From NCBI GenBank assembly GCA_963755215.1, contig CAVWIW010000014.1, forward strand, positions 14,347 to 78,346: a stretch of DNA of 64,000 bases. The letters run 5' to 3'. Below are positions 1-64,000 of the stretch, piece after piece (the first letter of the stretch is position 1; each line of letters opens with the position of its first letter). This stretch comes from an uncultured Thermoleophilaceae bacterium. Its GTDB lineage: Bacteria; Actinomycetota; Thermoleophilia; Solirubrobacterales; Thermoleophilaceae. Both the position numbers and the translations under genes were made by a program. Under the pieces are notes generated by a model. It saw nothing but the letters and a program-made list of their open reading frames with translations, was not told where the DNA came from and did no database searches.

Positions 1-44
1 TTCCGCCAGCCGGCGCGCACGATGAGCGCGATCGGCGGGTAAAC

Positions 45-590
45 CTAGGCGGCGCGGCCGGGCGCCAGCTCGGCCACCGTGGGCGTGAGGGACGCCACCC
101 GAGCTGTGACCTCGAGGGCGTCACCTGCGCCGACCGAGCCCTCGGCCAGCACGCGCAGGTAGGCGCCCGGGCGACCCGCACGCGCGAAGCGCTTCACGAA
201 CTTCTGGTCGCCGACCTTGGCCGCGAGCTTCTGGCACGGCAGCCGCGGCTGGCTGACCGCCAGCTCCAGGTCCCCGATCGACCAGCGGTCCCCCGGACGC
301 GCGCCGCTCACGCCGACGCCGCGCAGCGTCAGGTTCTCTCCGAAGAACCCCGGCCCCAATTCGCGGCCCAGCTCTGACTCCCACCACTCGATGTCCTCGA
401 TGGCATAGGCGTAGACGGCCTTATCCTCGCCGCCGTGGACCTCGCGGTCGGCCTGGACGTCGTCCACCAGCCCCATGGGCCCGACCGCCACCCGCCCGTC
501 GACCGGGCGCTTGAAGATGCCGGTGGGCACCTCCCTGCCAGACACCACCAGCATGCGCGGCTCGGCGACGTTGACAGACACGACCTCCAT
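45..590 (-). CDS. MOSC domain-containing protein (YiiM-like)
   Basis: 181-aa ORF with MOSC-type pattern (GENLTLRGV, conserved Cys in SQPRLPCQKL, GAYLRVLAEG). Family call from reading the translation. Confidence 0.8.
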   Translation of the reverse strand: MEVVSVNVAEPRMLVVSGREVPTGIFKRPVDGRVAVGPMGLVDDVQADREVHGGEDKAVYAYAIEDIEWWESELGRELGPGFFGENLTLRGVGVSGARPGDRWSIGDLELAVSQPRLPCQKLAAKVGDQKFVKRFARAGRPGAYLRVLAEGSVGAGDALEVTARVASLTPTVAELAPGRAA

Positions 591-683
591 GCCTTCAGAC
601 TAGGGCCGGTGGCGGCCTACCGGATAACGGTGCGCGCGGGCGCGCGCGTGGAAAGAGAGGGCGCGTCCGAGATCGACGCAGCG

Positions 684-953
684 ATGACGGCGCTGGAGCG
701 CCGCGCCCGGGCGCTGGAGAGCGACGCACCCGCCAGGGCCGTTGGCGGCACGCTCATGCGCAAGTTCGAGCCCGTGCAGCAGGTGGTGGGCCGAGTGGAG
801 CTGTCGGGGCCCCGCCGGTTGCGCGCGGGCGTGGACGTGCGCGGCGACGGCTCCGCCGAGGCGTTCATGGGCCGCGTCCGGCGGCGGCTCGTGGCCCAGC
901 GCCCGGGCGAGTCCCCGTACGACGCACTGCGGCGGGAGCTGGCGGGGCCGTGA
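684..953 (+). CDS. hypothetical small protein
   Basis: In-frame ATG inside the 435..953 ORF. Its stop overlaps the next start (GTGA at 950-953). No family recognised and the start is uncertain. Confidence 0.35.
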   Translation: MTALERRARALESDAPARAVGGTLMRKFEPVQQVVGRVELSGPRRLRAGVDVRGDGSAEAFMGRVRRRLVAQRPGESPYDALRRELAGP

Positions 954-1258
954 CCGGGGCGCCCGAGCCGCGCTGGCGGGTGGCGCTCCCGCGCGGCGCT
1001 GAGCGGCCGTTTCGCGTGTTCGTGAACGGCATCCCCCAGCGGGAGGGCACGGACTACTCGGTGGAGGGGCGCGAGCTGGTCTTCGCACGCCCGCTGGAGA
1101 AGGAGCGGCTGGGCTTCTGGCGCTGGACCGCTATCTTCCTCGCCCTGTTCGGCAGCTACCGCAAGAACGACTCCGTCGACGTCCAGTACGAGGTCAACGG
1201 GCGCAAGACCGTGGCCACCGGGCTGGAGATCCGCCCGCCCGAGCAACCATCCGCCTAA
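950..1258 (+). CDS. hypothetical protein with one hydrophobic segment
   Basis: 102-aa ORF with a GTG start overlapping the upstream stop. Has hydrophobic stretch FWRWTAIFLALFG. No family recognised. Confidence 0.45.
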   Translation: MTGAPEPRWRVALPRGAERPFRVFVNGIPQREGTDYSVEGRELVFARPLEKERLGFWRWTAIFLALFGSYRKNDSVDVQYEVNGRKTVATGLEIRPPEQPSA

Positions 1259-1283
1259 GGCCGCCCGGGTACCCTTCGCGCCC

Positions 1284-2180
1284 ATGCGCATCGATGAGAT
1301 CCTCCGCGAGCGGCGGCCCGTCTTCTCGTTCGAGTTCTTCCCGCCCAAGACCGACGCCGGGTACGAGAACCTCCGCGCTACCCTCGACGCGCTGCGCGAC
1401 GACGAGCCCAACTTCGTGTCGGTGACCTACGGCGCGCTGGGATCCACCCGCGACCGCACGATCGACATCGTGAAGTGGATCAAGCAGGACCTGGGCATCG
1501 AGGCGATGGCCCATTTCACCTGCGTCGGCGCCACCCGCGAGGAGCTGCGCGAGACGCTGGGCGAGATCGAGGCCGCGGGCGTGCAGAACGTGCTGGCGCT
1601 GCGCGGCGACCCGCCCGCCGGCGAGACCGAGTGGAAGCCCACCGAGGGCGGCCTGCTCTACAGCACCGAGCTAATCGAGCTGCTGCGCTCGGACTTCGGC
1701 TTCGCCGTCGGCGCGGCGGCATTCCCCGAGGTGCACCCCGAGGCCGAGAGCGGCGAGGCCGACATCCGCTTCCTGCGCGCCAAGCAGGACGCCGGGGCGC
1801 AGTTCCTGATCACCCAGCTCTTCTACGACAACGAGCTCTACTTCGACTTCGTGGCCCGCGCCCGCGAGGCCGGCATCACGGTGCCGATCATCCCGGGGAT
1901 CATGCCTGTCACGAGCTTCCGCAACATCAAGCGGATCACCGAGCTGTGCAAGTCGGAGATTCCCGAGCCGTTCGAGCGCGAGCTGGAGGCGCGCGAGGAC
2001 GACGAGGCGGCGGTGCAGGACCTGGGCGTGGCCTACGCGACGCTCCAGTGCGTCGACCTCCTGGCGCGCGGCGCTCCCGGCATCCACTTCTACACGCTCA
2101 ACCGCTCGCCCGCCACGCGGGCGATCCTCGCCGCGCTGCGCGCCGCCCAGCCGTGGACGCGCGCGGCGCAGCCGGTCTAG
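1284..2180 (+). CDS. metF: 5,10-methylenetetrahydrofolate reductase
   Basis: 298-aa ORF with N-terminal FSFEFFPPKT, VSVTYGALGSTRDRT, LALRGDPP and YTLNRS motifs typical of MetF. Confidence 0.9.
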   Translation: MRIDEILRERRPVFSFEFFPPKTDAGYENLRATLDALRDDEPNFVSVTYGALGSTRDRTIDIVKWIKQDLGIEAMAHFTCVGATREELRETLGEIEAAGVQNVLALRGDPPAGETEWKPTEGGLLYSTELIELLRSDFGFAVGAAAFPEVHPEAESGEADIRFLRAKQDAGAQFLITQLFYDNELYFDFVARAREAGITVPIIPGIMPVTSFRNIKRITELCKSEIPEPFERELEAREDDEAAVQDLGVAYATLQCVDLLARGAPGIHFYTLNRSPATRAILAALRAAQPWTRAAQPV

Positions 2181-2197
2181 CGCCCCGGCCCAGACCG

Positions 2198-3769
2198 TCA
2201 GCGAACGACCACGAACCTGCGCTTCCCCAAGGCGCGTCCATACTTCCGCGCCGCCGGCCTGCCCTCGCCGGGCCACACGAACCAGGTGTAGCGGCCGGCC
2301 ACCAGACGGCGCCGCCGGCCGGCGAAGCGCCAGCTTCCGTGCAGCTGCAGCCGGTTGGTGCGCGGCCACCGGCTGAGCACCTTGCGGCCGGCGCGGAAGA
2401 GCTGGACGTTGTAGTACCGCGCTCGCTTGACCGGCTTCCAGATCAAGAGCGGCGGCTGCTTCAGCCTCCCGCCGTTCGCAGGAACGAGCAGAGGCGACGA
2501 CGTGGGCACAGCGCTGGTCTCGTCCCAGGACCGGTTGCCGGCCCTGTCGACCGCTCCCACTCGGTAGCGGTAGCGAACGCCGTTGCGCAGTTCCCGGCCG
2601 GTGAACCTGCGCCCCGCGCCGCGATACAGGACCACGTCGGCGCCGGGGTCGAGCCGCACGACCTCGAAGCTCAACCCGTCCGCCGGCAGCGACCAAGTCA
2701 GGCTGACCCGGCGGTGGCCTGGCAGCGCCTGGGCCCGCGGCGCGCCGGGGGGAGTGGCGTCGTAGGCGACGGTGTAGGACGCGGTGCCGACGTTCCCGGC
2801 GCGGTCGCGACAGCGGCCGGACACCGGCACCGCCTGGCCATCCGGCCCGCCGAAGCCGACCGTGTCGCAGCCCGCCACCCCGGACGTGCCGTCGCTGCCC
2901 TTGAACGACAGCGTCACCGGACGGTTGAACCAGCCGCCGTAGTCCGGCGGGCGGCTGGACGTGAAGCCCTGCCCCGTGGGCGGCACGCGGTCGATTCGGA
3001 TCGGAACGCTGTGCGCCGTGGTCATGAAGGGATCGCCGAGTTCCCGGATTTCGCAGTTCGCCCTGGCGGTCGCCGTGTCATTCGTGAACCGGGTCTCGAA
3101 GCAGTTCCCGCCGTTCGGCATGGCGATCAGCTGATCCCAGTCCCACCGCAGAGTGACACTCGAGCGGTACCAGCCGAGGCAGTTCGCCGGCGCCGGCGAG
3201 CACGCGTATGTCAGCGCCGGCGCCGCCCGTGCCTCGGCCGGCAACCCGGCGAGGACCGCCAGGACCACCAGCGCCGGCCCCGCGAGCCGGACCATCAGGC
3301 GGAGGCTGGCCGTGCCGGCTGCCACCAGGAGCAGCAGCCCCACGGCGGCGCGCAGGAGCGGCCCCCTGTCGGCCGTCTCACCCGTCACGGGCTTCAGCGG
3401 CAGCCGCGGCCAGGCCGTCGCGCGCTGCAGCGAAGCCGGCAGCGCGCCGGCAGCGCCGACCGGGGTCCGCTCCCGGCGTGCCTCCCGGCGTTTCGGCGCC
3501 GGCCGCGAGGCCGGGACGGGCACCGCGACTCTGCTCGGCGCGACCACGCGTACCGGACGGGCGTCGACCGGGGGCGGCGTGCGTGCAACCGGAGCGGATC
3601 GCGTCTCGGCGGCGGGCGGCTGCGCCGCGGGGGCCGGATCGGGCGCAGGCGCGGGCGCGCTCGTCGGCGAGGGTGCCGGGTCAGGCGCGGGAGGGGCGGC
3701 AACCGACAGGACCGGCGCTGCGACGAGGACGAGCGCGGTGAAGCAGAGCCAGAGCCCGAAGACGCGCAA
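2198..3769 (-). CDS. exported Pro/Ala-rich protein with Ig/fibronectin-III-like C-terminal region
   Basis: ORF 2198..3832. Preferred start is TTG at 3769 with AGGAGGG 7 nt upstream, giving a signal-like MRVFGLWLCFTALVLVAAP. A long Pro-rich spacer and a second hydrophobic segment follow, then a beta-rich Cys-containing part with an FN3-like pattern (RVSLTWSLP...YRYRVGAVDRAGN). Confidence 0.6.
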   Translation of the reverse strand: MRVFGLWLCFTALVLVAAPVLSVAAPPAPDPAPSPTSAPAPAPDPAPAAQPPAAETRSAPVARTPPPVDARPVRVVAPSRVAVPVPASRPAPKRREARRERTPVGAAGALPASLQRATAWPRLPLKPVTGETADRGPLLRAAVGLLLLVAAGTASLRLMVRLAGPALVVLAVLAGLPAEARAAPALTYACSPAPANCLGWYRSSVTLRWDWDQLIAMPNGGNCFETRFTNDTATARANCEIRELGDPFMTTAHSVPIRIDRVPPTGQGFTSSRPPDYGGWFNRPVTLSFKGSDGTSGVAGCDTVGFGGPDGQAVPVSGRCRDRAGNVGTASYTVAYDATPPGAPRAQALPGHRRVSLTWSLPADGLSFEVVRLDPGADVVLYRGAGRRFTGRELRNGVRYRYRVGAVDRAGNRSWDETSAVPTSSPLLVPANGGRLKQPPLLIWKPVKRARYYNVQLFRAGRKVLSRWPRTNRLQLHGSWRFAGRRRRLVAGRYTWFVWPGEGRPAARKYGRALGKRRFVVVR

Positions 3770-3844
3770 TAGGTCACCCTCCTGGTGTCGTAACTCGCGT
3801 CCGGGGCCACCGTAGACCCCGGCCGCCGGCAAGTCAACGGAGCG

Positions 3845-3872
3845 GCCGCCGGCCCGCGGACGGGCCGGCGGC
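3845..3872 (-). terminator. GC-rich hairpin between the repeat-protein gene and the next gene
   Basis: Perfect 12-bp stem GCCGCCGGCCCG / CGGGCCGGCGGC with a 4-nt loop, 37 nt downstream of the stop at 3909. No clear U-tract, so it could be a terminator or attenuator. Confidence 0.4.
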
Positions 3873-3908
3873 GCACCGTGTGAACTCAGCTCACCTCGTT
3901 CTTGTCCG

Positions 3909-4982
3909 TCACCTCCTCACGACGCCCTGAGCCTGGGCCAGCGCCTGCTCGAGCGCGTTGTAGTTGGCCGCGAACGAGGCGGCGCCCGACGCGTTCGACT
4001 GCGTCAGGTCGCCCCCGCCGCCGTAGCTCGCGAACCGCAGGGCCAGGCTCTTGTTCTCGGGGTAGACCTGCTTCGAGTCCGCCCACGAATCCGCGTCCTG
4101 GTAGTTCCGCGCAGCCTGGCCGGCGGCCTGGATCCCCAGCCCGCCGTGGCATCGACAGCTCGAGCCGTCCTGGCTCTGGTCGATGGCCTGCGCTGTGCGA
4201 TTGGCGTTCAGGGCCTTCGAAAGCGCCACGGACTCGTTGCTCTGAGTCACGTCGCCGTCGTCGCCCTTGCTCAGCACGCGCACGGAGAGCGCGTTGTTCT
4301 CCGGCTTGTACTGCTTCGACTCGGCCGAGGACTCGGCGCCCTGGGTCGAGTACGCGTGCTGTCCGGCTGCCTGGATCCCAACCGAGCCTTCGCAGCACTT
4401 GGGATCGGAGTCCTTGCGGTCGCCGTGCTCTTCGTGCGAGCAGCACCGCGACCCGTCCTGCGCCTGCCGGATCGCCTGCCCGAGCCGGTTCTCGTTGACC
4501 GCGTACGACTTGGCGGCCGACTCGTTGCTCTGCGAGACGTCTCCGTCGTCGCCAGGGCTGAGAACCCGCACCGAGATGTTGCGATTGGTGGGCTTGACCT
4601 GCGTGGAGTCCGCCCTGGAGTCCGCCGACTGATCGTTGACGGCCTTCTGACCGGCCTCCTGCACCGCGGCGCCACCGGAGCCGGCCTGCCGCTGCTCGAC
4701 CGCCTGCGCGGTGGAGTTGCCATTGGCGGCGCCGGACTCGGCGGTGGACGTATTGCGCTGGGTCACCGAGCCGTTGTCACCGGGGCTCAGGACCCGGACC
4801 GAGATGTTGGTGTTGCTCGGTCCGTACTGCGTCGAGGTCGCGCCCGACTGAGCGGACTGCTCGTTGGCGGCGGTCTGCTCCGAGACCTGGCCGCTCGCGG
4901 GGGCGTCGGCCATTGCCGGCCCGGCACCCACCCCAAGGGCTGCCGCGCTCACGACCAGCGCGACGAAACGGTTGCGTTTCAT
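3909..4982 (-). CDS. secreted Q/N/S/A-rich tandem-repeat protein (four imperfect repeats of 76-95 aa)
   Basis: 357-aa ORF with SD GAGGAGAA upstream of the ATG and a signal peptide (MKRNRFVALVVSAAALGVGAGPAMA|DA). Four repeats each carry N-x-S-V-R-V-L-S-P-G-D-x-G-x-V-T-Q-S-N-x-S followed by an A/S/N/Q ladder. Cys pairs (CC...CC, C-R-C) lie between repeats. Confidence 0.8.
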   Translation of the reverse strand: MKRNRFVALVVSAAALGVGAGPAMADAPASGQVSEQTAANEQSAQSGATSTQYGPSNTNISVRVLSPGDNGSVTQRNTSTAESGAANGNSTAQAVEQRQAGSGGAAVQEAGQKAVNDQSADSRADSTQVKPTNRNISVRVLSPGDDGDVSQSNESAAKSYAVNENRLGQAIRQAQDGSRCCSHEEHGDRKDSDPKCCEGSVGIQAAGQHAYSTQGAESSAESKQYKPENNALSVRVLSKGDDGDVTQSNESVALSKALNANRTAQAIDQSQDGSSCRCHGGLGIQAAGQAARNYQDADSWADSKQVYPENKSLALRFASYGGGGDLTQSNASGAASFAANYNALEQALAQAQGVVRR

Positions 4983-5055
4983 GTCGTTCTCCTCTGCGTC
5001 TTGACTTGGGCCGGGAGGTCGTTCCCCCCGGCGGGTCGCGAAGAGCCGACAGGCG

Positions 5056-6162
5056 CTAGCCAGGCCGTTCGAGCCTGCGTGAGCCGATGAAAGAGGCGAA
5101 CCTCGGGATGCGCGCCCAGACCGGGCCCAGGGCGCGTGGCGCGATCAGGCTCAGCGCGCCGAGCAGCACCACCAGGAGCACCGACGACGAGCCGCCCGGC
5201 GGGCCGGGAGCCGACGCGGCGGGCCGCGCCACGGCAGGCATCTCGAACGGGCCCGTGGACCCTTTACCCGCCTCGGGGTTCCGTCCCCGACGGGTATCCA
5301 GGCTGGGAGACGAGCGCTGCGAAGCAGTGGCCGCGAGGGGAACGGCGTACCCGGTCACCGGGCCCGCAGCTGCGGGGATACGGGCCGGTTTGAATGGCGC
5401 GCCGCCGCCCTGGACCTGGCGCGGCTCTGAGCGCCCCGCGGCGGGTGACGGCCCGCTCTGCTCGGGGGCGGTGCCCTGCGGACGGAGCCCATCCGGGGGC
5501 TGCACGGCGCCGCGTCGGGGCAGCTCGGAGGGGGTGCGCGCGGCGCCGTCCTTGCTCCGGTCACCGCGCGCCCCGGCCAGGCCTCCGCAATCCCAGTCCC
5601 AGTCCCACCTCCAGCCCGCGGCCGTGGCGGGTGGGGTCGCGGCGGGGTCGCACGTCCAGTCCCAGTCCCAGTCCCAGCAATCGGTGCCCACGAGCGGGCC
5701 GCTCGGCGCGCGGGCGCCGCCGCCGCTCCCCGTGAGCTGGACCACGTCCCCGTTGTCGCCGGGACTGAAGATTCGGATGTCCACGTTCACGTTCGCCGGT
5801 GGTCCAGCCGCCGTTGGTGGCTGCACGCTGCGTGCGTCCGGCTCGAGGGAGGGCGGGTCAGCGGTCGGCGCCACGGTCGGGGCCTCCCGGGCGGGCTCGG
5901 CCGCGGGTGCGGGCTCGGCCGGCGCGGTCGGGGGCGCGGTCGCTCCCCCACCGGCCGAGGCCTCCTCGGGACGATGCTGCTGCGACGGATCCAGCGCGGG
6001 GTCCGGCGCACCGTCCGGGGTCGCCGCCGGCGCGACGGCGCCGCCGGACCCGCCCGCGCTCGAGACCTCAGCGCTCGAAGGCTCAGGACATCCCATCGCG
6101 ATGGCCAGCGCGGCGAGAAAGCCGGCGACCATCCTGAGAGCGTTGCTTGGCGTGCTTGCCAT
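5056..6162 (-). CDS. exported (possible lipoprotein) Pro-rich protein with SPGD motif, WDWDWDW blocks and C-terminal hydrophobic anchor
   Basis: 368-aa ORF. N-terminus MASTPSNALRMVAGFLAALAIAMGC looks like a signal with a lipobox-like AMGC. It has one copy of NVNVDIRIFSPGDNGDVVQ, the blocks CWDWDWDWTC and WRWDWDWDC, and C-terminal SSVLLVVLLGALSLIAPR followed by basic residues. Confidence 0.65.
   Translation of the reverse strand: MASTPSNALRMVAGFLAALAIAMGCPEPSSAEVSSAGGSGGAVAPAATPDGAPDPALDPSQQHRPEEASAGGGATAPPTAPAEPAPAAEPAREAPTVAPTADPPSLEPDARSVQPPTAAGPPANVNVDIRIFSPGDNGDVVQLTGSGGGARAPSGPLVGTDCWDWDWDWTCDPAATPPATAAGWRWDWDWDCGGLAGARGDRSKDGAARTPSELPRRGAVQPPDGLRPQGTAPEQSGPSPAAGRSEPRQVQGGGAPFKPARIPAAAGPVTGYAVPLAATASQRSSPSLDTRRGRNPEAGKGSTGPFEMPAVARPAASAPGPPGGSSSVLLVVLLGALSLIAPRALGPVWARIPRFASFIGSRRLERPG
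5592..5677. repeat. two blocks of hexanucleotide (CCCAGT)n repeats encoding the W-D repeats
   Basis: Block 5592..5607 and block 5655..5677 are tandem CCCAGT units on the + strand (ACTGGG = W-D on the coding strand). They are in frame. Confidence 0.7.
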
Positions 6163-7250
6163 GGCAGTTCACCCGACAAGTACCGGCGAAACGCAGCCCC
6201 GGGCGAAATTCCCCGCGCCAGAGGCCGATATCGGAGATACTGCGGGGCGATATCGCGCCCTCCCGTCAAGGAAGGAGGGGGGTCTTCACGAAACAGCAGC
6301 TCAGCAGTGAGCGCGCGACGGCCACGGGCCGCCTCCTCACGGCCTACCGCGAGGAAGGCGACATCCGCGCGCGTGACCGGCTCATCCAGCTCTACATGCC
6401 GCTCGTCGAGACGCTTGCCCGCCGGCACGGCCGTCGCGGGGCGGAGCTCGAGGACCTCGTGCAGGTGGGCTCGATCGGCCTGCTCAAAGCGATCGACCGC
6501 TTCGATCCCCGCAAGGGCGAGGAGCTCACGGCCTACGCAGTCCCGACGATCTCCGGTGAGATCAAGCGCCACCTGCGCGACCGGGGGCGAGGCGACCCGG
6601 CCGCGCTGGAGCAGGCAGGGGCCTTGAGCCATCGCGGGGAGGCCGACGCCGAGCCCGAGTCCGAGGTGGACGACCGGATCCTGCTGGCCGGCGCGTTCGA
6701 GGCGCTCGACGACACGGAGCGAAAGGTCATCTACCTGCGCTACATCCGCGAGCGGAGCCGGCGCGACACCGCGAAGGAGCTCGGGATGACGGACGATCGG
6801 CTGCGCAGGAGCACGCAGGCCGCGCTCGCCAAGCTGCGCGGAGAGCTCGAGCGGGGCGCCCTCCCGGCTCCGACCCGGGAAGCGCCCGCGCCGCTGGCAC
6901 CCAGCGAGCGCCCGCCGGAGCCTGGTCCCGCCCCGGCACCCGTCGCGGAGCCCGCCAGGGACCGCAACGGCGGTTCGCACAGCGGCCGGCTGCTGGTCCG
7001 GATGCCGCAGTCCCTGCACGACGAGCTCGCCAGCGCGGCGGAGGGCGACCGCGTGAGCCTGAACCAGTTCATCACCAATGCACTGGCGTCAGCCGTCGGA
7101 TGGAACCAGCCGCGGAGCCCGGAGCCGCCGCCGAGCGAGCCGCAGCCACCCCGGCTGCTGCGGGCGGCGATCGTGACGAACATCGTCGTGCTCGCGCTGG
7201 CCGGAGTCGCGGCGCTGCTCCTGCTGGTGGCCTGGCAGCAGGGCTGGTAA
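6147..7250 (+). CDS. sigma-70 family factor (regions 2 and 4 only) fused to a ribbon-helix-helix (HicB/Arc-like) domain and a C-terminal transmembrane helix
   Basis: Region 2 motifs LEDLVQVGSIGLLKAIDRFDP and PTISGEIKRHLRD. Region 4 ALDDTERKVIYLRYIRERSRRDTAKELGMTDDRLRRSTQAALAKLR. RHH-like SGRLLVRMPQSLHDELASAAEGDRVSLNQFITNALASAVGW (about 6981-7103). TM AAIVTNIVVLALAGVAALLLLVAW (about 7164-7235). The start is uncertain: the only in-frame canonical starts are TTG 6147/6156, and the strong SD GGAAGGAGGGGGG at 6270-6282 has no canonical start after it. Confidence 0.75.
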   Translation: MACLPWQFTRQVPAKRSPGRNSPRQRPISEILRGDIAPSRQGRRGVFTKQQLSSERATATGRLLTAYREEGDIRARDRLIQLYMPLVETLARRHGRRGAELEDLVQVGSIGLLKAIDRFDPRKGEELTAYAVPTISGEIKRHLRDRGRGDPAALEQAGALSHRGEADAEPESEVDDRILLAGAFEALDDTERKVIYLRYIRERSRRDTAKELGMTDDRLRRSTQAALAKLRGELERGALPAPTREAPAPLAPSERPPEPGPAPAPVAEPARDRNGGSHSGRLLVRMPQSLHDELASAAEGDRVSLNQFITNALASAVGWNQPRSPEPPPSEPQPPRLLRAAIVTNIVVLALAGVAALLLLVAWQQGW

Positions 7251-8258
7251 GCCGCCGGCTACCCGATCGCGCGCCAGCGCTCGGGGTCCTCGCCGTCCAG
7301 CTTCTCGCGCACCGCCGCCGAGCTCGAGGTGACGCAGGTAGCACAGCGTCTCCGACAGGCCCCAGTTGAGGAGCATCGGCGTGAGCTCCTCCACGCCCAG
7401 CAGGCGGGGAACGATCTCGTAAGGGGTGCGGGGCTCGTCGGAGATGGCAGCGCGCACCCGCTCGACCCGCTCATGCACCGCCGAGCGGTTGGCCTCGATC
7501 AGGCCCGGCGCGTCGCGCACCGGGCGGCCGTGCCCCGCCAGCACCAGGTCCACGTCGAGGCCGGCGACGGTGTCGAGGCTGCGCAGGAACTCGCCCGCCG
7601 GGTCGGGCGTCCAGCCGAAGTCGTAGTAGAGGGAGACGCGCCCAATGATGTGGTCGCCCGACAGAAGCAGACGCCGCTCCGGCTGATGCAGGACCACGTG
7701 CGACGGAGCGTGCCCCGGCGTTTCGTAGACGCGCCAGGTGCCCAGGTCGGTTTCCACCTCCACCCCGTCCAACAGCTCGCGGTCGGGCGGCACCACGTCG
7801 GCGATGCCGATCCCCTGCGCCTGGCGCGCCTCTCGGTAGCGCTCCATGGTGGGGCCGGGTACGCCGCTGTGCAGCGCCACCTCGATGCGGCGCTCGAGCT
7901 GGCGGTCGGGGTCGGCCGCGGCCGTGGTCATGTGCCGGTGGTCGGGGTGCATCCACAGCTCGCAGCCGGCCCGCTCCACGATTGGCGCAGCCAGCCCGTA
8001 GTGGTCGCTGTGCGCGTGCGTGCAAACCACCAGGCGCACGTGCTCGAGCCCCATGCCGGCCTGGTCGAGCGCCAGCTCGAGCTGTGCGAGGGAGCCGGGC
8101 TCGTGCATCCCGGTGTCCACGAGCACCACGCCGCTCCCCGCCGCGATCGCGAACGCGTTCACGTGCGGCACGCCCGGCCACGGCAGCGGCAGGCGCAGCC
8201 GCCACAGGCCGGGCAGCACGCGGTCGGCCCGGGCCAGCTCGCGCTTGCGCCCGCTCAT
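7089..8258 (-). CDS. MBL-fold metallo-hydrolase
   Basis: ATG at 8258 overlaps the upstream stop (ATGA). Motifs CTHAHSDHYG and ETPGHAPSHV. The open frame runs to 7089, overlapping the sigma gene by 162 nt. A more family-like C-terminus (AAVREKLDGEDPERWRAIG, stop at 7259) lies in another frame, so a frame break near 7305 is likely. Confidence 0.75.
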   Translation of the reverse strand: MSGRKRELARADRVLPGLWRLRLPLPWPGVPHVNAFAIAAGSGVVLVDTGMHEPGSLAQLELALDQAGMGLEHVRLVVCTHAHSDHYGLAAPIVERAGCELWMHPDHRHMTTAAADPDRQLERRIEVALHSGVPGPTMERYREARQAQGIGIADVVPPDRELLDGVEVETDLGTWRVYETPGHAPSHVVLHQPERRLLLSGDHIIGRVSLYYDFGWTPDPAGEFLRSLDTVAGLDVDLVLAGHGRPVRDAPGLIEANRSAVHERVERVRAAISDEPRTPYEIVPRLLGVEELTPMLLNWGLSETLCYLRHLELGGGAREAGRRGPRALARDRVAGGLPALLPGHQQEQRRDSGQREHDDVRHDRRPQQPGWLRLARRRLRAPRLVPSDG

Positions 8259-9864
8259 GGGTCGATCAGCACACCGGGGTTGAGCATGCCGGCGGGGTCC
8301 AGCTCGCGCTTGGCCGCCCGCAGGGCCGATGCGAACACGTCCGGGCGCTGGCGGTCGTACCAGGGGCGGTGATCGCGGCCCACCGCGTGGTGGTGGGTGA
8401 TCGTGCCGCCGGCTGCCACGATCGCCTCCGAGGCGGCCTCCTTGACCTCCTGCCACTGCTCCAGCTCGAGCCCGCGGCGTGCCGGAGCGAGGACGGTGAA
8501 GTAGGGCGCGGCGCCGTCGGGGTAGGCGTGGGTGAGGCGGCAGGTCACGCGCCCTTCGCCGAGCGCCTCACGCGCGGCGCCGCCGACGGACGCCACGAAC
8601 TCATCGAACGCGTCCCAGGTGATCGCCGTCTCGAACGTCTCGGCCAGGACACCGGCGGCCACCATCGTGTCGCGCAGGTAGGGCGCGCGCAGGAACGCGT
8701 CTCGCCACGAGCCCTCCGCGACGCCGCGCTCGCCCTCCCCCGCCTCGGGCCCGCGCAGGCGAGGCTCTCCGCTGGGGCTGCCCCCGTGATCGCCGCAGAG
8801 CTCCAGCGCGCGCGCCAGCCAGGCGTCGAGGGGATGGTCCGCCGACTCGAAGCCGAGGACCAACACTGCGCGCCCGGCGGCCGACGCGCCGGTGAGCTCG
8901 GCCTCGGCCGGGTCCAGCAGGCGGCAGTTGGAGGGCGAGAGCCCCGACTGCGCCAGGTCGCGCACGGCGCCCGCTCCAGCCTCGAAGCGTCTCGAACTCC
9001 AGGTCGGCGGCAGCCCTGAAGGGCGGCCGTGGCCGCACCCTCACCCAGGCCTCTGTGATCACCCCGAGGATCCCCTCCGAGCCGATCAGCATCCGGTCCG
9101 GACTGGGCCCCGCGCCCGACGCGGGCAGCCGGCGGCTCTGCCACTCGCCGGCCGGCGTGATCGCCCGGACCGACTGCACCAGGTCGTCGATGTGCGTCGG
9201 CCCGGTGGCGAAGTGACCGCCCGCGCGCGTGGCGATCCACCCGCCTAGCGTCGAGTACTCGAACGACTGGGGGAAGTGGCGCAGCGTCAGGCCGTGGGAT
9301 CTCAGCTGCTCCTCCAGCTCGGGGCCGGTTGCGCCCGCCTGGATCAGCGCCGTCTGGGAGGTGGCGTCGACCTCCAGGACCCGGTCCAGGGCGCGTAGGT
9401 CGAGCGTGACCACAGGCCGGTCGCCCAGGTCGCGCGCCTCGACCCCGCCGCACACGCTCGTGCCGCCGCCGAACGGAACCACGGCCGCGCCGGCTCCCTC
9501 GCACCAGTCCAGCACCCGCTCCACGTCGGCCTCGGCCTGCGGCCGCGCCACCACGTCGGGCGGCTCGGGGAAGTCGCCGCGGAAGCCGCGCACGACGTCG
9601 CGGTAGGCCTTGCCCAGCGCGTGCGACGCGCGCTCGTGGGCATCCGACAAGCAGATGGCTGCCAGTGCCGCCGGAGGCGTCTACCCGCGGCGCCCGCAGC
9701 GTCACGTCGTCCAAGGGCACCGGGCGCTCCACCTCCGCCGCGCCGAACCCCAGGTGCTCGCGGAGGCCGCGCGCGGCCGCCTCGACCTCCTCGTGGGGCG
9801 GCTGCTGGTCCTCGTATCCCCAGCCCCAGTGCTTGAGCCTGCGCGTGCCCTCGATCACACCCAT
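8255..9864 (-). pseudogene. FAD-linked oxidase (alkyl-DHAP-synthase/GlcD-like), split over three frames
   Basis: The N-terminus (LKHWGWGYED), the FAD-binding part (VVPFGGGTSVCGG, EGILGVITEAW) and the C-terminus (GGTITHHHAVGRDH...MLNPGVLIDP) lie in three different frames. The junctions are near 9678 and 8988. Confidence 0.8.
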
Positions 9865-9945
9865 GTGCAGGAACTCTCTCAGAGGCCGTGCGCCCCGGCC
9901 GACCGCCCTGCGGGTTCGCGCCGCACGGGTAGAGTGCCCGTGGGG

Positions 9946-10593
9946 ATGGCCACACAGGGCACGACGGTCCAGATCACCATGCCGGCCATGGGCGAGTCGG
10001 TCACCGAGGGCACCGTGCTCGAGTGGCTCAAGCAGGTGGGCGACACCGTCGCCGTCGACGAGCCGCTGGTGGAGGTGTCCACCGACAAGGTCGACGCCGA
10101 GGTGCCGTCCCCCGCCGCGGGCGTGCTCAGCGAGATCCTGGTGGGCCCCGACGAGACCGTGCAGGTGGGCCAGGCGCTGGGTGAGATCGAGTCGGCCGGC
10201 GGGCCCGCCGCCGAGGACGCATCCGCCGCCCCCGCCGGCGGCCCTTCCAACGGAGACGAGCCGGAGGAGACGACGGGCGAGGCCGTCGACGTGACCTTCC
10301 CGGAGATGGGCGACTCGGTGGCCGAGGGCACGATCCTCGAGTGGCGGGTCAAGCCCGGCGACACGGTGGCCGTGGACGACCCGCTGGTGGAGATCTCGAC
10401 CGACAAGGTCGACGCCGAGGTGCCCTCGCCCGTGGCCGGCACGGTGATCGAGCTGCTGGCCGAGGCGGACGCGACCGTCCCTGTCGGCAGCGTGCTATGC
10501 CGGATCGAGGCGGGCCCAGGAGCGCCCGGACAGGCAGCACCCGCGCCCAAGGCCGAGGCGGCGCGCCCCGGCACCGATGCGCCCGCCCCGTGA
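9946..10593 (+). CDS. two-lipoyl-domain protein (E2 lipoyl carrier part)
   Basis: ATG at 9946. Two copies of the lipoyl attachment pattern (EVSTDKVDAEVPSPAAG and EISTDKVDAEVPSPVAG) are followed by an Ala/Pro linker. The stop TGA at 10591 overlaps the GTG of the next ORF. Confidence 0.8.
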   Translation: MATQGTTVQITMPAMGESVTEGTVLEWLKQVGDTVAVDEPLVEVSTDKVDAEVPSPAAGVLSEILVGPDETVQVGQALGEIESAGGPAAEDASAAPAGGPSNGDEPEETTGEAVDVTFPEMGDSVAEGTILEWRVKPGDTVAVDDPLVEISTDKVDAEVPSPVAGTVIELLAEADATVPVGSVLCRIEAGPGAPGQAAPAPKAEAARPGTDAPAP

Positions 10594-13500
10594 ACGGCGA
10601 CGCCGACGCCACGCCGGTGGCCGCGCGAATGGCGGCCGAGCACGGCATCGACCTCGGCGCCGTGGGCGGGAGCGGCCCGCGCGGGCGCGTGACCAAGCAG
10701 GACGTGGAGGCGGCCATCTCGGGCAACGGTGGCGCGGCGCCCGCGGCTGCGGCGGAGCCGGCCGGCGCTTCGACCGAGCCCATCCGCGGCCCCGCGGCCA
10801 CGCTCGCCCGCTTCATGGACGAGAGCCGCTCGATCCCCACGGCCACCAGCTTCCGCACGCTGGCCGTGGACGCCCTGGCGGGCCGCCGCGGCCAGCTCAA
10901 GGCCGCGGGCAAGAAGCTCTCGTTCACCCACCTGATCGCCTGGGCGATCGTGCGCGCAACCGACGACATGCCGGTCATGGCCCACTCCTTCACGGAGGTC
11001 GAGGGCAAGCCGCACCGGGTGACCCCGGAGTCGGTGAGCCTGGGGCTGGCGGTCGACGCCGAGCGCAAGGACGGCACGCGATCGCTGGTGGTGCCGGTCA
11101 TCCGCCACGCCTCCACCCTGGACTTCGCCGCCTTCGTGTCCGCCTACGACGAGGCGGTGGCCGGCGCCCGCGACAACAAGCTTGCGCCGGATGCCTACAG
11201 CGGGGCGCAGATCACGCTGACCAACCCGGGGGGCATCGGCACGGTGGCATCCGTTCCGAGGCTGATGCCCGGCCAGGGCACGATCGTGGCCACCGGGGCC
11301 ATCGGCTACCCGGCCGGCCTGGCCCAGGCCGAGCCCGAGCGCCTGCGCGAGCTGGGCGTGGCCAAGGTCATGACCATGACCTCGACCTACGACCACCGCG
11401 TGATCCAGGGCGCGGAGTCCGGCGCTTTCCTCAAGCGCATCGACGAGCTGCTGCAGGGCCAGGACGGCTTCTACGAGACGGTGTTCGCCGCGCTGGGCGT
11501 GGAGAGCGACCGAGTCGCGGGCGAGGACGGCGGCGGCCGGGTCACGGCAGCCGACCCGGTGCCGGCCACGACGGCCCCCGCCGCGATGGCGGCTCCGGAC
11601 GAGGCCCTGCTGCAGGCCGTGCAGGCCGCCACCTCGGTGGTCAAGGCGCACCGGATGCATGGTCACCTGGCGGCGCGGCTGGACCCGCTGGGATCCGAGC
11701 CGCGCGGCGACCCGGCGCTCGACCCCGCCACGGTGAGCCTCTCGCCGGAGCTCATGGCCCGCATTCCGGCATCGGTGCTGCGCGTGGCGGTGCCCGGCGC
11801 CACCTTCGCCGAGGCGCTGCCCAATCTCGAGGCCACCTACTGCGGCACCATCGCCTACGAGATCGAGCACATCTCCGGCCACAACCGGCGCGTGTGGCTG
11901 CGCAAGGCCATCGAGTCCGGCGAGCACCGCCAGCCCATGTCGGCCGAGGAGAAGCGCCGCCTGCTCGGCCGCCTGTCTCAGGTCGAGGCGCTGGAGGGCT
12001 ACCTGCACAAGGCGTTCCTGGGCAAGAAGCAGTTCTCCATCGAGGGCCTGGACGCGCTGGTCCCGATGCTGGACGAGACGATCGAGCTCAGCGCCCGGGC
12101 GGGTGCGCGCGAGGTTGTCCTGGGCATGGCGCACAGGGGCCGGCTGAACGTGCTGGCCCACACGGTGAGCCGGCCGTACGAGTCGATCCTGGTGGAGTTC
12201 GAGGGCGAGCAGACGCTGTCGGCCGACACCGCCGCGCCCGAGGGCGGGACCGGCGACGTGAAGTACCACTACGGCGCCTCGGGGACCTACCGGACCCTCG
12301 AGGGCAAGGGCGTGACCGTGACGCTCTCGCCCAACCCCAGCCACCTGGAGTACGTGAACCCGGTGATCGAAGGCCGCGCCCGGGCCGACCAGACCAGTCG
12401 GAAGGGACGCGAGGTCAGCCACGACCCCAGCGTCGTGGTGCCGGTGCTCATCCATGGCGACGCCGCGTTCCCGGGCCAGGGCGTTGTGGCCGAGACGCTC
12501 AACCTCCAGGCGCTCCCCGGCTACAGCACCGGCGGCACGGTGCACATCATCGCCAACAACCAGCTGGGCTTCACCACCGACCCTCCGGACGCGCGCTCCA
12601 CCCGCTACGCGTCGGACCTGGCAAAGGGCTACGACGTGCCGATCATCCACGTGAACGCCGACGACGTGGAGGCCTGCGTCCACGCGGTGCGGCTGGCGGT
12701 GAGCTTCCGCAACGAGTTCCACCGCGATGCCCTGATCGACCTGATCGGCTACCGCCGCTTCGGCCACAACGAGACCGACGAGCCCGCCTACACCCAGCCC
12801 GCGATGTATGGGCTGATCAAGGACCACCCGCCCGTGCGCTCCCTCTACGCGGAGCGGCTGGCCGAGGAAAGCGTGGTGGCCTCCGAAGACGCGGACACGC
12901 TCGCCAAGGAGGCGCTGGACGCCGTGTCCAAGGCCCACCAGGAGCTCAAGGAGTCGATCGCTGGGCCGCCGCCCACCGGCCAGCACGAGATCGACGTGAC
13001 GATGAGCCGCGAGCCCAAGACCACCCTGCCCGAGGACCTGCTGCGCTCGCTCAACGAGCAGATCGTGAAGGTGCCAGACGGCTTCTCGGTGCACCGCAAG
13101 CTCAAGCCGTTCCTGGAGAAGCGCCGCGAGGCCGCCGGGGCGGACGGGCGCGTGGACTGGGCCCACGCCGAGTCGCTGGCATTCGCCTCCCTGCTGGCGC
13201 TGGGCGTGCCGATCAGGCTCACCGGCCAGGACACCGAGCGCGGCACGTTCAGCCAGCGCCACCTGGTGCTGCACGACGCCGAGAGCGGTGAGCGCTGGTG
13301 CCCGCTGCAGAACCTCCACAGCGCGGTGTCGCCGCTGGAGCTGCACAACAGCCCCCTGTCCGAGCAGGGGTGCCTCGGCTTCGAGTACGGCTACAGCGTG
13401 CAGGATCCCGACGCGCTGGTGCTCTGGGAGGCCCAGTTCGGCGACTTCGTGAACTCGGCCCAGGTGATCCTCGACCAGTTCATGGTCTCCGGCCTGGCCA

Positions 13501-14231
13501 AGTGGGGGCAGACCTCGCGCCTGACGCTGCTCCTGCCGCACGGCTACGAGGGCTCGGGCCCGGAGCACTCCTCCGGTCGCGTCGAGCGCTTCCTGCAGGC
13601 CTGCGCCGAGGGCAACATCCGGGTGGCCAACTGCACGACGCCGGCCCAGTACTTCCACCTGCTGCGCCGCCAGGCCATGGTCTCCAAGCCGCGCCCCCTG
13701 GTGCTCATGACGCCCAAGAGCCTGCTGCGGCTGCCGGCCGCCACCTCGACGATGGACGAGCTGGCCAACGGGGGGTTCAGCCGCGTGATCGACGACGACG
13801 CGCTGCCGGGCGAGCGCGAGGCTGTGACCAAGCTCGTGCTGTGCTCGGGCAAGGTCTTCTACGACATCGCCGGGCACGAGGAGCGGCCCGCGGCCGATCA
13901 CATCGCGGTCGCGCGCGTGGAGATGCTCTACCCGTTCCCGGGGGAGCAGCTCACGGAGCTGATGTCCTCCTACCCGAACCTGGAGCGCCTCGTGTGGGTG
14001 CAGGAGGAGCCGCGCAACATGGGCGCCCGCGCGTTCATGCGCAGGCGAATGGCGGCGATCCTGCCCGAGCACCTGCACTACTACTACGTCGGTCGCCAGC
14101 TCCGCGCGGCCCAGAGCGAGGGCTACACGGCGGCGCACCGCAAGGAGCAGGCCCGCATCGTGCGCGTGGCCCTGGACCTCGAGGACGACGTGCTCGAGCG
14201 CGACGCATCGGCCGAGCGGCCCTTGCTGTAG
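10590..14231 (+). CDS. kgd: multifunctional 2-oxoglutarate dehydrogenase: E3-binding domain + E2 acyltransferase core + E1 (Kgd/OdhA type)
   Basis: The GTG at 10590 is needed to include the peripheral-subunit-binding domain (TPVAARMAAEHGIDLGAVGGSGPRGRVTKQDV). E2 catalytic motif STYDHRVIQGAESGAFL. Then a long E1o region (GMAHRGRLNVLAH, HGDAAFPGQGVV, LLLPHGYEGSGPEHSS). Confidence 0.9.
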   Translation: MNGDADATPVAARMAAEHGIDLGAVGGSGPRGRVTKQDVEAAISGNGGAAPAAAAEPAGASTEPIRGPAATLARFMDESRSIPTATSFRTLAVDALAGRRGQLKAAGKKLSFTHLIAWAIVRATDDMPVMAHSFTEVEGKPHRVTPESVSLGLAVDAERKDGTRSLVVPVIRHASTLDFAAFVSAYDEAVAGARDNKLAPDAYSGAQITLTNPGGIGTVASVPRLMPGQGTIVATGAIGYPAGLAQAEPERLRELGVAKVMTMTSTYDHRVIQGAESGAFLKRIDELLQGQDGFYETVFAALGVESDRVAGEDGGGRVTAADPVPATTAPAAMAAPDEALLQAVQAATSVVKAHRMHGHLAARLDPLGSEPRGDPALDPATVSLSPELMARIPASVLRVAVPGATFAEALPNLEATYCGTIAYEIEHISGHNRRVWLRKAIESGEHRQPMSAEEKRRLLGRLSQVEALEGYLHKAFLGKKQFSIEGLDALVPMLDETIELSARAGAREVVLGMAHRGRLNVLAHTVSRPYESILVEFEGEQTLSADTAAPEGGTGDVKYHYGASGTYRTLEGKGVTVTLSPNPSHLEYVNPVIEGRARADQTSRKGREVSHDPSVVVPVLIHGDAAFPGQGVVAETLNLQALPGYSTGGTVHIIANNQLGFTTDPPDARSTRYASDLAKGYDVPIIHVNADDVEACVHAVRLAVSFRNEFHRDALIDLIGYRRFGHNETDEPAYTQPAMYGLIKDHPPVRSLYAERLAEESVVASEDADTLAKEALDAVSKAHQELKESIAGPPPTGQHEIDVTMSREPKTTLPEDLLRSLNEQIVKVPDGFSVHRKLKPFLEKRREAAGADGRVDWAHAESLAFASLLALGVPIRLTGQDTERGTFSQRHLVLHDAESGERWCPLQNLHSAVSPLELHNSPLSEQGCLGFEYGYSVQDPDALVLWEAQFGDFVNSAQVILDQFMVSGLAKWGQTSRLTLLLPHGYEGSGPEHSSGRVERFLQACAEGNIRVANCTTPAQYFHLLRRQAMVSKPRPLVLMTPKSLLRLPAATSTMDELANGGFSRVIDDDALPGEREAVTKLVLCSGKVFYDIAGHEERPAADHIAVARVEMLYPFPGEQLTELMSSYPNLERLVWVQEEPRNMGARAFMRRRMAAILPEHLHYYYVGRQLRAAQSEGYTAAHRKEQARIVRVALDLEDDVLERDASAERPLL

Positions 14232-16693
14232 TGGGCCGCTGGGCCGTCTTGGGGCTCGCGGCCCTGGCCGCCTCTGCGCCCGCGCCGGCCGCCGCCGGCG
14301 AGCCGTTCTTCCTGGAGGCGAAGGCGGGTCCGTGGACCGCCACGCTGGACACCGCGCCCGACGTGTTCCGGCTCAGCCAGAGCGGCGCGGGTCGCCTGGC
14401 CGCAGCCGTGAGCGTCCGCACGGCTTCGGGGTGGGTCCAGGCCACGGGCACGAGCCGAGAGCGGCGCGCGGGGCGCTCGATCGTGGCGACCGTCCAGACG
14501 GCGCAGCCCGGCCTGACCCTCGCCCTGCGCGTCACGCCGTCCGCGGGCGGGGCCACGGGCGTCACGCTCTCGGCCCCCGGCTCCGCGCTGGAGACGAGGA
14601 TGGCCTTCCAGGCGCCCGCGGGCGAGCGCTTCTGGGGCTTCGGGCAGCGCTCGAACGGGGTGGACCAGCGCGGCCGCGAGGTCGAGAACTACGTGTCGGA
14701 CGGGCCCTTCCGCGAGCCGGATCGCTCGCTTGCGGCGGTGCTGGTGCCGCCGTGGGCCACACGCGACCGCGACGACTCCACGTACTACCCGGTGCCGTGG
14801 ATGCTCTCGAGCCGGGGCTACGGGGTGCTCATCGACGAGGACGTGCGCAGTGCGTTCCGGCTGGGCGTGGACCGGCGCGACACCTGGAGCCTGCAGGCCG
14901 ATGGCGCGCGGCTGCGCGCGCGCTTCTTCGCGGGGCCGACGCCCGGGGCCGCGCTGGCGCGCTTCACCCGCGCGGTCGGGCGCCAGCCCCCGCCGCCCGC
15001 GCCGTGGGCCTTCGGCCCGTGGTTTCAGACGGGCCAGCCCAACGTGATCCCGCTGGCCGACGAGGCGCGCATCACGCAAACGCTGCGCAACGCCGACGCC
15101 CCGGTGTCGGCGGCCGAGACACAGATGCACTACCTGCCCTGCGGGGCGCAGCGCGGCAACCGCGACTACCTGCGCCGGCGCAACCGCTTCTTCCACGCCC
15201 AGGGCCTGGCCCACCTGGCCTACTTCAACCCGGCCCTGTGCGAGTCATATGCCTCCGTCTACCAGCGCGCCGGGGCCCTCGGGCTGCTGCAGAAGCGCGC
15301 CGAGGACGGCCGTCCGTTCCTGTACTCGGCGTTCGTGGGCGGCAGCGGCCCGGCCGGTTTCACACGCGAGCCGCTGGCCCAGTTCGACTTCACGGCGCGC
15401 GGCACCGAGTCCTTCTACGCCGGGCTGGTGCGGGAGGCCGTTGCGGCCGGGCATGACGGCTGGATGGAGGACTTCGGCGAGAACAGCCCGCCGCAGGCGG
15501 TGTCGGCCGATGGCAGCGACGGCGACGAGGTCCACAACCGCTACCCGCGGCTCTACCACTGCGCCGTCCAGCGGATAGCGCGGGGACTGCCGAAGCCGGT
15601 CGTGCGCTTCCAGCGATCGGGATGGACGGGCGCAGCGCGCTGCGCGGACCTGGTCTGGGGCGGCGACCCCACCACGGTCTGGGGCTTCGACGGCCTGTGG
15701 TCCTCGGTGCGGCAGGCGCTCAGCATCGGCATGTCGGGGGTCAGCCGCTGGGGCTCGGACATCGGCGGCTACAACAGCTTCAACGAGCGCGAGCGGCTCA
15801 CGCCCGAGTTGCTCAAGCGCTGGATCCAGTTCGGCGCCGTGTCCGGCGTCATGCGCACCAAGCGCTCGGGCATCGCGCTGCCCTCCTACGAGCGCCCGCA
15901 GATCTTCGATCCCGGCGTGCTGCCCACCTGGCGCCGCTACGCGAAGCTGCACACCCAGCTTCACCCCTACCTGCTCGCCGCCGATCGCCGCTATCGCCGG
16001 ACCGGGCTGCCGCTAATGAGCCATCTGGCGCTCAACTGGCCGCGCGACCGCCGCTCGCTCGCGCGCGAGGACGAGTTCATGTTCGGGCCCAGCCTCCTGG
16101 CTGCTCCGGTGGTCACGCCCGGCGCGCGGCGCCGGCGGGTGTACGCCCCGCCAGGGCGCTGGCTGGACTTCTGGCGCAGCGTCCGTTACACCAAGCGCAG
16201 CGGAGCGTTCTCCGTCGGGCGGGTGCGCTCCGTTCGCGGCGGCCGCGAGCACGTACTCCCGGCGCCGCTCGAGCAGCTGCCGATGCTCGTCCGCACGGGT
16301 GCGGTGCTGCCGTTGCTGCCCGCGGACGTGGACACGCTCGCCGGCTTCGGGCGCCGCCGGGGCCTGGTCCACCTGCGCGACCGCCGCAACCGGATGACGC
16401 TGCTGGCCTTCCCGCGCGGGCGCACGCGAGCGTCCTTCAACGAGGGCGAGCGCCTGGTCTCCAAGGAGCGCCGCGCCTCCTGGTCGCTCGCCGTAGCCGG
16501 CAAGCGCCGGCGGGCCTACCGGGTCCAGGCTTCCCTGGCCACCCTGCGGCGGCCGTTCAGGCCGTGCGCGGTGTCGGTGGGCGGGGGAGCCTCGCGGCGG
16601 GTCGCCTGGAGCTACTCCAGCCGGACCCGCGTGCTGCGGGCGCGCTTCGTCGCCCGGCTCGGAACGCTGACCGTGCGCGCCTGCCGCCGCTAG
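14231..16693 (+). CDS. glycoside hydrolase family 31 (secreted alpha-glucosidase/xylosidase-like)
   Basis: GTG at 14231 shares one base with the kgd TAG. Signal-like VGRWAVLGLAALAASAPAPAAAG. GH31 motifs GWMEDFGE and DLVWGGDPTTVW. Confidence 0.85.
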   Translation: MGRWAVLGLAALAASAPAPAAAGEPFFLEAKAGPWTATLDTAPDVFRLSQSGAGRLAAAVSVRTASGWVQATGTSRERRAGRSIVATVQTAQPGLTLALRVTPSAGGATGVTLSAPGSALETRMAFQAPAGERFWGFGQRSNGVDQRGREVENYVSDGPFREPDRSLAAVLVPPWATRDRDDSTYYPVPWMLSSRGYGVLIDEDVRSAFRLGVDRRDTWSLQADGARLRARFFAGPTPGAALARFTRAVGRQPPPPAPWAFGPWFQTGQPNVIPLADEARITQTLRNADAPVSAAETQMHYLPCGAQRGNRDYLRRRNRFFHAQGLAHLAYFNPALCESYASVYQRAGALGLLQKRAEDGRPFLYSAFVGGSGPAGFTREPLAQFDFTARGTESFYAGLVREAVAAGHDGWMEDFGENSPPQAVSADGSDGDEVHNRYPRLYHCAVQRIARGLPKPVVRFQRSGWTGAARCADLVWGGDPTTVWGFDGLWSSVRQALSIGMSGVSRWGSDIGGYNSFNERERLTPELLKRWIQFGAVSGVMRTKRSGIALPSYERPQIFDPGVLPTWRRYAKLHTQLHPYLLAADRRYRRTGLPLMSHLALNWPRDRRSLAREDEFMFGPSLLAAPVVTPGARRRRVYAPPGRWLDFWRSVRYTKRSGAFSVGRVRSVRGGREHVLPAPLEQLPMLVRTGAVLPLLPADVDTLAGFGRRRGLVHLRDRRNRMTLLAFPRGRTRASFNEGERLVSKERRASWSLAVAGKRRRAYRVQASLATLRRPFRPCAVSVGGGASRRVAWSYSSRTRVLRARFVARLGTLTVRACRR

Positions 16694-17493
16694 CGCTTGG
16701 ACGCCTGGCCCTCGGCCATGTCGCGCGAGATGTCGTTGCCGCCCAGGCGGCGCTGGAGCTTGGCCATCGTGCCAGGGGCGATCCCGGCCACCACCCCGGC
16801 GGCGCGGAACGAGAGCGGCGCAACGTCGATCTCCGGCCGGCCGCTCTCGATACCCGCGACCACAGCTCGCGCCACCTGGTCGGGCGTGCGGGTGCCCACG
16901 AACGGCGGCAGCTTGGCGCCGCTCTCATGGAACATGCCCGCGTCGCGGATGAAGCCTGGGAACACGGTCGTGACCCCCACACCCGTGCCGTGGAGGTCCT
17001 GGCGCAGGCCCAGCGCGAACCCGCGCAGGCCGAACTTGGTGGCCGAGTACAGGCTGCTGCCCGGGCTCGTGACCTTGCCCGACAAAGAGGAGACGAACAC
17101 CAGGTGGCCCCGGCCCCGCTCCACCATGCCGGGCGCCAGCGCGCGAGCCACCTGGATCGGCGCGCGCAGGTTCACGTCCAGCGCCCGGTCGATCTGGTCG
17201 GGCTCGAAGTCCAGCAGGTGCCCGCTGGCCGGCAGCGCAGCGTTGGCCACGACCGCGTCCACGGCGCCGGCGCGCCCTGGCAGCGCCGCCAGCTCGCCGG
17301 GATCCGCGAGGTCCGCGGGCAGCACCTCCACCCCGTCACCCAGCTCAGCGCTCAGGCGCTCCAGCACGTCCGTCCGCCGGGCCGTGGCCACCACCGTGGC
17401 CCCGCGCGAATGCAGCAGGCGGGCAATCGCCACACCGATCCCCCCGGAGGCGCCCGTGACCAGAGCGCGGCTGCCTTGGAGGCTCATTCCCAC
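16690..17493 (-). CDS. SDR family oxidoreductase
   Basis: ALVTGASGGIGVAIA Rossmann motif and YSATKFGLRG catalytic motif. The start may be the second Met, at 17487. Confidence 0.85.
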   Translation of the reverse strand: MGMSLQGSRALVTGASGGIGVAIARLLHSRGATVVATARRTDVLERLSAELGDGVEVLPADLADPGELAALPGRAGAVDAVVANAALPASGHLLDFEPDQIDRALDVNLRAPIQVARALAPGMVERGRGHLVFVSSLSGKVTSPGSSLYSATKFGLRGFALGLRQDLHGTGVGVTTVFPGFIRDAGMFHESGAKLPPFVGTRTPDQVARAVVAGIESGRPEIDVAPLSFRAAGVVAGIAPGTMAKLQRRLGGNDISRDMAEGQASKR

Positions 17494-17527
17494 GGGCCAA
17501 GTATCGCGTAGGCACGCGCCGTGCCGG

Positions 17528-20110
17528 TCATCGTGGTGCCCGTCGGAGCTCGCTCGCCCGGTTGCCGCTGATGGCGAATATGCGCGCGCCGGACTTGCGG
17601 TTGATCTCGCTGTCGGTGTCGATCCCGGCCGTCAGCGCGAAGCCGGAGTCACGCGCATCCGGACCGAGCCGTTTGGCCACGTCAGGCCTGGGCCGTGAGG
17701 GCCGGCCGGCCACGATGAAGCGCCCGTCCACGAAGGCCACCACCCGGTCGGCGGCGCCTTGGCGGGCGCTCGCGGCCCAGCCATCGACGGAGAACCGACG
17801 AGCGCTGAAATCGAGCCTGACGGCTTCGTATGCCCCCTGCACCGCGCCGGGCCGAACCGTTATCTCACGGCCCGACGCGGCAGCCAAGACCTCGCGCCCG
17901 CCTCGCCGCTTCAATGCAAAGGCCTCTCCAGCACCGCCGGCGACGGGCCGGCTCAGCCTCGTCAGCCGGCGCGCAGCCCCGGCTCCGTCGACTGCGAACA
18001 CCTCCACCGTGTTCCTGCCGGGACGGAATGAGCTCGGCGCGATCATCGCGCCGAAGCGTCCCGCGACGGACTCATACAGCCGCGTGGTCGCCTCGATGCG
18101 CCCGTTCACCGCCACGATCAGGCGTAGCCCCGCCGTTGCCGAACCCTCCACTCGCCCTGTCACGAATGCCGGCACAACGGCGTCCCGAGGATCGACGGAC
18201 GAGTACAGCTGGGGACTGTCGATGACCACGCGACGGCCCGAGCTCGCAGCAGGCTGAAGGCTCTGGACCGATGCTCCGATGAGGTCGGCGTCGGGGCCGA
18301 ATCGGAACATCCCGCCGGCCCCAAACAGTGCTGCGGTGCGGGCGACCTCGGCGTCTCGCTGGCGACGGTAGTCCTCGAACGACACATCCACGTCCTCGCC
18401 CGCCTGGGACTGCACGCTAACCGGCCCCGCCTGCCGCCCCCCGCGCTCCAGCGCCGAGCGCCCATCCGCATCCCACGGCAGTGCCACGTCGAGGTGGTCG
18501 GCCAGGGTGGGCAACAGGTCCAGGGTGGACACCTGCGCGTCGTCGACCCGCCCCCGGCGCTGGCCCGGGCCCTTCACGATGAGCGGGACACCGGCGATCT
18601 GCGCCAGCGTCTCCCGGGTCACCTCGCGCCGCGGCGCGCCCGGGCGAAAGCTCACCCCGTGATCCGAGGTCACAGCGATCAGTGCTCGGTCGTACGCGCC
18701 GGTCGCCCTCAGCCGGTCGAAGACCCGCCCAAGGAACCGGTCCACGTAGCCCACCTGCAGCGAGTAGCGCTGGAACGCCTGTTCCGCGGCCCAGGCGTCG
18801 CCGCCCCAGCCAGCTGGTCGTAGGCCGGGCGGATCGGCAACGCGCACCGGGTATTGCTGGCCTGAGGGCAGGTAACGGTAGGCCAGGTGCGGCAACTGCA
18901 CGTGGAGGTAGTGAAGCGTCGGGCGCGACGACCGGCGGCCGAGACCACGCTCGAAGGCGTTGAGCTGTCCGACGCGATCCTCCAGGGCCCGCCGATGAGT
19001 GAGCCGGAATCGGGCGGCGTTCCGCGCCTGGCCGCCGGTCCCGACGGGGGGCCCGTCGTCATCGAAGTCACCGAAGGTCCGGTCCACCGCGGGAAGGTCA
19101 TCGCGCAGGTCGTCGGGAAGGCCGAGGTGGAGCGACACGATGCTCAGGTCCGAGATCAGGCCGGACAGGCGATCTGACTTCGGCTCCCGCGTGGACTCGC
19201 CACACAGATGCGCAGGGCAGAGGTCGGTGACCGGCTCGATGACCTCGAATGAGTAGCTGCCGGCCAGGAGCGTGAACAGGTTGCCCGGGTGATCCGCCGC
19301 GATCGGAAGGGCATCGCGGTCGGGGCGGCGGCCCGACAGCAGCGCGGGCACCGCTTGCGGCGTCACGTCGGCCACCGTCGTGGCGTTGCGGTACCAGGTG
19401 CCATCGCGGGCGAGGCGGGCGAAGTTCGGGTAGCGCGTGCCGTCGATCCGGTGGCGAGCGTCCATCAGGGACGTGACCGAGAGCTCGTCGAACACGAGCA
19501 CCACGACGGGAGTGTCCCCATCGACCTCGACGCTGCCCTGGCCGGTCGCGTCGCTCGGGAAGACGAGCTTTGAAACCGGCGATGCGATCAGGAACAGCAC
19601 GAGGAACAGGACCGGAGCGGGCGACAGGGCGGTGAGCACCGCCGGTGCGAAGCGAGTGCGCTGGTATGCGAGCGCGAACGCGAAGCCGAGCGCGATCGCC
19701 ATGGGGATCAGCACTACGGATGGGATTAGCTCGTTGAGGAGGTTGAGCACGAATGCTCCAGCCAGCGCGCCCGTCAGGACCGCGTGGGCTGCGCGGCGCG
19801 CCGCGCGCCCAGCGACCAAGAACACCGCCTCGACCGCGAGCAGGATGGTTGGAGGGACGAGCACCAGCCCGAAGCCCAGCAGCAGGATGTCCCCGCGCGT
19901 GTTGCCCCGGGCCACGAAGAACTCGGGGTTGTCCGCCAGCAGGTCGAGCAGGGGCTGGGCCAGGGCCAGCGACCACAGCACAGCCAGGTGAAGCCATGCC
20001 CATGCCAGCTCCCGCCCCACCGGCGGGCGCGCGTTCACAATTCGATGGTACTTGAGGTTCAGCCCGATTCCGCGCCTGTCCCGCACGCGTCGCGGGCCGC
20101 TCGACAGCAT
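17528..20110 (-). CDS. membrane-anchored sulfatase-like protein (alkaline-phosphatase superfamily)
   Basis: ORF 17528..20269; ATG at 20110 is preferred to avoid overlapping the upstream gene. Several N-terminal TM segments are followed by VVVLVFDELS and LIAVTSDHGVSF motifs. The C-terminal stretch of about 300 aa has no recognised family. Confidence 0.7.
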   Translation of the reverse strand: MLSSGPRRVRDRRGIGLNLKYHRIVNARPPVGRELAWAWLHLAVLWSLALAQPLLDLLADNPEFFVARGNTRGDILLLGFGLVLVPPTILLAVEAVFLVAGRAARRAAHAVLTGALAGAFVLNLLNELIPSVVLIPMAIALGFAFALAYQRTRFAPAVLTALSPAPVLFLVLFLIASPVSKLVFPSDATGQGSVEVDGDTPVVVLVFDELSVTSLMDARHRIDGTRYPNFARLARDGTWYRNATTVADVTPQAVPALLSGRRPDRDALPIAADHPGNLFTLLAGSYSFEVIEPVTDLCPAHLCGESTREPKSDRLSGLISDLSIVSLHLGLPDDLRDDLPAVDRTFGDFDDDGPPVGTGGQARNAARFRLTHRRALEDRVGQLNAFERGLGRRSSRPTLHYLHVQLPHLAYRYLPSGQQYPVRVADPPGLRPAGWGGDAWAAEQAFQRYSLQVGYVDRFLGRVFDRLRATGAYDRALIAVTSDHGVSFRPGAPRREVTRETLAQIAGVPLIVKGPGQRRGRVDDAQVSTLDLLPTLADHLDVALPWDADGRSALERGGRQAGPVSVQSQAGEDVDVSFEDYRRQRDAEVARTAALFGAGGMFRFGPDADLIGASVQSLQPAASSGRRVVIDSPQLYSSVDPRDAVVPAFVTGRVEGSATAGLRLIVAVNGRIEATTRLYESVAGRFGAMIAPSSFRPGRNTVEVFAVDGAGAARRLTRLSRPVAGGAGEAFALKRRGGREVLAAASGREITVRPGAVQGAYEAVRLDFSARRFSVDGWAASARQGAADRVVAFVDGRFIVAGRPSRPRPDVAKRLGPDARDSGFALTAGIDTDSEINRKSGARIFAISGNRASELRRAPR

Positions 20111-20174
20111 GGCGGCCGAGTCCGCCTCCGCTGTCCTCGCTCGACCCCAGCGGGCGCGAGGAGTATCCAGGACC

Positions 20175-22061
20175 TCAGGGTGTGACGATGGCGAAGTACG
20201 GGTCGGGCGGGTCGAGGAGGCCGAGCAGTTCGCCGACCTTGGCCGGATCGCCTTCCACGACCAGTCCACCCGAGGAGGCGAGATCCTCGATCTTGGCGAT
20301 GCCGGCGACGACCTGGTCGAGCGCGCTGCGCTGAATGCTCAAGGTGGCGTCGACCGGCCCCGTGGGGGCGCCGCGGCGGTGGTTCAGCACGCCGTGCTCG
20401 AGCGTAAGCCCGTACTCGTTGCCGGTGTCGGTGAATCGCCAGTGCAGAGCGATGCGGCGGTCACCGGCGCGCGGCCCGTCGATCTGAATCGCCAGGGCGC
20501 TGAAGAGCTGTTCGTCGCTGAGACTGGCGATGAAGTCGGGGGGCAGGACGGCCGCTGTCCCGCTGCCGCCGTGGCGCAGCTCCTGGGCGCCCGTCAGGAA
20601 GAAGTTGCGCCAGGTTCCGTTCTCGGCGCCGTAGGCGAGCTGCTCGAGCGCCTGTGCCTGGAGCTCCTTGGCCTCGCCGTGGTCGGGATCGGCGAAGACG
20701 AGGTGATTCACCACCTCCGCGACCCAGCGAAAATCTCCGCGCTCGAACGCCTCGCGGGCGTGCGCGAGCAGCGCGTCTGCGCCTCCGGCCAGCTCCACGT
20801 ACCGCTCGCCTGCGGCCTCGGGCGGGTGGGGCCAGAGGTGCGCCGGGTTGCCGTCGAACCACCCGAGGTAGCGCTGGTAGACCGCCTTGAGGTTGTGGTT
20901 CAGCGAGCCGTAGTAGCCGCGGCAGTGCCATTCGTGCTCCAGGCTCGGCGGCAGCTCGAGCTGCTCGGCGATCTCGGCGCCAACGTAGCCCTTGTTCAAC
21001 AGGCGCAGTCCCTGGTCGTGGATGTAGCCGTACAGATCACGCTGCTTCTCCAGGAAGTCGACGATGCGCTCGGCCCCCCAGCGCGGCCAGTGGTGCTGGG
21101 CGAACTGCACGTCGGCCTCGGCGGCAAACAGGACGATCGCCTCGTCGAGGTACGCGGCCCAGCCGCGCGCGTCGCGCACCAGCGCCCCACGCAGCGTGGC
21201 CACGTTGTGCAGGTTGTGGGTGGCGTTCTCGGCCATGCACAGCGCACGCCGGTCGGGGAAGAGGAAGTTCATCTCCGCCGGCGCCTCTGTGTTCGGCGTG
21301 AGCTGGAACACCATGCGGATGCCGTCGACCGTGACCTCCTGGCCGGTGTGGGTGATGTCGATCGTCGGAGCGATCAACGTGACGGTCCCGGTCGACGTGG
21401 TCTGGCCCAGGCCGGCGCCGACCTGCCCGGTCGGCCCCTTCGGCAACAGCGCGCCGTACATGTACGTCGCCCGCCGGGTCATCGCGCCGCCGGCGTAGAC
21501 GTTCTCGCTGATCGCATGCTCCATGAACCCCTCGGGCGCGAACACCGGCACACGGCCCGAAGCGACGTCCTCGGCCGAGACGACGCCGCGCGCGCCACCG
21601 AAGTGGTCGACGTGGCTGTGCGTGTACAGCAGCCCCGTCACGGGGCGGTCGCCGCGATGGTCGCGGTACAGGGCCAGCGCCGCCGCTGCGCACTCGGCCG
21701 AGATGAGAGGGTCGATCGCGAGCACGCCGCCCTCGCCTTCGACGATCGTCATGTTCGACAGGTCGAGCCCGCGCACCTGGTAGATGCCCTCGGCGACCTC
21801 GAAGAGGCCGTGGATGGCTGCCAGCTGTCCCTGCCGCCACAGGCTCGGGTTCACCGTCTCCGGGCATTCGGCGTCGAGGAACTCGTACGCCTGCGTGTCC
21901 CACACGACGCGGCCGCTGGTAGCCCGGATCAGCGGATCCGGCAGCGAGGCGATCCGCCCTCGCCGCGCGTCGTCGAAGTCCTTGGTGTCAGCGAACGGCA
22001 GGCTCAGTCGCACCGCGGCATTCGCGTCGGCAATCTGCCGCGTGACCTGTGCAGGCTCCAT
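20175..22061 (-). CDS. alkyl/aryl-sulfatase (MBL fold with SCP2-like C-terminus, SdsA1/YjcS type)
   Basis: 628-aa ORF with N-terminal DFDDARRG, metallo-beta-lactamase motif YTHSHVDHFGGARGV, and dimerisation plus C-terminal sterol-carrier-like regions. Confidence 0.85.
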   Translation of the reverse strand: MEPAQVTRQIADANAAVRLSLPFADTKDFDDARRGRIASLPDPLIRATSGRVVWDTQAYEFLDAECPETVNPSLWRQGQLAAIHGLFEVAEGIYQVRGLDLSNMTIVEGEGGVLAIDPLISAECAAAALALYRDHRGDRPVTGLLYTHSHVDHFGGARGVVSAEDVASGRVPVFAPEGFMEHAISENVYAGGAMTRRATYMYGALLPKGPTGQVGAGLGQTTSTGTVTLIAPTIDITHTGQEVTVDGIRMVFQLTPNTEAPAEMNFLFPDRRALCMAENATHNLHNVATLRGALVRDARGWAAYLDEAIVLFAAEADVQFAQHHWPRWGAERIVDFLEKQRDLYGYIHDQGLRLLNKGYVGAEIAEQLELPPSLEHEWHCRGYYGSLNHNLKAVYQRYLGWFDGNPAHLWPHPPEAAGERYVELAGGADALLAHAREAFERGDFRWVAEVVNHLVFADPDHGEAKELQAQALEQLAYGAENGTWRNFFLTGAQELRHGGSGTAAVLPPDFIASLSDEQLFSALAIQIDGPRAGDRRIALHWRFTDTGNEYGLTLEHGVLNHRRGAPTGPVDATLSIQRSALDQVVAGIAKIEDLASSGGLVVEGDPAKVGELLGLLDPPDPYFAIVTP

Positions 22062-22067
22062 CCTAGA

Positions 22068-22142
22068 AGCAAGCGGCCGGACTCGAACCGGCGACCTCCG
22101 GCGTGACAGGCCGGCAACCGTTCCGTGCTAAACGAGCTTGCT
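22068..22142 (-). tRNA. degenerate tRNA-Asp(GTC)-like element
   Basis: Shares an identical 39-nt block (22077..22115 = 22303..22341) with the neighbouring tRNA-Asp, covering the anticodon arm (CTGTCAC loop), variable region and T-arm. The acceptor stem can pair (AGCAAGC/GCTTGCT), but the D-arm region and junctions are non-canonical (extra bases before the anticodon stem and after the T stem). Confidence 0.4.
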
Positions 22143-22293
22143 AGAGCGGTACTGGCGCCCAGCCTACTGCCCCTGGGGAGGGATTGAGGAAGTCGCCGTT
22201 GAAGAGCGGGCCGGGACGTGAGACGCTCGCTTGGAGTCAGCGCCCCGAGGCGGTGACGGCGCTTTACGGAGCCAACGCAGGCTCTAGCTTCGA

Positions 22294-22367
<74 letters not shown>

Positions 22368-22438
22368 TGGCGTTGAGCGAGGATAGCGGAGGTCGGGCGG
22401 TCTTCTCGCCTGGCCCTCGGGGGATTAGAGTCGCCCTT

Positions 22439-23296
22439 ATGGGTCGGATCGGTCGCGGCTGGCAGCTGACCAAGCAGAGTTGGGCGATCGTCAAGCGCGA
22501 CCGCTCGTTGATGGTCTTCCCGGCGGTCGGCGGGGCCGGCGCGCTGATCCTCGCGGTGCTGATCGGCGGCGGCGGATACGCGCTCTACGACGCCTCCGAG
22601 AGCGAGCCGGCGCTGATCGCGCTGCTGGTGGTGGCCGCCTATCTCGTGGTGCTGGTGTCGCTGTACTGCAACGTCGCGCTGAGCCATTGCGCGGCGCGGT
22701 CGCTGGAGGGCCACGACACGACCGCGCGCGAGGGGTTCGCCGCAGCCGGCGCTCGGTTCGGGCCGGTCGCGAGCTGGGCGCTGCTATCCCTGCTGGTCGG
22801 CGTCCTGATCAGCGCGGTGCAGGCGCTGCTGCGCGGCGGAGCCGGTCAGCTGGTGGCCTCACTCGTCGGCGGGCTGGCGAACCTGGCCTGGAGCGTGGCC
22901 AGCTTCTTCGTGGTGCCGGTCATCGCTCTCGAGGGCCTGGGGCCGATGAGCGCCCTGAAGCAGTCGGTGTCGGTCATCCGGGAGCGCTGGGGCGAGGGCG
23001 TGACCGGGTCGTTTGCGATCGGCGGACTGGTGTTCCTGGTGGCGTTCCTGCCCGGTGCCGCGCTGGTGGCGGGCGGCATCGCGCTGAGTTCCTCCGCTGA
23101 GATCCCGGCGGCCGTCCTGATCGCGCTCGGTGTGGCCGTGTTCGCGATCGGCGCCGTGGTGCAGACCGCGCTGATGGCGATCTTCAAGGTCGCGCTCTAT
23201 CGGTTCGCGACGGAAGACCGCGTCCTCGCCGAGTACTCGCGCGATGAGCTCGAGGGCGCCTTCAGGCCCAGGCGCGGGCGCCTGGCCGGCGCCTGA
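22439..23296 (+). CDS. polytopic membrane protein (DUF6159-like)
   Basis: ATG at 22439. N-terminus MGRIGRGWQLTKQSWAIVKRDRSLMVFP followed by 5-6 hydrophobic segments. Family name from memory. Confidence 0.6.
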   Translation: MGRIGRGWQLTKQSWAIVKRDRSLMVFPAVGGAGALILAVLIGGGGYALYDASESEPALIALLVVAAYLVVLVSLYCNVALSHCAARSLEGHDTTAREGFAAAGARFGPVASWALLSLLVGVLISAVQALLRGGAGQLVASLVGGLANLAWSVASFFVVPVIALEGLGPMSALKQSVSVIRERWGEGVTGSFAIGGLVFLVAFLPGAALVAGGIALSSSAEIPAAVLIALGVAVFAIGAVVQTALMAIFKVALYRFATEDRVLAEYSRDELEGAFRPRRGRLAGA

Positions 23297-23298
23297 GC

Positions 23299-23880
23299 TC
23301 AGAGCAGCTCGGCCGCCAGCACGATCGCTCCGAACACGCCGGCCACGGCGGCGATGGATGCCACCAGCCACGTGGGCGGACCGCCGTGAATGCCCGTCTC
23401 GTGCAGCACGGCGTGGCCCTTGCCGCGAGCTATCAGGCGCCGGTTCACGGGGAAGGCCACGAGCCCTGCGATCACCAGCGCCACGGCAAGCGAGCCCCAG
23501 AACAGCACGTCACCCACGCCCGCCTCCATCGCCCCCGGGATGAGCAGCAGGATCGCGTTGTCCACGACCTCCATCACGGCGATGGACAGCGTGTCCGTGG
23601 CGAGCGCGATCGGAATGACCGCCGCCACCGCCATCCCCGCCCGCAGGAGCGGCAGGCTCGTGAGCGAGTAGCCGAACAGGAACGCGAGGCCGATGGCCAG
23701 CGCGATCGTGCCCAGGTCCGAGAAGCCGAGTGCCGTGCCCACCACCACGCCGGTGACCTCGCCGATGGCGCACCCGGTGAGGCAGTGCAGCGTGGCGCTG
23801 GCGGCCATCGCTGTGAGTGCGCTGCCCGAGGTCGGGAGCTCGTGGTGATGGTGCTCGTGAGCTGCAGTCGAGGCTTCCAT
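23299..23880 (-). CDS. DUF4396-like membrane protein with His-rich N-terminus
   Basis: ATG at 23880. N-terminal HEHHHHE, conserved LHCLTGCAIGE, 4-5 TM segments. Divergent from csoR. Confidence 0.7.
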   Translation of the reverse strand: MEASTAAHEHHHHELPTSGSALTAMAASATLHCLTGCAIGEVTGVVVGTALGFSDLGTIALAIGLAFLFGYSLTSLPLLRAGMAVAAVIPIALATDTLSIAVMEVVDNAILLLIPGAMEAGVGDVLFWGSLAVALVIAGLVAFPVNRRLIARGKGHAVLHETGIHGGPPTWLVASIAAVAGVFGAIVLAAELL

Positions 23881-23891
23881 TCCAAGCACCC

Positions 23892-23917
23892 TAGCAAACC
23901 CCCTGGGGGTATTGCTA
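23892..23917. promoter_or_regulatory. CsoR-type palindromic operator candidate
   Basis: TAGCAAACCCCCTGGGGGTATTGCTA has a core ACCCCC-T-GGGGGT palindrome flanked by TAGCAA/TTGCTA arms. It lies in the 70-bp divergent intergenic region. Confidence 0.55.
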
Positions 23918-23950
23918 CCCTTTCTCCGGCAACGACCGAGAGGAGCATCG

Positions 23951-24253
23951 ATGGCAGCCACAACGGCCGGCGCTGCACGCGGCTACAGCGCCACCCGGGA
24001 ACAGCTGATCAACAGGCTGCGGCGCATCGAGGGGCAGGTGGGCGGCGTCGAGCGCATGGTGGAGGACGACCGCTACTGCATCGACGTGCTGACCCAGATT
24101 GCCGCGATCCAGGCGGCGCTCGACAAGGTCGCCCTGGGGCTGCTGGACGACTACGCGCGACACTGCGTGATCGGCGGTCAGGGCGACGGCGAGCCCGAGG
24201 AGCTCACGACCGAGCTCATGGCCGCCGTCGGTCGCCTGATGCGCCGCGGCTAG
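23951..24253 (+). CDS. csoR: CsoR/RcnR family metal-sensing repressor
   Basis: ATG at 23951 with GAGAGGAG upstream. Pattern RLRRIEGQVGGVERMVEDDRYCIDVLTQIAAIQAAL...HC. Confidence 0.8.
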   Translation: MAATTAGAARGYSATREQLINRLRRIEGQVGGVERMVEDDRYCIDVLTQIAAIQAALDKVALGLLDDYARHCVIGGQGDGEPEELTTELMAAVGRLMRRG

Positions 24254-24258
24254 GTCAG

Positions 24259-24879
24259 CTAACGGCGGGCGAGCGCCGCCGCGGCGCCCAGTCCCACGAA
24301 CGTCGCCCCGCTCACGCGGTCGAGCAGCCTCCGGGCGCGCATGCTGCGGCGCAGGCGGTCGCCCGCCATGCCGGCCGTCAGCGCCCAGGCGATGTCCAGC
24401 GCCGCGGCGATCGCGATGAACAGGGCACCCAGGATCGCCACCTGGGGCGCCACGGCCCGGCCAGGGTCGATGAACTGGGGCAGGAAGGCCACGAAGAAGA
24501 TCGCCACCTTGGGGTTCAGGGCGCTCACGACCACTCCCTGACGGAACAGCGCCGCCGGTCGGGCCGGCGGTGCCTCCGCCAGCGTCCGGTGCTCACGCGT
24601 CGTGAGCTTCTGGATGCCCAGGGCGATGAGGTATGCGGCCCCGGCGTACTTGACAACGCTGAACGCGGTGGCCGACGAGGCCACCAGCGCGGACAGGCCG
24701 ACGGCGGCCGCCGCCACGTGCACCAGACCCCCGGCCTCGATCCCGAGCGCGCTGATCACGCCGGCGGACCGGCCCTGGGCTACCGCGCGCGTGACGATGT
24801 AGACCACGGCCGGCCCCGGCACCACGATCAACGCGGCGCTGGCAAGCGCGAAGGGCAACAGTGCGGATGAGTCGGGCAC
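24259..24879 (-). CDS. LysE/RhtB family amino-acid exporter
   Basis: 206-aa ORF with N-terminal PFALASAALIVVPGPAVVYIV and 5-6 TM segments. Confidence 0.8.
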   Translation of the reverse strand: MPDSSALLPFALASAALIVVPGPAVVYIVTRAVAQGRSAGVISALGIEAGGLVHVAAAAVGLSALVASSATAFSVVKYAGAAYLIALGIQKLTTREHRTLAEAPPARPAALFRQGVVVSALNPKVAIFFVAFLPQFIDPGRAVAPQVAILGALFIAIAAALDIAWALTAGMAGDRLRRSMRARRLLDRVSGATFVGLGAAAALARR

Positions 24880-24965
24880 GGCGCGATTGTGCCACGGCCC
24901 AGGCGCATCCGGGTGTCGCTACTACCTTGACCCGGGCGGGCGCACCCAACTAGGGTCGCCCGGTC

Positions 24966-26327
24966 ATGACGCCACGACGACTTGCCGTAGCAGCCGTGGC
25001 GGCGACGCTTGGCCTGACCGGCTGCACGCTCGACCGCCCCGCCGATCCCGTCGTGCTCACAGGTGCCGACGTGCCCAGCCTGGCGTCCACTCCGGCGGGC
25101 GACGTGGTGGCGTTCCGCTGGATCGAGGACTCCTGGTTCCAGGTGCCGATCCAGGTCGACGAGCGCAAGGCCATCGACCTCGGGCAGGTCTATAACGGCA
25201 ACTACGGCGGCTACACCACCACCGTCTACACCGACGCCGGGACGTTCACGGGAGCCGACACGAACGCCAACGTGGACGCCAACGACGAGATCGCCCTGAT
25301 GGCAAAGGACACGGGCTACGAGGCGCCGGGCGGCTCCGGCAACCCCAGCGGCGTGGTGGCCGGAAGCGGCGTGAAGGTCAGGGTCCGCTCGACGCTGGGC
25401 GGCCAGACCAAGGACGGCTGGGTCTACCTCTTCCGCCGCAGCGGCGGGCTCAGCCCGGGCGCCGGGTACAAGTACGTGGACTACCAGTTCAACCTGCTCT
25501 CGGGCGACTACAAGACCACCTACAAGCTCGAGGACGGGCCAAACCCCGAGAACTCGACGGTGAGCACGCCCAACTACTCGGTGCACTTCTCCGACCGGTG
25601 GCTGAAGGACCAGCTGCGGGTGAAGGCCGGGGACGCCACGGAGGTCGACATCCTCGATCGCGCGAAGTCCCGGCTGGCAGCGGGCAACTGCGGTCGCAGC
25701 GAGGACACCTTCAACGACGCCGAGGGAGCGTTCATCGCCAACAAGAGCGGGCCCGTGCGTGCGATCCGCTCCTACGTGGGCGCCAACAGCGGGCCGCTCG
25801 TCCAGCGCGAGCACCTGTTCTACGAGGGCCGCGAGGACGTGCGCACCTTCCTGCGCGTGCACGCGGTCCCGGGACCGCTGGACTATCACGACTACTCCTC
25901 CGCGGCCAGCGGGATGACCTACAAGAACGACAACAACCCCGGCGGCCTTGCGATCAACGGCCAGCCGGAGACGCCGGCGGCCGGGGCGATCACGTGGGAG
26001 AGCGTCGACGGGGCCCAGGGCGGACTTTCGATCGCCCACTCGCTGGACAGCGACATCGCGGGGCTGGCCGTTGGCACGTACTACCTGGACGACAGCACGC
26101 CCGGTGGCGGCATCGAGACCCAGTGCACCGGCGACACGCAGGCCTTCGGCGCCAGCGGGCCCGACCTGCTGGGCAACCTGCCGAACACGGACCCGCGCAG
26201 CACGCCGTCGAACCGGATGAACTCCACGCGCACGATCTACTTCGAGGCGCCAGGGAAGGCCAACGGGTCTGCGCGCGCCGCGCAGGCCGCAAGCGCTTTT
26301 CAGACCAGCGTCACTAGCTTCCCCTAG
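24966..26327 (+). CDS. lipoprotein of unknown function
   Basis: Signal plus lipobox MTPRRLAVAAVAATLGLTGC. Balanced, beta-rich composition. No family recognised. Confidence 0.6.
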   Translation: MTPRRLAVAAVAATLGLTGCTLDRPADPVVLTGADVPSLASTPAGDVVAFRWIEDSWFQVPIQVDERKAIDLGQVYNGNYGGYTTTVYTDAGTFTGADTNANVDANDEIALMAKDTGYEAPGGSGNPSGVVAGSGVKVRVRSTLGGQTKDGWVYLFRRSGGLSPGAGYKYVDYQFNLLSGDYKTTYKLEDGPNPENSTVSTPNYSVHFSDRWLKDQLRVKAGDATEVDILDRAKSRLAAGNCGRSEDTFNDAEGAFIANKSGPVRAIRSYVGANSGPLVQREHLFYEGREDVRTFLRVHAVPGPLDYHDYSSAASGMTYKNDNNPGGLAINGQPETPAAGAITWESVDGAQGGLSIAHSLDSDIAGLAVGTYYLDDSTPGGGIETQCTGDTQAFGASGPDLLGNLPNTDPRSTPSNRMNSTRTIYFEAPGKANGSARAAQAASAFQTSVTSFP

Positions 26328-26469
26328 GCCCACGGCCGTTGCGGCGGCCGTCGGCCCCGTGCCTGCGCTCGCGCACCGTGGTGATACCCAGCCAGACCAG
26401 GAACGCCACGACCGGCAGGAAGTAGGCGACCTGCACCAGCCAATGGCCTGCGTGGGCGATGAGCATCAT
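26323..26469 (-). CDS. 48-aa single-TM peptide translationally coupled to the upstream membrane-protein gene
   Basis: ATGA overlap with the stop at 26466-26468. Hand translation: MMLIAHAGHWLVQVAYFLPVVAFLVWLGITTVRERRHGADGRRQRPWA. It is below the ORF-track size cutoff. Confidence 0.3.
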
Positions 26470-27863
26470 CCGTTGGACTGCGCCAGGAGCCACAGGGCGA
26501 GGCTCGTGAACCCGACCATCACCACGAGCATCCAGTACTGCGATCGAACGGCCATGCGCGAGTCGCGGTAGATGGAAAGCGCCCGGTCGTGCGCGAGGAT
26601 GAGCGCGGCCACGTGGCCTACGACCACGAATGCCACCTGCCAGTACCAGGTTGCGGTCGCGCCGATCACCGCGTAGTCGATGGCGTCATTGGCCGTGCCG
26701 AACAGGTCGGTGCCGCTCTCCCCGAGCGGGTTGGAGGCCAGATAGCCGAACGGCGCGGTGGAGATGCGTATGACCGCCTGGCCCTGGTAGAGCAGCAGCG
26801 TGAGGTAGTGCGCCGCCACGTAGGCGAAGGAGATGGGCACGAGCGTGTGGATGAACGCCTTGGCGAGCTCGCCGGCCGAGAGGTCGCCTCCCACCGTGCG
26901 CGCGCCCGCCACGCCCAACCGGTAGAAGCCGCCCACCAGCGCTATCGCGGCCACCAGGCCGAGCAGGAAGGTGGCCTCCAGGGCCTTCTCGGGTGAGAAG
27001 CCCAGCGAGCGGAAGAACTCGGCCAGGTCGGGGGAGATCCCCGTCCACAGCGGCGCCTCGGCCACGCCGTCGAAGGTGACCGAACCGATCAGGACCGCCA
27101 GCAGCGCCACGGTGCCCGCGACGGGCTGGAAGGCCGCAAGGCCCGAGAGCGGTCGCCGCAGCCCCACCTCATCCCCCTCGCGGCAGAAGGGCGAGATGCG
27201 CGAGAACAGGTTGAAGTAGACCCCGAACGCCTCTCCGCGCGCGCACCACGCCTCGACGCCGTAGAGGGCCATGCCCACGAAGGTCGCGCCCGAGTAGATC
27301 AACGCTCCGATGGCCACGTTTTCCGGCTTGTCGCCGTTGGACGCCACGAGCTCGAGCGCTGCGAACGCGAACAGCCCCGCCGCCGCGGGCCAGTGGCCGA
27401 GCCGCTCGCGGGTAGGCCATCGGGGCCGGCACCGGGCCGCGGGCCGCGGCGCTGGCCACCCAGGCGACCGCGCGCCCGATCGCACGCCACGGGTTGAAGG
27501 CGCGGAACACATCGCCGAACAGGACCGCCAGCGGCACGAAGCCCAGCCAGAAGATCACGAACACGAACGTGGGCGCGAAGTTGGCCTGGGGCGTCTGGAT
27601 CCCCGACAGGCCACTCCAAACGACGAGGACCAGCAGCGCGACGCCGACCGCTCCGCACAGCAACTCAACCGCGCGGCTGGTGAGTACCCGCGAGAGCCTC
27701 CCGGCAGGGGCCTGAAGTCCTCGTCCTGCAGCCGCGGCCGGGGCCAGAGGACCGCCAGCGCGACGAAGGAGATGACCAGCACCATGGCCGCCGCCCAACC
27801 GAACAGCCACTCCGGGATGGGAAGGTCGGCGCGCCCGACGATGCCGTGGGCCAGCAAGCTCAC
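26466..27863 (-). pseudogene. polytopic membrane protein of unknown function, split over three frames
   Basis: GTG at 27863 with GGGAGA upstream. Hydrophobic, family-like sequence continues across frame breaks near 27706 and 27410 (ORFs 27555.., 27169.. and 26466..27512). Confidence 0.6.
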
Positions 27864-27880
27864 GCAGCGTCTCCCGGGCC

Positions 27881-28349
27881 TCAGCTGGGCTCGACCACGA
27901 GCCGCGCGATCAGCGGCTCGCGGCCGGCGTCCTCGGCCGTGTGGCTCTCGACCTCGAACACGCCCTCGGTGTTGGCCTTGAAGCGGAACCGCGCGGGCTT
28001 GCCCGGGCGCCGTGTCGCGATAGAGGTCGTAGCCGTGCACGTGGATCTCGTCCTGGGCATCGGAGGCCACGACCATCCGCACGGTGCTCCCCTTGTCCAC
28101 CACGATCCGCTGCACGCCGCCCTCCGGTGCCCCGCCGCGGAGCACGATCTCCTCCGGGGGCGGAGGGGGCGCCGACTCGGCGGTGGCCGTCGGCGTGCTC
28201 TCGGTCTCGGTTGTCGTTTGCTCCTGCGCCTGCGTGGTGGCCGGGTCGTCGGCCTGCTCGCTCTCCTCGCCGGGGCTGATGACCACGAAGGCCACCACCG
28301 CCACCAGCGCGGCGGCCACGACAAGCCCCAGTCTCGTCCTGTTCGACAT
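27881..28349 (-). pseudogene. exported cupredoxin-like protein, one frame break
   Basis: Signal/TM MSNRTRLGLVVAAALVAVVAFVVI, then a low-complexity linker, then DEIHVHGYDLYRDTAPG. After a break at the CCCGGG run (about 28005) it continues as KPARFRFKANTEGVFEVESHTAEDAGREPLIARLVVEPS with stop at 27881. Confidence 0.6.
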
Positions 28350-28399
28350 GCGTTCCTCCTACTCGACGTGCGCGCGGCCCCGTGGCCGCGCGCTGGGCC

Positions 28400-28972
28400 T
28401 CAGCGGAGGGCGAGCGGGGGAGCGCGCCCGGCCAGGTGGAGCGCCAGCGCTCCAGCTCGGGGCCGGTGAGCGGAGGGCAGGGCGAGCCTGCGCGTCACTG
28501 CTCGCCCGGGGAGCACGCGCCGCGTCCGAAGGGCCGCGGACGCAACCGCGGCCCGGGCGCGCTCGAGCCCGAGGGCGGCCACCGCGCCGGCGGCCAGCGC
28601 CAGCGGGTACGCGACCCAGCCGCCGTTTCCTACGACGGCCGCCAGGCCGTCGGCCCGCCCGGGGGCCAGGATGCCCTCGAGGAGCTCTTGGGCCGTGAAG
28701 ATCGCGGCGATCGCGAGTGCGGCCAGCACCCATGCGGAGCAGAAGCCCAGGCGAGCCTCGGCGCCCCTGCCGGTGGCGCGCGCCCGGGCGATCATGACCA
28801 GCAGCTGCGCCGAGGCGCCGGCCAGCAGGAGCGCCACGGCCAGCCCCGCCAGGGGCAGGTAGGCATGGCCGCCGGGCTCACCGCCCGCGCCATGCTCGGC
28901 AATCAGGAAGCGGCCCTCGTGTACCGCCAGGGAGGCCGCCGCGATGGCCGCCGCAGTTCGGAGCTTCGACAC
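28400..28972 (-). CDS. hypothetical membrane protein
   Basis: GTG at 28972, 4-5 hydrophobic segments, no family recognised. Confidence 0.45.
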   Translation of the reverse strand: MSKLRTAAAIAAASLAVHEGRFLIAEHGAGGEPGGHAYLPLAGLAVALLLAGASAQLLVMIARARATGRGAEARLGFCSAWVLAALAIAAIFTAQELLEGILAPGRADGLAAVVGNGGWVAYPLALAAGAVAALGLERARAAVASAALRTRRVLPGRAVTRRLALPSAHRPRAGALALHLAGRAPPLALR

Positions 28973-29025
28973 GCCCCGGAGTATGGCAACGCGCCGCGGG
29001 TCAGATCCCGGAAGCGCCGCTGGTG

Positions 29026-29837
29026 CTAGGGCAGGCCCGCGCCCGACCGCTCGAGGGCGGCCTCGGCGGCGGTGTCTGCAACTTGCACGGGGGCGCCCTC
29101 GCCGCGTGTGACCCGTGGCTCGCGCAGCTCCGGGTCGAAGCGGTAGCCGACCCCGAAGTGAGTGTGGATGTATTGCCATCCGGGCGACGCGCCCTCGAGC
29201 TTCTGGCGGACCTTGCGGATGAAGACGTCGACCGAGCGGTCGCCGTGGGCCATCGCGTAGCCCCAGACCTGCTGGTAGATCTCCTCGCGCTGGAGGACCT
29301 TGCCCTCCGCGTGCGCCAGCAGCTGGAGCACCTCGAACTCGCGCCGCGTCAGGTCGACGCTGCGACCCCCGGAGAAGGCCTGGAACTGGTCCGCCCGGAT
29401 CTCGAGATCGCCCGCCGTGGACCGGGCCCTCATCGGCGCGCCCCGAGGCCTGCTTGCGGCGGCGCACGACCGCCTCCACGCGCGCGAGGACCTCCTCGGG
29501 GTGGCACGGCTTGCTGACCCAGTCATCCGCGCCCATCCGCAGCCCGCGCACGCGCTGCGCCACGGTCGAGCGCCCGGTGCAGACCACCACCCCGAGGCCC
29601 GGCATGGCGGCGGTGAGCCGTCTCGAGGAAATCCCAGGCGGCGGGGCCCAGCAGCGCCAGGTCCACGACCAGCGCGTTGACCCGCATGGCGACGAACTCC
29701 TCCACGCGCGGCGCGGCCTCCAGCCGGCGGTGCTGCCAGCCGAGGCTCTCCAGGCGGTTGACCAAGACACGCACGAAGCCCGAGTCGGAGTCGAGGACGG
29801 CGAGCCGGATCGGGCCGTGATCAGACGGGTTCACCAC
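29026..29837 (-). pseudogene. OmpR/PhoB-family response regulator, split over three frames; no kinase gene adjacent
   Basis: The receiver (IRLAVLDSDSG...ALVVDLALLGP | GLGVVVCTGRST...ADDWVSKP) and the winged helix (LTRREFEVLQLLA...DRSVDVFIRKVRQKL...IHTHFGVGYRFDP) lie in different frames. The junctions are near 29622 and 29418. Confidence 0.75.
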
Positions 29838-29874
29838 GCGGCAGGATACGCCACCCGCCCCCGGAAGTTGCCCG

Positions 29875-29918
29875 TTTACAGCTTTTTCACAGCCCGGTCA
29901 CGCGCACATAACGGGCTT
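29875..29918. promoter_or_regulatory. PHO-box-like array of four 11-nt direct repeat units
   Basis: TTTACAGCTTT TTCACAGCCCG GTCACGCGCAC ATAACGGGCTT, in the divergent intergenic region between the response regulator and the winged-helix gene. Confidence 0.45.
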
Positions 29919-29946
29919 TTCCGCTCTACGATGGCAGGTTGACGAC

Positions 29947-30264
29947 GTGGAAGCGGCGACGAACGGGCGCTTGCAGTCCGGCGAGGTCGAGATCCGGCCG
30001 GCCGAGTTTCTCGCGATGGCGGGCGGCCGCCCGCTGAAGCTGACGGCCCGCGAGCTGGAGCTGCTCACGGCCCTCGTCGAGCGCGAGGGGCGGATCGTCA
30101 GCCGCGAGGAGCTCTACCGCATGGTCTGGGGCGAGCACTACCGCAAGTCCGACCGCTCGGTCGACGTGTACGTCGGCAAGCTGCGCCAGAAGCTCGACGA
30201 CGCGCTCCCGGGCCGCCTGCTCATCCACACCCATTTCGGGTTCGGCTACCGCTTTCAGCCCTGA
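29947..30264 (+). CDS. stand-alone OmpR/PhoB-type winged-helix DNA-binding protein (no receiver domain)
   Basis: 105-aa ORF with a GTG start. [13 protein letters not shown]...[15 protein letters not shown]...[11 protein letters not shown] closely parallels the output domain of the adjacent regulator. Confidence 0.75.
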
Positions 30265-30289
30265 GCGGAAGCGTTCGGCAGCGAACGGC

Positions 30290-30333
30290 TTTACATCCCT
30301 TTCACATCCCGGAGACAAGTCCGCAACAGACTC
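30290..30333. promoter_or_regulatory. PHO-box-like array of four 11-nt direct repeat units upstream of pstS
   Basis: TTTACATCCCT TTCACATCCCG GAGACAAGTCC GCAACAGACTC. ACA is conserved at positions 4-6 of each unit. The array ends 59 nt before the pstS ATG. Confidence 0.5.
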
Positions 30334-30391
30334 ACGGCGGTGCCCTGCGAGTCTCGGCCGCCGTCCCGATGAACCAACAAGGAGACATCGC

Positions 30392-31338
30392 ATGAGGAAG
30401 TGGCTTGCGCTTCTCGCCGGCGCGGTGCTGGCGCTCGGCGTCATCGCCTGTGGCGACGACGACGACGATTCAGGCTCTGGTGGAGGCGGAGGCGGCGACC
30501 TGTCTGGCTCCATCAAGATCGACGGCTCGAGCACGGTCGGCCCGTTCGCCCAGGCCGCCGCGGAGGCGTTCCAGGGCGAGAACCCGAACGTGAAGGTGTC
30601 GGTCGGCACCTCCGGCACCGGCGGTGGCTTCGAGAAGTTCTGCGCCGGGGAGACCGACATCTCGGACGCCTCGCGACCGATCAAGGACGACGAGGAGGTC
30701 CCCGTCTGCAAGAAGAACGGGGTGACCTACAAGGAGATCCAGATCGCCAACGACGGCATCGCCATCGTGACCAACACGGCGACCAAGATCGACTGCATGA
30801 CCACGGACGAGCTCAAGAAGCTGTGGAACCAGGGCTCGAAGGTCAAGAGCTACAACGAGGTCAATCCGCAAGTTCCCGGACGCCCAGGCCAGCGCTGTTC
30901 GGGCCCGGCACGGACTCCGGCACGTTCGACTTCTTCACCGACGAGATCAACGGTGAGGAGGGCGTCAGCCGCAAGGAGTACCAGCCCTCGGAGGACGACA
31001 ACGTGCTCGTGCAAGGCGTGGAGGGCGAGGAGGGCGGCCTCGGCTACTTCGGCTTCTCCTACTACGAGCAGAACAAGGACAAGCTGAACCTCGTGGGCGT
31101 CGACGGTGGCGACGGCTGCGTGAAGCCCAGCAGCGAGACGATCCAGGACGGCACCTACAAGCCGCTCGCACGTCCGCTGTTCATGTACCCCAGCGACAAG
31201 TCGCTCACGGACAAGCCGCAGGTGAAGGCGTTCATGGACTACGTCCTGGAGAACCAGGAGACGATCGCGGAGGCGGCACAGATCGTCCCGATGACCACCG
31301 AGCAGCTCGACAAGGGCAAGACCACGCTCGGGAGCTAG
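30392..31338 (+). pseudogene. pstS: phosphate ABC transporter substrate-binding protein, frame-disrupted
   Basis: Lipoprotein signal [20 protein letters not shown], then IDGSSTVGP and [12 protein letters not shown]. Family-like sequence runs NEVNP | KFPDAQA | ALFGPGTDSGTFDFF across three frames, with breaks near 30869 and 30891. Confidence 0.85.
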
Positions 31339-31348
31339 GACGACGCAC

Positions 31349-32284
31349 GTGGAAGCAGGTAGCACAGCGGCACGCGCCACCCCCGCCCTGGGGGTGGCGC
31401 GTCGTCGCGTCGGCGAGGACGTGATCAAGGGGCTGTTGCTGCTGGCGGCCCTGTTGTCGGTCCTCACCACCACCGGCATCGTGGTCTCGCTGCTGCGCGA
31501 GACCTTCGTCTTCTTCGAGGACGTGGGCGTCGCCGAGTTCCTGTTCGGCAAGGACTGGTCGCCCGTGATCAAGCCGCAGAGCTTCGGCGTGCTCCCGCTG
31601 GTGAGCGGCACGTTCCTGGTCACAGGAATCGCGCTGCTCGTGGCGGTGCCGCTGGGCCTGGGCTCGGCGATCTACCTCAGCGAGTACGCGAGCCCGCGCG
31701 TGCGCAAGACGCTCAAGCCGGTACTGGAGCTCACCGCGGGCGTGCCCACGATCGTGTTCGGCTACTTCGCTCTGACCTTCTTCACCCCCACGATCCTCAC
31801 CGACATCGCCAAGCTGGACGTGGGCGTGTTCAACGCGCTCTCGGCCGCGGTGATCATGGGCTTCATGGTGGTGCCGACCATCGCGTCGGTCTCCGAGGAC
31901 GCGATGTCGGCGGTGCCGGCGTCCCTGCGCGAGGGCTCCTACGGCCTCGGCGCCACCAAGCTGCAGACCTCCACGCGCGTGGTCTTCCCCGCGGCGCTGT
32001 CGGGCATCGTCGCGGCCATCGTGCTGGGCGCCTCGCGCGCGGTGGGCGAGACGATGATCGTGCTCGTGGCCGCCGGCCAGGTGGCCGCGCTGACCGCGGA
32101 CGCGAGAGAGCCGATGTACACGATGACCTCCTACATCGGCGCGGTCGCCAAGGGCGACATCGCCACGGGCAGCGTCCAGTACAAGACGGTGTTCGCCGTC
32201 GGGATGCTGCTGTTCCTGATCACCCTGGTCATGAACATGATCTCGATCAGGTTCGTGCGCAAGTACAGGCAGGTCTACGAATGA
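31349..32284 (+). CDS. pstC: phosphate ABC transporter permease PstC
   Basis: 311-aa polytopic ORF with an EAA-like loop (ASVSEDAMSAVPASLREGSYGLGATKLQT), immediately after pstS. Confidence 0.9.
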   Translation: MEAGSTAARATPALGVARRRVGEDVIKGLLLLAALLSVLTTTGIVVSLLRETFVFFEDVGVAEFLFGKDWSPVIKPQSFGVLPLVSGTFLVTGIALLVAVPLGLGSAIYLSEYASPRVRKTLKPVLELTAGVPTIVFGYFALTFFTPTILTDIAKLDVGVFNALSAAVIMGFMVVPTIASVSEDAMSAVPASLREGSYGLGATKLQTSTRVVFPAALSGIVAAIVLGASRAVGETMIVLVAAGQVAALTADAREPMYTMTSYIGAVAKGDIATGSVQYKTVFAVGMLLFLITLVMNMISIRFVRKYRQVYE

Positions 32285-33168
32285 GCTCCGTGTCGCGCGC
32301 GGTCGGCCAGGCCCCGCAGTCCACCAAGGTCAAGGGCACCGCCTTCCGGCTGGTGCTGCTGGCCTGCCTGGCCCTGTCGGTGATCCTGCTTGGCACGCTG
32401 CTGATGGACGTTGCCGTGGACGGCCTCGGCTCGGTCGACCTGGCCTTCATCACCGACTACCCCTCCTCGGTGGCCGCCAACGCCGGCGTCCGGGCGGCGC
32501 TTCTGGGCACCATCTGGCTGATGGGCGTGGTCACGGTGTTCATCGTGCCGGTGGGTGTGGCCACCGCCGTCTACCTCGAGGAGTACGCGGACCGGGAGCG
32601 CTGGTTCAACCGCGCCATCGAGGTGAACATCCAGAACCTGGCCGCGGTGCCGTCGATCGTCTACGGCATCCTCGGCCTGGCCTTCCTGGTGCGCGGCCCC
32701 TTCTCGCAGGGCAACGTGGTGCTGGCCGGCGGGCTGACCCTGGGGCTGCTGGTGCTGCCGGTCGTGATCATCGCCGGCCGCGAGGCCATCCGGGCCGTGC
32801 CTCCCTCCATCCGCGAGGGCTCGATGGCCCTGGGTGCCACCCAGTGGCAGACCATCTGGCGCCAGATCCTCCCGGCCGCGATCCCGGGCATCGCCACCGG
32901 CGTGATCCTGGCGCTCTCGCGGGCCATCGGGGAGACGGCGCCGCTGATCGTCGTCGGGGCAGCCACCTTCGTGGCCTTCGACCCCGATCTGTTCTCGCAG
33001 TTCACCGCGCTTCCGATCCAGATCTTCGACTGGATCTCGCGCCCGTCCAACGACGTCAATGACTTCGCATCGTTGGCGGCCGGCGGGATCATCGTGCTGA
33101 TGATCCTGCTGCTGTCCATGAACGCGGTGGCCATCTGGCTTCGCAATCGTTACGAGCAAAAGTGGTAG
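32281..33168 (+). CDS. pstA: phosphate ABC transporter permease PstA
   Basis: ATGA overlap with pstC. Loop IAGREAIRAVPPSIREGSMALGATQWQT. Confidence 0.9.
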   Translation: MSSVSRAVGQAPQSTKVKGTAFRLVLLACLALSVILLGTLLMDVAVDGLGSVDLAFITDYPSSVAANAGVRAALLGTIWLMGVVTVFIVPVGVATAVYLEEYADRERWFNRAIEVNIQNLAAVPSIVYGILGLAFLVRGPFSQGNVVLAGGLTLGLLVLPVVIIAGREAIRAVPPSIREGSMALGATQWQTIWRQILPAAIPGIATGVILALSRAIGETAPLIVVGAATFVAFDPDLFSQFTALPIQIFDWISRPSNDVNDFASLAAGGIIVLMILLLSMNAVAIWLRNRYEQKW

Positions 33169-33178
33169 GTGACCTAGA

Positions 33179-34099
33179 GTGGCTGAGCAGATGACCGAGC
33201 CCGAGCAGGAGCGAACCGAGGCCGGGGTCCCCGCGCGGGGCGCCACGCCGCAGGGCGAGCAGGGAGTGGACCTCAAGCGCACGGCCCTGGACGGCGCACG
33301 GCGGGAGCCGAAGGCAGACCGCGAGGCGATCTTCGGGATCCAGAGCGTTGACGTGGCCTACAGCGGCAATCCCGCGGTGCGCGACATCACGTTCGACATT
33401 CACATGAACGAGATCACGGCGCTGATCGGTCCCTCCGGATGCGGCAAGAGCACCCTGCTGCGCTGCCTCAACCGGATGAACGACCTGATCCCCGGCGCCA
33501 CGGTGAGCGGGCGCCTGGAGTACCACGGCCAGGACCTCTACGGCAGCGACGTGGACGCCGTGGAGGTGCGCAAGCGGATCGGCATGGTGTTCCAGAAGCC
33601 CAACCCGTTCCCCAAGTCGATCTACGAGAACATCGCCTTCGGCCCGCGGGTGCTGGGCATGAAGGGCGACATGGACGAGATCGTCGAGCGGGCGCTGCGG
33701 CGCGGCGCTCTCTGGGACGAGGTCAAGGACCGGCTCAAGACCAACGCCTTCGGCATGTCGGGCGGGCAGCAGCAGCGCCTGTGCATCGCCCGCGCGCTGG
33801 CAACCAACCCCGACGTGATCCTCATGGACGAGCCGTGCTCGGCGCTGGACCCGATCTCCACCGGCAAGATCGAGGACCTGATGCTGGAGCTGCGCGAGAA
33901 CTACTCGATCGTGATCGTGACCCACAACATGCAGCAGGCCGCGCGCGTCTCGGACATGACAGCGTTCTTCACGGTGGAGCTGGACGCCGACGAGAAGAAC
34001 CGCACCGGCCGAGTGGTGGAGTTCGACGACACCGAGAAGATCTTCACCAACCCCTCCGACCCGCGCACGGAGGCCTACGTGACCGGGAAGGTCGGCTGA
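33179..34099 (+). CDS. pstB: phosphate ABC transporter ATP-binding protein PstB
   Basis: Walker [10 protein letters not shown], signature [13 protein letters not shown], Walker B ILMDEP. Has an N-terminal extension; the start could be GTG 33179 or ATG 33191. Confidence 0.9.
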
Positions 34100-34100
34100 C

Positions 34101-34817
34101 GTGAGCGCGCGGGACAGCACCAACCGCCAGCACTTCCAAGAGGAGCTCGAGTCGCTGGAGAAGGCCGCGCTCGGCGGCCTGGACCTGGTTGCCGGCGCCC
34201 TGGACCGCGCGATCGAGACCGTGCAGCACCAGGACGTGGAGCTGGCGAGCATGGTCATCGCCGACGACGACCGCGTCGACGGGCGCTACATGGAGGTCCA
34301 CCAGGGGATCCTCTCGCTGCTGGCCCTCCAGGCGCCGGTGGCCGGTGACCTGCGCGTGGTGGCCGCGCTGCTGCACGTGATCAGCCACGTGGAGCGAATG
34401 GGCGACCAGTGCGTGAACATGGCCAAGCTGGTGCCGCTCGCCGGCCACGAGCCGCCCGCCGACGACGAGCTGCTGGGCAACCTGGCGCGCATGGGCGAGC
34501 TGGCGCGCTCGCTGGTGGTGCAGGCCAAGCAGGCGTTCGAGCGCCGCGACGTGGGCCTGGCCGAGGACCTGGTGCGCCAGGACGACGAGATCGACCGTTT
34601 GAACCGCGCCTCGTTTGCCCGCGCGCTGGAGATCGGCGACGATCCGGACACGCGCGAGTGGGCCATGCACATGATGCTCGTGGCCCGCTGCCTGGAGCGG
34701 ATCGGAGACAACGCCGTGGACATCGGCGAGCAAACGGCTTTCGTGGTCACCGGGCTCTTCCGCGAGTTCGAGGACGCCTCGCACCCAGAGCTCGCCCAGG
34801 GCCTGCGCGGAGGCTGA
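34101..34817 (+). CDS. phoU: phosphate signalling complex protein PhoU
   Basis: GTG at 34101, 2 nt after the pstB stop. Two PhoU repeats (ISHVERMGDQCVN and ARCLERIGDNAVD). Confidence 0.85.
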   Translation: MSARDSTNRQHFQEELESLEKAALGGLDLVAGALDRAIETVQHQDVELASMVIADDDRVDGRYMEVHQGILSLLALQAPVAGDLRVVAALLHVISHVERMGDQCVNMAKLVPLAGHEPPADDELLGNLARMGELARSLVVQAKQAFERRDVGLAEDLVRQDDEIDRLNRASFARALEIGDDPDTREWAMHMMLVARCLERIGDNAVDIGEQTAFVVTGLFREFEDASHPELAQGLRGG

Positions 34818-34819
34818 CG

Positions 34820-35440
34820 GTGGCGCTCTTCGCCAGCGCGCCCAACCACCGCACGTTCTTCTCCCTGCTCCAGGAGGCCGGCGCGAACATCGTCGAGGCC
34901 ACCGAGAAGCTCGACAGGCTCATGCGCGACTGGCCCGACGACTCGGGCCTGCGCGGGGAGATCAAGGCGCTGGAGCAGGCCGGCGACCGGCTGACCCACG
35001 ACATCCTGCACCAGCTCTATTCCACGGCGGTCACACCGCTGGACCGCGAGGACATCCACGCGCTGGCGGCGGCGCTGGACGACGTGGTCGACTACGCGGA
35101 GGAGACGGCCGACGTGCTCGGGCTCTACCAGATCGAGGCGCCCATGGAGCAGGCGGTCGAGCTCACGGGCGTGCTGCGCGACGCGGGGCGGGAGATCGCC
35201 GCGGCGCTGGCCAAGCTCGACTCGCTCGACTCGATCTGGCCCCACCTGGCCAGCGTCGATCGCCTGGAGGACGAGGGCGACCGCATCAGCCGCCAGGCCC
35301 TGGGTACGCTCTTCTCGGGCGGCATCGACCCCATGGTGGTGATCCGCTGGAAGGACGTGTTCGAGCGCCTGGAGCAGGCCATCGACGCGTGCGAGCGGGT
35401 GGCGCACGTGCTCGAGGGGATCGTTGTCAAGCAAGCTTGA
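34820..35440 (+). CDS. DUF47 (PhoU-related, YkaA-like) protein
   Basis: GTG at 34820, 3 nt after the phoU stop. Pattern FFSLLQEAGANIVEA...EQAGDRLTHDI...PLDREDIHALAAALDDVVD...EDEGDRI. Confidence 0.75.
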   Translation: MALFASAPNHRTFFSLLQEAGANIVEATEKLDRLMRDWPDDSGLRGEIKALEQAGDRLTHDILHQLYSTAVTPLDREDIHALAAALDDVVDYAEETADVLGLYQIEAPMEQAVELTGVLRDAGREIAAALAKLDSLDSIWPHLASVDRLEDEGDRISRQALGTLFSGGIDPMVVIRWKDVFERLEQAIDACERVAHVLEGIVVKQA

Positions 35441-36356
35441 GTCGCCTCCGCGGAAGTCTGCCAAGCTCACGCGGACTCCGTTGATCCTGGGCTGCATCGA
35501 CATCGGCAGCAACACGACGCGGCTGCTGGTGGCCGAGGCCGGAGGCGGGACGCTCCGCGAGCTCGTGACCCAGCGCGCGTTCACCCGCATCGGCCGTAGC
35601 CTTGGCAAGGGCGGGGCGATACCGCTGGAGAAAGTGGAGGAGACGGCGGAGGTCGTGAGCACACAGGCCAAGGTCGCGCGCGAGGTGGGCGCCCAGGAGC
35701 TGGCCGCCGTGGCCACCGCCGCCATCCGCAACGCCGCCAACCGCGACGAGCTGGTCGCGGCCGTGGAGGGCCGGCTGGGCGTGCCGCTGCGCGTGCTGTC
35801 CGGCCAGGAGGAGGCGCGGCTCTCCTTCGTTGGCGCCACCCGCACCCTGGCCCAGCCGGCCACCGGCACCATCGCGGTGGTGGATGTGGGCGGCGGGTCC
35901 ACCGAGATCGCCGTGGGCGCCCCGGACGGAGCGGTGGAGTGGTCGGAGTCCTTCCGCGTGGGCTCGGGCTTCCTGGCCGACAGCTACCTGCGCAGCGACC
36001 CCCCGGCGGTGGCCGAGCTGGAGACGCTTCGCAGGCACGTGGGCGGCGTGTTCGAGGGCCTGCGCCCGCCCCCGGCGGACGCCGCGGTGGCGGTGGGCGG
36101 CACCGCCACCTCCCTGCGCCGCCTCGTGGGCGCAGAGCTGGCCCACGAGACGCTCGAGCGGGGCGTGCGGGTCCTGTCGGCAACGCCGATCGCCGAGGTG
36201 GCCGAGCGGTTCGAGCTCGACCCCGAGCGCGTCCGGCTGCTGCCCGCCGGCATCCTGCTGCTGGAGGCCGTGTCGGACTGCCTCGGCCTGCCGCTGCGGA
36301 TCGCGCGCGGTGGGCTGCGCGAAGGAGTGATCCTCGAGATGGTGGACGCGGCCTAA
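35424..36356 (+). CDS. ppx: Ppx/GppA family exopolyphosphatase (N-terminal ASKHA domains only)
   Basis: GCIDIGSNTTRLLVAE, LSGQEEARLSFVGA and VVDVGGGSTEI motifs. The start may be TTG at 35481 rather than 35424. Confidence 0.8.
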   Translation: MSSKLESPPRKSAKLTRTPLILGCIDIGSNTTRLLVAEAGGGTLRELVTQRAFTRIGRSLGKGGAIPLEKVEETAEVVSTQAKVAREVGAQELAAVATAAIRNAANRDELVAAVEGRLGVPLRVLSGQEEARLSFVGATRTLAQPATGTIAVVDVGGGSTEIAVGAPDGAVEWSESFRVGSGFLADSYLRSDPPAVAELETLRRHVGGVFEGLRPPPADAAVAVGGTATSLRRLVGAELAHETLERGVRVLSATPIAEVAERFELDPERVRLLPAGILLLEAVSDCLGLPLRIARGGLREGVILEMVDAA

Positions 36357-36372
36357 AGTGGGCCACTAGACG

Positions 36373-36864
36373 ATGGCCAAGGCGCGCCCGATCCCCGGCC
36401 TTGGGCCAGACACCCGCTTCGGCGATGCTGCCGCCGCCGCGGTGGAGGTCCGCGCGCGCGAGGTGTTCGAGCACGCCGACGGGGTCCTCGACACCGGAGA
36501 CATCGAGCGCGTCCACGACATGCGGGTGGCCACCCGGAGGCTGCGCGCGGCGCTGGAGGTCTTCGCGGCCTGCTTCCCGAAGAAGGAGCACAAGGCGGCG
36601 CTCAAGCAGGTCAAGCACCTGGCGGACGCCCTGGGCGAGCGCCGCGACCCCGACGTGGCGATCGAATCGCTGGAGCACGTGGCAGGCGAGCTCGGGGGCG
36701 CCGAGCGACCCGGCATAGAGGACCTGGTGGCCGAGCTGCGCGCCGATCAGGAGGCAGGCAATCAGGCCGTAGCGCGGGCGCTGGAGGAGGCCGAGGCCGC
36801 GGAACTGGCCGAGCGGCTGGAGGCGCTGGCGAAGGCCGCCCGCCAGGAGGCGAGGCCGGCGTGA
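36373..36864 (+). CDS. CHAD domain protein (short)
   Basis: 163-aa ORF with the CHAD hallmark VHDMRVATRRLRAALEVF...LGERRDPDV. Confidence 0.7.
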   Translation: MAKARPIPGLGPDTRFGDAAAAAVEVRAREVFEHADGVLDTGDIERVHDMRVATRRLRAALEVFAACFPKKEHKAALKQVKHLADALGERRDPDVAIESLEHVAGELGGAERPGIEDLVAELRADQEAGNQAVARALEEAEAAELAERLEALAKAARQEARPA

Positions 36865-37448
36865 AGGCGCGCAAGGTCAAGCGGCTCAACCCCGGCGGCT
36901 CGCTGGCGGCCAACGCGCGGCGAATCGTGGCGGTACGCCTGGCCGAGCTGCGCTCGTTCGGTGCGAAGGCCGTGGACCCGGAGGAGGTCGAGGCCCTGCA
37001 CGACATGCGCATCGCGGCCAAGCGGCTGCGCTACGTGCTGGAGACCACACGCCCGGCGTTCGGCCGCCCGGCGGCGGATGGAGCGCGGGCGGCGCGCAGG
37101 CTGCAGGACCTGCTGGGCGAGATCCATGACTGCGACGTAATGCTGCCGCGTGTGCGCGAACACGAGCGCCGGCTGCGGTCCGAGGACGCCGAGGCGCTGG
37201 CGTTCTCTGCCGGGCGCCGCGCCCGGGACCTGGAGCCCTCGGCTGTTGCTCGCGCGCCCAACCTCGACCGCTACCGCGGGCTCGAGGCGCTCGCGACCTA
37301 CCTGACCGCCAGACGCGCCGTGCTGCACGCCGCCTTCGTGCGGGAATGGGAGCGACTGGAGGCGCGCGACTTCGCCGGCCGGCTCAAGGACGGACTGAGC
37401 GCGCAGCCGCGATCACCCGCAGCTCCGCCGGACGGAGCAGCACCTTGA
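36861..37448 (+). CDS. CHAD domain protein (short, second copy)
   Basis: GTGA overlap with the previous gene. LHDMRIAAKRLRYVLE...LLGEIHDCDVM. Confidence 0.7.
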   Translation: MKARKVKRLNPGGSLAANARRIVAVRLAELRSFGAKAVDPEEVEALHDMRIAAKRLRYVLETTRPAFGRPAADGARAARRLQDLLGEIHDCDVMLPRVREHERRLRSEDAEALAFSAGRRARDLEPSAVARAPNLDRYRGLEALATYLTARRAVLHAAFVREWERLEARDFAGRLKDGLSAQPRSPAAPPDGAAP

Positions 37449-37833
37449 GCTCTCCGCGATCGACTCCGGCCAGCCCACCCTTCTTCATCCGCACCTGCGC
37501 GCCGGTGAGCCTGTGGAGCGCCATTGAGAAGTCGGGGTCGTGGCCCACCAAGAGCACCTCCGCGCCGTGTTCGCCCGCCACGGCGCGGACGTCCACGGGC
37601 CCTCCCTCCAGGCGTGCGTCCTCCACGACCTCCAGGCCGAACGGCTCGCAGGCCAGGCGCGCGGTCTGTGCGGCGCGGACCTTCGGGCTGGTCAGGCAGG
37701 CCGTCAGTTCGATTCCGAGGCCCTTCAGGGCGGCGCCCGCTGCGCGCGCCTGTTCTTCCCCCTTCGGGGTGAGCTCGCGCTGCTCGTCGGGGGTACCGTC
37801 GTGTGCCTCGGCGTGGCGCAGAAGCCAAATCAC
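37384..37833 (-). CDS. sixA: SixA-type phosphohistidine phosphatase
   Basis: GTG at 37833. IWLLRHAEA (RHA catalytic motif), LTPKGEEQA, VLLVGHDPDFS. The 3-prime end overlaps the convergent CHAD gene by 65 nt. Confidence 0.7.
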   Translation of the reverse strand: MIWLLRHAEAHDGTPDEQRELTPKGEEQARAAGAALKGLGIELTACLTSPKVRAAQTARLACEPFGLEVVEDARLEGGPVDVRAVAGEHGAEVLLVGHDPDFSMALHRLTGAQVRMKKGGLAGVDRGELKVLLRPAELRVIAAARSVRP

Positions 37834-37857
37834 GTGCGCAACATAGAGCAGGAGAGA

Positions 37858-39966
37858 ATGGGAGCGATGGAGGCAGCAAGAGAGACCCCGCACGTCCAGG
37901 CGCCGGACCTGGACTCCACGGAGCTGTACGTGAACCGCGAGCTGTCGTGGCTCGACTTCAACGAGCGTGTCCTGGAGCTGGCCGAGGACGAGGCCACGCC
38001 GCTCATGGAGCAGGTCAAGTTCCTGGCCATCTACGCGTCCAACCTGGACGAGTTCACCATGGTCCGCGTGGCAGGGTTGCACGACCAGGTGGAGGCGGGA
38101 ATCGACGCGCGCAAGGCCGACGGCCTGTCACCCCAGGAGACGATCGAGCGGATCACCGAGCGCACGCAGGAGCTGGCGGGGCGTCAGTCACGCCACTGGG
38201 AGCACGAGGTGCGCCCGCGCCTTGCCGAGGAGGGCATCCGGGTGCTGGATACCGACGGCTGCTCACCCGAGGAGCTCGAGCGGCTGGACCGCCTGTTCTA
38301 CGAGCAGATCTTCCCGGTGCTGACCCCGCTGGCCGTGGGGCCGGGGCGCCCGTTCCCCTACATCTCCAACCTCTCGCTGAGCCTGGCGGTGTGGCTGCGT
38401 GACCCGGTCACCGACACCGAGCTGTTCGCGCGGGTGAAGGTTCCGCGGGAGGTGGTGCCGCGGTTCGTGGCCCTGGGTGACAACACGTTCGTGCCGCTGG
38501 AGTTCGTGATCGCCCGCCACCTCGACGCGCTCTTCCCCGGCATGGAGGTGGAGCGCCACGCGTTCTTCCGGGTGGCGCGCGACGCCGACTTCGAGGTGTC
38601 CGACGAGGCCGACGACCTGATCCGTGCCGTGGAGAAGGAGCTGCGGCGGCGGCGCTTCGGCGAGGTCGTGGGGCTCGAGGTTTCGGGCGACGTGGACGAC
38701 GAACTGCGTGCGTTCCTGATCGACCAGCTCGGAATCGAGGAGAACCAGGTGGTCGACGTCGACGGGCTCGTGGACCTGACCGACCTCTGGCAGATCCACG
38801 GGATCGAAGGGTTCAAGCACCTCAGAGAGGAGCCCTGGTCGCCGGTGAGCGCGGGCCCCTTCTCGACACATGACGGCAAGCCCGACGTGTTCGCCGCCAT
38901 GCGCGCCGGCGACCTGCTGGTGCACCACCCCTACGACTCGTTCGCGTCCAGCGTCGAGCGCTTCGTGGAGCAGGCGGTGAACGACGCCGACGTGCTGGCC
39001 ATCAAGATGACCGTGTACCGGACGTCAGGCGATTCCGCGCTCGTGCCGCTGCTGATCGAGGCGGCCGAGCGCGGCAAGCAGGCGGTGTGCCTGGTGGAGC
39101 TCAAGGCCCGCTTCGACGAGCGGCGCAACATCGGCTGGGCGCGTTCGCTGGAGGAGGCGGGCGCTCACGTCGTCCATGGCCTCCCCGGGCTCAAGACCCA
39201 TGCGAAGGCGCTGCTGGTGGTCCGCCGCGAGGGCACGGGCGTGCGCCACTACGTGCACGTCGGCACCGGCAACTATCACGCCAAGACTGCGCGGCTGTAC
39301 GAGGACTTCGGCCTGTTCACGTGCGACCGCGAGGTGGCGGCTGACGTGGCCTCGCTGTTCAATGCCTTGACCGGCGCAGCGCGGCCCCCCAGCTACCACA
39401 AGACGCTCGTGGCCCCGGAGCGGATGCGGGACGGGCTGCTGGCCGAGATCGAGCGCACGGTCGAGGCCCACCGGGCAGGCGAGCCCGCGCGGATCGTGAT
39501 GAAGATGAACTCGCTCGTGGATCGCCGCTGCATCCGGGCGCTCTACGAGGCCTCGCAGGCGGGCGTCCGGGTGGACGTGAACGTGCGCGGCATCTGCTGC
39601 CTGCGTGCCGGCATCGACGGGGTCAGCGACAACATCCGCGTGGTCTCGGTCGTCGGGCGCTTTCTCGAGCACTCCCGCGTCTACGGGTTCGAGCGCGGCG
39701 GCGAGCGCCGCTGTTTCATCGGGTCGGCCGACCTGATGCCACGCAACCTGGACACTCGCGTCGAGCTGCTGACGCCCGTGGAGGACGGCATCCTGCGCGG
39801 GCAGGTCGAGGACACGCTGGAGCGCTGCCTCGCCGACGACACCTTCGGCTGGGACCTGCTGCCCGACGGCTCCTGGCGCCGCCGCACCGGCGGCACCCGC
39901 TCCGTACACAGCGAGCTCATGAAGCACGCGCTCGAGAGTGCCGCGCGGGAGGAGGGCGACGCCTGA
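37858..39966 (+). CDS. ppk: polyphosphate kinase 1
   Basis: ATG at 37858 with AGGAGAG upstream. YVNRELSWLDFNERVL, FLAIYASNLDEFTMVR, HHPYDSF, LKTHAKALLVVRRE, GTGNYH and GSADLMPRNLDTRVE motifs. Confidence 0.92.
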   Translation: MGAMEAARETPHVQAPDLDSTELYVNRELSWLDFNERVLELAEDEATPLMEQVKFLAIYASNLDEFTMVRVAGLHDQVEAGIDARKADGLSPQETIERITERTQELAGRQSRHWEHEVRPRLAEEGIRVLDTDGCSPEELERLDRLFYEQIFPVLTPLAVGPGRPFPYISNLSLSLAVWLRDPVTDTELFARVKVPREVVPRFVALGDNTFVPLEFVIARHLDALFPGMEVERHAFFRVARDADFEVSDEADDLIRAVEKELRRRRFGEVVGLEVSGDVDDELRAFLIDQLGIEENQVVDVDGLVDLTDLWQIHGIEGFKHLREEPWSPVSAGPFSTHDGKPDVFAAMRAGDLLVHHPYDSFASSVERFVEQAVNDADVLAIKMTVYRTSGDSALVPLLIEAAERGKQAVCLVELKARFDERRNIGWARSLEEAGAHVVHGLPGLKTHAKALLVVRREGTGVRHYVHVGTGNYHAKTARLYEDFGLFTCDREVAADVASLFNALTGAARPPSYHKTLVAPERMRDGLLAEIERTVEAHRAGEPARIVMKMNSLVDRRCIRALYEASQAGVRVDVNVRGICCLRAGIDGVSDNIRVVSVVGRFLEHSRVYGFERGGERRCFIGSADLMPRNLDTRVELLTPVEDGILRGQVEDTLERCLADDTFGWDLLPDGSWRRRTGGTRSVHSELMKHALESAAREEGDA

Positions 39967-39972
39967 GCGGCG

Positions 39973-40461
39973 TCAGACGGCCAGAGCCGTCCGCCCCGCC
40001 TCGAGCTCCAGCAGCGCCCGCTTGCGCTCGATGCCGCCGCCGAAGCCGGTGAGCGACCCGTCGGCGCCGATCACACGGTGGCAGGGCACGATCACGGCAA
40101 TCGGATTCCGCCCGTTGGCCAGGCCCACCGCGCGCGCCGCGCCGGGTCTGCCGATGCGCGCCGCGAGCTCGCCGTAGCTCACGCTCTCGCCGTAGGGGAT
40201 CCGCTGCAGCTCCTGCCAAACCCGGAGCTGGAAGTCCGTGCCGGCCGGCGCCAGGGGCAGGTCGAAGTCGGTGAGCTCGCCCGCGAAGTAGCGCTCCAGC
40301 TGGTCGCGTGCGGCGCGGAGGGGTGCGGCGGGGGCGGCAGTGGCCGTGCCAAGGCCGAGCTCGCTGGCGGGGCCCATGTGGAGGCAGGTGAGCGCGCCGG
40401 TCCGGGCGGTGAGGGTGAGCGGCCCGATGGGGCTGTCCAGAGTTGTGTGCGCTGTGGTCAT
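39973..40461 (-). CDS. ogt: methylated-DNA--protein-cysteine methyltransferase
   Basis: [13 protein letters not shown] and active-site VPCHRVIG motifs. Confidence 0.85.
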
Positions 40462-40506
40462 GTGTCGAGAACGCGGGGACGGCGGGCGCTGTGAGATCGC
40501 GTCAGA

Positions 40507-41730
40507 TCATCGCGCAACCGCCGCCCGCAGCCCCAGGCGCCGCTTGAGCGCCAGCACGCGGCCCGCCGCCTCCTCCACCCGCGCGCGGAAGCGAGGGTCG
40601 CGGCGGGCGCGGCGCACGAGCCGCGGCTGGATCAGGTTCCAGCTGCCGGACCCGGTCATGAGCACCAGGTCCGCCCCGGCCGCGACCGAGCGCTCGGCGG
40701 CCACCGCCACGCCCGACCGGTCGAGCACCGCCTGGGCCTCGATGCTGTCCGTCACCACGACGCCGCGGAAGCCGAGCGCGGTGCGCAGTAGGCCGTCGAG
40801 CACGGCGCGTGACTGGGAGGCGATGCGGTCGCCGTCGAGCGCCGGATAGAGCGCGTGCGAGGCCATCACCAGGGGCGCGCCCGCGCGCACTGCCCGGGCG
40901 AAGGGTGCAACGTCGCCCTCAAGGATCTCGGCGCGGCCGGCTGCGATCGTCACGCTTCGGTCATCGGTGTTGGAGGTCGCGCGACCCAGGCCCGGGAAGT
41001 GCTTGACGGCGGCGCCCACCCCGGCGCGGATCATGCCGGTAGCCGAGGACTCCACGAGCCCGCTCACGGCGGCGGCGTCGCCGGGAAAGGCACGCCCCGC
41101 CACCACGGACCCGGCGGTGGCCGCCACATCCGCCACCGGCGCCAGGTTCACGTTCACCCCGAGGGAGCGCAGCTCGCGCGCCGATGCCGCGGCCGCACGT
41201 CGCGCGGAGTCCACGCCGGTGGTCTGCGGCTGTGCCAGATCCGGGCCCGCGAACCCGACACTGCGGATCTCCCCGCCCTCCTGATCGGTGGACACGAGCG
41301 CGTGGCCTCGAGCCGCGCGCTGGATGGCGCGGGTCAACGCCACCAGCCGCGCCCGGTCGGGAGCATTGCCGCCGAAGAGGATCACGCCGGTGCCCTGGCC
41401 GCGAGCGAGCCTGCGGCCGATGTAGCCCGGCATCCGGTCGCCGTCGAAGCTCATGACCAGCAGCTCGCCGACTTGGCGCTCGAGCGAGAGGCGCGACTCG
41501 AGGCCCGCCGGTCGCGAGGCCCGTCGCGTGGGTTCGTCGTCGCCCGCGCCGCGGGAGCCGGCCACCAGGCCCGCCGCGGCGGCACAGGCCGCCACGGCGC
41601 AGATCGCCGCCAGGCGTCGCCGCGGGCCTGGATCCGCGGCCCGGCTCAGCTCTGGCTGCGCGCCCGGGCGGCGGCGCGGATCTTCTCGACGGCGCTCGGC
41701 ACCGCCTTCTCCAGCCGCTTCATGTCCCAC
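40507..41730 (-). CDS. glycoside hydrolase family 3 (NagZ-like beta-N-acetylhexosaminidase), exported
   Basis: STDQEGGEIRS, NLAPVADV and KHFPGLG motifs. The start is uncertain because the first 85 nt overlap the upstream cNMP-binding gene. Confidence 0.75.
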   Translation of the reverse strand: MGHEAAGEGGAERRREDPRRRPGAQPELSRAADPGPRRRLAAICAVAACAAAAGLVAGSRGAGDDEPTRRASRPAGLESRLSLERQVGELLVMSFDGDRMPGYIGRRLARGQGTGVILFGGNAPDRARLVALTRAIQRAARGHALVSTDQEGGEIRSVGFAGPDLAQPQTTGVDSARRAAAASARELRSLGVNVNLAPVADVAATAGSVVAGRAFPGDAAAVSGLVESSATGMIRAGVGAAVKHFPGLGRATSNTDDRSVTIAAGRAEILEGDVAPFARAVRAGAPLVMASHALYPALDGDRIASQSRAVLDGLLRTALGFRGVVVTDSIEAQAVLDRSGVAVAAERSVAAGADLVLMTGSGSWNLIQPRLVRRARRDPRFRARVEEAAGRVLALKRRLGLRAAVAR

Positions 41731-42035
41731 TGGTCGAGCGTTATCAGCCGCGTGTCCGCCGTGGCCACAACCGTCGCGTTGCGGCGGTCGTCGCCCAGCA
41801 GGCCGACCTCGCCGAAGAAGTCGCCCGGCCCAAGGTCGGCCACCTTCTCCCCGCCGCGGCGAACCTCGGCCGTGCCGTCCTCGATGGCCATGAACGTGTA
41901 CGCGTAGTCGCCCTCGTCCACGAGATGCTTGCCCTCGGAGACCGAAACCTCGCTCACGAAAGGAGAGATCTTCTGCAGATCCTCGTCCGAGACCGACTCG
42001 AACAGAGGCAGCGATTTCAGACGGCTGATATCCAA
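41646..42035 (-). CDS. stand-alone cyclic-nucleotide-binding domain protein
   Basis: 129-aa ORF with LPLFESVSDEDL...GDFFGEVGLL...RNATVVA as in the CAP/Crp effector domain. No DNA-binding or other output domain. Confidence 0.75.
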   Translation of the reverse strand: MDISRLKSLPLFESVSDEDLQKISPFVSEVSVSEGKHLVDEGDYAYTFMAIEDGTAEVRRGGEKVADLGPGDFFGEVGLLGDDRRNATVVATADTRLITLDQWDMKRLEKAVPSAVEKIRAAARARSQS

Positions 42036-42111
42036 CCCAATCTCCTCACACGCGTAAAGACGGCAGTGGCGGGCAATCTAACCCACTCGGGCACCTGTCC
42101 ACCACTGATCG

Positions 42112-42519
42112 GTGGAGGTCACCCAAGCGTATGAACGCGTGATGGCTCGGACCCGCACGCTCACCACGCTGTTCGCACTCGGCCGCATGGGGTTCGGACT
42201 GGGCCTGCTGGCCAAGCCCGAGGCCGTGGCGTGGGGGTGGATCGGCGAGTTGGCGCAGCGCGACCCGGTGAGGCTCCTGTTGCGCGCGGTCGGAGGTCGC
42301 GACATCGCGCTCTCGGCGGGCGCCCTGCTGGCCGGCGGCGACCGCGACAGGCTCACTCCGTGGCTGGCGGGCGCCGTGGTCAGCGACCTGACCGACGTGG
42401 CATCCACGCTGGCGGTGCATCCCGACTCGCTGCCGGCGAACGCCCGCTGGGGCACCGTGGCGCTGGGAGGCGGCTCGGCCCTGGCGGGTGCCGCGCTGAT
42501 CGTGGCGGTCCGGCAATGA
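42112..42519 (+). CDS. small membrane protein of unknown function
   Basis: 135-aa ORF (alternative ATG at 42142) with 3-4 hydrophobic segments. Its stop overlaps the next start (ATGA). Confidence 0.5.
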   Translation: MEVTQAYERVMARTRTLTTLFALGRMGFGLGLLAKPEAVAWGWIGELAQRDPVRLLLRAVGGRDIALSAGALLAGGDRDRLTPWLAGAVVSDLTDVASTLAVHPDSLPANARWGTVALGGGSALAGAALIVAVRQ

Positions 42520-43769
42520 AGGTCGCCATCGTGGGCGCGGGCATCTCCGGCCTGACCGCCGCCCACCACCTGCACCGCGAGCACGAGGTCACCGTCTATG
42601 AGGCGGGGCCATACGCCGGCGGTCACTCCAACACCGTGCGCGTGGACCTGGCCGAGGAGACGCACTGGATCGATACCGGCTTCATCGTGCTCAACGACCG
42701 CAACTACCCCAGCTTCGAGGCGCTGCTGGCGGAGCTCGGAGTGCCGACCCAGCCCTCACGCATGAGCTTCTCGGTGAGCGATGCGGCGGGCGCATTCGAG
42801 TACGCGGGCACCCCGCGGGGGCTTTTCGCCCAGCCCCACCGCGCGCTCGACCCACGCTTCCTGCGGATGGTGGCCGACCTGCTGCGCTTCAACCGCGAGG
42901 CGCGCGCCTTGCTGGAGCTGGCGCCCGGCCAGGGGCCGAGCCTGCGCGAGTTCCTGGCGGCCGGTGACTACTCCGACTGGTTCGTGCAGCGGCTGATCGT
43001 GCCCCAGGCATCGGCCGTGTGGTCGGCAGAGCCGGAGGCCATGTGGACGTTCCCGGCCGCCTTCCTCGCCCGCTTCTTCCACAACCACGGAATGCTCGGC
43101 TTCCGCGACCGGCCGCGCTGGCGCGCGGTGACCGGCGGCTCGCGCCGCTACGTGGAGGAGATCACGCGGCCGTTCGCCGACCGGATCCGCCTGAGCGCCC
43201 CCGTTCGCGCGGTCACGCGCGCCGATGAGCACGTGGAGGTCCGGGCCGAGGGTTGCGAGACAGAGCGCTTCGACGAGGTGGTCATCGCCGCGCACTCCGA
43301 TCAGGCGCTGGCCATGCTCACCGACGCCAGCGACCGTGAGGCCGAGCTGCTCGGGTCCATCTCCTACCAGCCCAACCAGGCGGTGCTGCACACGGACGAG
43401 TCGCTGCTCCCGCGCCGCCGTGCGGCATGGTCGAGCTGGAACTTCCACCTCTCCACGCCGCCCGCGCGGAGGACGATGCTGACCTATTGGATGAACGCCC
43501 TGCAGGCGCTGGACTCGAAAACCAACTTCTGCGTGACGCTCAACCGTACCCAGGACGTGGACCCCGCCAAGGTGATCGAGACGATCGAGTACTCCCACCC
43601 GGTCTTCACCCCGGATGGCGTGGCCGCGCAGGCTCGCCACGGCGAGATCTCGGGGGTGAACCGCACGCACTACTGCGGCGCCTACTGGCGCTGGGGCTTT
43701 CACGAGGACGGCGTGGTGAGCGCCCTGCGAGCCGTCGCCGACGTGGGTCGCGCCCCGGTGGCGGCATGA
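42516..43769 (+). CDS. NAD/FAD-binding amine-oxidase-like oxidoreductase
   Basis: MKVAIVGAGISGLTAA dinucleotide fold, then YEAGPYAGGHSNT. ATGA overlaps on both sides. Confidence 0.8.
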   Translation: MKVAIVGAGISGLTAAHHLHREHEVTVYEAGPYAGGHSNTVRVDLAEETHWIDTGFIVLNDRNYPSFEALLAELGVPTQPSRMSFSVSDAAGAFEYAGTPRGLFAQPHRALDPRFLRMVADLLRFNREARALLELAPGQGPSLREFLAAGDYSDWFVQRLIVPQASAVWSAEPEAMWTFPAAFLARFFHNHGMLGFRDRPRWRAVTGGSRRYVEEITRPFADRIRLSAPVRAVTRADEHVEVRAEGCETERFDEVVIAAHSDQALAMLTDASDREAELLGSISYQPNQAVLHTDESLLPRRRAAWSSWNFHLSTPPARRTMLTYWMNALQALDSKTNFCVTLNRTQDVDPAKVIETIEYSHPVFTPDGVAAQARHGEISGVNRTHYCGAYWRWGFHEDGVVSALRAVADVGRAPVAA

Positions 43770-44518
43770 CGGCCTCCGCGATCTACGACGGCTGGGTGCG
43801 CCACCGCCGCTTCACGCCGGTCGAGCACGAGTTCACCTACCGCCACACGATGCTCCTGCTGGACCTCGACGAGCTGCCCGGCGTGCTGGACCGTCATCCG
43901 CTCTACTCATCGACGCGCGCCGCGCCGGCGCGCTTCCGGCGCGAGGACTATCTGGGCGACCCCGGCCGCCCGCTGGACGAGTCGGTTCGCGACCTGGTGG
44001 AGGAGCGCACCGGGGCCCGGCCCGCCGGGCCGGTACGGCTGCTCACCACGCTGCGCACCTTCGGGCACAACTTCAACCCGGTCTCGTTCTTCTACCTCCT
44101 CGGGGCAGGCGGCTCGCGCGTGGAGGCGGTGGTCGCGCAGGTCACGAACACCCCCTGGGGCGAGCGCCACGCCTACGTCCTCGGCCGTGACGACGAGGAC
44201 TCGGTCATGCGCGACACCATGGACAAGGTCTTCCACGTGTCCCCCTTCATCGGCATGGACTCCCACTACGACTGGCGGGTCACGGAGCCCAACGACAACC
44301 TGCTGGTGCACATCGACGAGCGCGACGACCACGGTCGTCACGTGTTCGACGCCACCCTGTCGCTCACGCGAAGGGACATGTCGGCTCGGCGGCTGACCCA
44401 GATGCTGCTGCGGTTCCCGGCCACGTCGCTGAGGGTGGTGGCGCTGATCTACTGGAACGCGCTGCGTCTCAAGCTCAAGGGCGCGCCGTACCACCCCCAC
44501 CCGGAGCGAGCGCGATGA
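43766..44518 (+). CDS. DUF1365 family protein
   Basis: N-terminal IYDGWVRHRRFTPVEHEFTYRHTMLLLDLDEL and FGHNFNPVSFFY are typical of DUF1365 (from memory). Confidence 0.8.
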   Translation: MTASAIYDGWVRHRRFTPVEHEFTYRHTMLLLDLDELPGVLDRHPLYSSTRAAPARFRREDYLGDPGRPLDESVRDLVEERTGARPAGPVRLLTTLRTFGHNFNPVSFFYLLGAGGSRVEAVVAQVTNTPWGERHAYVLGRDDEDSVMRDTMDKVFHVSPFIGMDSHYDWRVTEPNDNLLVHIDERDDHGRHVFDATLSLTRRDMSARRLTQMLLRFPATSLRVVALIYWNALRLKLKGAPYHPHPERAR

Positions 44519-45765
44519 AGGAGCAGGCCGCGCGGCGGTTCTTCTTCAGCCTGCTCTCGCGGATGCGCCGTGAGCGGATCGAGATCGTGGAGGGCGCACG
44601 GCGGCTCGGCTTCGGTCCCGAAGGCGCGGCCCTGCGGGCGGTGGTCACGGTGCGCTCGCCCCATGTCTACCGCGAGGTGCTGCGCGGCAGCACGGGGTTG
44701 GCGGAGACCTACATGGCCGGCCACTGGGACACCGACGACCCGGTGGCTTTGATCAGGATCGCGGCGCGCAACATGCGCGCGATGGACGACCTGCGGCGGC
44801 GTTGGCACCCGGTGCTGCACACCGGCCAGCGGGTGGCAAAGATGATCCCGCACAACGACCGCGACGGCAGCCGGCGCAACATCTCCGCGCACTACGACCT
44901 GGGCAACCAGCTCTTCTCGCTGTTCCTGGACCCCACGATGATGTACTCCTGCGCCTACTTCGACTCGCCCGAGCAGTCGCTGGAGGAGGCGCAGACGGCC
45001 AAGCTCGACCGCGTCTGCCGGCAACTGCGCCTGCGCCCGGGCGACCACCTGCTGGAGATCGGCACGGGCTGGGGCGCGATGGCCATCCACGCGGCCCGCC
45101 ATTACGGCTGCCGCGTGACCACGACCACCATCTCCCAGGAGCAGCACGACTTCGCCCTGGAGCGGGTGGAGGCCGAGCGCCTGGCGGGCCGCGTGACCGT
45201 CCTGCTCGAGGACTACCGGGACCTGCGCGGCACCTACTCCAAGCTCGTCTCGCTGGAGATGATCGAGGCCGTGGGCTGGCAGTTCTTCGCCACCTACTTT
45301 CGGCGTTGCTCGGAGCTGCTCGAGCCCGACGGCCTGATGCTGCTCCAGGCCATCACCATCGACGACCGCGCCTACGAGGTCGAGAAGGCCTCCAAGAGCT
45401 TCATCAACACGCACATCTTCCCCGGCGGGTGCCTGCCGTCGCTCGACACGATTCACCGCTGCGTGAGTGCCCAGACCGACATGCGCACGGTGTGGCTGGA
45501 CGACATCACCGAGCACTACGCCGAGACGCTGGTGCACTGGCGTGAGTCGTTCAGGACCAGCGCCAAGCTCGCCGCCGAGCTGGGCTACGACCTGCGCTTC
45601 AGGCGCATGTGGGAGCTGTACCTGGCCTATGTGGAGGCCGGCTTCCGCGAACGGCGGATAGGCGACGTGCAGATGCTGCTGGCAAAGCCGGAGTGGCGCG
45701 AGCCGCTGTCGCCCTCAGCTCCGCGGCTCGCGGCTGAACATCCGGTCCGAGATCAGGTCCACTAG
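44515..45765 (+). CDS. cfa: cyclopropane-fatty-acyl-phospholipid synthase family SAM methyltransferase
   Basis: ISAHYDLGNQLFSLFLDPTMMYSCAYF, SAM motif LLEIGTGWGAMA, SLEMIEAVG and FPGGCLPS. Confidence 0.88.
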   Translation: MKEQAARRFFFSLLSRMRRERIEIVEGARRLGFGPEGAALRAVVTVRSPHVYREVLRGSTGLAETYMAGHWDTDDPVALIRIAARNMRAMDDLRRRWHPVLHTGQRVAKMIPHNDRDGSRRNISAHYDLGNQLFSLFLDPTMMYSCAYFDSPEQSLEEAQTAKLDRVCRQLRLRPGDHLLEIGTGWGAMAIHAARHYGCRVTTTTISQEQHDFALERVEAERLAGRVTVLLEDYRDLRGTYSKLVSLEMIEAVGWQFFATYFRRCSELLEPDGLMLLQAITIDDRAYEVEKASKSFINTHIFPGGCLPSLDTIHRCVSAQTDMRTVWLDDITEHYAETLVHWRESFRTSAKLAAELGYDLRFRRMWELYLAYVEAGFRERRIGDVQMLLAKPEWREPLSPSAPRLAAEHPVRDQVH

Positions 45766-46506
45766 AAAGCCCGGCCCGCGCGAGGCCAGCTTGGCGAGCG
45801 CCACCTTCCCGCCCGGGCCCAGGATGGTGCGGTCGTCGCGGATGGCCTCCAGCACCTTGTTCGCCCACTCGTCCGGATCCTGCTTCTCCCACTCGGAGGT
45901 GTCCATGTAGCGGCCGTAGGCGTCCTCGGTGGCGTCGAGCATGCCCGTGTCCACGCCCGGCGTGACCAGGTGCAGAGTGTTCACCCCGGTGTCCTTGAGC
46001 TCGCGACGCAGGGACTCGGTGAAGGCCACCACGCCCGCCTTGGAGGCCGCATAGGTGCTGGCTGCCGGGAAGTAGGCGTAGCCGGAGATGCTGGCGTTGT
46101 TCACGATCAGCCCCGAGCCGCGCTCGATCATCCCCGGGAGCACCGCCTGGGTGAGCTGTACCACGGCGACCAGGTTCACCTGGAACATCGCGTAGACCTC
46201 GTCCAGATCCTGTTCCTCCAGTAGCCCGCCGGTCACAAGGCCGGCGTTGTTCACGATCACGTCGATTTGACCGAGCGCGTCGCCCAGCTCAGCGCAGCTC
46301 TCCTCGATTGACTCGCGCGAGCTCAGGTCCATCCGCACCGGCCGGACCTCTTTGGCGCGGGCCACCGGGGTGGCCTCGTACTTGTCGGGCGAGCGCATGC
46401 CCGCCAGCAGCAGGTCCAGCGGCTCCTTGGCGAGCGCCTCGAGGATCGCGCGGCCGATCCCCCGGTTGGAGCCCGTGACGAGCGCAGTTCGGCCGGTGAG
46501 GTCCAT
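45715..46506 (-). CDS. SDR family oxidoreductase
   Basis: ATG at 46506 inside the longer ORF. ALVTGSNRGIG, NNAG, YAASKAG. Convergent 51-nt overlap with cfa. Confidence 0.8.
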   Translation of the reverse strand: MDLTGRTALVTGSNRGIGRAILEALAKEPLDLLLAGMRSPDKYEATPVARAKEVRPVRMDLSSRESIEESCAELGDALGQIDVIVNNAGLVTGGLLEEQDLDEVYAMFQVNLVAVVQLTQAVLPGMIERGSGLIVNNASISGYAYFPAASTYAASKAGVVAFTESLRRELKDTGVNTLHLVTPGVDTGMLDATEDAYGRYMDTSEWEKQDPDEWANKVLEAIRDDRTILGPGGKVALAKLASRGPGFLVDLISDRMFSREPRS

Positions 46507-46599
46507 CTCCCTCAGGCTACGCGGCAGCCAGCCCTGCGGACGATCGGGCTCCTCCAGAGCTGATCGGACCGCGGACGGCCCACGTATCTTCCTTCGGCC

Positions 46600-47403
46600 A
46601 TGCGCACCCCCTCGGAGCTGACCCTCTCCCATGACCGGACCGGCTCCGGGCCGGCGCTGGTGCTCGTGCACCCGCTCGGTGCCGATCGCGGTGTGTGGGA
46701 GCCCGTCACGCCCCTGCTCACCCCTCATCACGAGGTGATCGCCATGGACATGCCCGGCTTCGGCGAGTCCCCAGAGCTGCCGGCCGACGTGCCGCCGACC
46801 GCCGCCGGGATCGCGGCCGCCATCGCCGCCACGCTGGACTCCCTGGGCGTCGACCGCGCCCATGTCTCCGGCATCTCGCTGGGGGGCTGGGTGGCGCTGG
46901 AGTTCGCCAGGACCGACCGCTGCCTGAGCATCAGCGGGCTCTGCTCGGCCGGCTTGTGGCCGCGGCCGCTCGGGCCCCGCCCGGAGGTGGCGCGCAGCAC
47001 GGCCCTCGGACTGGCGCCCCTCCTGCGCCCGCTGCTATCGACCGCGGCCGGCCGCCGCCTGCTGCTCAGCCGCGTAATCGCCCGGCCCGAGCGCGTGCCG
47101 CCGAGCGCGGCGTACCGCCTCGTTCGCTCCTATGCGAGCGCGGCCGGGTTCGAGCGCGCCAACGCCGAGATGCGCAAGACCGTGTTCGACGGCTTCGACG
47201 AGATCGACGTGCCCGTGACGCTCGCGTGGGCCGAGCACGACCGCCTCGTTCGCGCGCCGCGGAGCGTGCCTGCCGGGGTCGAGACGGCCTTCCTGCGCGG
47301 GTGCGGCCACGTGCCAACGTGGGACGACCCGGAGCAGGTGGCGGGCGTGATCCTGGCGGGCATCGGGCGCGCCGAAAGCAGTTCCGGCGCGCTGTCCGCC
47401 TGA
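46600..47403 (+). CDS. alpha/beta hydrolase
   Basis: LVLVHPLG, nucleophile elbow GISLGG, and C-terminal GCGHVPTWDDPE. Confidence 0.8.
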   Translation: MRTPSELTLSHDRTGSGPALVLVHPLGADRGVWEPVTPLLTPHHEVIAMDMPGFGESPELPADVPPTAAGIAAAIAATLDSLGVDRAHVSGISLGGWVALEFARTDRCLSISGLCSAGLWPRPLGPRPEVARSTALGLAPLLRPLLSTAAGRRLLLSRVIARPERVPPSAAYRLVRSYASAAGFERANAEMRKTVFDGFDEIDVPVTLAWAEHDRLVRAPRSVPAGVETAFLRGCGHVPTWDDPEQVAGVILAGIGRAESSSGALSA

Positions 47404-47436
47404 CGGCCTCAAGGGCGCGCGCGTACCCTTCGAGGC

Positions 47437-47793
47437 ATGCCCGAGCCACTCGCCTGTTCCCTGGGCTCCGCTGCGCTGGGCGATCGCGCGCGCCAGCTGG
47501 CCGAGGTCGGGCGGAGGGGCCTGCTGGACTCCGCGCTGTCCGGCAACCGCGCGGTGCTCACCTGGGATCCGGCGGCCCGCGACGACGTGCGCGCCCTGAT
47601 GGCCGCCGAGGCCGAGTGCTGCCCCTTCTTGGACATGCGGCTGGTGGAAGGCGCGCGCGCGATCGAGCTTGTCGTGGAGGCGCCCGCCGGAGCTGAGCCG
47701 GTGCTCGCCGACCTCGTGGCGGCGGTGGGCGGAGGAGCCGCTGAGGCAGCCGGCGACGTTGGACGAAGACAGCCTAGGTACACCTCGTCCTGA
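47437..47793 (+). CDS. hypothetical Cys-motif protein
   Basis: 118-aa ORF with an N-terminal ACSL and an internal AEAECCPFLD motif. I recall this pattern from uncharacterised actinobacterial proteins, but no family name can be given. Confidence 0.45.
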   Translation: MPEPLACSLGSAALGDRARQLAEVGRRGLLDSALSGNRAVLTWDPAARDDVRALMAAEAECCPFLDMRLVEGARAIELVVEAPAGAEPVLADLVAAVGGGAAEAAGDVGRRQPRYTSS

Positions 47794-47819
47794 ACAGGAC
47801 TCGAACGAAAGGACGCACC

Positions 47820-48149
47820 ATGGCCCAGTCGACAGATGAGACTCCCCTCCTCGACCTGCTCAAGGACATGACCGCGAGCTCGCTTGACGCGACGAACCTC
47901 GATGAGCAAACGCTCATGCTCGTTCGCCTCGCGGCGCTTGTGGCCGGCGGCGCCCCGCCGGTCTCGTACGGGATGAACCTCGAAGCGGCAGCTGAGGTAG
48001 GTCTCGACGCCGAGCGCGTCCGCGACGTGCTTGCAGCGATCGCACCGATCGTCGGCACGGCGCGGGTCGTCGCGGCGACGACCAGCATCGCTAAGGCACT
48101 CGCGCTCGAGATCGAGCTCGCGGAGCTCGATCAGCAAGGCATGCAGTAG
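47820..48149 (+). CDS. carboxymuconolactone decarboxylase (AhpD-like) family protein
   Basis: 109-aa ORF. LDEQTLMLVRLAALVAGGAP...AIAPIVGTARV is typical of short CMD-family proteins. Local GC looks lower. Confidence 0.7.
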   Translation: MAQSTDETPLLDLLKDMTASSLDATNLDEQTLMLVRLAALVAGGAPPVSYGMNLEAAAEVGLDAERVRDVLAAIAPIVGTARVVAATTSIAKALALEIELAELDQQGMQ

Positions 48150-48179
48150 CGGCAACGGCGGGCGCCGCCGGCCCGTCTT

Positions 48180-48616
48180 TCACCGAGGCGCCGTGGGGGG
48201 ACCCTCCTCCGCGGCGCCCTGGGCCGGCTCGGCCACTACAGCTGGCTCACTCGATCGCCGACGCCCCCTCAGCCGCGGTCGCGTGCGGCCGTCCTCGCGC
48301 TTCAGCCGGATGTACTGCTCCGCAACCGAGGTCAGCAGGGCGACGAGTACGCCGAACCCGGTGAGGATGTAGACGATCGTAAAGATCTGCGTCCCGGCGG
48401 ACGTCGGGGAGAAGTCTCCGTAACCAACAGTCGTCAGCGTCGCGATGCAGAAGTAGAGGGACTCGATGATGGTCCAGTCCTCGAAGCGCCAGTAAAGAGC
48501 GTCCCCGTTAGCACCAAGGCGCCCGCGACAGCGGGCAGCGCCTTGGTCTCGGGATCGCGCCAGACCGCCGCAAGGGCCCGGCCAAGCTCCCGCGCCGCTA
48601 AGAGAAGCGGAATCAT
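48180..48616 (-). pseudogene. two-TM potassium channel, one frame break
   Basis: MIPLLLAARELGRALAAVW...LVLTGTLF continues in another frame as YWRFEDWTIIESLYFCIATLTTVGYGDFSP (TVGYGD selectivity filter). The break is at an A/T run near 48495, consistent with one missing T. Confidence 0.7.
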
Positions 48617-48623
48617 CGGCGCC

Positions 48624-49133
48624 CTAGCTCGCGTCGTCTCGCGCCGCCGTGTCGATCTCGCGCTCGAGCTCGTCGGCATCGGCCTCGATCTGTTTCTCGA
48701 TGAGCTTGTTGGCGCGCTTGGTCGCCTTCTCGAGCTGCTCCTCGATCTTCGACTCGCCGAGCACGATCACGGCGGCGGTGCCCGCCTCGAGCTCGTCACC
48801 GAGGTCCTTGAGGTCGCCGCGCGAGATGCCTTTCGTGAGGTGCCCCGTCAGGCCCCCCGCGCCCGCGCCGACAATCGCGCTGCCGAGCACCGCGGGCGGG
48901 AAGATCATCCCGACCAGCGCGCCGACCGCGGCCCCCGTCCAGGCGCCGTGCTGCGTCGGCTTCTCGGTCTTCGTCACGCGGACCTTGCCGTCCTCTTCCT
49001 TTCGGATCACCGCCGAGTCGAAGGTCCCGATCGCCCCCCCGGCGTGAAGGTCGAAGACGGCCTCGTAGTCAGCCTCGGCATCCGCGATCTCGTCATAGAT
49101 AGCGGCGTAGAGAAACACGGGTCGGTCGGACAT
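48624..49133 (-). CDS. DUF1269-like membrane protein
   Basis: ATG at 49133 with AAAGGAA upstream. An N-terminal soluble part (VFLYAAIYDEIADAEADYEAV) is followed by the Gly-rich TM pair GAAVGALVGMIFPPAVLGSAIVGAGAGG. Confidence 0.65.
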   Translation of the reverse strand: MSDRPVFLYAAIYDEIADAEADYEAVFDLHAGGAIGTFDSAVIRKEEDGKVRVTKTEKPTQHGAWTGAAVGALVGMIFPPAVLGSAIVGAGAGGLTGHLTKGISRGDLKDLGDELEAGTAAVIVLGESKIEEQLEKATKRANKLIEKQIEADADELEREIDTAARDDAS

Positions 49134-49155
49134 GGCGGTTCCTTTCGTCGGGCCC

Positions 49156-50568
49156 TCACAGGCCGGTTTCTGCCGCGAGCCGGCCAGACGCGACGGCTTC
49201 CCGCAGCGCGTTGTAGTCACGCTCGTTCTGGTCGGCGTAGGCCTCCGCAAACGAAGCCAACGCACGGTCGAAGCTGTCGCCCCTGCCGAGATAGCTTGCG
49301 ATGGCGATCGCGTCACCCGAGCGAGCGTGCGCCGTCGCGAGCGCGTTGCCGCAGAGCTTCGCGTACATCGTCATCGCCCGCCGGTCCATCATCTCGACCA
49401 GCGCTGAGCCCTTCCCGTCCCAGAGCTGGCGAACGTAGAAGTCGCGGCTCACGCCGTCCAGGCCATCCACCCGGATCCAGCCGAGCATGATGTCGCTGGC
49501 GGCTTGCGTCAGCCGCTGCCCCTCGACGACCCGCTGACCGTGCTTGGCAAACGTGCTCTTGCCGAGAAACGGCTCGAGCACCGATGCCCCCGCCTCCTTG
49601 AGCTGCAGGAACAGCGGATCGTCCTCGCCCCGGCCGAGCATCAGGACGATCCACGCCCGGCTGCCCACACTTCCAACGCCCACAACCTTGTGCGCCGCGT
49701 GGACGTAGCGAAAGCGCTCGAGCAGCTGCCGGCGGTCGGCGCTCAGGGTGCGCCGATAGGAGCGGATCACTCCATGTACGAAGTCCTCGAGCTCAACCCC
49801 TTCTGCGCTCGACAGCGCCTCCTCGATTGGCACGATGAGCGGCGGGTCGCTCACGATCCTGGGCTCGCCGTCGACGAGCTCCGTGAGCTTGGCAAGTGCC
49901 CTCAAGCTGTCCTTCGACCGCGCCTTCGCGACGTTGCGCTCGAATCGCTTCCGCTGCTTTCTGGAGCCCTGCTGAGCCGCTAGCTCGGCGATCTCATCCA
50001 CGTCGATGCGGGAGTACCAGAGGTCGAGGTTGGACATCGCGGCGAAGCTCCTGATCGCCTCGCGATACGAACGCGTAACGGTCCGATTGATCGACCGCCG
50101 CTGCCTGGCGTCGAAGCCTCGGTCGCGGCCGGCCACGGCAAAGCTGGCCACGAGACGCTTCACGTCCCACTCGAACGGACCCGGGAGCGTCTCGTCGAAG
50201 TCATTGAGGCTGAACATGAGCCGCCGATCGGGCCCGGCGAAGGCGCCGAAGTTGGACAAGTGCGCGTCGCCACAGAGCTGCACGTCCAGCCCGGTCCGAG
50301 GCGCGCCTGCAAGGTCGGCCGCCATCGGGTAGGCCGCCCCGCGGAAGAACGTGAACGGTGACACCAGCATCCGCCCATAGCGGATCGGTACGAGCTCGGG
50401 CACCCGAGAGGCTGCCTGCTCTTCGAGCAGGTCTACCGGATCACGCCGATCAGAGGCGGGCTCCCATTCGCCCTGCTCGGAGCGCGGCGCCGCCGACCTT
50501 GCTGCCTTGCCCCTAGCCGCCCGCTCCGCGACCGTGGGGTGGGGTACCGCTTTCGGCACGTTCGCCAT
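49156..50568 (-). CDS. DUF2252 family protein
   Basis: ATG at 50568 with AAGGGAG upstream. RYGRMLVSPFTFFRGAA, CGDAHLSNFG and NDFDETLPGPFEWDVKRL are characteristic (from memory). Confidence 0.8.
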   Translation of the reverse strand: MANVPKAVPHPTVAERAARGKAARSAAPRSEQGEWEPASDRRDPVDLLEEQAASRVPELVPIRYGRMLVSPFTFFRGAAYPMAADLAGAPRTGLDVQLCGDAHLSNFGAFAGPDRRLMFSLNDFDETLPGPFEWDVKRLVASFAVAGRDRGFDARQRRSINRTVTRSYREAIRSFAAMSNLDLWYSRIDVDEIAELAAQQGSRKQRKRFERNVAKARSKDSLRALAKLTELVDGEPRIVSDPPLIVPIEEALSSAEGVELEDFVHGVIRSYRRTLSADRRQLLERFRYVHAAHKVVGVGSVGSRAWIVLMLGRGEDDPLFLQLKEAGASVLEPFLGKSTFAKHGQRVVEGQRLTQAASDIMLGWIRVDGLDGVSRDFYVRQLWDGKGSALVEMMDRRAMTMYAKLCGNALATAHARSGDAIAIASYLGRGDSFDRALASFAEAYADQNERDYNALREAVASGRLAAETGL

Positions 50569-50656
50569 GCTGTCGCTCCCTTCAGGCCGGGCGAGATCTC
50601 GTATAGCTCTGGCATATGCCGTCGGTTCCAATGGAACCAGCCCTAAGCCGGCGGGT

Positions 50657-50715
50657 CGTCATCCAGTTGGGATGAAATCCCGGCCGCGCGATTTCATCCC
50701 AACGGGGCGATGACG
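50657..50715. repeat. long inverted repeat / stem-loop
   Basis: Perfect 13-bp arms TTGGGATGAAATC (50667..50679) and GATTTCATCCCAA (50690..50702), nested inside 7-bp arms CGTCATC/GATGACG. It lies between the PAP2 stop and the DUF2252 start. Confidence 0.5.
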
Positions 50716-50777
50716 CTCCCTCGTCGATGTTGGAGGGTTGTCTCCAAGTGTTTTGGCTTTCCATACGCCCTCACCGC

Positions 50778-51369
50778 CTACAGCACCCGCCAGCCCCCGG
50801 TCATGTGGGTCGTGAGTTGCGCGAGTGCGGTGCCGATCAGGGCGCCGGCCAGCACGTCGGCGGGGTAGTGGACGCCGGTGTGGACGCGCGAGTAGGCGAC
50901 CAGGCCGGCGAGTGCGCGCAGCGGGACGGCGGCCGTCGGCGACACGTGCCCGACGCCGGTGGCGAACGCGAAGGCGGCGGCGGAGTGCCCCGAGGGAAAC
51001 GAGCGCGAGCTCGGCATCCGCACGTGGCGGGCGAGCGGGACGTCACCGGCCAGGCGGTCAGGGCGTCGGCGCCGCGCGAGCCGTTTGACAGCGACGTTGA
51101 CCACGGCCGCGGTGACTCCGAGCGAGGCGAGGCCCCGGGTGGCCGCGCGGCGGCCGGTGCTTCCTCCGGCGAGTGCGAGCAGCACGGCAGAGGTCAGCGA
51201 GAGGCGCGAGTAGTCGGCGGCGCGCGAGAGGCGGCTCATCGCTGCGATCGAGCGCGGGTGTCGGGGTGCGGGCGATGGCGGCGTAGATCGCGAGATCGAG
51301 GAGCTCGGCGTCCTCGATCCAGGCAGGTCGGCGCGGCCGGTGGGCCGCGGATTCGACGTTGGTGCTCAC
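50778..51369 (-). pseudogene. PAP2 family lipid phosphatase, one frame break
   Basis: C-terminal part carries PSGHSAAAFA and SRVHTGVHYPADV motifs. The family-like N-terminus (GTG at 51369, LDLAIYAAIARTPTPALDR) is in another frame. The break is near 51240. Confidence 0.7.
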
Positions 51370-51383
51370 CGAGGTTGGATCCT

Positions 51384-52701
51384 ATGAGGCGGCAGCAGAT
51401 TGCGGCGATCGTCGCGTTGATAGTGGGGGTGGCCGCAGTGGCACTTGCGGTGTTTGTGGCGGTGAGCGAGTTCCCGCGCGGGTTGGGCCTGTTGGCGTGT
51501 GTCGTGGTCGCCGGCGCGGCGGCGTGGTATGGGGTGCTGCGGCGCGGGGCTGCGCGGGTGGCGGGGCTGACCGTCGCGGTGGTGGCGCTCGCCGGCGCCG
51601 TCGTGTTGCTGGTGGTGGAGGGGGCGCCGTTCGCCGACCTGCTCGTGGTGGCGGGTCTGCTGGTGTCGCTGGCGGCGGCGCGTGCCGCGTTTGCCGTCCA
51701 CGTGGATCTGCCGGGCGCGCCTGCGCCCCAGCAGCCGGTGCTGTTCTTCAACCCGCGCTCGGGTGGCGGCAAGGCAGAACGTTTCGCGCTCGCCGAGGAG
51801 GCACGCGCTCGAGGCATCGAGCCGATCGAGCTGAAGCCGGGCGACGACCTCGAGACGCTCGTCCGCGGGGCCGTGGAGCGCGGCGCCGACGGGCTCGCGA
51901 TGGCCGGCGGCGACGGCTCGCAGGCGATCGTCGCGGCGGTCGCGGCCGAGCACGGGCTGCCGTACGCATGTGTGCCCGCCGGCACGCGCAACCACTTCGC
52001 CCTCGACCTCGGCGTCGACCGCGACGACGTCGTCGGAGCCCTCGACGCGTTCGTCGACGGCGGCGAGCGCATCGTCGACCTGGCCGAGGTCAACGGTCGG
52101 GTGTTCGTCAACAACGTCTCGCTCGGGCTCTACGCCGAAGCCGTCCAGCGAGAGGGCTATCGCGACGCGAAGCTGCGCACGCTGCTCGACACCGTTCCGG
52201 ACATGCTGGGCCCGGGCGGCGGCGAGCTCGCCCTGCGCTGGACCGGCCCCAGCGGGCACGCACACCACGCCGGTGCGATGGTGCTCGTCTCCAACAACCG
52301 CTACCGGCTAGGCCGAGCGGTCGGCTCGGGTACTCGGCCGCGGATCGACGAAGGCCTGCTCGGCGTCACGGTCGTCGGCGAGCCTTCGGAGCGCAGCGAG
52401 GGCGGGCGGCGGTTGCAGCGGCCGTGGCGCGAGTGGTCGGCGCCCGAGCTTCGAGATCGACGCCGACCGCCCCATCCCCGCCGGCATCGATGGTGAGGCG
52501 CTCATGCTCGACCCACCGCTCCACTTTCAAATCCATCCGGGAGTCCTGCGCGTGCGGATCGCACGCAAGCACCCGGGTGCCTCGCCCTCGGCCATGACTC
52601 CCGAAGGAAGCTGGGCGGGCGTGCTGCGAGGTCGCGCGAATCGCGCGCGGCCACCAGAAACCCGACAACATCAACGACCAAGGAGGCCCGAATGGACCTG
52701 A
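51384..52701 (+). pseudogene. diacylglycerol-kinase-family lipid kinase with N-terminal TM segments, one frame break
   Basis: ATG at 51384. Three to four TM segments, then VLFFNPRSGGGKA, AMAGGDGSQA and PAGTRNHFALDLG. The C-terminus continues in another frame (SFEIDADRPIPAGIDGEALMLDPPLHFQIHPGVLRVR) after a break near 52446. Confidence 0.75.
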
Positions 52702-52910
52702 TGGAAATCACCGAGAAGGAACGGCTCAGCCGCAAAGACGCCGCCGCCCGCCTCCGCGCCCTCGCCACCGCGCTCGCCAAGGACAACGAGATCAAGTTCG
52801 AGCGCGGGGGGCTGCACTTCAAGGTGCACGTGCCCGACGAGGTCGACTTCAAGCTCGAGATCGAGATCGACGAAAAGGAAAGGGAGCTCGAAATCGAGCT
52901 CAAATGGTGA
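52692..52910 (+). CDS. amphi-Trp domain-containing small protein
   Basis: 72-aa ORF. LSRKDAAARLRALATALAKDNEIKFERGG...KVHVPDEVDFKLEIEIDEKERELEIELKW matches the amphi-Trp pattern (from memory). Confidence 0.65.
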   Translation: MDLMEITEKERLSRKDAAARLRALATALAKDNEIKFERGGLHFKVHVPDEVDFKLEIEIDEKERELEIELKW

Positions 52911-53070
52911 TCAGCCCGATGCCTCCCTCCGCTCACGGTCATAAGGCGAGCAGCCGCGGCTGGAGATCTTGGCGCTGAGTGGAAACCGCCTCGGCGCCCG
53001 GCCCGACATGTGTTACGGTCGGCCTTGTCGCCAGCCCGGCGCGTGGGCTTAAAGACGGAGGAGGTCCTGG

Positions 53071-55152
53071 ATGCAGTTCAAGTGGCGGCAGGGGTTTTCG
53101 TTTAGGCACGGAGTGTCGTTGGCAGCGACGGTCGCGGCTGTGATGCTGGCCCTGCCTGCGATCGCCGTCGCCCACCTCGAGCGGCCCTCCTACTGGCCCG
53201 ACCCGGCCCCCGACAACACCGTCACTCCGCCGGCCGGGGGTGAAGTGCCCGAGGCGCGCTCGCTGAAGTCGGCACCGGGCGGCGCCGGCCCGGGCGATGT
53301 GCTGGTGGTCTGCAAGGGCACGCAAAAGGGCAAGGGCAAGAACGGGGCGCAGTCACTGGCCCTTCTTCGCAGCTCAGTGAGCGAGGCCCGCAGGAAGGGC
53401 TATCGCCTCCGGCCGAGCCAGCCGAAGATCAAGCTTTCCAAGAAGGAGGCGGACCGGCTGCTAGCAATCAACGCCGCACTGGCGCGGCAGTGCCGCTACG
53501 ACTCGGTCCAGCGGGCGGTCCGCGACGCGGGCAACAACGACCGGGTCCTGATCATGCCCGGCCACTACACCGAACCAGAGTCACGCAGCGCTCCGGAGAA
53601 CGACCCGACGTGCAACCCCAGCCTGCTCCAGAGGGACGCCAGCGGCGATCTCACCCCGAGCTACGAGTATCAGGTCACGTGTCCCAACGACCAGAACCTG
53701 ATCTACGTGCAGGGGCGCGCGGTGGTGGGCGACCCGCTGGTGCCGCCGCTCGCGAACCGCCAGGGGATCCCGGCTCAGGAGCTGGGCCCGTGCGTGCGGT
53801 GCAACCTGCAGATTGAGGGCACCGGCCCGAAGCCCGAGGACGTGATCCTCGACGCGGGCACCGACTATGAGGGTACGGGTGCGGCAGCGAAGCCCGGCGG
53901 CTACGCCAAGCACGTCGTCCTACGAGTGGACCGCGCCGATGGCTTCGTCGGGCGCAACTTCCTCGCGCGCGGGGCGCGGGAGCACACCTTCTACAACGAG
54001 GAGGTCGACGGCATCTTGCTCGACCGCGTCAAGTTCTTCTGGGGCGCGGACTACGGCCACCTCTCCTTCACCTCCGATCACAACCTCGTCGAGAACTGCG
54101 AGGGGCTCGGCGCAGGCGACGCGGTCGTATACCCGGGCGCGGCTCCGGAGACCGGCTCCCAGGCCACGGACTTTTATCCGGACGCGCCTCGGCCCAACAG
54201 CGTCATCAGGGACTGCGACCTGCACGGCTCCACGCTCGGCTACTCGGGCTCGATGGGCAACGCGGTCCGCATCACCCGCAACCACATCTACGGCAACACG
54301 ACCGGGATCTCGAGCGACACGCTCTCGGCCGCGGGTCATCCCGGCTTCCCGGCCGACAGCTCGCAGATCGACCACAACTACATCTACTCGAACAACCTCG
54401 ACCTCTACACGGAGAACCCGCCGGTCGACCCGCTGGTCGGAGTGCCGATCGGGACCGGGATCATCTACCCCGGAATGAACGACGCCCGCGTCCACGACAA
54501 CTGGATCTTCGACAACTGGCGCGACGGCGCGATGCTGTTCGCCGTTCCGGACGCGTTCACCAACGGTGGCGGCGCCGAAGGCGACATCTTCCCCGGCGTG
54601 TCATGCCCGGGCGCGCCGGCAAACGGGTTCTCGACCTCGTGTGGCAACCAGTTCTTCCGCAACCGTGTCGGCAGGGCGCCGAAGGGCTTCCGCTTCCCGG
54701 ATGCGATCGACATGTTCGGCAACGCACACGCCCACGACGACGCGAGGCCGAGGAAGCCGAACGGCAACGACTTCTGGTGGAGCGAGCTCTTCAGCTCCAA
54801 CACGGGAAACTGCTGGTTCAACAACACGGGCTTCGACGGGACCGCGGCCACCGTCACGGGGCCGGGCCAGGCCGGGCGGCTCCCGGCAGACCCGCCCCAG
54901 CTACTGCCGTCGAACTGTGCCACCAGCGTCGGTAACAACGACGGCGCCAAACTCGTCTATCTGGTCGACTGCGGGAACGGTCCCGACGAGGACACCGGGC
55001 CAACGGACTGCGACTGGTGGACCCTGCCGCCCAAGCCCGGCACCGCGCCCGCACAGAGCACGGAGCTGAGCCGAGCCAGGGCCGCGCGAGCGTTCGAGGA
55101 GTCGCCGGAGGCCGACGCGCTGAGGAAACGGGTCGCCGAGCTGACCCCTTGA
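53071..55152 (+). CDS. secreted right-handed parallel beta-helix repeat protein
   Basis: GGAGGAGG SD and signal MQFKWRQGFSFRHGVSLAATVAAVMLALPAIAVA. Repeated N-x-I/V-x-x-N segments (ITRNHIYGNTTGIS, IDHNYIYSNN, VHDNWIFDN). Confidence 0.75.
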   Translation: MQFKWRQGFSFRHGVSLAATVAAVMLALPAIAVAHLERPSYWPDPAPDNTVTPPAGGEVPEARSLKSAPGGAGPGDVLVVCKGTQKGKGKNGAQSLALLRSSVSEARRKGYRLRPSQPKIKLSKKEADRLLAINAALARQCRYDSVQRAVRDAGNNDRVLIMPGHYTEPESRSAPENDPTCNPSLLQRDASGDLTPSYEYQVTCPNDQNLIYVQGRAVVGDPLVPPLANRQGIPAQELGPCVRCNLQIEGTGPKPEDVILDAGTDYEGTGAAAKPGGYAKHVVLRVDRADGFVGRNFLARGAREHTFYNEEVDGILLDRVKFFWGADYGHLSFTSDHNLVENCEGLGAGDAVVYPGAAPETGSQATDFYPDAPRPNSVIRDCDLHGSTLGYSGSMGNAVRITRNHIYGNTTGISSDTLSAAGHPGFPADSSQIDHNYIYSNNLDLYTENPPVDPLVGVPIGTGIIYPGMNDARVHDNWIFDNWRDGAMLFAVPDAFTNGGGAEGDIFPGVSCPGAPANGFSTSCGNQFFRNRVGRAPKGFRFPDAIDMFGNAHAHDDARPRKPNGNDFWWSELFSSNTGNCWFNNTGFDGTAATVTGPGQAGRLPADPPQLLPSNCATSVGNNDGAKLVYLVDCGNGPDEDTGPTDCDWWTLPPKPGTAPAQSTELSRARAARAFEESPEADALRKRVAELTP

Positions 55153-55178
55153 CCCGCGTCAGCCGCAGCGGCAGGACC

Positions 55179-55566
55179 ATGCTCGTACTCGTCGCTGCCG
55201 CGGTCGCCTTGCCGGCGTGCGGCGGCGGCGGACAAGGGGACAACCCGTGAGGACGGACCCGTCGACATCCGGGGCGTCGGCCTAGTGAGTGGAAATTCGA
55301 CGGCCCAGTTCGCGAACTGCCGGGACTGGCGCCGCGGATCCGTGGAGCAGCGCCACGCGACAATCGATGACATCCGCGGGCAGCTCACCCCCCAGCGCTC
55401 GCGATCGGCCGAGTCCGACCTCTCCGACGAGGCGGCCTACAAGCTCTTCCAACACGCGTGCGCCGCCAAGTTCTCCGACAAGCTGCGGCTCTACAAGCTC
55501 TATGCCCACGCCCAGGCCTTCGCGCCGCTCACCAAGGACGCGGGCGAAGCGGAGCCGGCGCCCTAA
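55179..55566 (+). pseudogene. small lipoprotein, probable frame break just after the lipobox
   Basis: MLVLVAAAVALPACGGGG stops after 23 codons. The open frame of ORF 55285..55566 extends upstream to the same GGC repeat (GGGDKGTTREDGPVDIRGVGLVSGNSTAQF...). The break is near 55228. Confidence 0.4.
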
Positions 55567-55596
55567 GGATCGGCTACGCGTCGGAGGCTGGCTGGG

Positions 55597-56031
55597 CTAG
55601 TCGCAGTCGACGGGCGCGTACGCCGTGCGGAACGCTGTGGCGAGATCGTCGAGCGCGGCACCCAAGCTCGCGCCGGCTTCCTCGCCGCTCGTCGCGCCCG
55701 AGATGACCTCCTTGGCCGTGGTCTCAAGCTCTGAGCGGAAGCGCTTCCCCGCCTCCTCGACCTCCTGTTGTCGGTCTGGCTCGAGATCGCCTTGCTCGGC
55801 GGCGATTTTCTCCAGGTCATCCTGGATCGCCCGGAGGTTGTTCCTCACCCCGTCGATGCTCGCGGTAGTGATTGTGAGCCCGGCAAGGTCGTCCACTCGC
55901 CGCTCGATGTCCGCACGAGCGTCGCAGACCTCGTTCTGTGCCTTCTCTTCCTCGGACTCGCCACAAGCGACCAGCAGCGCGGCCGACGCAAGCACTGCGA
56001 CGACGACCGATCTCGCCCGGGCTGTTGTCAA
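55597..56031 (-). CDS. lipoprotein of unknown function (helical, acidic)
   Basis: Signal plus lipobox MTTARARSVVVAVLASAALLVAC. The remainder is charged and helical. Confidence 0.6.
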   Translation of the reverse strand: MTTARARSVVVAVLASAALLVACGESEEEKAQNEVCDARADIERRVDDLAGLTITTASIDGVRNNLRAIQDDLEKIAAEQGDLEPDRQQEVEEAGKRFRSELETTAKEVISGATSGEEAGASLGAALDDLATAFRTAYAPVDCD

Positions 56032-56107
56032 TCGATCGGAGAGCAGGCGGCAAGCCTGACAGGCGCGGCCGGGCGCGACAAGGGTGCCCGGGCCCTGGTG
56101 GAGTGCG

Positions 56108-56524
56108 TCACTCCGGGAATTCGTCGCTGCGGGTCAGCAGTGCGTAGAGCACCAGGAAGTCAAGCGCGAGGACCGCCATCCCCCACAAGGGGAAGATGAA
56201 GATGACGAACACGGTCAGCATCGCGCTCAGCGACGCGCCAGCCACACCGAGCCAGAGCCCCCACTCGTTGCGGCTGAGGATGAGCACACCGGTGAACAGC
56301 TGCAGCAGCCCGACGATCAGCCACAACCAGCCCCACGCCGTGAGGTCGATCCCGTAGAGGACCTCGTTGACCTGCGCGGCGACCGTGTCGTCGTCGGTCA
56401 GCGCGGCAATCCCGCTCAGGGCGTTATACGCGCCCGCGATCAGCACCGTCACGCCCGCGAAGGTGATCCAACCGGAGCGTCTTGGGCGCTCCACCGACAT
56501 ACGGCTTGTGCGTTCCTCGGCCAT
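56108..56524 (-). CDS. DUF7144-like membrane protein
   Basis: 138-aa ORF. SGWITFAGVTVLIAG...DLTAWGWLWLIVGLLQLFTG with four TM segments. Family name from memory. Confidence 0.6.
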   Translation of the reverse strand: MAEERTSRMSVERPRRSGWITFAGVTVLIAGAYNALSGIAALTDDDTVAAQVNEVLYGIDLTAWGWLWLIVGLLQLFTGVLILSRNEWGLWLGVAGASLSAMLTVFVIFIFPLWGMAVLALDFLVLYALLTRSDEFPE

Positions 56525-56559
56525 CTAGGGGGCTCCTTCCGCGCTCGCTAATGCGGGTC

Positions 56560-56860
56560 GCCAGCGAGTCGTTGGTCTAACTGCGAAGTCACACGACTTT
56601 CGACACCGACAGCCGCCAATCCTGCCTACCCATCGAGCGCGGCCTGAAGTCCACCGATAATGAGGACGATCCACCCCCAGGTCCGCAGGTCGTCGAAGAT
56701 GCGCTGCGTCTCGCCCACAAAAGGAAGCCCGAACGATCGATGGCGGCAATGAAGCTGATCAATGACCAACCAGCCGTCGTCTGGGCGGACTGGCTGGAGG
56801 CCGTGGTCGAGGCGACCGGCTGGGAGGACTTGGGGGAGCTGCGCGACGAGCACGTCCGCC
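56560..56860 (-). pseudogene. decayed paralogue of the DUF7144-like gene
   Basis: The fragment FDDLRTWGWIVLIIGGLQAALDG parallels LTAWGWLWLIVGLLQLFTG of the neighbouring gene. It is followed by an in-frame TAG where a Trp would be expected, and the upstream part is in another frame. Confidence 0.3.
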
Positions 56861-56951
56861 TCGTCGGGGAGCGCTGCGGCGGGAGTCTCGAAGGGCTTCC
56901 ACGCCGGTGAGCGCCGGCGCCCCTCGCGAGCACGACCGACGGCGGAAGCCG

Positions 56952-58037
56952 ATGATCGTGTCGCTCCGTCGCATCGCGGTCCTGGCCGTCACGGGCGTCT
57001 CGCTCTACCTCGTCGCCCCCGCCCTGCTTGACACCTTCTCGTCCTGGCAGCGGCTGCGCGACATCTGGCCCGGCGCGGTCGCGCTCATCGTCGCGCTCGA
57101 GTTCGCCAGTCTCGCCTGCATCTGCCTGCTTCAGCGGCTGGCGCTGCAGCGGCCGCGCTGGCTGCCGGTGGTGACGTCGCAGCTCGCCGGCAACGCCGCG
57201 GCCAAGGTCGTCCCCGGAGGCGGCGCGGTTGGGAGCGCGCTTCAGTACGCGATGCTGCGCAAGGCAGGTCTACCCGGCGCTGCCACCGCCTCCGGCCTGA
57301 CCGCGGTGAACCTCCTGACCTTTGGCACCTTGCTCGCCCTGCCGCTCCTCGCCGTGCCAGCCATCCTCCTCGGCGCGCCGATTCCCGAGGACCTGCTTCA
57401 GGGACTCTGGGTCGGACTCGGCGCGCTCGCGATCCTCTTCGCCGTGGGCGCTGTGCTGCTCGTAGCCGATAGGCCGCTACGGCGGGTCGGCGCCGCGATC
57501 CAGGCCGTTCGCAACTCGATCCTGCGCAAGCGCGCTCCAGTCGACGGGCTTTCGGAGCGCCTCGTCCGCGAGCGCGACCGGATCCTCGGCGTCCTCGGGC
57601 ATAGCCGCTGGGAGGCGCTAGCCGGATCGATCGGCCGCTGGCTGCTCGACTACGGCGCACTCCTCGTGGCGGTCCGAGCGGTCGGGTCGGATTCGCGGGC
57701 GCTGCTCGTGCTACTCGCCTTCGTGACCGCGCAGGTGCTCGCGCAGATTCCAGTCACGCCGGGCGGCCTGGGGTTCGTCGAAGCGGGTCTGACGGCGACG
57801 CTCGTGCTCGCGGGCGTCGGTGCAGCGGACGCCGCCCTCGCGACCCTCGCCTACCGGCTGGCCTCGTACTGGCTGCCACTGCCCGCGGGAGCGGCCGCTT
57901 GGGGCATCCACGCCTGGCGTTACCGGGAGCGTCCGGCTGCCCCTAACGGCGCGTACTCAGCCGCTGCCGCCGACCCCTCAGAACAGCCCGAGCAAGATGC
58001 CCGTCACGAGCGACGTCGGCGCCATCGCGAGAGCTAG
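56952..58037 (+). CDS. lysylphosphatidylglycerol-synthase-TM-region-like (UPF0104/flippase-like) membrane protein
   Basis: ATG at 56952. Eight or so TM segments. LAGNAAAKVVPGGGAVGSALQYAML and VTPGGLGFVEAGL motifs. Confidence 0.75.
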   Translation: MIVSLRRIAVLAVTGVSLYLVAPALLDTFSSWQRLRDIWPGAVALIVALEFASLACICLLQRLALQRPRWLPVVTSQLAGNAAAKVVPGGGAVGSALQYAMLRKAGLPGAATASGLTAVNLLTFGTLLALPLLAVPAILLGAPIPEDLLQGLWVGLGALAILFAVGAVLLVADRPLRRVGAAIQAVRNSILRKRAPVDGLSERLVRERDRILGVLGHSRWEALAGSIGRWLLDYGALLVAVRAVGSDSRALLVLLAFVTAQVLAQIPVTPGGLGFVEAGLTATLVLAGVGAADAALATLAYRLASYWLPLPAGAAAWGIHAWRYRERPAAPNGAYSAAAADPSEQPEQDARHERRRRHRES

Positions 58038-58093
58038 GAGCATTGTGGCCGCCTGCGGTCGGTAGGCCAGGTAGACCGCATTGACGACCGGGA

Positions 58094-59197
58094 TCAGGGA
58101 CTGGCGCCCGCGAGCCCCGGTTCAGAGCGCTTGGTCGGCGCCGGTTTCGCCTGTTCGAGCGCGTTGTAGACAGACCAGCCGACGGCGACCATGGGGACGG
58201 CGAGGAACGCCCCGACGATCCCGAGCAACTGGCTGCCGACGATGACCGAGGTGAGCGTCACTATCGGGTGGAGGCTGACCGTTTTCTGGTAGACGAGCGG
58301 TGTGACGAACATGCTGTCGAGCTGCTGGGCGATGAGGATGACGGCGGCCATCGCAAGGGCGGCCCCGGTGCCGTGGGCGGCAAGCGTCACGAGGACGATG
58401 ACCGTTCCTGAAACCCACGCTCCCAGGATTGGGATGAAGAGCGACACGAAGCTCAGCAGGGCGAGCGTGCCGAGGTTCGGAGTGCCGATCACGAGCATGC
58501 CGAGTGTGATCACGCTGGTGTCGATCAACGCGACGAGCGCAATACCGCGGATGTAACCACTCGCCGCGCTCCAGGCGGCGACGCCAACAGCGGCCACGCG
58601 GTCGCGACGGCCCGCGCTAAAACGCTCCTGGATCCAACCCCAGATCGCGTCGCCGCCGGTGAGGATATACAGCAGGAAGACGAACATCAGCAGAGCGCCG
58701 CTGACGAGCTGCGCGACGAACGAGAGGCCCCCGAGCACGCCGGTCAACACGCCGGCGGCGGCTGTCTTGGCTGCCGGCAGCACGCCCGAGAGGAAGTTCC
58801 GGATCGCGTCCTCGTGCTGATCCACCCAATCGTTGTTTGCCTGCAGCCAGGTGACGACCTCGTCGGCACCTTCGCTGATGTCCTCGCCGACGCCCCCCAG
58901 ATTGCCGAACAACGCGTCGGCGAACAGCCACGCCAGCCCCGCGGTCACCAGCACGACGCCGAGCAGGCTCGCCGCGATCGCCAGCCCACGCGAGACCCCG
59001 CGGGACGTCGCCCAGCCGATCAGCGGCAGCAGCTGAGTGCTGACCAGCGCCGCCACGATCAGCGGCACCGTGGCCGCCCGCGCGTACCAGATCGCCCCGC
59101 CGACGAGGAGCGCCCCGGCGGTGATCAACAGCGCCTTGGCGCTCCAGCTAGCCAACGCGCTGCCCGCAGCAGCACGCTCCGAGACCTCAGCGGACAT
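58094..59197 (-). CDS. AI-2E family transporter (PerM/UPF0118)
   Basis: 367-aa polytopic ORF. FIPILGAWVSG and LAVPMVAV patterns are typical of this family. Confidence 0.85.
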   Translation of the reverse strand: MSAEVSERAAAGSALASWSAKALLITAGALLVGGAIWYARAATVPLIVAALVSTQLLPLIGWATSRGVSRGLAIAASLLGVVLVTAGLAWLFADALFGNLGGVGEDISEGADEVVTWLQANNDWVDQHEDAIRNFLSGVLPAAKTAAAGVLTGVLGGLSFVAQLVSGALLMFVFLLYILTGGDAIWGWIQERFSAGRRDRVAAVGVAAWSAASGYIRGIALVALIDTSVITLGMLVIGTPNLGTLALLSFVSLFIPILGAWVSGTVIVLVTLAAHGTGAALAMAAVILIAQQLDSMFVTPLVYQKTVSLHPIVTLTSVIVGSQLLGIVGAFLAVPMVAVGWSVYNALEQAKPAPTKRSEPGLAGASP

Positions 59198-59508
59198 GGC
59201 GCCCTACTTCGACGGTCCCCGTCGGCATCCTCCACCCCGGCGAGGAGTGCACAACGCGGACGATCAGCTGAGACCAGCGCCAGTATTGGCCTAGCCCGTA
59301 CGACCAATGGGCGGTGAGGGTCACGATCCCCCGACCTCTCGCTTGTAAGGCGCCGCGACTTTCCGCTCCAGAGCGGTTTCAGGCGCCTCGACGATCCACC
59401 ATTTGCAGGCGATTCACAGGGGTTCTGGCAGGGCTGCCGATTCAGCCGCCCCGGTCTTCGCCGATCGCGGACACCGCGACCCTGCCGTGATGGACCTGCT
59501 CGCGGAGC

Positions 59509-59874
59509 TCAGCCCCCCTGCGACTTGACGTGATCGATGACCGCCCTGAACTCCTTGGTCGGAGAGAAGTCCACGTACTCGGAGTCCTCGAGCGCCATTG
59601 GCGCGTGACCCGGCGCCCAGTAGAAGGCCTGCCCGGCCTCGTAGACCTCCTCGCCCTCCTTGGTTCGCATCTTCACCCGCCCCTTCAGCAGATATCCCCA
59701 GTGCGGACACTGGCAGAGGTCGTCCGGCTGTCCGACCAGCGCGGGGCCCAAGTCCGCACCGGCCGGCAGGCGAACAAATGCCGTGGTCATGTCGCCGCCG
59801 ATCTCCTTCATCCGGAGCTCGACGCCGTCGCCCTCAATCTCGACCGGGGCCTCTTCCCGCGTGATCGCCTTCAT
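59509..59874 (-). CDS. cupin domain protein
   Basis: 121-aa ORF with beta-barrel pattern CPHWGYLLKGRVKMRTKEGEEVYEAGQAFYWAPGH. Confidence 0.75.
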   Translation of the reverse strand: MKAITREEAPVEIEGDGVELRMKEIGGDMTTAFVRLPAGADLGPALVGQPDDLCQCPHWGYLLKGRVKMRTKEGEEVYEAGQAFYWAPGHAPMALEDSEYVDFSPTKEFRAVIDHVKSQGG

Positions 59875-59912
59875 TGATCCTCCCCTTCGCCGTTCGATGC
59901 TGCGTCGAGCGA

Positions 59913-60851
59913 CTATCTCACGCCGGCCAGGAGTGGGCTCGGATCCGGCGCATCCACGTGCCGCGACGCGAACCGACGTCGTCGCCGTCGATGGCGCACG
60001 CGAGCCGCCCGTAATTCTGGGGCGCGCTGCGCTACGCGTTTAGGAGGGTTTCGGCAGGGCCATTTGGGGAGCCCTGCGAGGCGCTCTCTGTGAGCACGCC
60101 AGCACTTGTTGCACTCGGTCGGCGGTGGATCTCGCCTGGCGAAGAACTCGTCGCCGCACGCGCAGGTGGCAACCAAACCCGTCAGGGCCCTACGACCGCT
60201 GGGACGCCAGTCGGGTTTCACCGAGGACGGCCGGATGGGGGCGCATCGGAATGCCCGCACCTGTCCTGTCGTCCAAGCGTGGAAGGACGCCTGGATCAGC
60301 TCATCCGAGTGCCAGTCCTGCGGGAGTCTGCCTCCCTTGAGGCCGAAGTAGAACCACGGCCACGCGCCGAGCTGGGCCAACAGCCTTCGGCCCTCTGTGA
60401 GGCGCGTGGAGGCCTTGCTCTGCTGGATGCTGAAGGCCTCGGCCACGTCGGTTGTGCGGCAGTGACCGAGGTCGACCCAGGCTGCGGCACAAAGGCGGTC
60501 GAGCTGGGTCCTCGCGTGCTTGCTGGCGTCCACGGCCGCCCAGACGGCTACGGCTCCGGGTCCCCACGCCGTGGTCGAAGGACTGAATCCGTGTTCGAGT
60601 GCCACGAGTACCTCGGGACGGAGCAGCCCGGCGGGGTCGTCGAGGTCCGGCCGAACCATCGTCCAGCGCGGCTCTGCGGGCCAGGGGACCCAGGCCGCAG
60701 CGAAGTCCAGCCGAGGCACCGCAATGTCGGGCGCGAGCCAGAACGTGGGCTCACCCCGTCCGGCCGCGGCGAGGATTTCACTGCTTACCGATTCAGGCTC
60801 GAAACAGGGATAGACCCCGGACCCTGAACCTTTTCTACTAGTTGGTGCCAT
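59913..60851 (-). CDS. hypothetical protein with HTH-like segment and C-terminal zinc ribbon
   Basis: ATG at 60851 within ORF 59913..60923. TTDVAEAFSIQQSKASTRLTEGRRLL resembles a sigma-region-4/LuxR-type HTH. CACGDEFF...ECNKCWRAH is a CxC...CxxC ribbon. Confidence 0.5.
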   Translation of the reverse strand: MAPTSRKGSGSGVYPCFEPESVSSEILAAAGRGEPTFWLAPDIAVPRLDFAAAWVPWPAEPRWTMVRPDLDDPAGLLRPEVLVALEHGFSPSTTAWGPGAVAVWAAVDASKHARTQLDRLCAAAWVDLGHCRTTDVAEAFSIQQSKASTRLTEGRRLLAQLGAWPWFYFGLKGGRLPQDWHSDELIQASFHAWTTGQVRAFRCAPIRPSSVKPDWRPSGRRALTGLVATCACGDEFFARRDPPPTECNKCWRAHRERLAGLPKWPCRNPPKRVAQRAPELRAARVRHRRRRRRFASRHVDAPDPSPLLAGVR

Positions 60852-61125
60852 GGCAACCACCTCCGATTGTGCACCTGGGCGAGGACGGGATCTGCGACTC
60901 GCGCGCGAGAAGGCCGGCCTCACTCGCGCTCAGCTTGCTCAGCTCTGCGGCGCGTCGATCACGCAGCTCGCCAACATTGAGCATGGGGCGGTCCCGCGCG
61001 AAAGCCGTGTACTGGCAGCGGCGATCGCTGCCCTGTACGAGATCACCTCCAACGACACGCGGCCCGCCGGGGGCAGGCCGCCGGTCGAAACGTCGGCCGG
61101 ACGGGGCCGAGATGACACAGCGTAG
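60850..61125 (+). CDS. XRE family helix-turn-helix regulator
   Basis: LRLAREKAGLTRAQLAQLCGASITQLANIEHG. Confidence 0.7.
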   Translation: MATTSDCAPGRGRDLRLAREKAGLTRAQLAQLCGASITQLANIEHGAVPRESRVLAAAIAALYEITSNDTRPAGGRPPVETSAGRGRDDTA

Positions 61126-61272
61126 CCAGGTCGCGCGACTGGCCGTGCCGGGCGCACGCGGTCCCCGCGGAATCGCCGTGGTGGCCCGCCGAGGTTGGCG
61201 ACGTTGGTTCCGGTATCGGCTGATCGAGCTCGAAGCCGCTAGGCACCGTAGTCCCTGGGGAGGCTCGGCGAC

Positions 61273-62178
61273 ATGACCGAGCTCGGCGGCTACCTCCACG
61301 CCCTCTTCGGCGGAGAAGGGGACGACTCCTACGTCGAGACGCGGTGGAAGCTCCGAAACGGAGGAATGGGTCGCGAGTTCGTCACCGTGCGAGATCGCCG
61401 CCTGCCCGAGCTTGTCGCCGCCCGGGCAGCCATGAGTGATGTTTTCATTGGTGTCGCGCCTCGCAGTCGACAGGACGGGATCCGTGCCGCTGTAGACCAT
61501 TCCAATGTCCTCTGGGCCGACTGCGACGGCGAAGCGGCGGTGCGCGCCCTGACGCGCTTCAAGCCCGTCCCGTCGATGGTGGTGGGAAGCGGCACGACCT
61601 GCAACTGCCACGCCTACTGGCCCACCTGGCCGCCAGTGAGTCCCGATGAACTCGAGCGCGCGAACCGTCGGATCGCCTATGCGATCGGAGCCGACATGCG
61701 CTCTACAGACGCGCCCCGAATCCTGCGCCCCGCCGGCACGTTCAGCTACAAGGGCGGCGCGCCGGTGCCGGTGACGTTGAAACGGCTGGTGATGGACACC
61801 TACACCACCGCCGAGGTCACCGGCACCCTCGCCGATCCGCCTTCCCACCGTCCCCCCGCCCGGCCGGAATGCGCTGGCGGTTTGGCGCGTGGGGACGATC
61901 CCCTCGCGACCATCGCGCCCGCGATCTACTTCGAGGCGCTGACCGGGCTGGTGCCCGACCGAGCCGGAAAGGTGTCGTGTCCTCTCCATGAGGACCGAAC
62001 CCCTTCCTGCCACGTCTACCCCGACCCCGGGCGAGGTTGGTACTGCTACGGCTGCGGCGCCGGCGGCCGCATCTACGACCTAGCTGCGCACTTGAGCGGA
62101 TACCCACTGCCGCTGCGCGGCGACGACTTCCTTCGCGTCCGCGACACCCTGACCAACCACCTGGCGGTTACGGCGTGA
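61273..62178 (+). CDS. archaeo-eukaryotic-primase-like (RepB/Prim-Pol-type) replication protein with C-terminal CHC2 zinc finger
   Basis: Motifs VFIGVAPRS, VLWADCDG and PSMVVGSGTTCNCHAYW resemble AEP catalytic motifs. The C-terminal CPLHEDRTPSCHVYPDPGRGWYCYGCGAGGRIYDL is a DnaG-type CHC2 finger. Confidence 0.7.
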   Translation: MTELGGYLHALFGGEGDDSYVETRWKLRNGGMGREFVTVRDRRLPELVAARAAMSDVFIGVAPRSRQDGIRAAVDHSNVLWADCDGEAAVRALTRFKPVPSMVVGSGTTCNCHAYWPTWPPVSPDELERANRRIAYAIGADMRSTDAPRILRPAGTFSYKGGAPVPVTLKRLVMDTYTTAEVTGTLADPPSHRPPARPECAGGLARGDDPLATIAPAIYFEALTGLVPDRAGKVSCPLHEDRTPSCHVYPDPGRGWYCYGCGAGGRIYDLAAHLSGYPLPLRGDDFLRVRDTLTNHLAVTA

Positions 62179-62977
62179 GTGCCGAGGAGCGCGCGATCGT
62201 GACCGATCTCCGCACGGCCAAGTCCAAGCCGAAGGGGCGCCGGTCGCGATCCCTGCTGCCATCGCCGCCACCCGATCCGGGAGCTGACCGCGAGCAGGTA
62301 GCGGCGTGGCTGACCGTCGCCCTCGGGCTGGGTGGCGACCCCGTCCAGCGCGCCGAACGATACGGCCGCCACGAGGACGCCCGTATGGTCGTCGTGCTGC
62401 GCTCCAATCAACGAGTGGTGTTCGAGCGCCAGGCGGACGCGTTCGATGCCCGCCGACTCGTCCGTGTCGTCGTCACCGCCACGGGCGCGATCGTCCCGCC
62501 CTACGCCTACGCCGACGGACTCCAGGTCGCGAGCGCAATGGTCCGACTCGCCGAGACGCTCGCCGACGATGACGGCCGGACCGAGGCCGCCGAGTGGTGT
62601 GTCAGCTTCCTGGACGGCGCGCGGAGAAACACGATCACCGTCGACTGGATCGACACGCCGGCAGGACGGTTCGCCGCCCTCACCGCGCTGGTGAACTGGA
62701 CCCCGCCTAGCCGACCTGCCGCCCTACACGCCGGCTGCCGAGCGTGCCGCGCTGGTCCTGGACCCGGAGACCGGCACCCGGCTCCTCCGCGTCAGCGCGT
62801 TCGCCGCGCATGTGCGCGGGGCTCGCGGGTCGACCTCTGTCCTGGCCGGCGCTGCATGGCCGGGTGGTCGAGGTCGGATGGGAGCACCGCGGCGAGGTCG
62901 AGCAGCGGCAGCCGAAGGGGCAGCGGCGCGTCAAGGCCCACCTCTACGCAGTGCCGAAGGGCTGGGCGGGCGAATGA
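62175..62977 (+). pseudogene. element-encoded hypothetical protein coupled to the primase gene, split over three frames
   Basis: GTGA overlap with the primase stop. Coherent sequence continues ...LTALVNW | LADLPPYTPAAERAALVLDPETGTRLLRVSAFAAHVRG | LAGRPLSWPALHGRVVEVGWEHRGEV...YAVPKGWAGE. The breaks are near 62697 and 62822. Confidence 0.45.
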
Positions 62978-62980
62978 GGT

Positions 62981-63092
62981 TGTCACCCTCGTGTCACCCC
63001 TTGTCCCCTTGTCCCCTCGTGTCACGTAGCCTCGCGCGTGCGCATGCGCGCCGCGTACGCGCACATGCGTATGGCAAGGTGACACGAGGGGA
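62981..63092. repeat. iteron-like direct and inverted repeats (candidate origin or operator region)
   Basis: TGTCAC occurs at 62981, 62992 and 63020, and CCTTGTCCC occurs twice. There is a perfect 13-bp inverted repeat CCCCTCGTGTCAC (63013..63025) / GTGACACGAGGGG (63079..63091). The spacer holds the 10-bp palindromes GCGCATGCGC (63040..63049) and CGCGTACGCG (63052..63061). Confidence 0.5.
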
Positions 63093-63142
63093 CACCCCGC
63101 CACAGTGGTCACTCCCGCTGCTCGGCTGGGGGGTGTGGGGGG

Positions 63143-63529
63143 ATGACCACCAGCGAGATCGACGCCCTAGCGGAGCGCATCGCCGAGGTGGTCGTCCAAC
63201 GGCTGCGCGCAGAGGAGCCAGACCAGCGAACGCAATCAGTCGATGCGACGGGGCTCGCCCGCCTCCTCGGTGTCTCGCGGGCTTACGTGTACGAGCACGC
63301 GAACGAACTCGGCGGCTTCAGACTCGGGGGCGGCACTCGGGCGCGGCTCCGGTTTAACCCCGAGCGGGCTCGGGCTGCCCTTTCGGCAGACCTCCAGGTG
63401 TCGGCCCAGCGAGCTGCCAGCGAGGTCGAGGCCTCCCGGCCTGCGGCCCGACGGCTACGAACTACGAAGACCGGCGCGGTACTCACGTCGCGCCCTATCG
63501 ACAAGACAAGAGACAAGAGGAGCAAATGA
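63143..63529 (+). CDS. excisionase/MerR-like helix-turn-helix protein
   Basis: VDATGLARLLGVSRAYVYEHANELGGFRLGGGTRARLRFNPE, followed by a basic tail. Confidence 0.55.
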   Translation: MTTSEIDALAERIAEVVVQRLRAEEPDQRTQSVDATGLARLLGVSRAYVYEHANELGGFRLGGGTRARLRFNPERARAALSADLQVSAQRAASEVEASRPAARRLRTTKTGAVLTSRPIDKTRDKRSK

Positions 63530-63729
63530 CTGACAACAACGATGCGGCGCTCATCGCCGCCTTGCGAGAGAGCGGCCATCACGACGCCGCCGACCATGTC
63601 CGCGACACCGCCCTGGCCGCCGACCTGCGAGCCGCTGGCCATCCGCAGCTGGCCGAGGCGCTAGCCGCGAAGGGCGGGTCCGCGCAGCCCGCCACCGCAC
63701 CCGACCCGGCACCACACGGAGAGTCATGA
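63526..63729 (+). CDS. hypothetical small protein
   Basis: 67-aa ORF with ATGA overlaps on both sides. No family recognised. Confidence 0.4.
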   Translation: MTDNNDAALIAALRESGHHDAADHVRDTALAADLRAAGHPQLAEALAAKGGSAQPATAPDPAPHGES

Positions 63730-63992
63730 AGGAATATTTGCCCGACGTCATGACCATCGAGCGCGAGTTGGCGGGAGAGCTCGCGGACCTGCTGCACGAG
63801 CTCTACACCCTCAAAGCCGTTCACTTCGCCGAGAACCCGGAAGCGAAAAGGATCTGGGAGGACCAATGGTCCGAACTGATCTTCGACTTCAGAGAGTTCG
63901 GCGCCGGGCTGACGCCCACATACACCCGGGACCACGAAAAGCCCCTCCTCGACAGGTTCCGAACCGAACTCGACGCGTTTGGAACGGAATGA
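63726..63992 (+). CDS. hypothetical small protein
   Basis: 88-aa ORF with balanced composition, translationally coupled to the previous ORF. No family recognised. Confidence 0.45.
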   Translation: MKEYLPDVMTIERELAGELADLLHELYTLKAVHFAENPEAKRIWEDQWSELIFDFREFGAGLTPTYTRDHEKPLLDRFRTELDAFGTE

Positions 63993-64000
63993 CGTGCGGT

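Follow-up and report, generated by a model that had tools for sequence, protein, structure and literature searches.

The open reading frame (ORF) at 6147..7250 (+) of the window, the whole 64,000-nucleotide stretch of Thermoleophilaceae DNA analyzed here, is a genuine gene for a regulator that is conserved across Thermoleophilia, a class of soil actinobacteria. It carries a SigB/F-type sigma core, a ribbon-helix-helix (RHH) domain, and a predicted C-terminal transmembrane (TM) helix on a single chain, as described earlier. We lean, modestly, toward reading it as a tethered pro-sigma factor, that is, a fused sigma-RHH-tail anchor protein that would be translated from an ACG codon, held at the membrane, released, and subject to feedback on its own gene. 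The features on which this reading draws are collected in Table 1.

Table 1. Positions of the sigma-RHH-TM gene, its predicted signals, and its neighbors in the window
Feature	Position	Strand	Remarks
SRP2, secreted four-repeat all-beta protein	3909..4982	-	of the syntenic partners of the sigma gene, the best conserved
SRP1, divergent gene, secreted or lipoprotein-like	5056..6162	-	no Pfam family; adjoins the sigma gene in 23 loci
Conserved block GGTACTTGTCGGGTGA (minus-strand sequence)	6168..6183	-	GGGTAY-like candidate SigB/F-type -10 and Shine-Dalgarno sequence of the divergent gene
Two CGATATCG palindromes, 22 nt apart	6226-6233 and 6248-6255 (element 6226..6255)		candidate operator and sigma-gene core promoter
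-10-like hexamer GATACT	6235-6240		between the palindromes
Shine-Dalgarno sequence GGAAGGAGG and G run in the spacer to the start	6270..6282	+	G6 at 6277-6282
Proposed near-cognate initiation codon ACG	6288..6290	+	codon -11 from the ATGRLL motif
Proposed true CDS of the sigma-RHH-TM protein	6288..7250	+	320 aa plus TAA, start ACG 6288
Sigma-2 domain (Sigma-70 region 2)	6381..6590	+	Pfam PF04542, aa 79-148 of the ORF, E 2.7e-20
Short sigma-2/sigma-4 linker	6591..6692	+	sigma-3 (regions 3.0-3.1) deleted; acidic 3.2-like segment kept
Sigma-4 domain (Sigma-70 region 4, region 4.2 HTH)	6693..6839	+	Pfam PF04545, aa 183-231, E 7.5e-8
Disordered linker, Pro/Ala/Glu-rich	6840..6977	+	length and sequence vary among aligned relatives
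HicB/Arc-type RHH domain	6978..7085	+	strand SGRLLVRMP, then two helices; Pfam PF05534
C-terminal TM helix (predicted tail anchor), conserved Asn	7155..7238	+	Kyte-Doolittle, AF2 helix, conserved motif

Domain architecture and its distribution among relatives

The domain searches proposed in the preliminary description place Sigma70_r2, Sigma70_r4, and the HicB-type RHH domain above their Pfam cut-offs, and its reading of the protein as sigma-2 and sigma-4 without sigma-3, followed by an RHH domain and a C-terminal TM helix, is borne out by Pfam, by hydropathy, and by an AF2 model in which the sigma-2 helices have pLDDT values of 85 to 97. The architecture had also been called unusual, but it is common within the lineage: regions 2 and 4 occur together with HicB in all of the best 120 database relatives.

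The best NCBIfam model for the window protein is TIGR02980 (SigB/F/G), which matches in two stretches, one of them spanning positions 3-76; the whole-protein score (134.8 bits) lies below the family cut-off (234.35) because region 3 is missing. The score against TIGR02937 is 97.4, compared with a cut-off of 42.9. Pfam gives no match to Sigma70_r3 (PF04539) in the window protein, and the end of region 2.4 is separated from region 4.1 by 38 aa, whereas the spacing is 80 to 99 aa in 57 of the 70 aligned relatives and is bimodally distributed across them. The alignment accordingly contains a gap of ~43 residues in the window protein relative to P0005 and others. Sigma-3 is found by Pfam in 82 of the 120 best relatives and, since most relatives thus retain it, its loss in the window lineage is, judging from these alignments, a recent and lineage-specific deletion. 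The resulting layout is ECF-like, with sigma-2 and sigma-4 only and a short linker between them, and Pfam gives no match to Sigma70_ECF (PF07638) in the window protein. Because the closest models are those of SigB/F/G and close relatives carry sigma-3, we read the two-domain state as a secondary loss, not as ECF ancestry.

The HicB match (aa 278-313 of the ORF) has an E value of 3.2e-9 and a score of 37 bits against a cut-off of 21. The RHH similarity, which was to be given up if it disappeared in profile searches, survives them: a profile search of the PDB with the C-terminal module returned RHH proteins only (AmrZ, Mnt, Arc, VapB26, and EndoAI), at weak E values of 0.02 to 0.25, and a phmmer search of the PDB with the RHH segment as a single sequence returned zero matches. 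Across 73 sequences, there is no variation at S232, G233, R234, R238, H244, S257, and N259, and R234/L236/R238/N259 align with AmrZ K18/V20/R22/N43. Within the extension, domain searches detected HicB/RHH alone and no anti-sigma domain (ASD/ZAS).

The only hydrophobic segment of the protein comprises residues 295-313 of the 320 counted from ACG (mean Kyte-Doolittle value, 2.69; next best, 0.86), and AF2 models the C-terminal hydrophobic stretch as a helix at 290-317. Just a handful of residues follow this helix, the protein ending in ...LLLLVAWQQGW, and the motif PRWLxAAxVTNIVVV..LLxVAxxQG is conserved among relatives. The sequence is thus that of a tail anchor, with a single C-terminal hydrophobic helix and no signal peptide, from which we infer insertion into the membrane. 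The Pro-rich linker has AF2 pLDDT values of <50 at residues 223-236.

The same sigma-RHH-TM fusion is found in about 50 related loci from independent assemblies of Thermoleophilaceae and Solirubrobacteraceae metagenomes, which excludes the indel artefact that the preliminary description had named as the outcome that would overturn it. In 42 other loci, mostly Gaiellaceae, the two parts are encoded by separate neighboring genes, explicit examples being L160 and L162, and the free RHH-TM gene of Gaiellaceae and other relatives lies directly downstream of the sigma gene. Whether fused or adjacent, a SigB/F-type sigma gene and an RHH-TM module are associated in 92 loci of several families. Since the two are separate neighbors in 42 loci, the fusion unites a sigma factor with its conserved downstream partner, and comparison of the loci suggests that it arose from a two-gene operon (sigma, then RHH-TM) that persists unfused in Gaiellaceae. 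The slot immediately downstream of a sigma gene is the classic anti-sigma position. The location of the free gene in Gaiellaceae supports the earlier view of the C-terminal part as a regulatory partner of the sigma factor.

A different origin could be imagined, in which the RHH-TM part is a domesticated or decayed HicB antitoxin that was fused by accident and has no role in sigma control. The Pfam HicB match speaks for this, as does the HicB N-terminal domain (UPF0150/HicB_lk_antitox), which Pfam does not find in the window protein and which is kept in distant fused relatives (P0136, P0140, P0153, and P0189) and in free forms (P0137, P0142, P0143, and P0165). However, hicA is absent beside the window gene, where the divergent SRP1 (start 6162) and a convergent gene for an MBL-fold protein (end 7259) leave no space for it. 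The association with a SigB/F-type sigma factor in several families and the rank of the RHH and TM segments among the best-conserved parts of the protein in the alignment of relatives also argue against an accidental fusion, which we regard as very improbable.

An ACG codon as the probable translation start

Translation most likely starts at ACG 6288, which is the best candidate on comparative grounds. The Shine-Dalgarno sequence and the G6 run are followed in frame by GTC TTC ACG, so that the ACG lies 9 nt past GGAGG. The absence of a canonical start behind this ribosome-binding site, claimed earlier, holds upon inspection of the ORF, in which TTG 6147, TTG 6156, and ATG 6396 are the only in-frame ATG, GTG, or TTG codons. 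No such codon precedes the conserved N-terminus in 10 distinct loci of at least five clades, which have ACG at position -11. In-frame TGA codons are found 0 to 4 codons before the ACG in seven loci (L002, L011, L086, L091, L092, L093, and L094), being four codons away in L002 and immediately adjacent in L011. At the homologous position -11, ATG stands in 9 distinct loci and CTG in L025, and SD-like motifs lie 6 to 9 nt upstream of the ACG in the ACG-type loci examined. The window N-terminus read from ACG, TKQQLSSERATATGRLL, aligns with MGQQTRSERETATGRLL of P0104.

If the annotated ORF were correct, the start would be TTG 6147 or 6156 and the protein would have a 47-residue N-terminal extension; the frame is indeed open from 6147, and the public gene call P0001 (367 aa) uses it. 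However, the GC content at codon positions 1/2/3 is flat over 6147-6287 (.60/.62/.72), without the coding signature seen from 6288 on (.78/.52/.91), and this segment overlaps the start of the divergent gene and the conserved promoter boxes. The extension has no homologous counterpart in any relative, the TGA codons of L002 and L011 would interrupt it, and P0002, at 98% identity, has ...SRKEGVFTKQQ as its upstream sequence, which matches the other frame of the window minus one G, the two being in different frames before the G run. Because P0002 is in this other frame, the length of the G run appears to vary between strains (a G5/G6 difference inferred only from the protein frames of P0002 and the window), and the upstream frame is not conserved. 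A TTG start is therefore extremely improbable.

The other canonical option is ATG 6396 (MPLVE), the first canonical start past the Shine-Dalgarno sequence; its use, or decay of the gene, would leave a product without region 1.2/2.1 that is not a functional sigma factor. Gene callers have given relatives internal starts of this sort (‘MQLYLPLVE’ in P0005 and ‘MHAIDRFDP’ in P0004). The ATG is not conserved, though, with Phe at that position in L001 and Leu in L002, and the 36 codons from ACG to ATG 6396 are conserved as protein, the window and L001 showing synonymous differences there. These codons carry the coding GC3 signature, and all relatives share this N-terminal segment, leaving little probability for an internal start. 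Thus, neither of the starts offered in the preliminary description is retained, given the lack of coding GC upstream, the TGA codons of relatives, and the unconserved ATG.

Two other routes to this N-terminus fared no better. Programmed frameshifting at the G run was rejected, as the run is missing in L002, L011, and others; reinitiation after a mini-ORF fits L092 (GTG AGC TGA ACG) and L086 but fails for the window and L011. Relatives with a GTG, TTG, or ATG two or three codons before position -11 also retain ACG (Thr) there, and the codon could therefore be conserved in part for the amino acid that it encodes. In a crude, low-power scan across ~1.1 Mb of related loci, 12 SD-preceded ACG starts bounded by upstream stops turned up, of which 7 belong to the sigma-RHH-TM family; widespread ACG initiation in these genomes is thus not indicated.

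To our knowledge, ACG is outside the accepted bacterial (table 11) start codons. Gene finders are unable to call such a start, and all of the public gene predictions examined for ACG-type genes are mis-started or truncated. In E. coli reporters, ACG initiates with Met at about 0.1 to 1% of the level of AUG, making it a very poor start (10.1101/063800). Literature searches for a native ACG start in bacteria returned no report of one. Bacterial genes that use weak non-AUG starts (AUU, AUC, and CUG) include infC (IF3). The window gene resembles infC in having a conserved near-cognate start behind a good Shine-Dalgarno sequence in a regulatory gene and differs from it in that the codon is ACG. By analogy with infC, the ACG may keep synthesis low and sensitive to initiation fidelity.

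Promoter elements, neighboring genes, and a possible mechanism

The CGATATCG palindrome occurs just twice in the 64-kb window, both times at the candidate promoter of the sigma gene. Paired GRTAYC boxes are present at the same position in 19 distinct loci, compared with 0.8 expected, and relatives have a TANNNT-like hexamer between them. Because AmrZ-type contact residues are kept and these paired palindromes lie in the gene's own promoter, the RHH-TM part is no less likely to act in DNA binding than as a pure anti-sigma factor. On the other side of the intergenic region, the block preceding the divergent gene is conserved too: Thermoleophilaceae loci have ..AAGTACCC.., and Gaiellaceae loci have AAATACCC, whose minus strand reads GGGTAT. 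Its GGGTAY-like -10 candidate matches the consensus of actinobacterial SigB/SigF promoters, and the block may act as a promoter. No convincing -35 element was found for this putative promoter: a search for GTTT/GNNTN 12 to 17 nt upstream of the GGGTAY block gave no consistent match in Thermoleophilaceae, and Gaiellaceae show GGATCA-N14-GGGTAT. A simple sigma-70 promoter scan found nothing, and a search of Rfam gave nothing above noise.

An immediate candidate regulon is the divergent operon, which encodes secreted repeat proteins. SRP2 is upstream and divergent in 45 loci, those of Gaiellaceae included, and all of its homologues are annotated as ‘hypothetical’. An AF2 model of SRP2 is all-beta with modest confidence (pLDDT 62), and a PDB fold search with this model returned nothing significant, the FapC and CsgA amyloids and beta-helices appearing at E > 0.05 and a TM of about 0.08. 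Among the neighbors of relatives, there is no syntenic protease gene, and no RsbW- or STAS-type gene was seen among those called.

In the tethered pro-sigma reading, the ACG start would set a low rate of synthesis of the 320-aa protein. The RHH domain would dimerize, and the tail anchor would keep the sigma factor at the membrane in an inactive or locally confined form. A cut in the linker or within the membrane could then free a sigma-2/sigma-4 fragment, which would transcribe the divergent secreted-repeat-protein operon from the GGGTAY-type promoter. Negative feedback may come from the RHH domain as well, through binding to the two CGATATCG boxes on either side of the -10 region of its gene. 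Counting against this reading, the extension lacks ASD/ZAS, and the RHH domain looks competent for DNA binding, which fits a repressor better than an anti-sigma factor. The poor performance of ACG in E. coli, the missing -35, the missing protease gene, and the lack of the paired boxes at the unfused Gaiellaceae operons also weigh against it.

Alternatively, the protein may work tethered and never be released, with the RHH domain as a genuine operator-binding module that recruits the attached sigma factor, and with it RNA polymerase, to the DNA separating the two divergent transcription units, where it would repress one promoter and supply sigma to the other. Such a protein would resemble the membrane-bound one-component regulators ToxR and CadC, and the flexible linker of 45 to 70 aa would allow the necessary reach. 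The base-contact R/L/R and helix-2 Asn that match AmrZ are invariant in fused and free forms alike, and the restriction of the palindromes to the flanks of the -10-like hexamer is as this alternative would have it. Since the products of the neighboring target genes are exported, the locus may be at the membrane anyway. However, no paired GATATC boxes precede the unfused Gaiellaceae operons, even though the RHH contact residues are identical there, and a sigma factor tied to both membrane and operator might be hindered in promoter escape. We consider permanent tethering unlikely, while giving it serious weight.

A broader proposal, which we advance tentatively and with some doubt, is that tail-anchored RHH proteins, free or fused, are a new class of membrane-bound, DNA-binding regulators of SigB/F-type sigma factors in Thermoleophilia, and that the fused gene, with its ACG start in at least five lineages, has been selected for that start as a throttle on a self-regulating sigma factor.

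Relation to known systems and significance

Membrane-tethered sigma/anti-sigma hybrids freed by proteolysis have a precedent among ECF sigma factors, namely, IutY/ECF243 of Pseudomonas putida and ECF48/52/53, e.g., SCO4117 of Streptomyces coelicolor (PMC8999054). Like these, the window protein is a single polypeptide with an N-terminal sigma-2/sigma-4 core and a C-terminal extension that contains a Pro-rich segment and a TM helix, and it shares with them a probable origin by fusion of a sigma gene to a downstream membrane partner as well as proteolysis as the proposed means of activation. Unlike them, it has a SigB/F/G-like (group 3) core, most relatives of which still have sigma-3. Its extension is an RHH DNA-binding fold without ZAS/ASD, and with only the few residues past the helix it has no extracytoplasmic sensor domain.

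With SigB/SigF/SigG (TIGR02980), the window protein shares its best similarity, in regions 2 and 4, and the GGGTAY-like -10 candidate at the neighboring operon; it differs in its score below the family cut-off and in the deleted sigma-3. These sigma factors are controlled by partner switching (RsbW/RsbV and SpoIIAB/SpoIIAA), whereas the window sigma factor is presumably controlled through the fused RHH-TM module instead. The RHH strand, with its basic/hydrophobic/Arg pattern, and the S-x-N turn are like those of HicB and the RHH autorepressors (Arc, Mnt, CopG, and AmrZ), and the paired palindromes over the gene's own promoter are like antitoxin-type operators. In contrast to those proteins, the window protein is predicted to be membrane anchored, its RHH module is fused or adjacent to a sigma factor, and the HicB N-domain and an adjacent hicA are absent. 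Literature searches for sigma-HicB fusions and for membrane-anchored RHH or anti-sigma proteins returned nothing relevant, and the sigma-RHH-TM fusion is undescribed in the literature searched.

If this reading is true, fusion of a sigma factor with its membrane regulator, a concept described to date for ECF sigma factors, extends to the SigB/F group, and an RHH fold in place of an anti-sigma domain would suggest a new coupling of membrane state, operator binding, and promoter selection. The family would also provide a clean comparative case of a native bacterial ACG start, with stops directly upstream and with ATG, ACG, and CTG alternating at one site. Furthermore, a group 3 sigma factor that has repeatedly lost sigma-3 to arrive at an ECF-like layout would be a small-scale model of a possible origin of ECF sigma factors.

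Architecture and descent of the sigma factor

The ORF at 6147 to 7250 was found as the preliminary description had it, encoding a sigma factor that carries a HicB/Arc-type ribbon-helix-helix (RHH) domain and a C-terminal hydrophobic (TM) helix. Within the 367-aa ORF, Pfam places Sigma70_r2 at residues 79 to 148 (E = 2.7e-20), Sigma70_r4 at residues 183 to 231 (E = 7.5e-8), and HicB (PF05534) at residues 278 to 313 (E = 3.2e-9; 37 bits against a cutoff of 21), with no Pfam match to region 3. The top NCBIfam models are those for SigB/F/G, SigF, and SigB; all three align in two stretches, with scores short of the cutoff. Counted from ACG 6288, residues 295 to 313 form the only strongly hydrophobic segment (mean Kyte-Doolittle value of 2.69; runner-up, 0.86), and a handful of residues follow it (...LLLLVAWQQGW). 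An AlphaFold2 model based on a 73-sequence alignment (mean pLDDT, 79) has confident sigma-2 and sigma-4 helices, low-confidence linkers, two RHH helices (241 to 253 and 258 to 269), and a terminal helix (290 to 317). The Asn of the tail anchor lies in ..VTNIVVV.. in the fusions and in ..NLVVV.. in free RHH-TM proteins; retention of a polar residue within a TM helix suggests a feature for helix-helix pairing or protease recognition.

Features of the sigma locus (window coordinates)
Feature	Position	Strand	Remarks
SRP2	3909-4982	-	Exported 357-aa protein without Pfam family; same position in 45 loci, unfused Gaiellaceae operons included
SRP1	5056-6162	-	Exported protein without Pfam family; syntenic in 23 loci
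Sigma ORF	6147-7250	+	Proposed start ACG 6288, giving 320 aa
Paired CGATATCG palindromes	6226-6233, 6248-6255		22 nt apart; the only two in the 64-kb window
TM helix (tail anchor)	7155-7238	+	Near-invariant Asn; motif PRWLxAAxVTNIVVV...LLxVAxxQG
MBL-fold gene	7259-8270	-	Extra base at about 7312

The distance from the end of region 2.4 to region 4.1 is bimodal among 70 aligned relatives, at 80 to 99 aa in 57 and 20 to 38 aa in 13; it is 38 aa in the window protein, which still has an acidic 3.2-like linker. Its closest sigma-3-bearing relative (protein P0005, locus L002) stands nearer to it than do the other short forms; therefore, regions 3.0 and 3.1 were lost by a recent deletion in this lineage and by at least one further deletion elsewhere. 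The window sigma has a two-domain layout like that of the ECF sigmas but a group 3 descent, with no ECF ancestry: it derives from the SigB/F/G branch, yet it scores below the family cutoff and lacks sigma-3.

Few parts of the protein are conserved as well across the family as the TM helix and the strand and helices of the RHH, and S232, G233, R234, R238, H244, S257, and N259 are invariant across 73 members. A single-sequence search of the PDB with the RHH segment found nothing. A profile in which the C-terminal module was combined with 36 free-standing relatives matched only RHH proteins (AmrZ, Mnt, Arc, VapB26, and EndoAI), weakly (E = 0.02 to 0.25), and its alignment pairs R234, L236, R238, and N259 with K18, V20, R22, and N43 of AmrZ. 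In the AmrZ-DNA crystal structure, bases are read by K18, V20, and R22, with R22 positioned by N43 (PMC3325190). The RHH domain is of the same type as that of HicB antitoxins, but the window protein has neither the HicB N-domain nor a HicA neighbor.

Fusion history and neighboring genes

Regions 2 and 4 and HicB co-occur in all 120 of the best database relatives, 82 of which also match region 3; the names attached to their sources are “sigma-B factor” and Thermoleophilaceae MAGs. In scans of species-representative genomes and metagenomes, MAGs of Thermoleophilaceae, Solirubrobacteraceae, and Gaiellaceae contributed 159 loci, one of them from a 97%-identical Thermoleophilaceae MAG (L003). Among the fetched loci, the RHH motif and sigma share one ORF in 50, whereas in 42, mostly from Gaiellaceae, a separate RHH ORF starts just past the sigma stop codon. 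For example, the sigma gene is followed by a 193-aa HicB-N, RHH, and TM gene in L160, and a 269-aa sigma by a 112-aa RHH-TM gene in L162.

Searched exhaustively, the 100-residue RHH-TM module matched 654 representative proteins (182 below 1e-10) in three length classes: free RHH-TM proteins (about 105 to 125 aa), HicB-N, RHH, and TM proteins (about 175 to 210 aa), and sigma fusions (300 to 470 aa), some of which have kept a HicB N-domain, placed after sigma-4 and ahead of the RHH. These classes and the fused and unfused loci therefore point to a likely history in which an operon of sigma and a hicB-like TM gene was fused and the HicB N-domain was then lost. The comparison thus identifies the fusion, by sequence, as that of a sigma gene to its own downstream neighbor. 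Because the fusion of a sigma factor to a downstream membrane protein is stable, the two probably act together even when separate; sigma and the adjacent RHH-TM protein would then probably already cooperate in the unfused state. We also found one 1,022-aa protein (P0187) in which 17 separate stretches match the RHH-TM query, all within its N-terminal third. Besides a subthreshold DUF441 match, Pfam gives P0187 no family, and it may be a low-complexity or repeat artifact.

All homologs of the divergent gene SRP2 are annotated as hypothetical. The protein has four repeats (...Q.P.N.NISVRVLSPGD.G.V.Q.N.S.A...A.N.N...Q...Q.Q) and conserved Cys pairs, and its conservation exceeds that of sigma (99.7% in L003, 92% in L001, and 74% in L002). 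Its AlphaFold2 model has long beta-hairpins at modest confidence (pLDDT, 62); a Foldseek search listed FapC/CsgA amyloids and beta-helices, none of them significant. SRP1 has a lipoprotein-like N terminus (…LAALAIAMGC) followed by a Pro/Ala-rich region, a single SPGDNGDV motif copy, and two Cys-flanked Trp-Asp runs, DCWDWDWDWTCD and WRWDWDWDCGG.

Downstream, the metallo-beta-lactamase (MBL)-fold and FAD-oxidase genes are common to the three closest relatives only. The window has one extra base in the former (CTTCTCGCGCACC versus CTTCTC-CGCAC in L003, L001, and L002), which puts the last 20 to 25 or so codons out of frame, and the shifted ORF continues to 7089, antisense to the RHH/TM-coding portion of the sigma gene. 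The extra base is either a genuine frameshift or an indel introduced in assembly, and it bears on the trust to be placed in homopolymer lengths of the window.

A probable ACG start codon

The preliminary description had found no canonical start behind the best Shine-Dalgarno sequence (SD) of the sigma gene, and the problem is real. With the conserved ATGRLLxAY motif as the anchor in all loci, the codon lying 11 positions before it (−11) was ACG, with no ATG, GTG, or TTG available, in 10 distinct sequences from at least five clades (the window with L001, L002, and L003; L005, L008, and L011 with L016; L086 and L093 with L091 and L094; L092; and L098). At the same site, nine distinct sequences have ATG, L025 has CTG, and L012 has ATT; L096, for instance, reads GTC ATG GCC CGA CGC TTC CGC where L098 reads CTC ACG ACC CGA CGC TTT CGC. 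The window's TKQQLSSERATATGRLL likewise corresponds to the N terminus of P0104, MGQQTRSERETATGRLL.

GC content by codon position is flat over 6147 to 6287 (.60/.62/.72) and coding-like from 6288 (.78/.52/.91). The 98%-identical protein P0002 reads ...ALPSRKEGVFTKQQ, which is the window's other frame and reaches the sigma frame via one G fewer in the G run (6277 to 6282); therefore, no frame is conserved upstream of that run. In seven ACG-type loci, the ACG follows an in-frame TGA at a distance of zero to four codons, as in L011 (GAT TGA ACG) and L002, which shares 60% identity (TGA AGG GGT GTC TCC ACG). The ACG-type loci examined also have, 6 to 9 nt before the ACG, a purine-rich SD that is complementary to the 3′ end of 16S rRNA and reads GGAGG or GGGGTGA. 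On these comparisons, we consider ACG 6288 the probable start. We also considered the internal ATG 6396, but it is not conserved, as L001 has Phe there and L002 has Leu, and the codons preceding it are under protein-level constraint.

Conservation at −11 may in part be that of Thr, as relatives with GTG, TTG, or ATG at −12 to −14 often keep the ACG; family Thr usage is 43% ACG and 44% ACC. In L092 (near 3001), L086, and L093, the ACG is closely preceded by the TGA of a two- or three-codon mini-ORF (GTG AGC TGA ACG; ATG GGG TGA GAG CGG ACG), and this TGA doubles as part of the SD-like GGGGTGA. Termination-reinitiation is possible at those three loci but does not fit the window. None of the automatic public calls of ACG-type genes has the right 5′ end: P0001 begins at a TTG far upstream (367 aa), while P0005 (334 aa, MQLYLPLVE) and P0004 (249 aa, MHAIDRFDP) are cut to an internal GTG or ATG and thereby lose some of sigma region 2.

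Intergenic elements and a proposed mechanism

The 125 nt between the sigma gene and SRP1 contain conserved blocks. The CGATATCG pair flanks a −10-like hexamer (GATACT in the window and TANNNT in relatives), and 19 distinct loci have paired GRTAYC at the same distance from the start, where 0.8 would be expected given how often it occurs in the rest of the loci. Some clades have a 12-bp palindrome, CCTGATATCAGG, as the second box. The block adjoining SRP1 reads GGGTAC(T) on the SRP1 strand and GGGTAT in Gaiellaceae, which we take to resemble the −10 element of actinobacterial SigB/SigF promoters; no −35 partner could be defined for it. Rfam and sigma-70 promoter scans were both empty. The Gaiellaceae sigma operon has TTGAAT-N17-TACTGT 6 nt before its ATG, so that the unfused sigma gene looks leaderless. 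The sigma promoter is sigma-70-like in the unfused operons (L026 to L039, L110, L126, L135, and other Gaiellaceae), and at the divergent SRP-like gene of Gaiellaceae, a GTG follows GGATCA-N14-GGGTAT at a distance of about 10 nt.

What was observed is the architecture, its conservation, the alternation of fused and unfused states, the synteny, and the start-codon pattern. In the proposed mechanism, the RHH domain would dimerize and the tail anchor would keep sigma at the membrane. The main rival, which we regard as rather unlikely, is that the protein is active while tethered, with the RHH domain on the paired palindromes at the gene's own promoter as an antitoxin-style autorepressor and sigma delivered locally. 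The boxes and the DNA-contact residues favor a DNA-binding RHH domain, but the GATATC boxes are absent from Gaiellaceae sigma operons and binding is a prediction. The ECF sigma/anti-sigma hybrids IutY and ECF48/52/53, the nearest precedent for a tethered sigma mechanism, are membrane bound and activated by proteolysis (PMC8999054). The window protein is similar but has neither an anti-sigma nor a sensor domain. Because of this precedent and the fusion of neighbors, we favor a tethered pro-sigma factor, which would be freed when it is cut either inside the membrane or along the long disordered linker; a conserved Asn in the helix would suit intramembrane cleavage or helix pairing. The pro-sigma model and its rival are compatible.

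A literature search found no sigma-HicB/RHH fusion, no membrane-anchored RHH partner of a sigma factor, and no paper on native bacterial ACG starts. Crude scanning of the loci that were fetched did not point to ACG starts as a general feature of these genomes. In Escherichia coli, ACG initiation reaches only 0.1 to 1% of that of AUG, and the N-terminal residue is Met, with Thr also present in one ACG culture (10.1101/063800). Membrane-tethered sigma hybrids and near-cognate starts are known kinds, and we rate the window protein as a variation on both, with the ACG start its most surprising element. Under the favored pro-sigma model, that start would hold synthesis low, and the divergent SRP operon would be the likely target.
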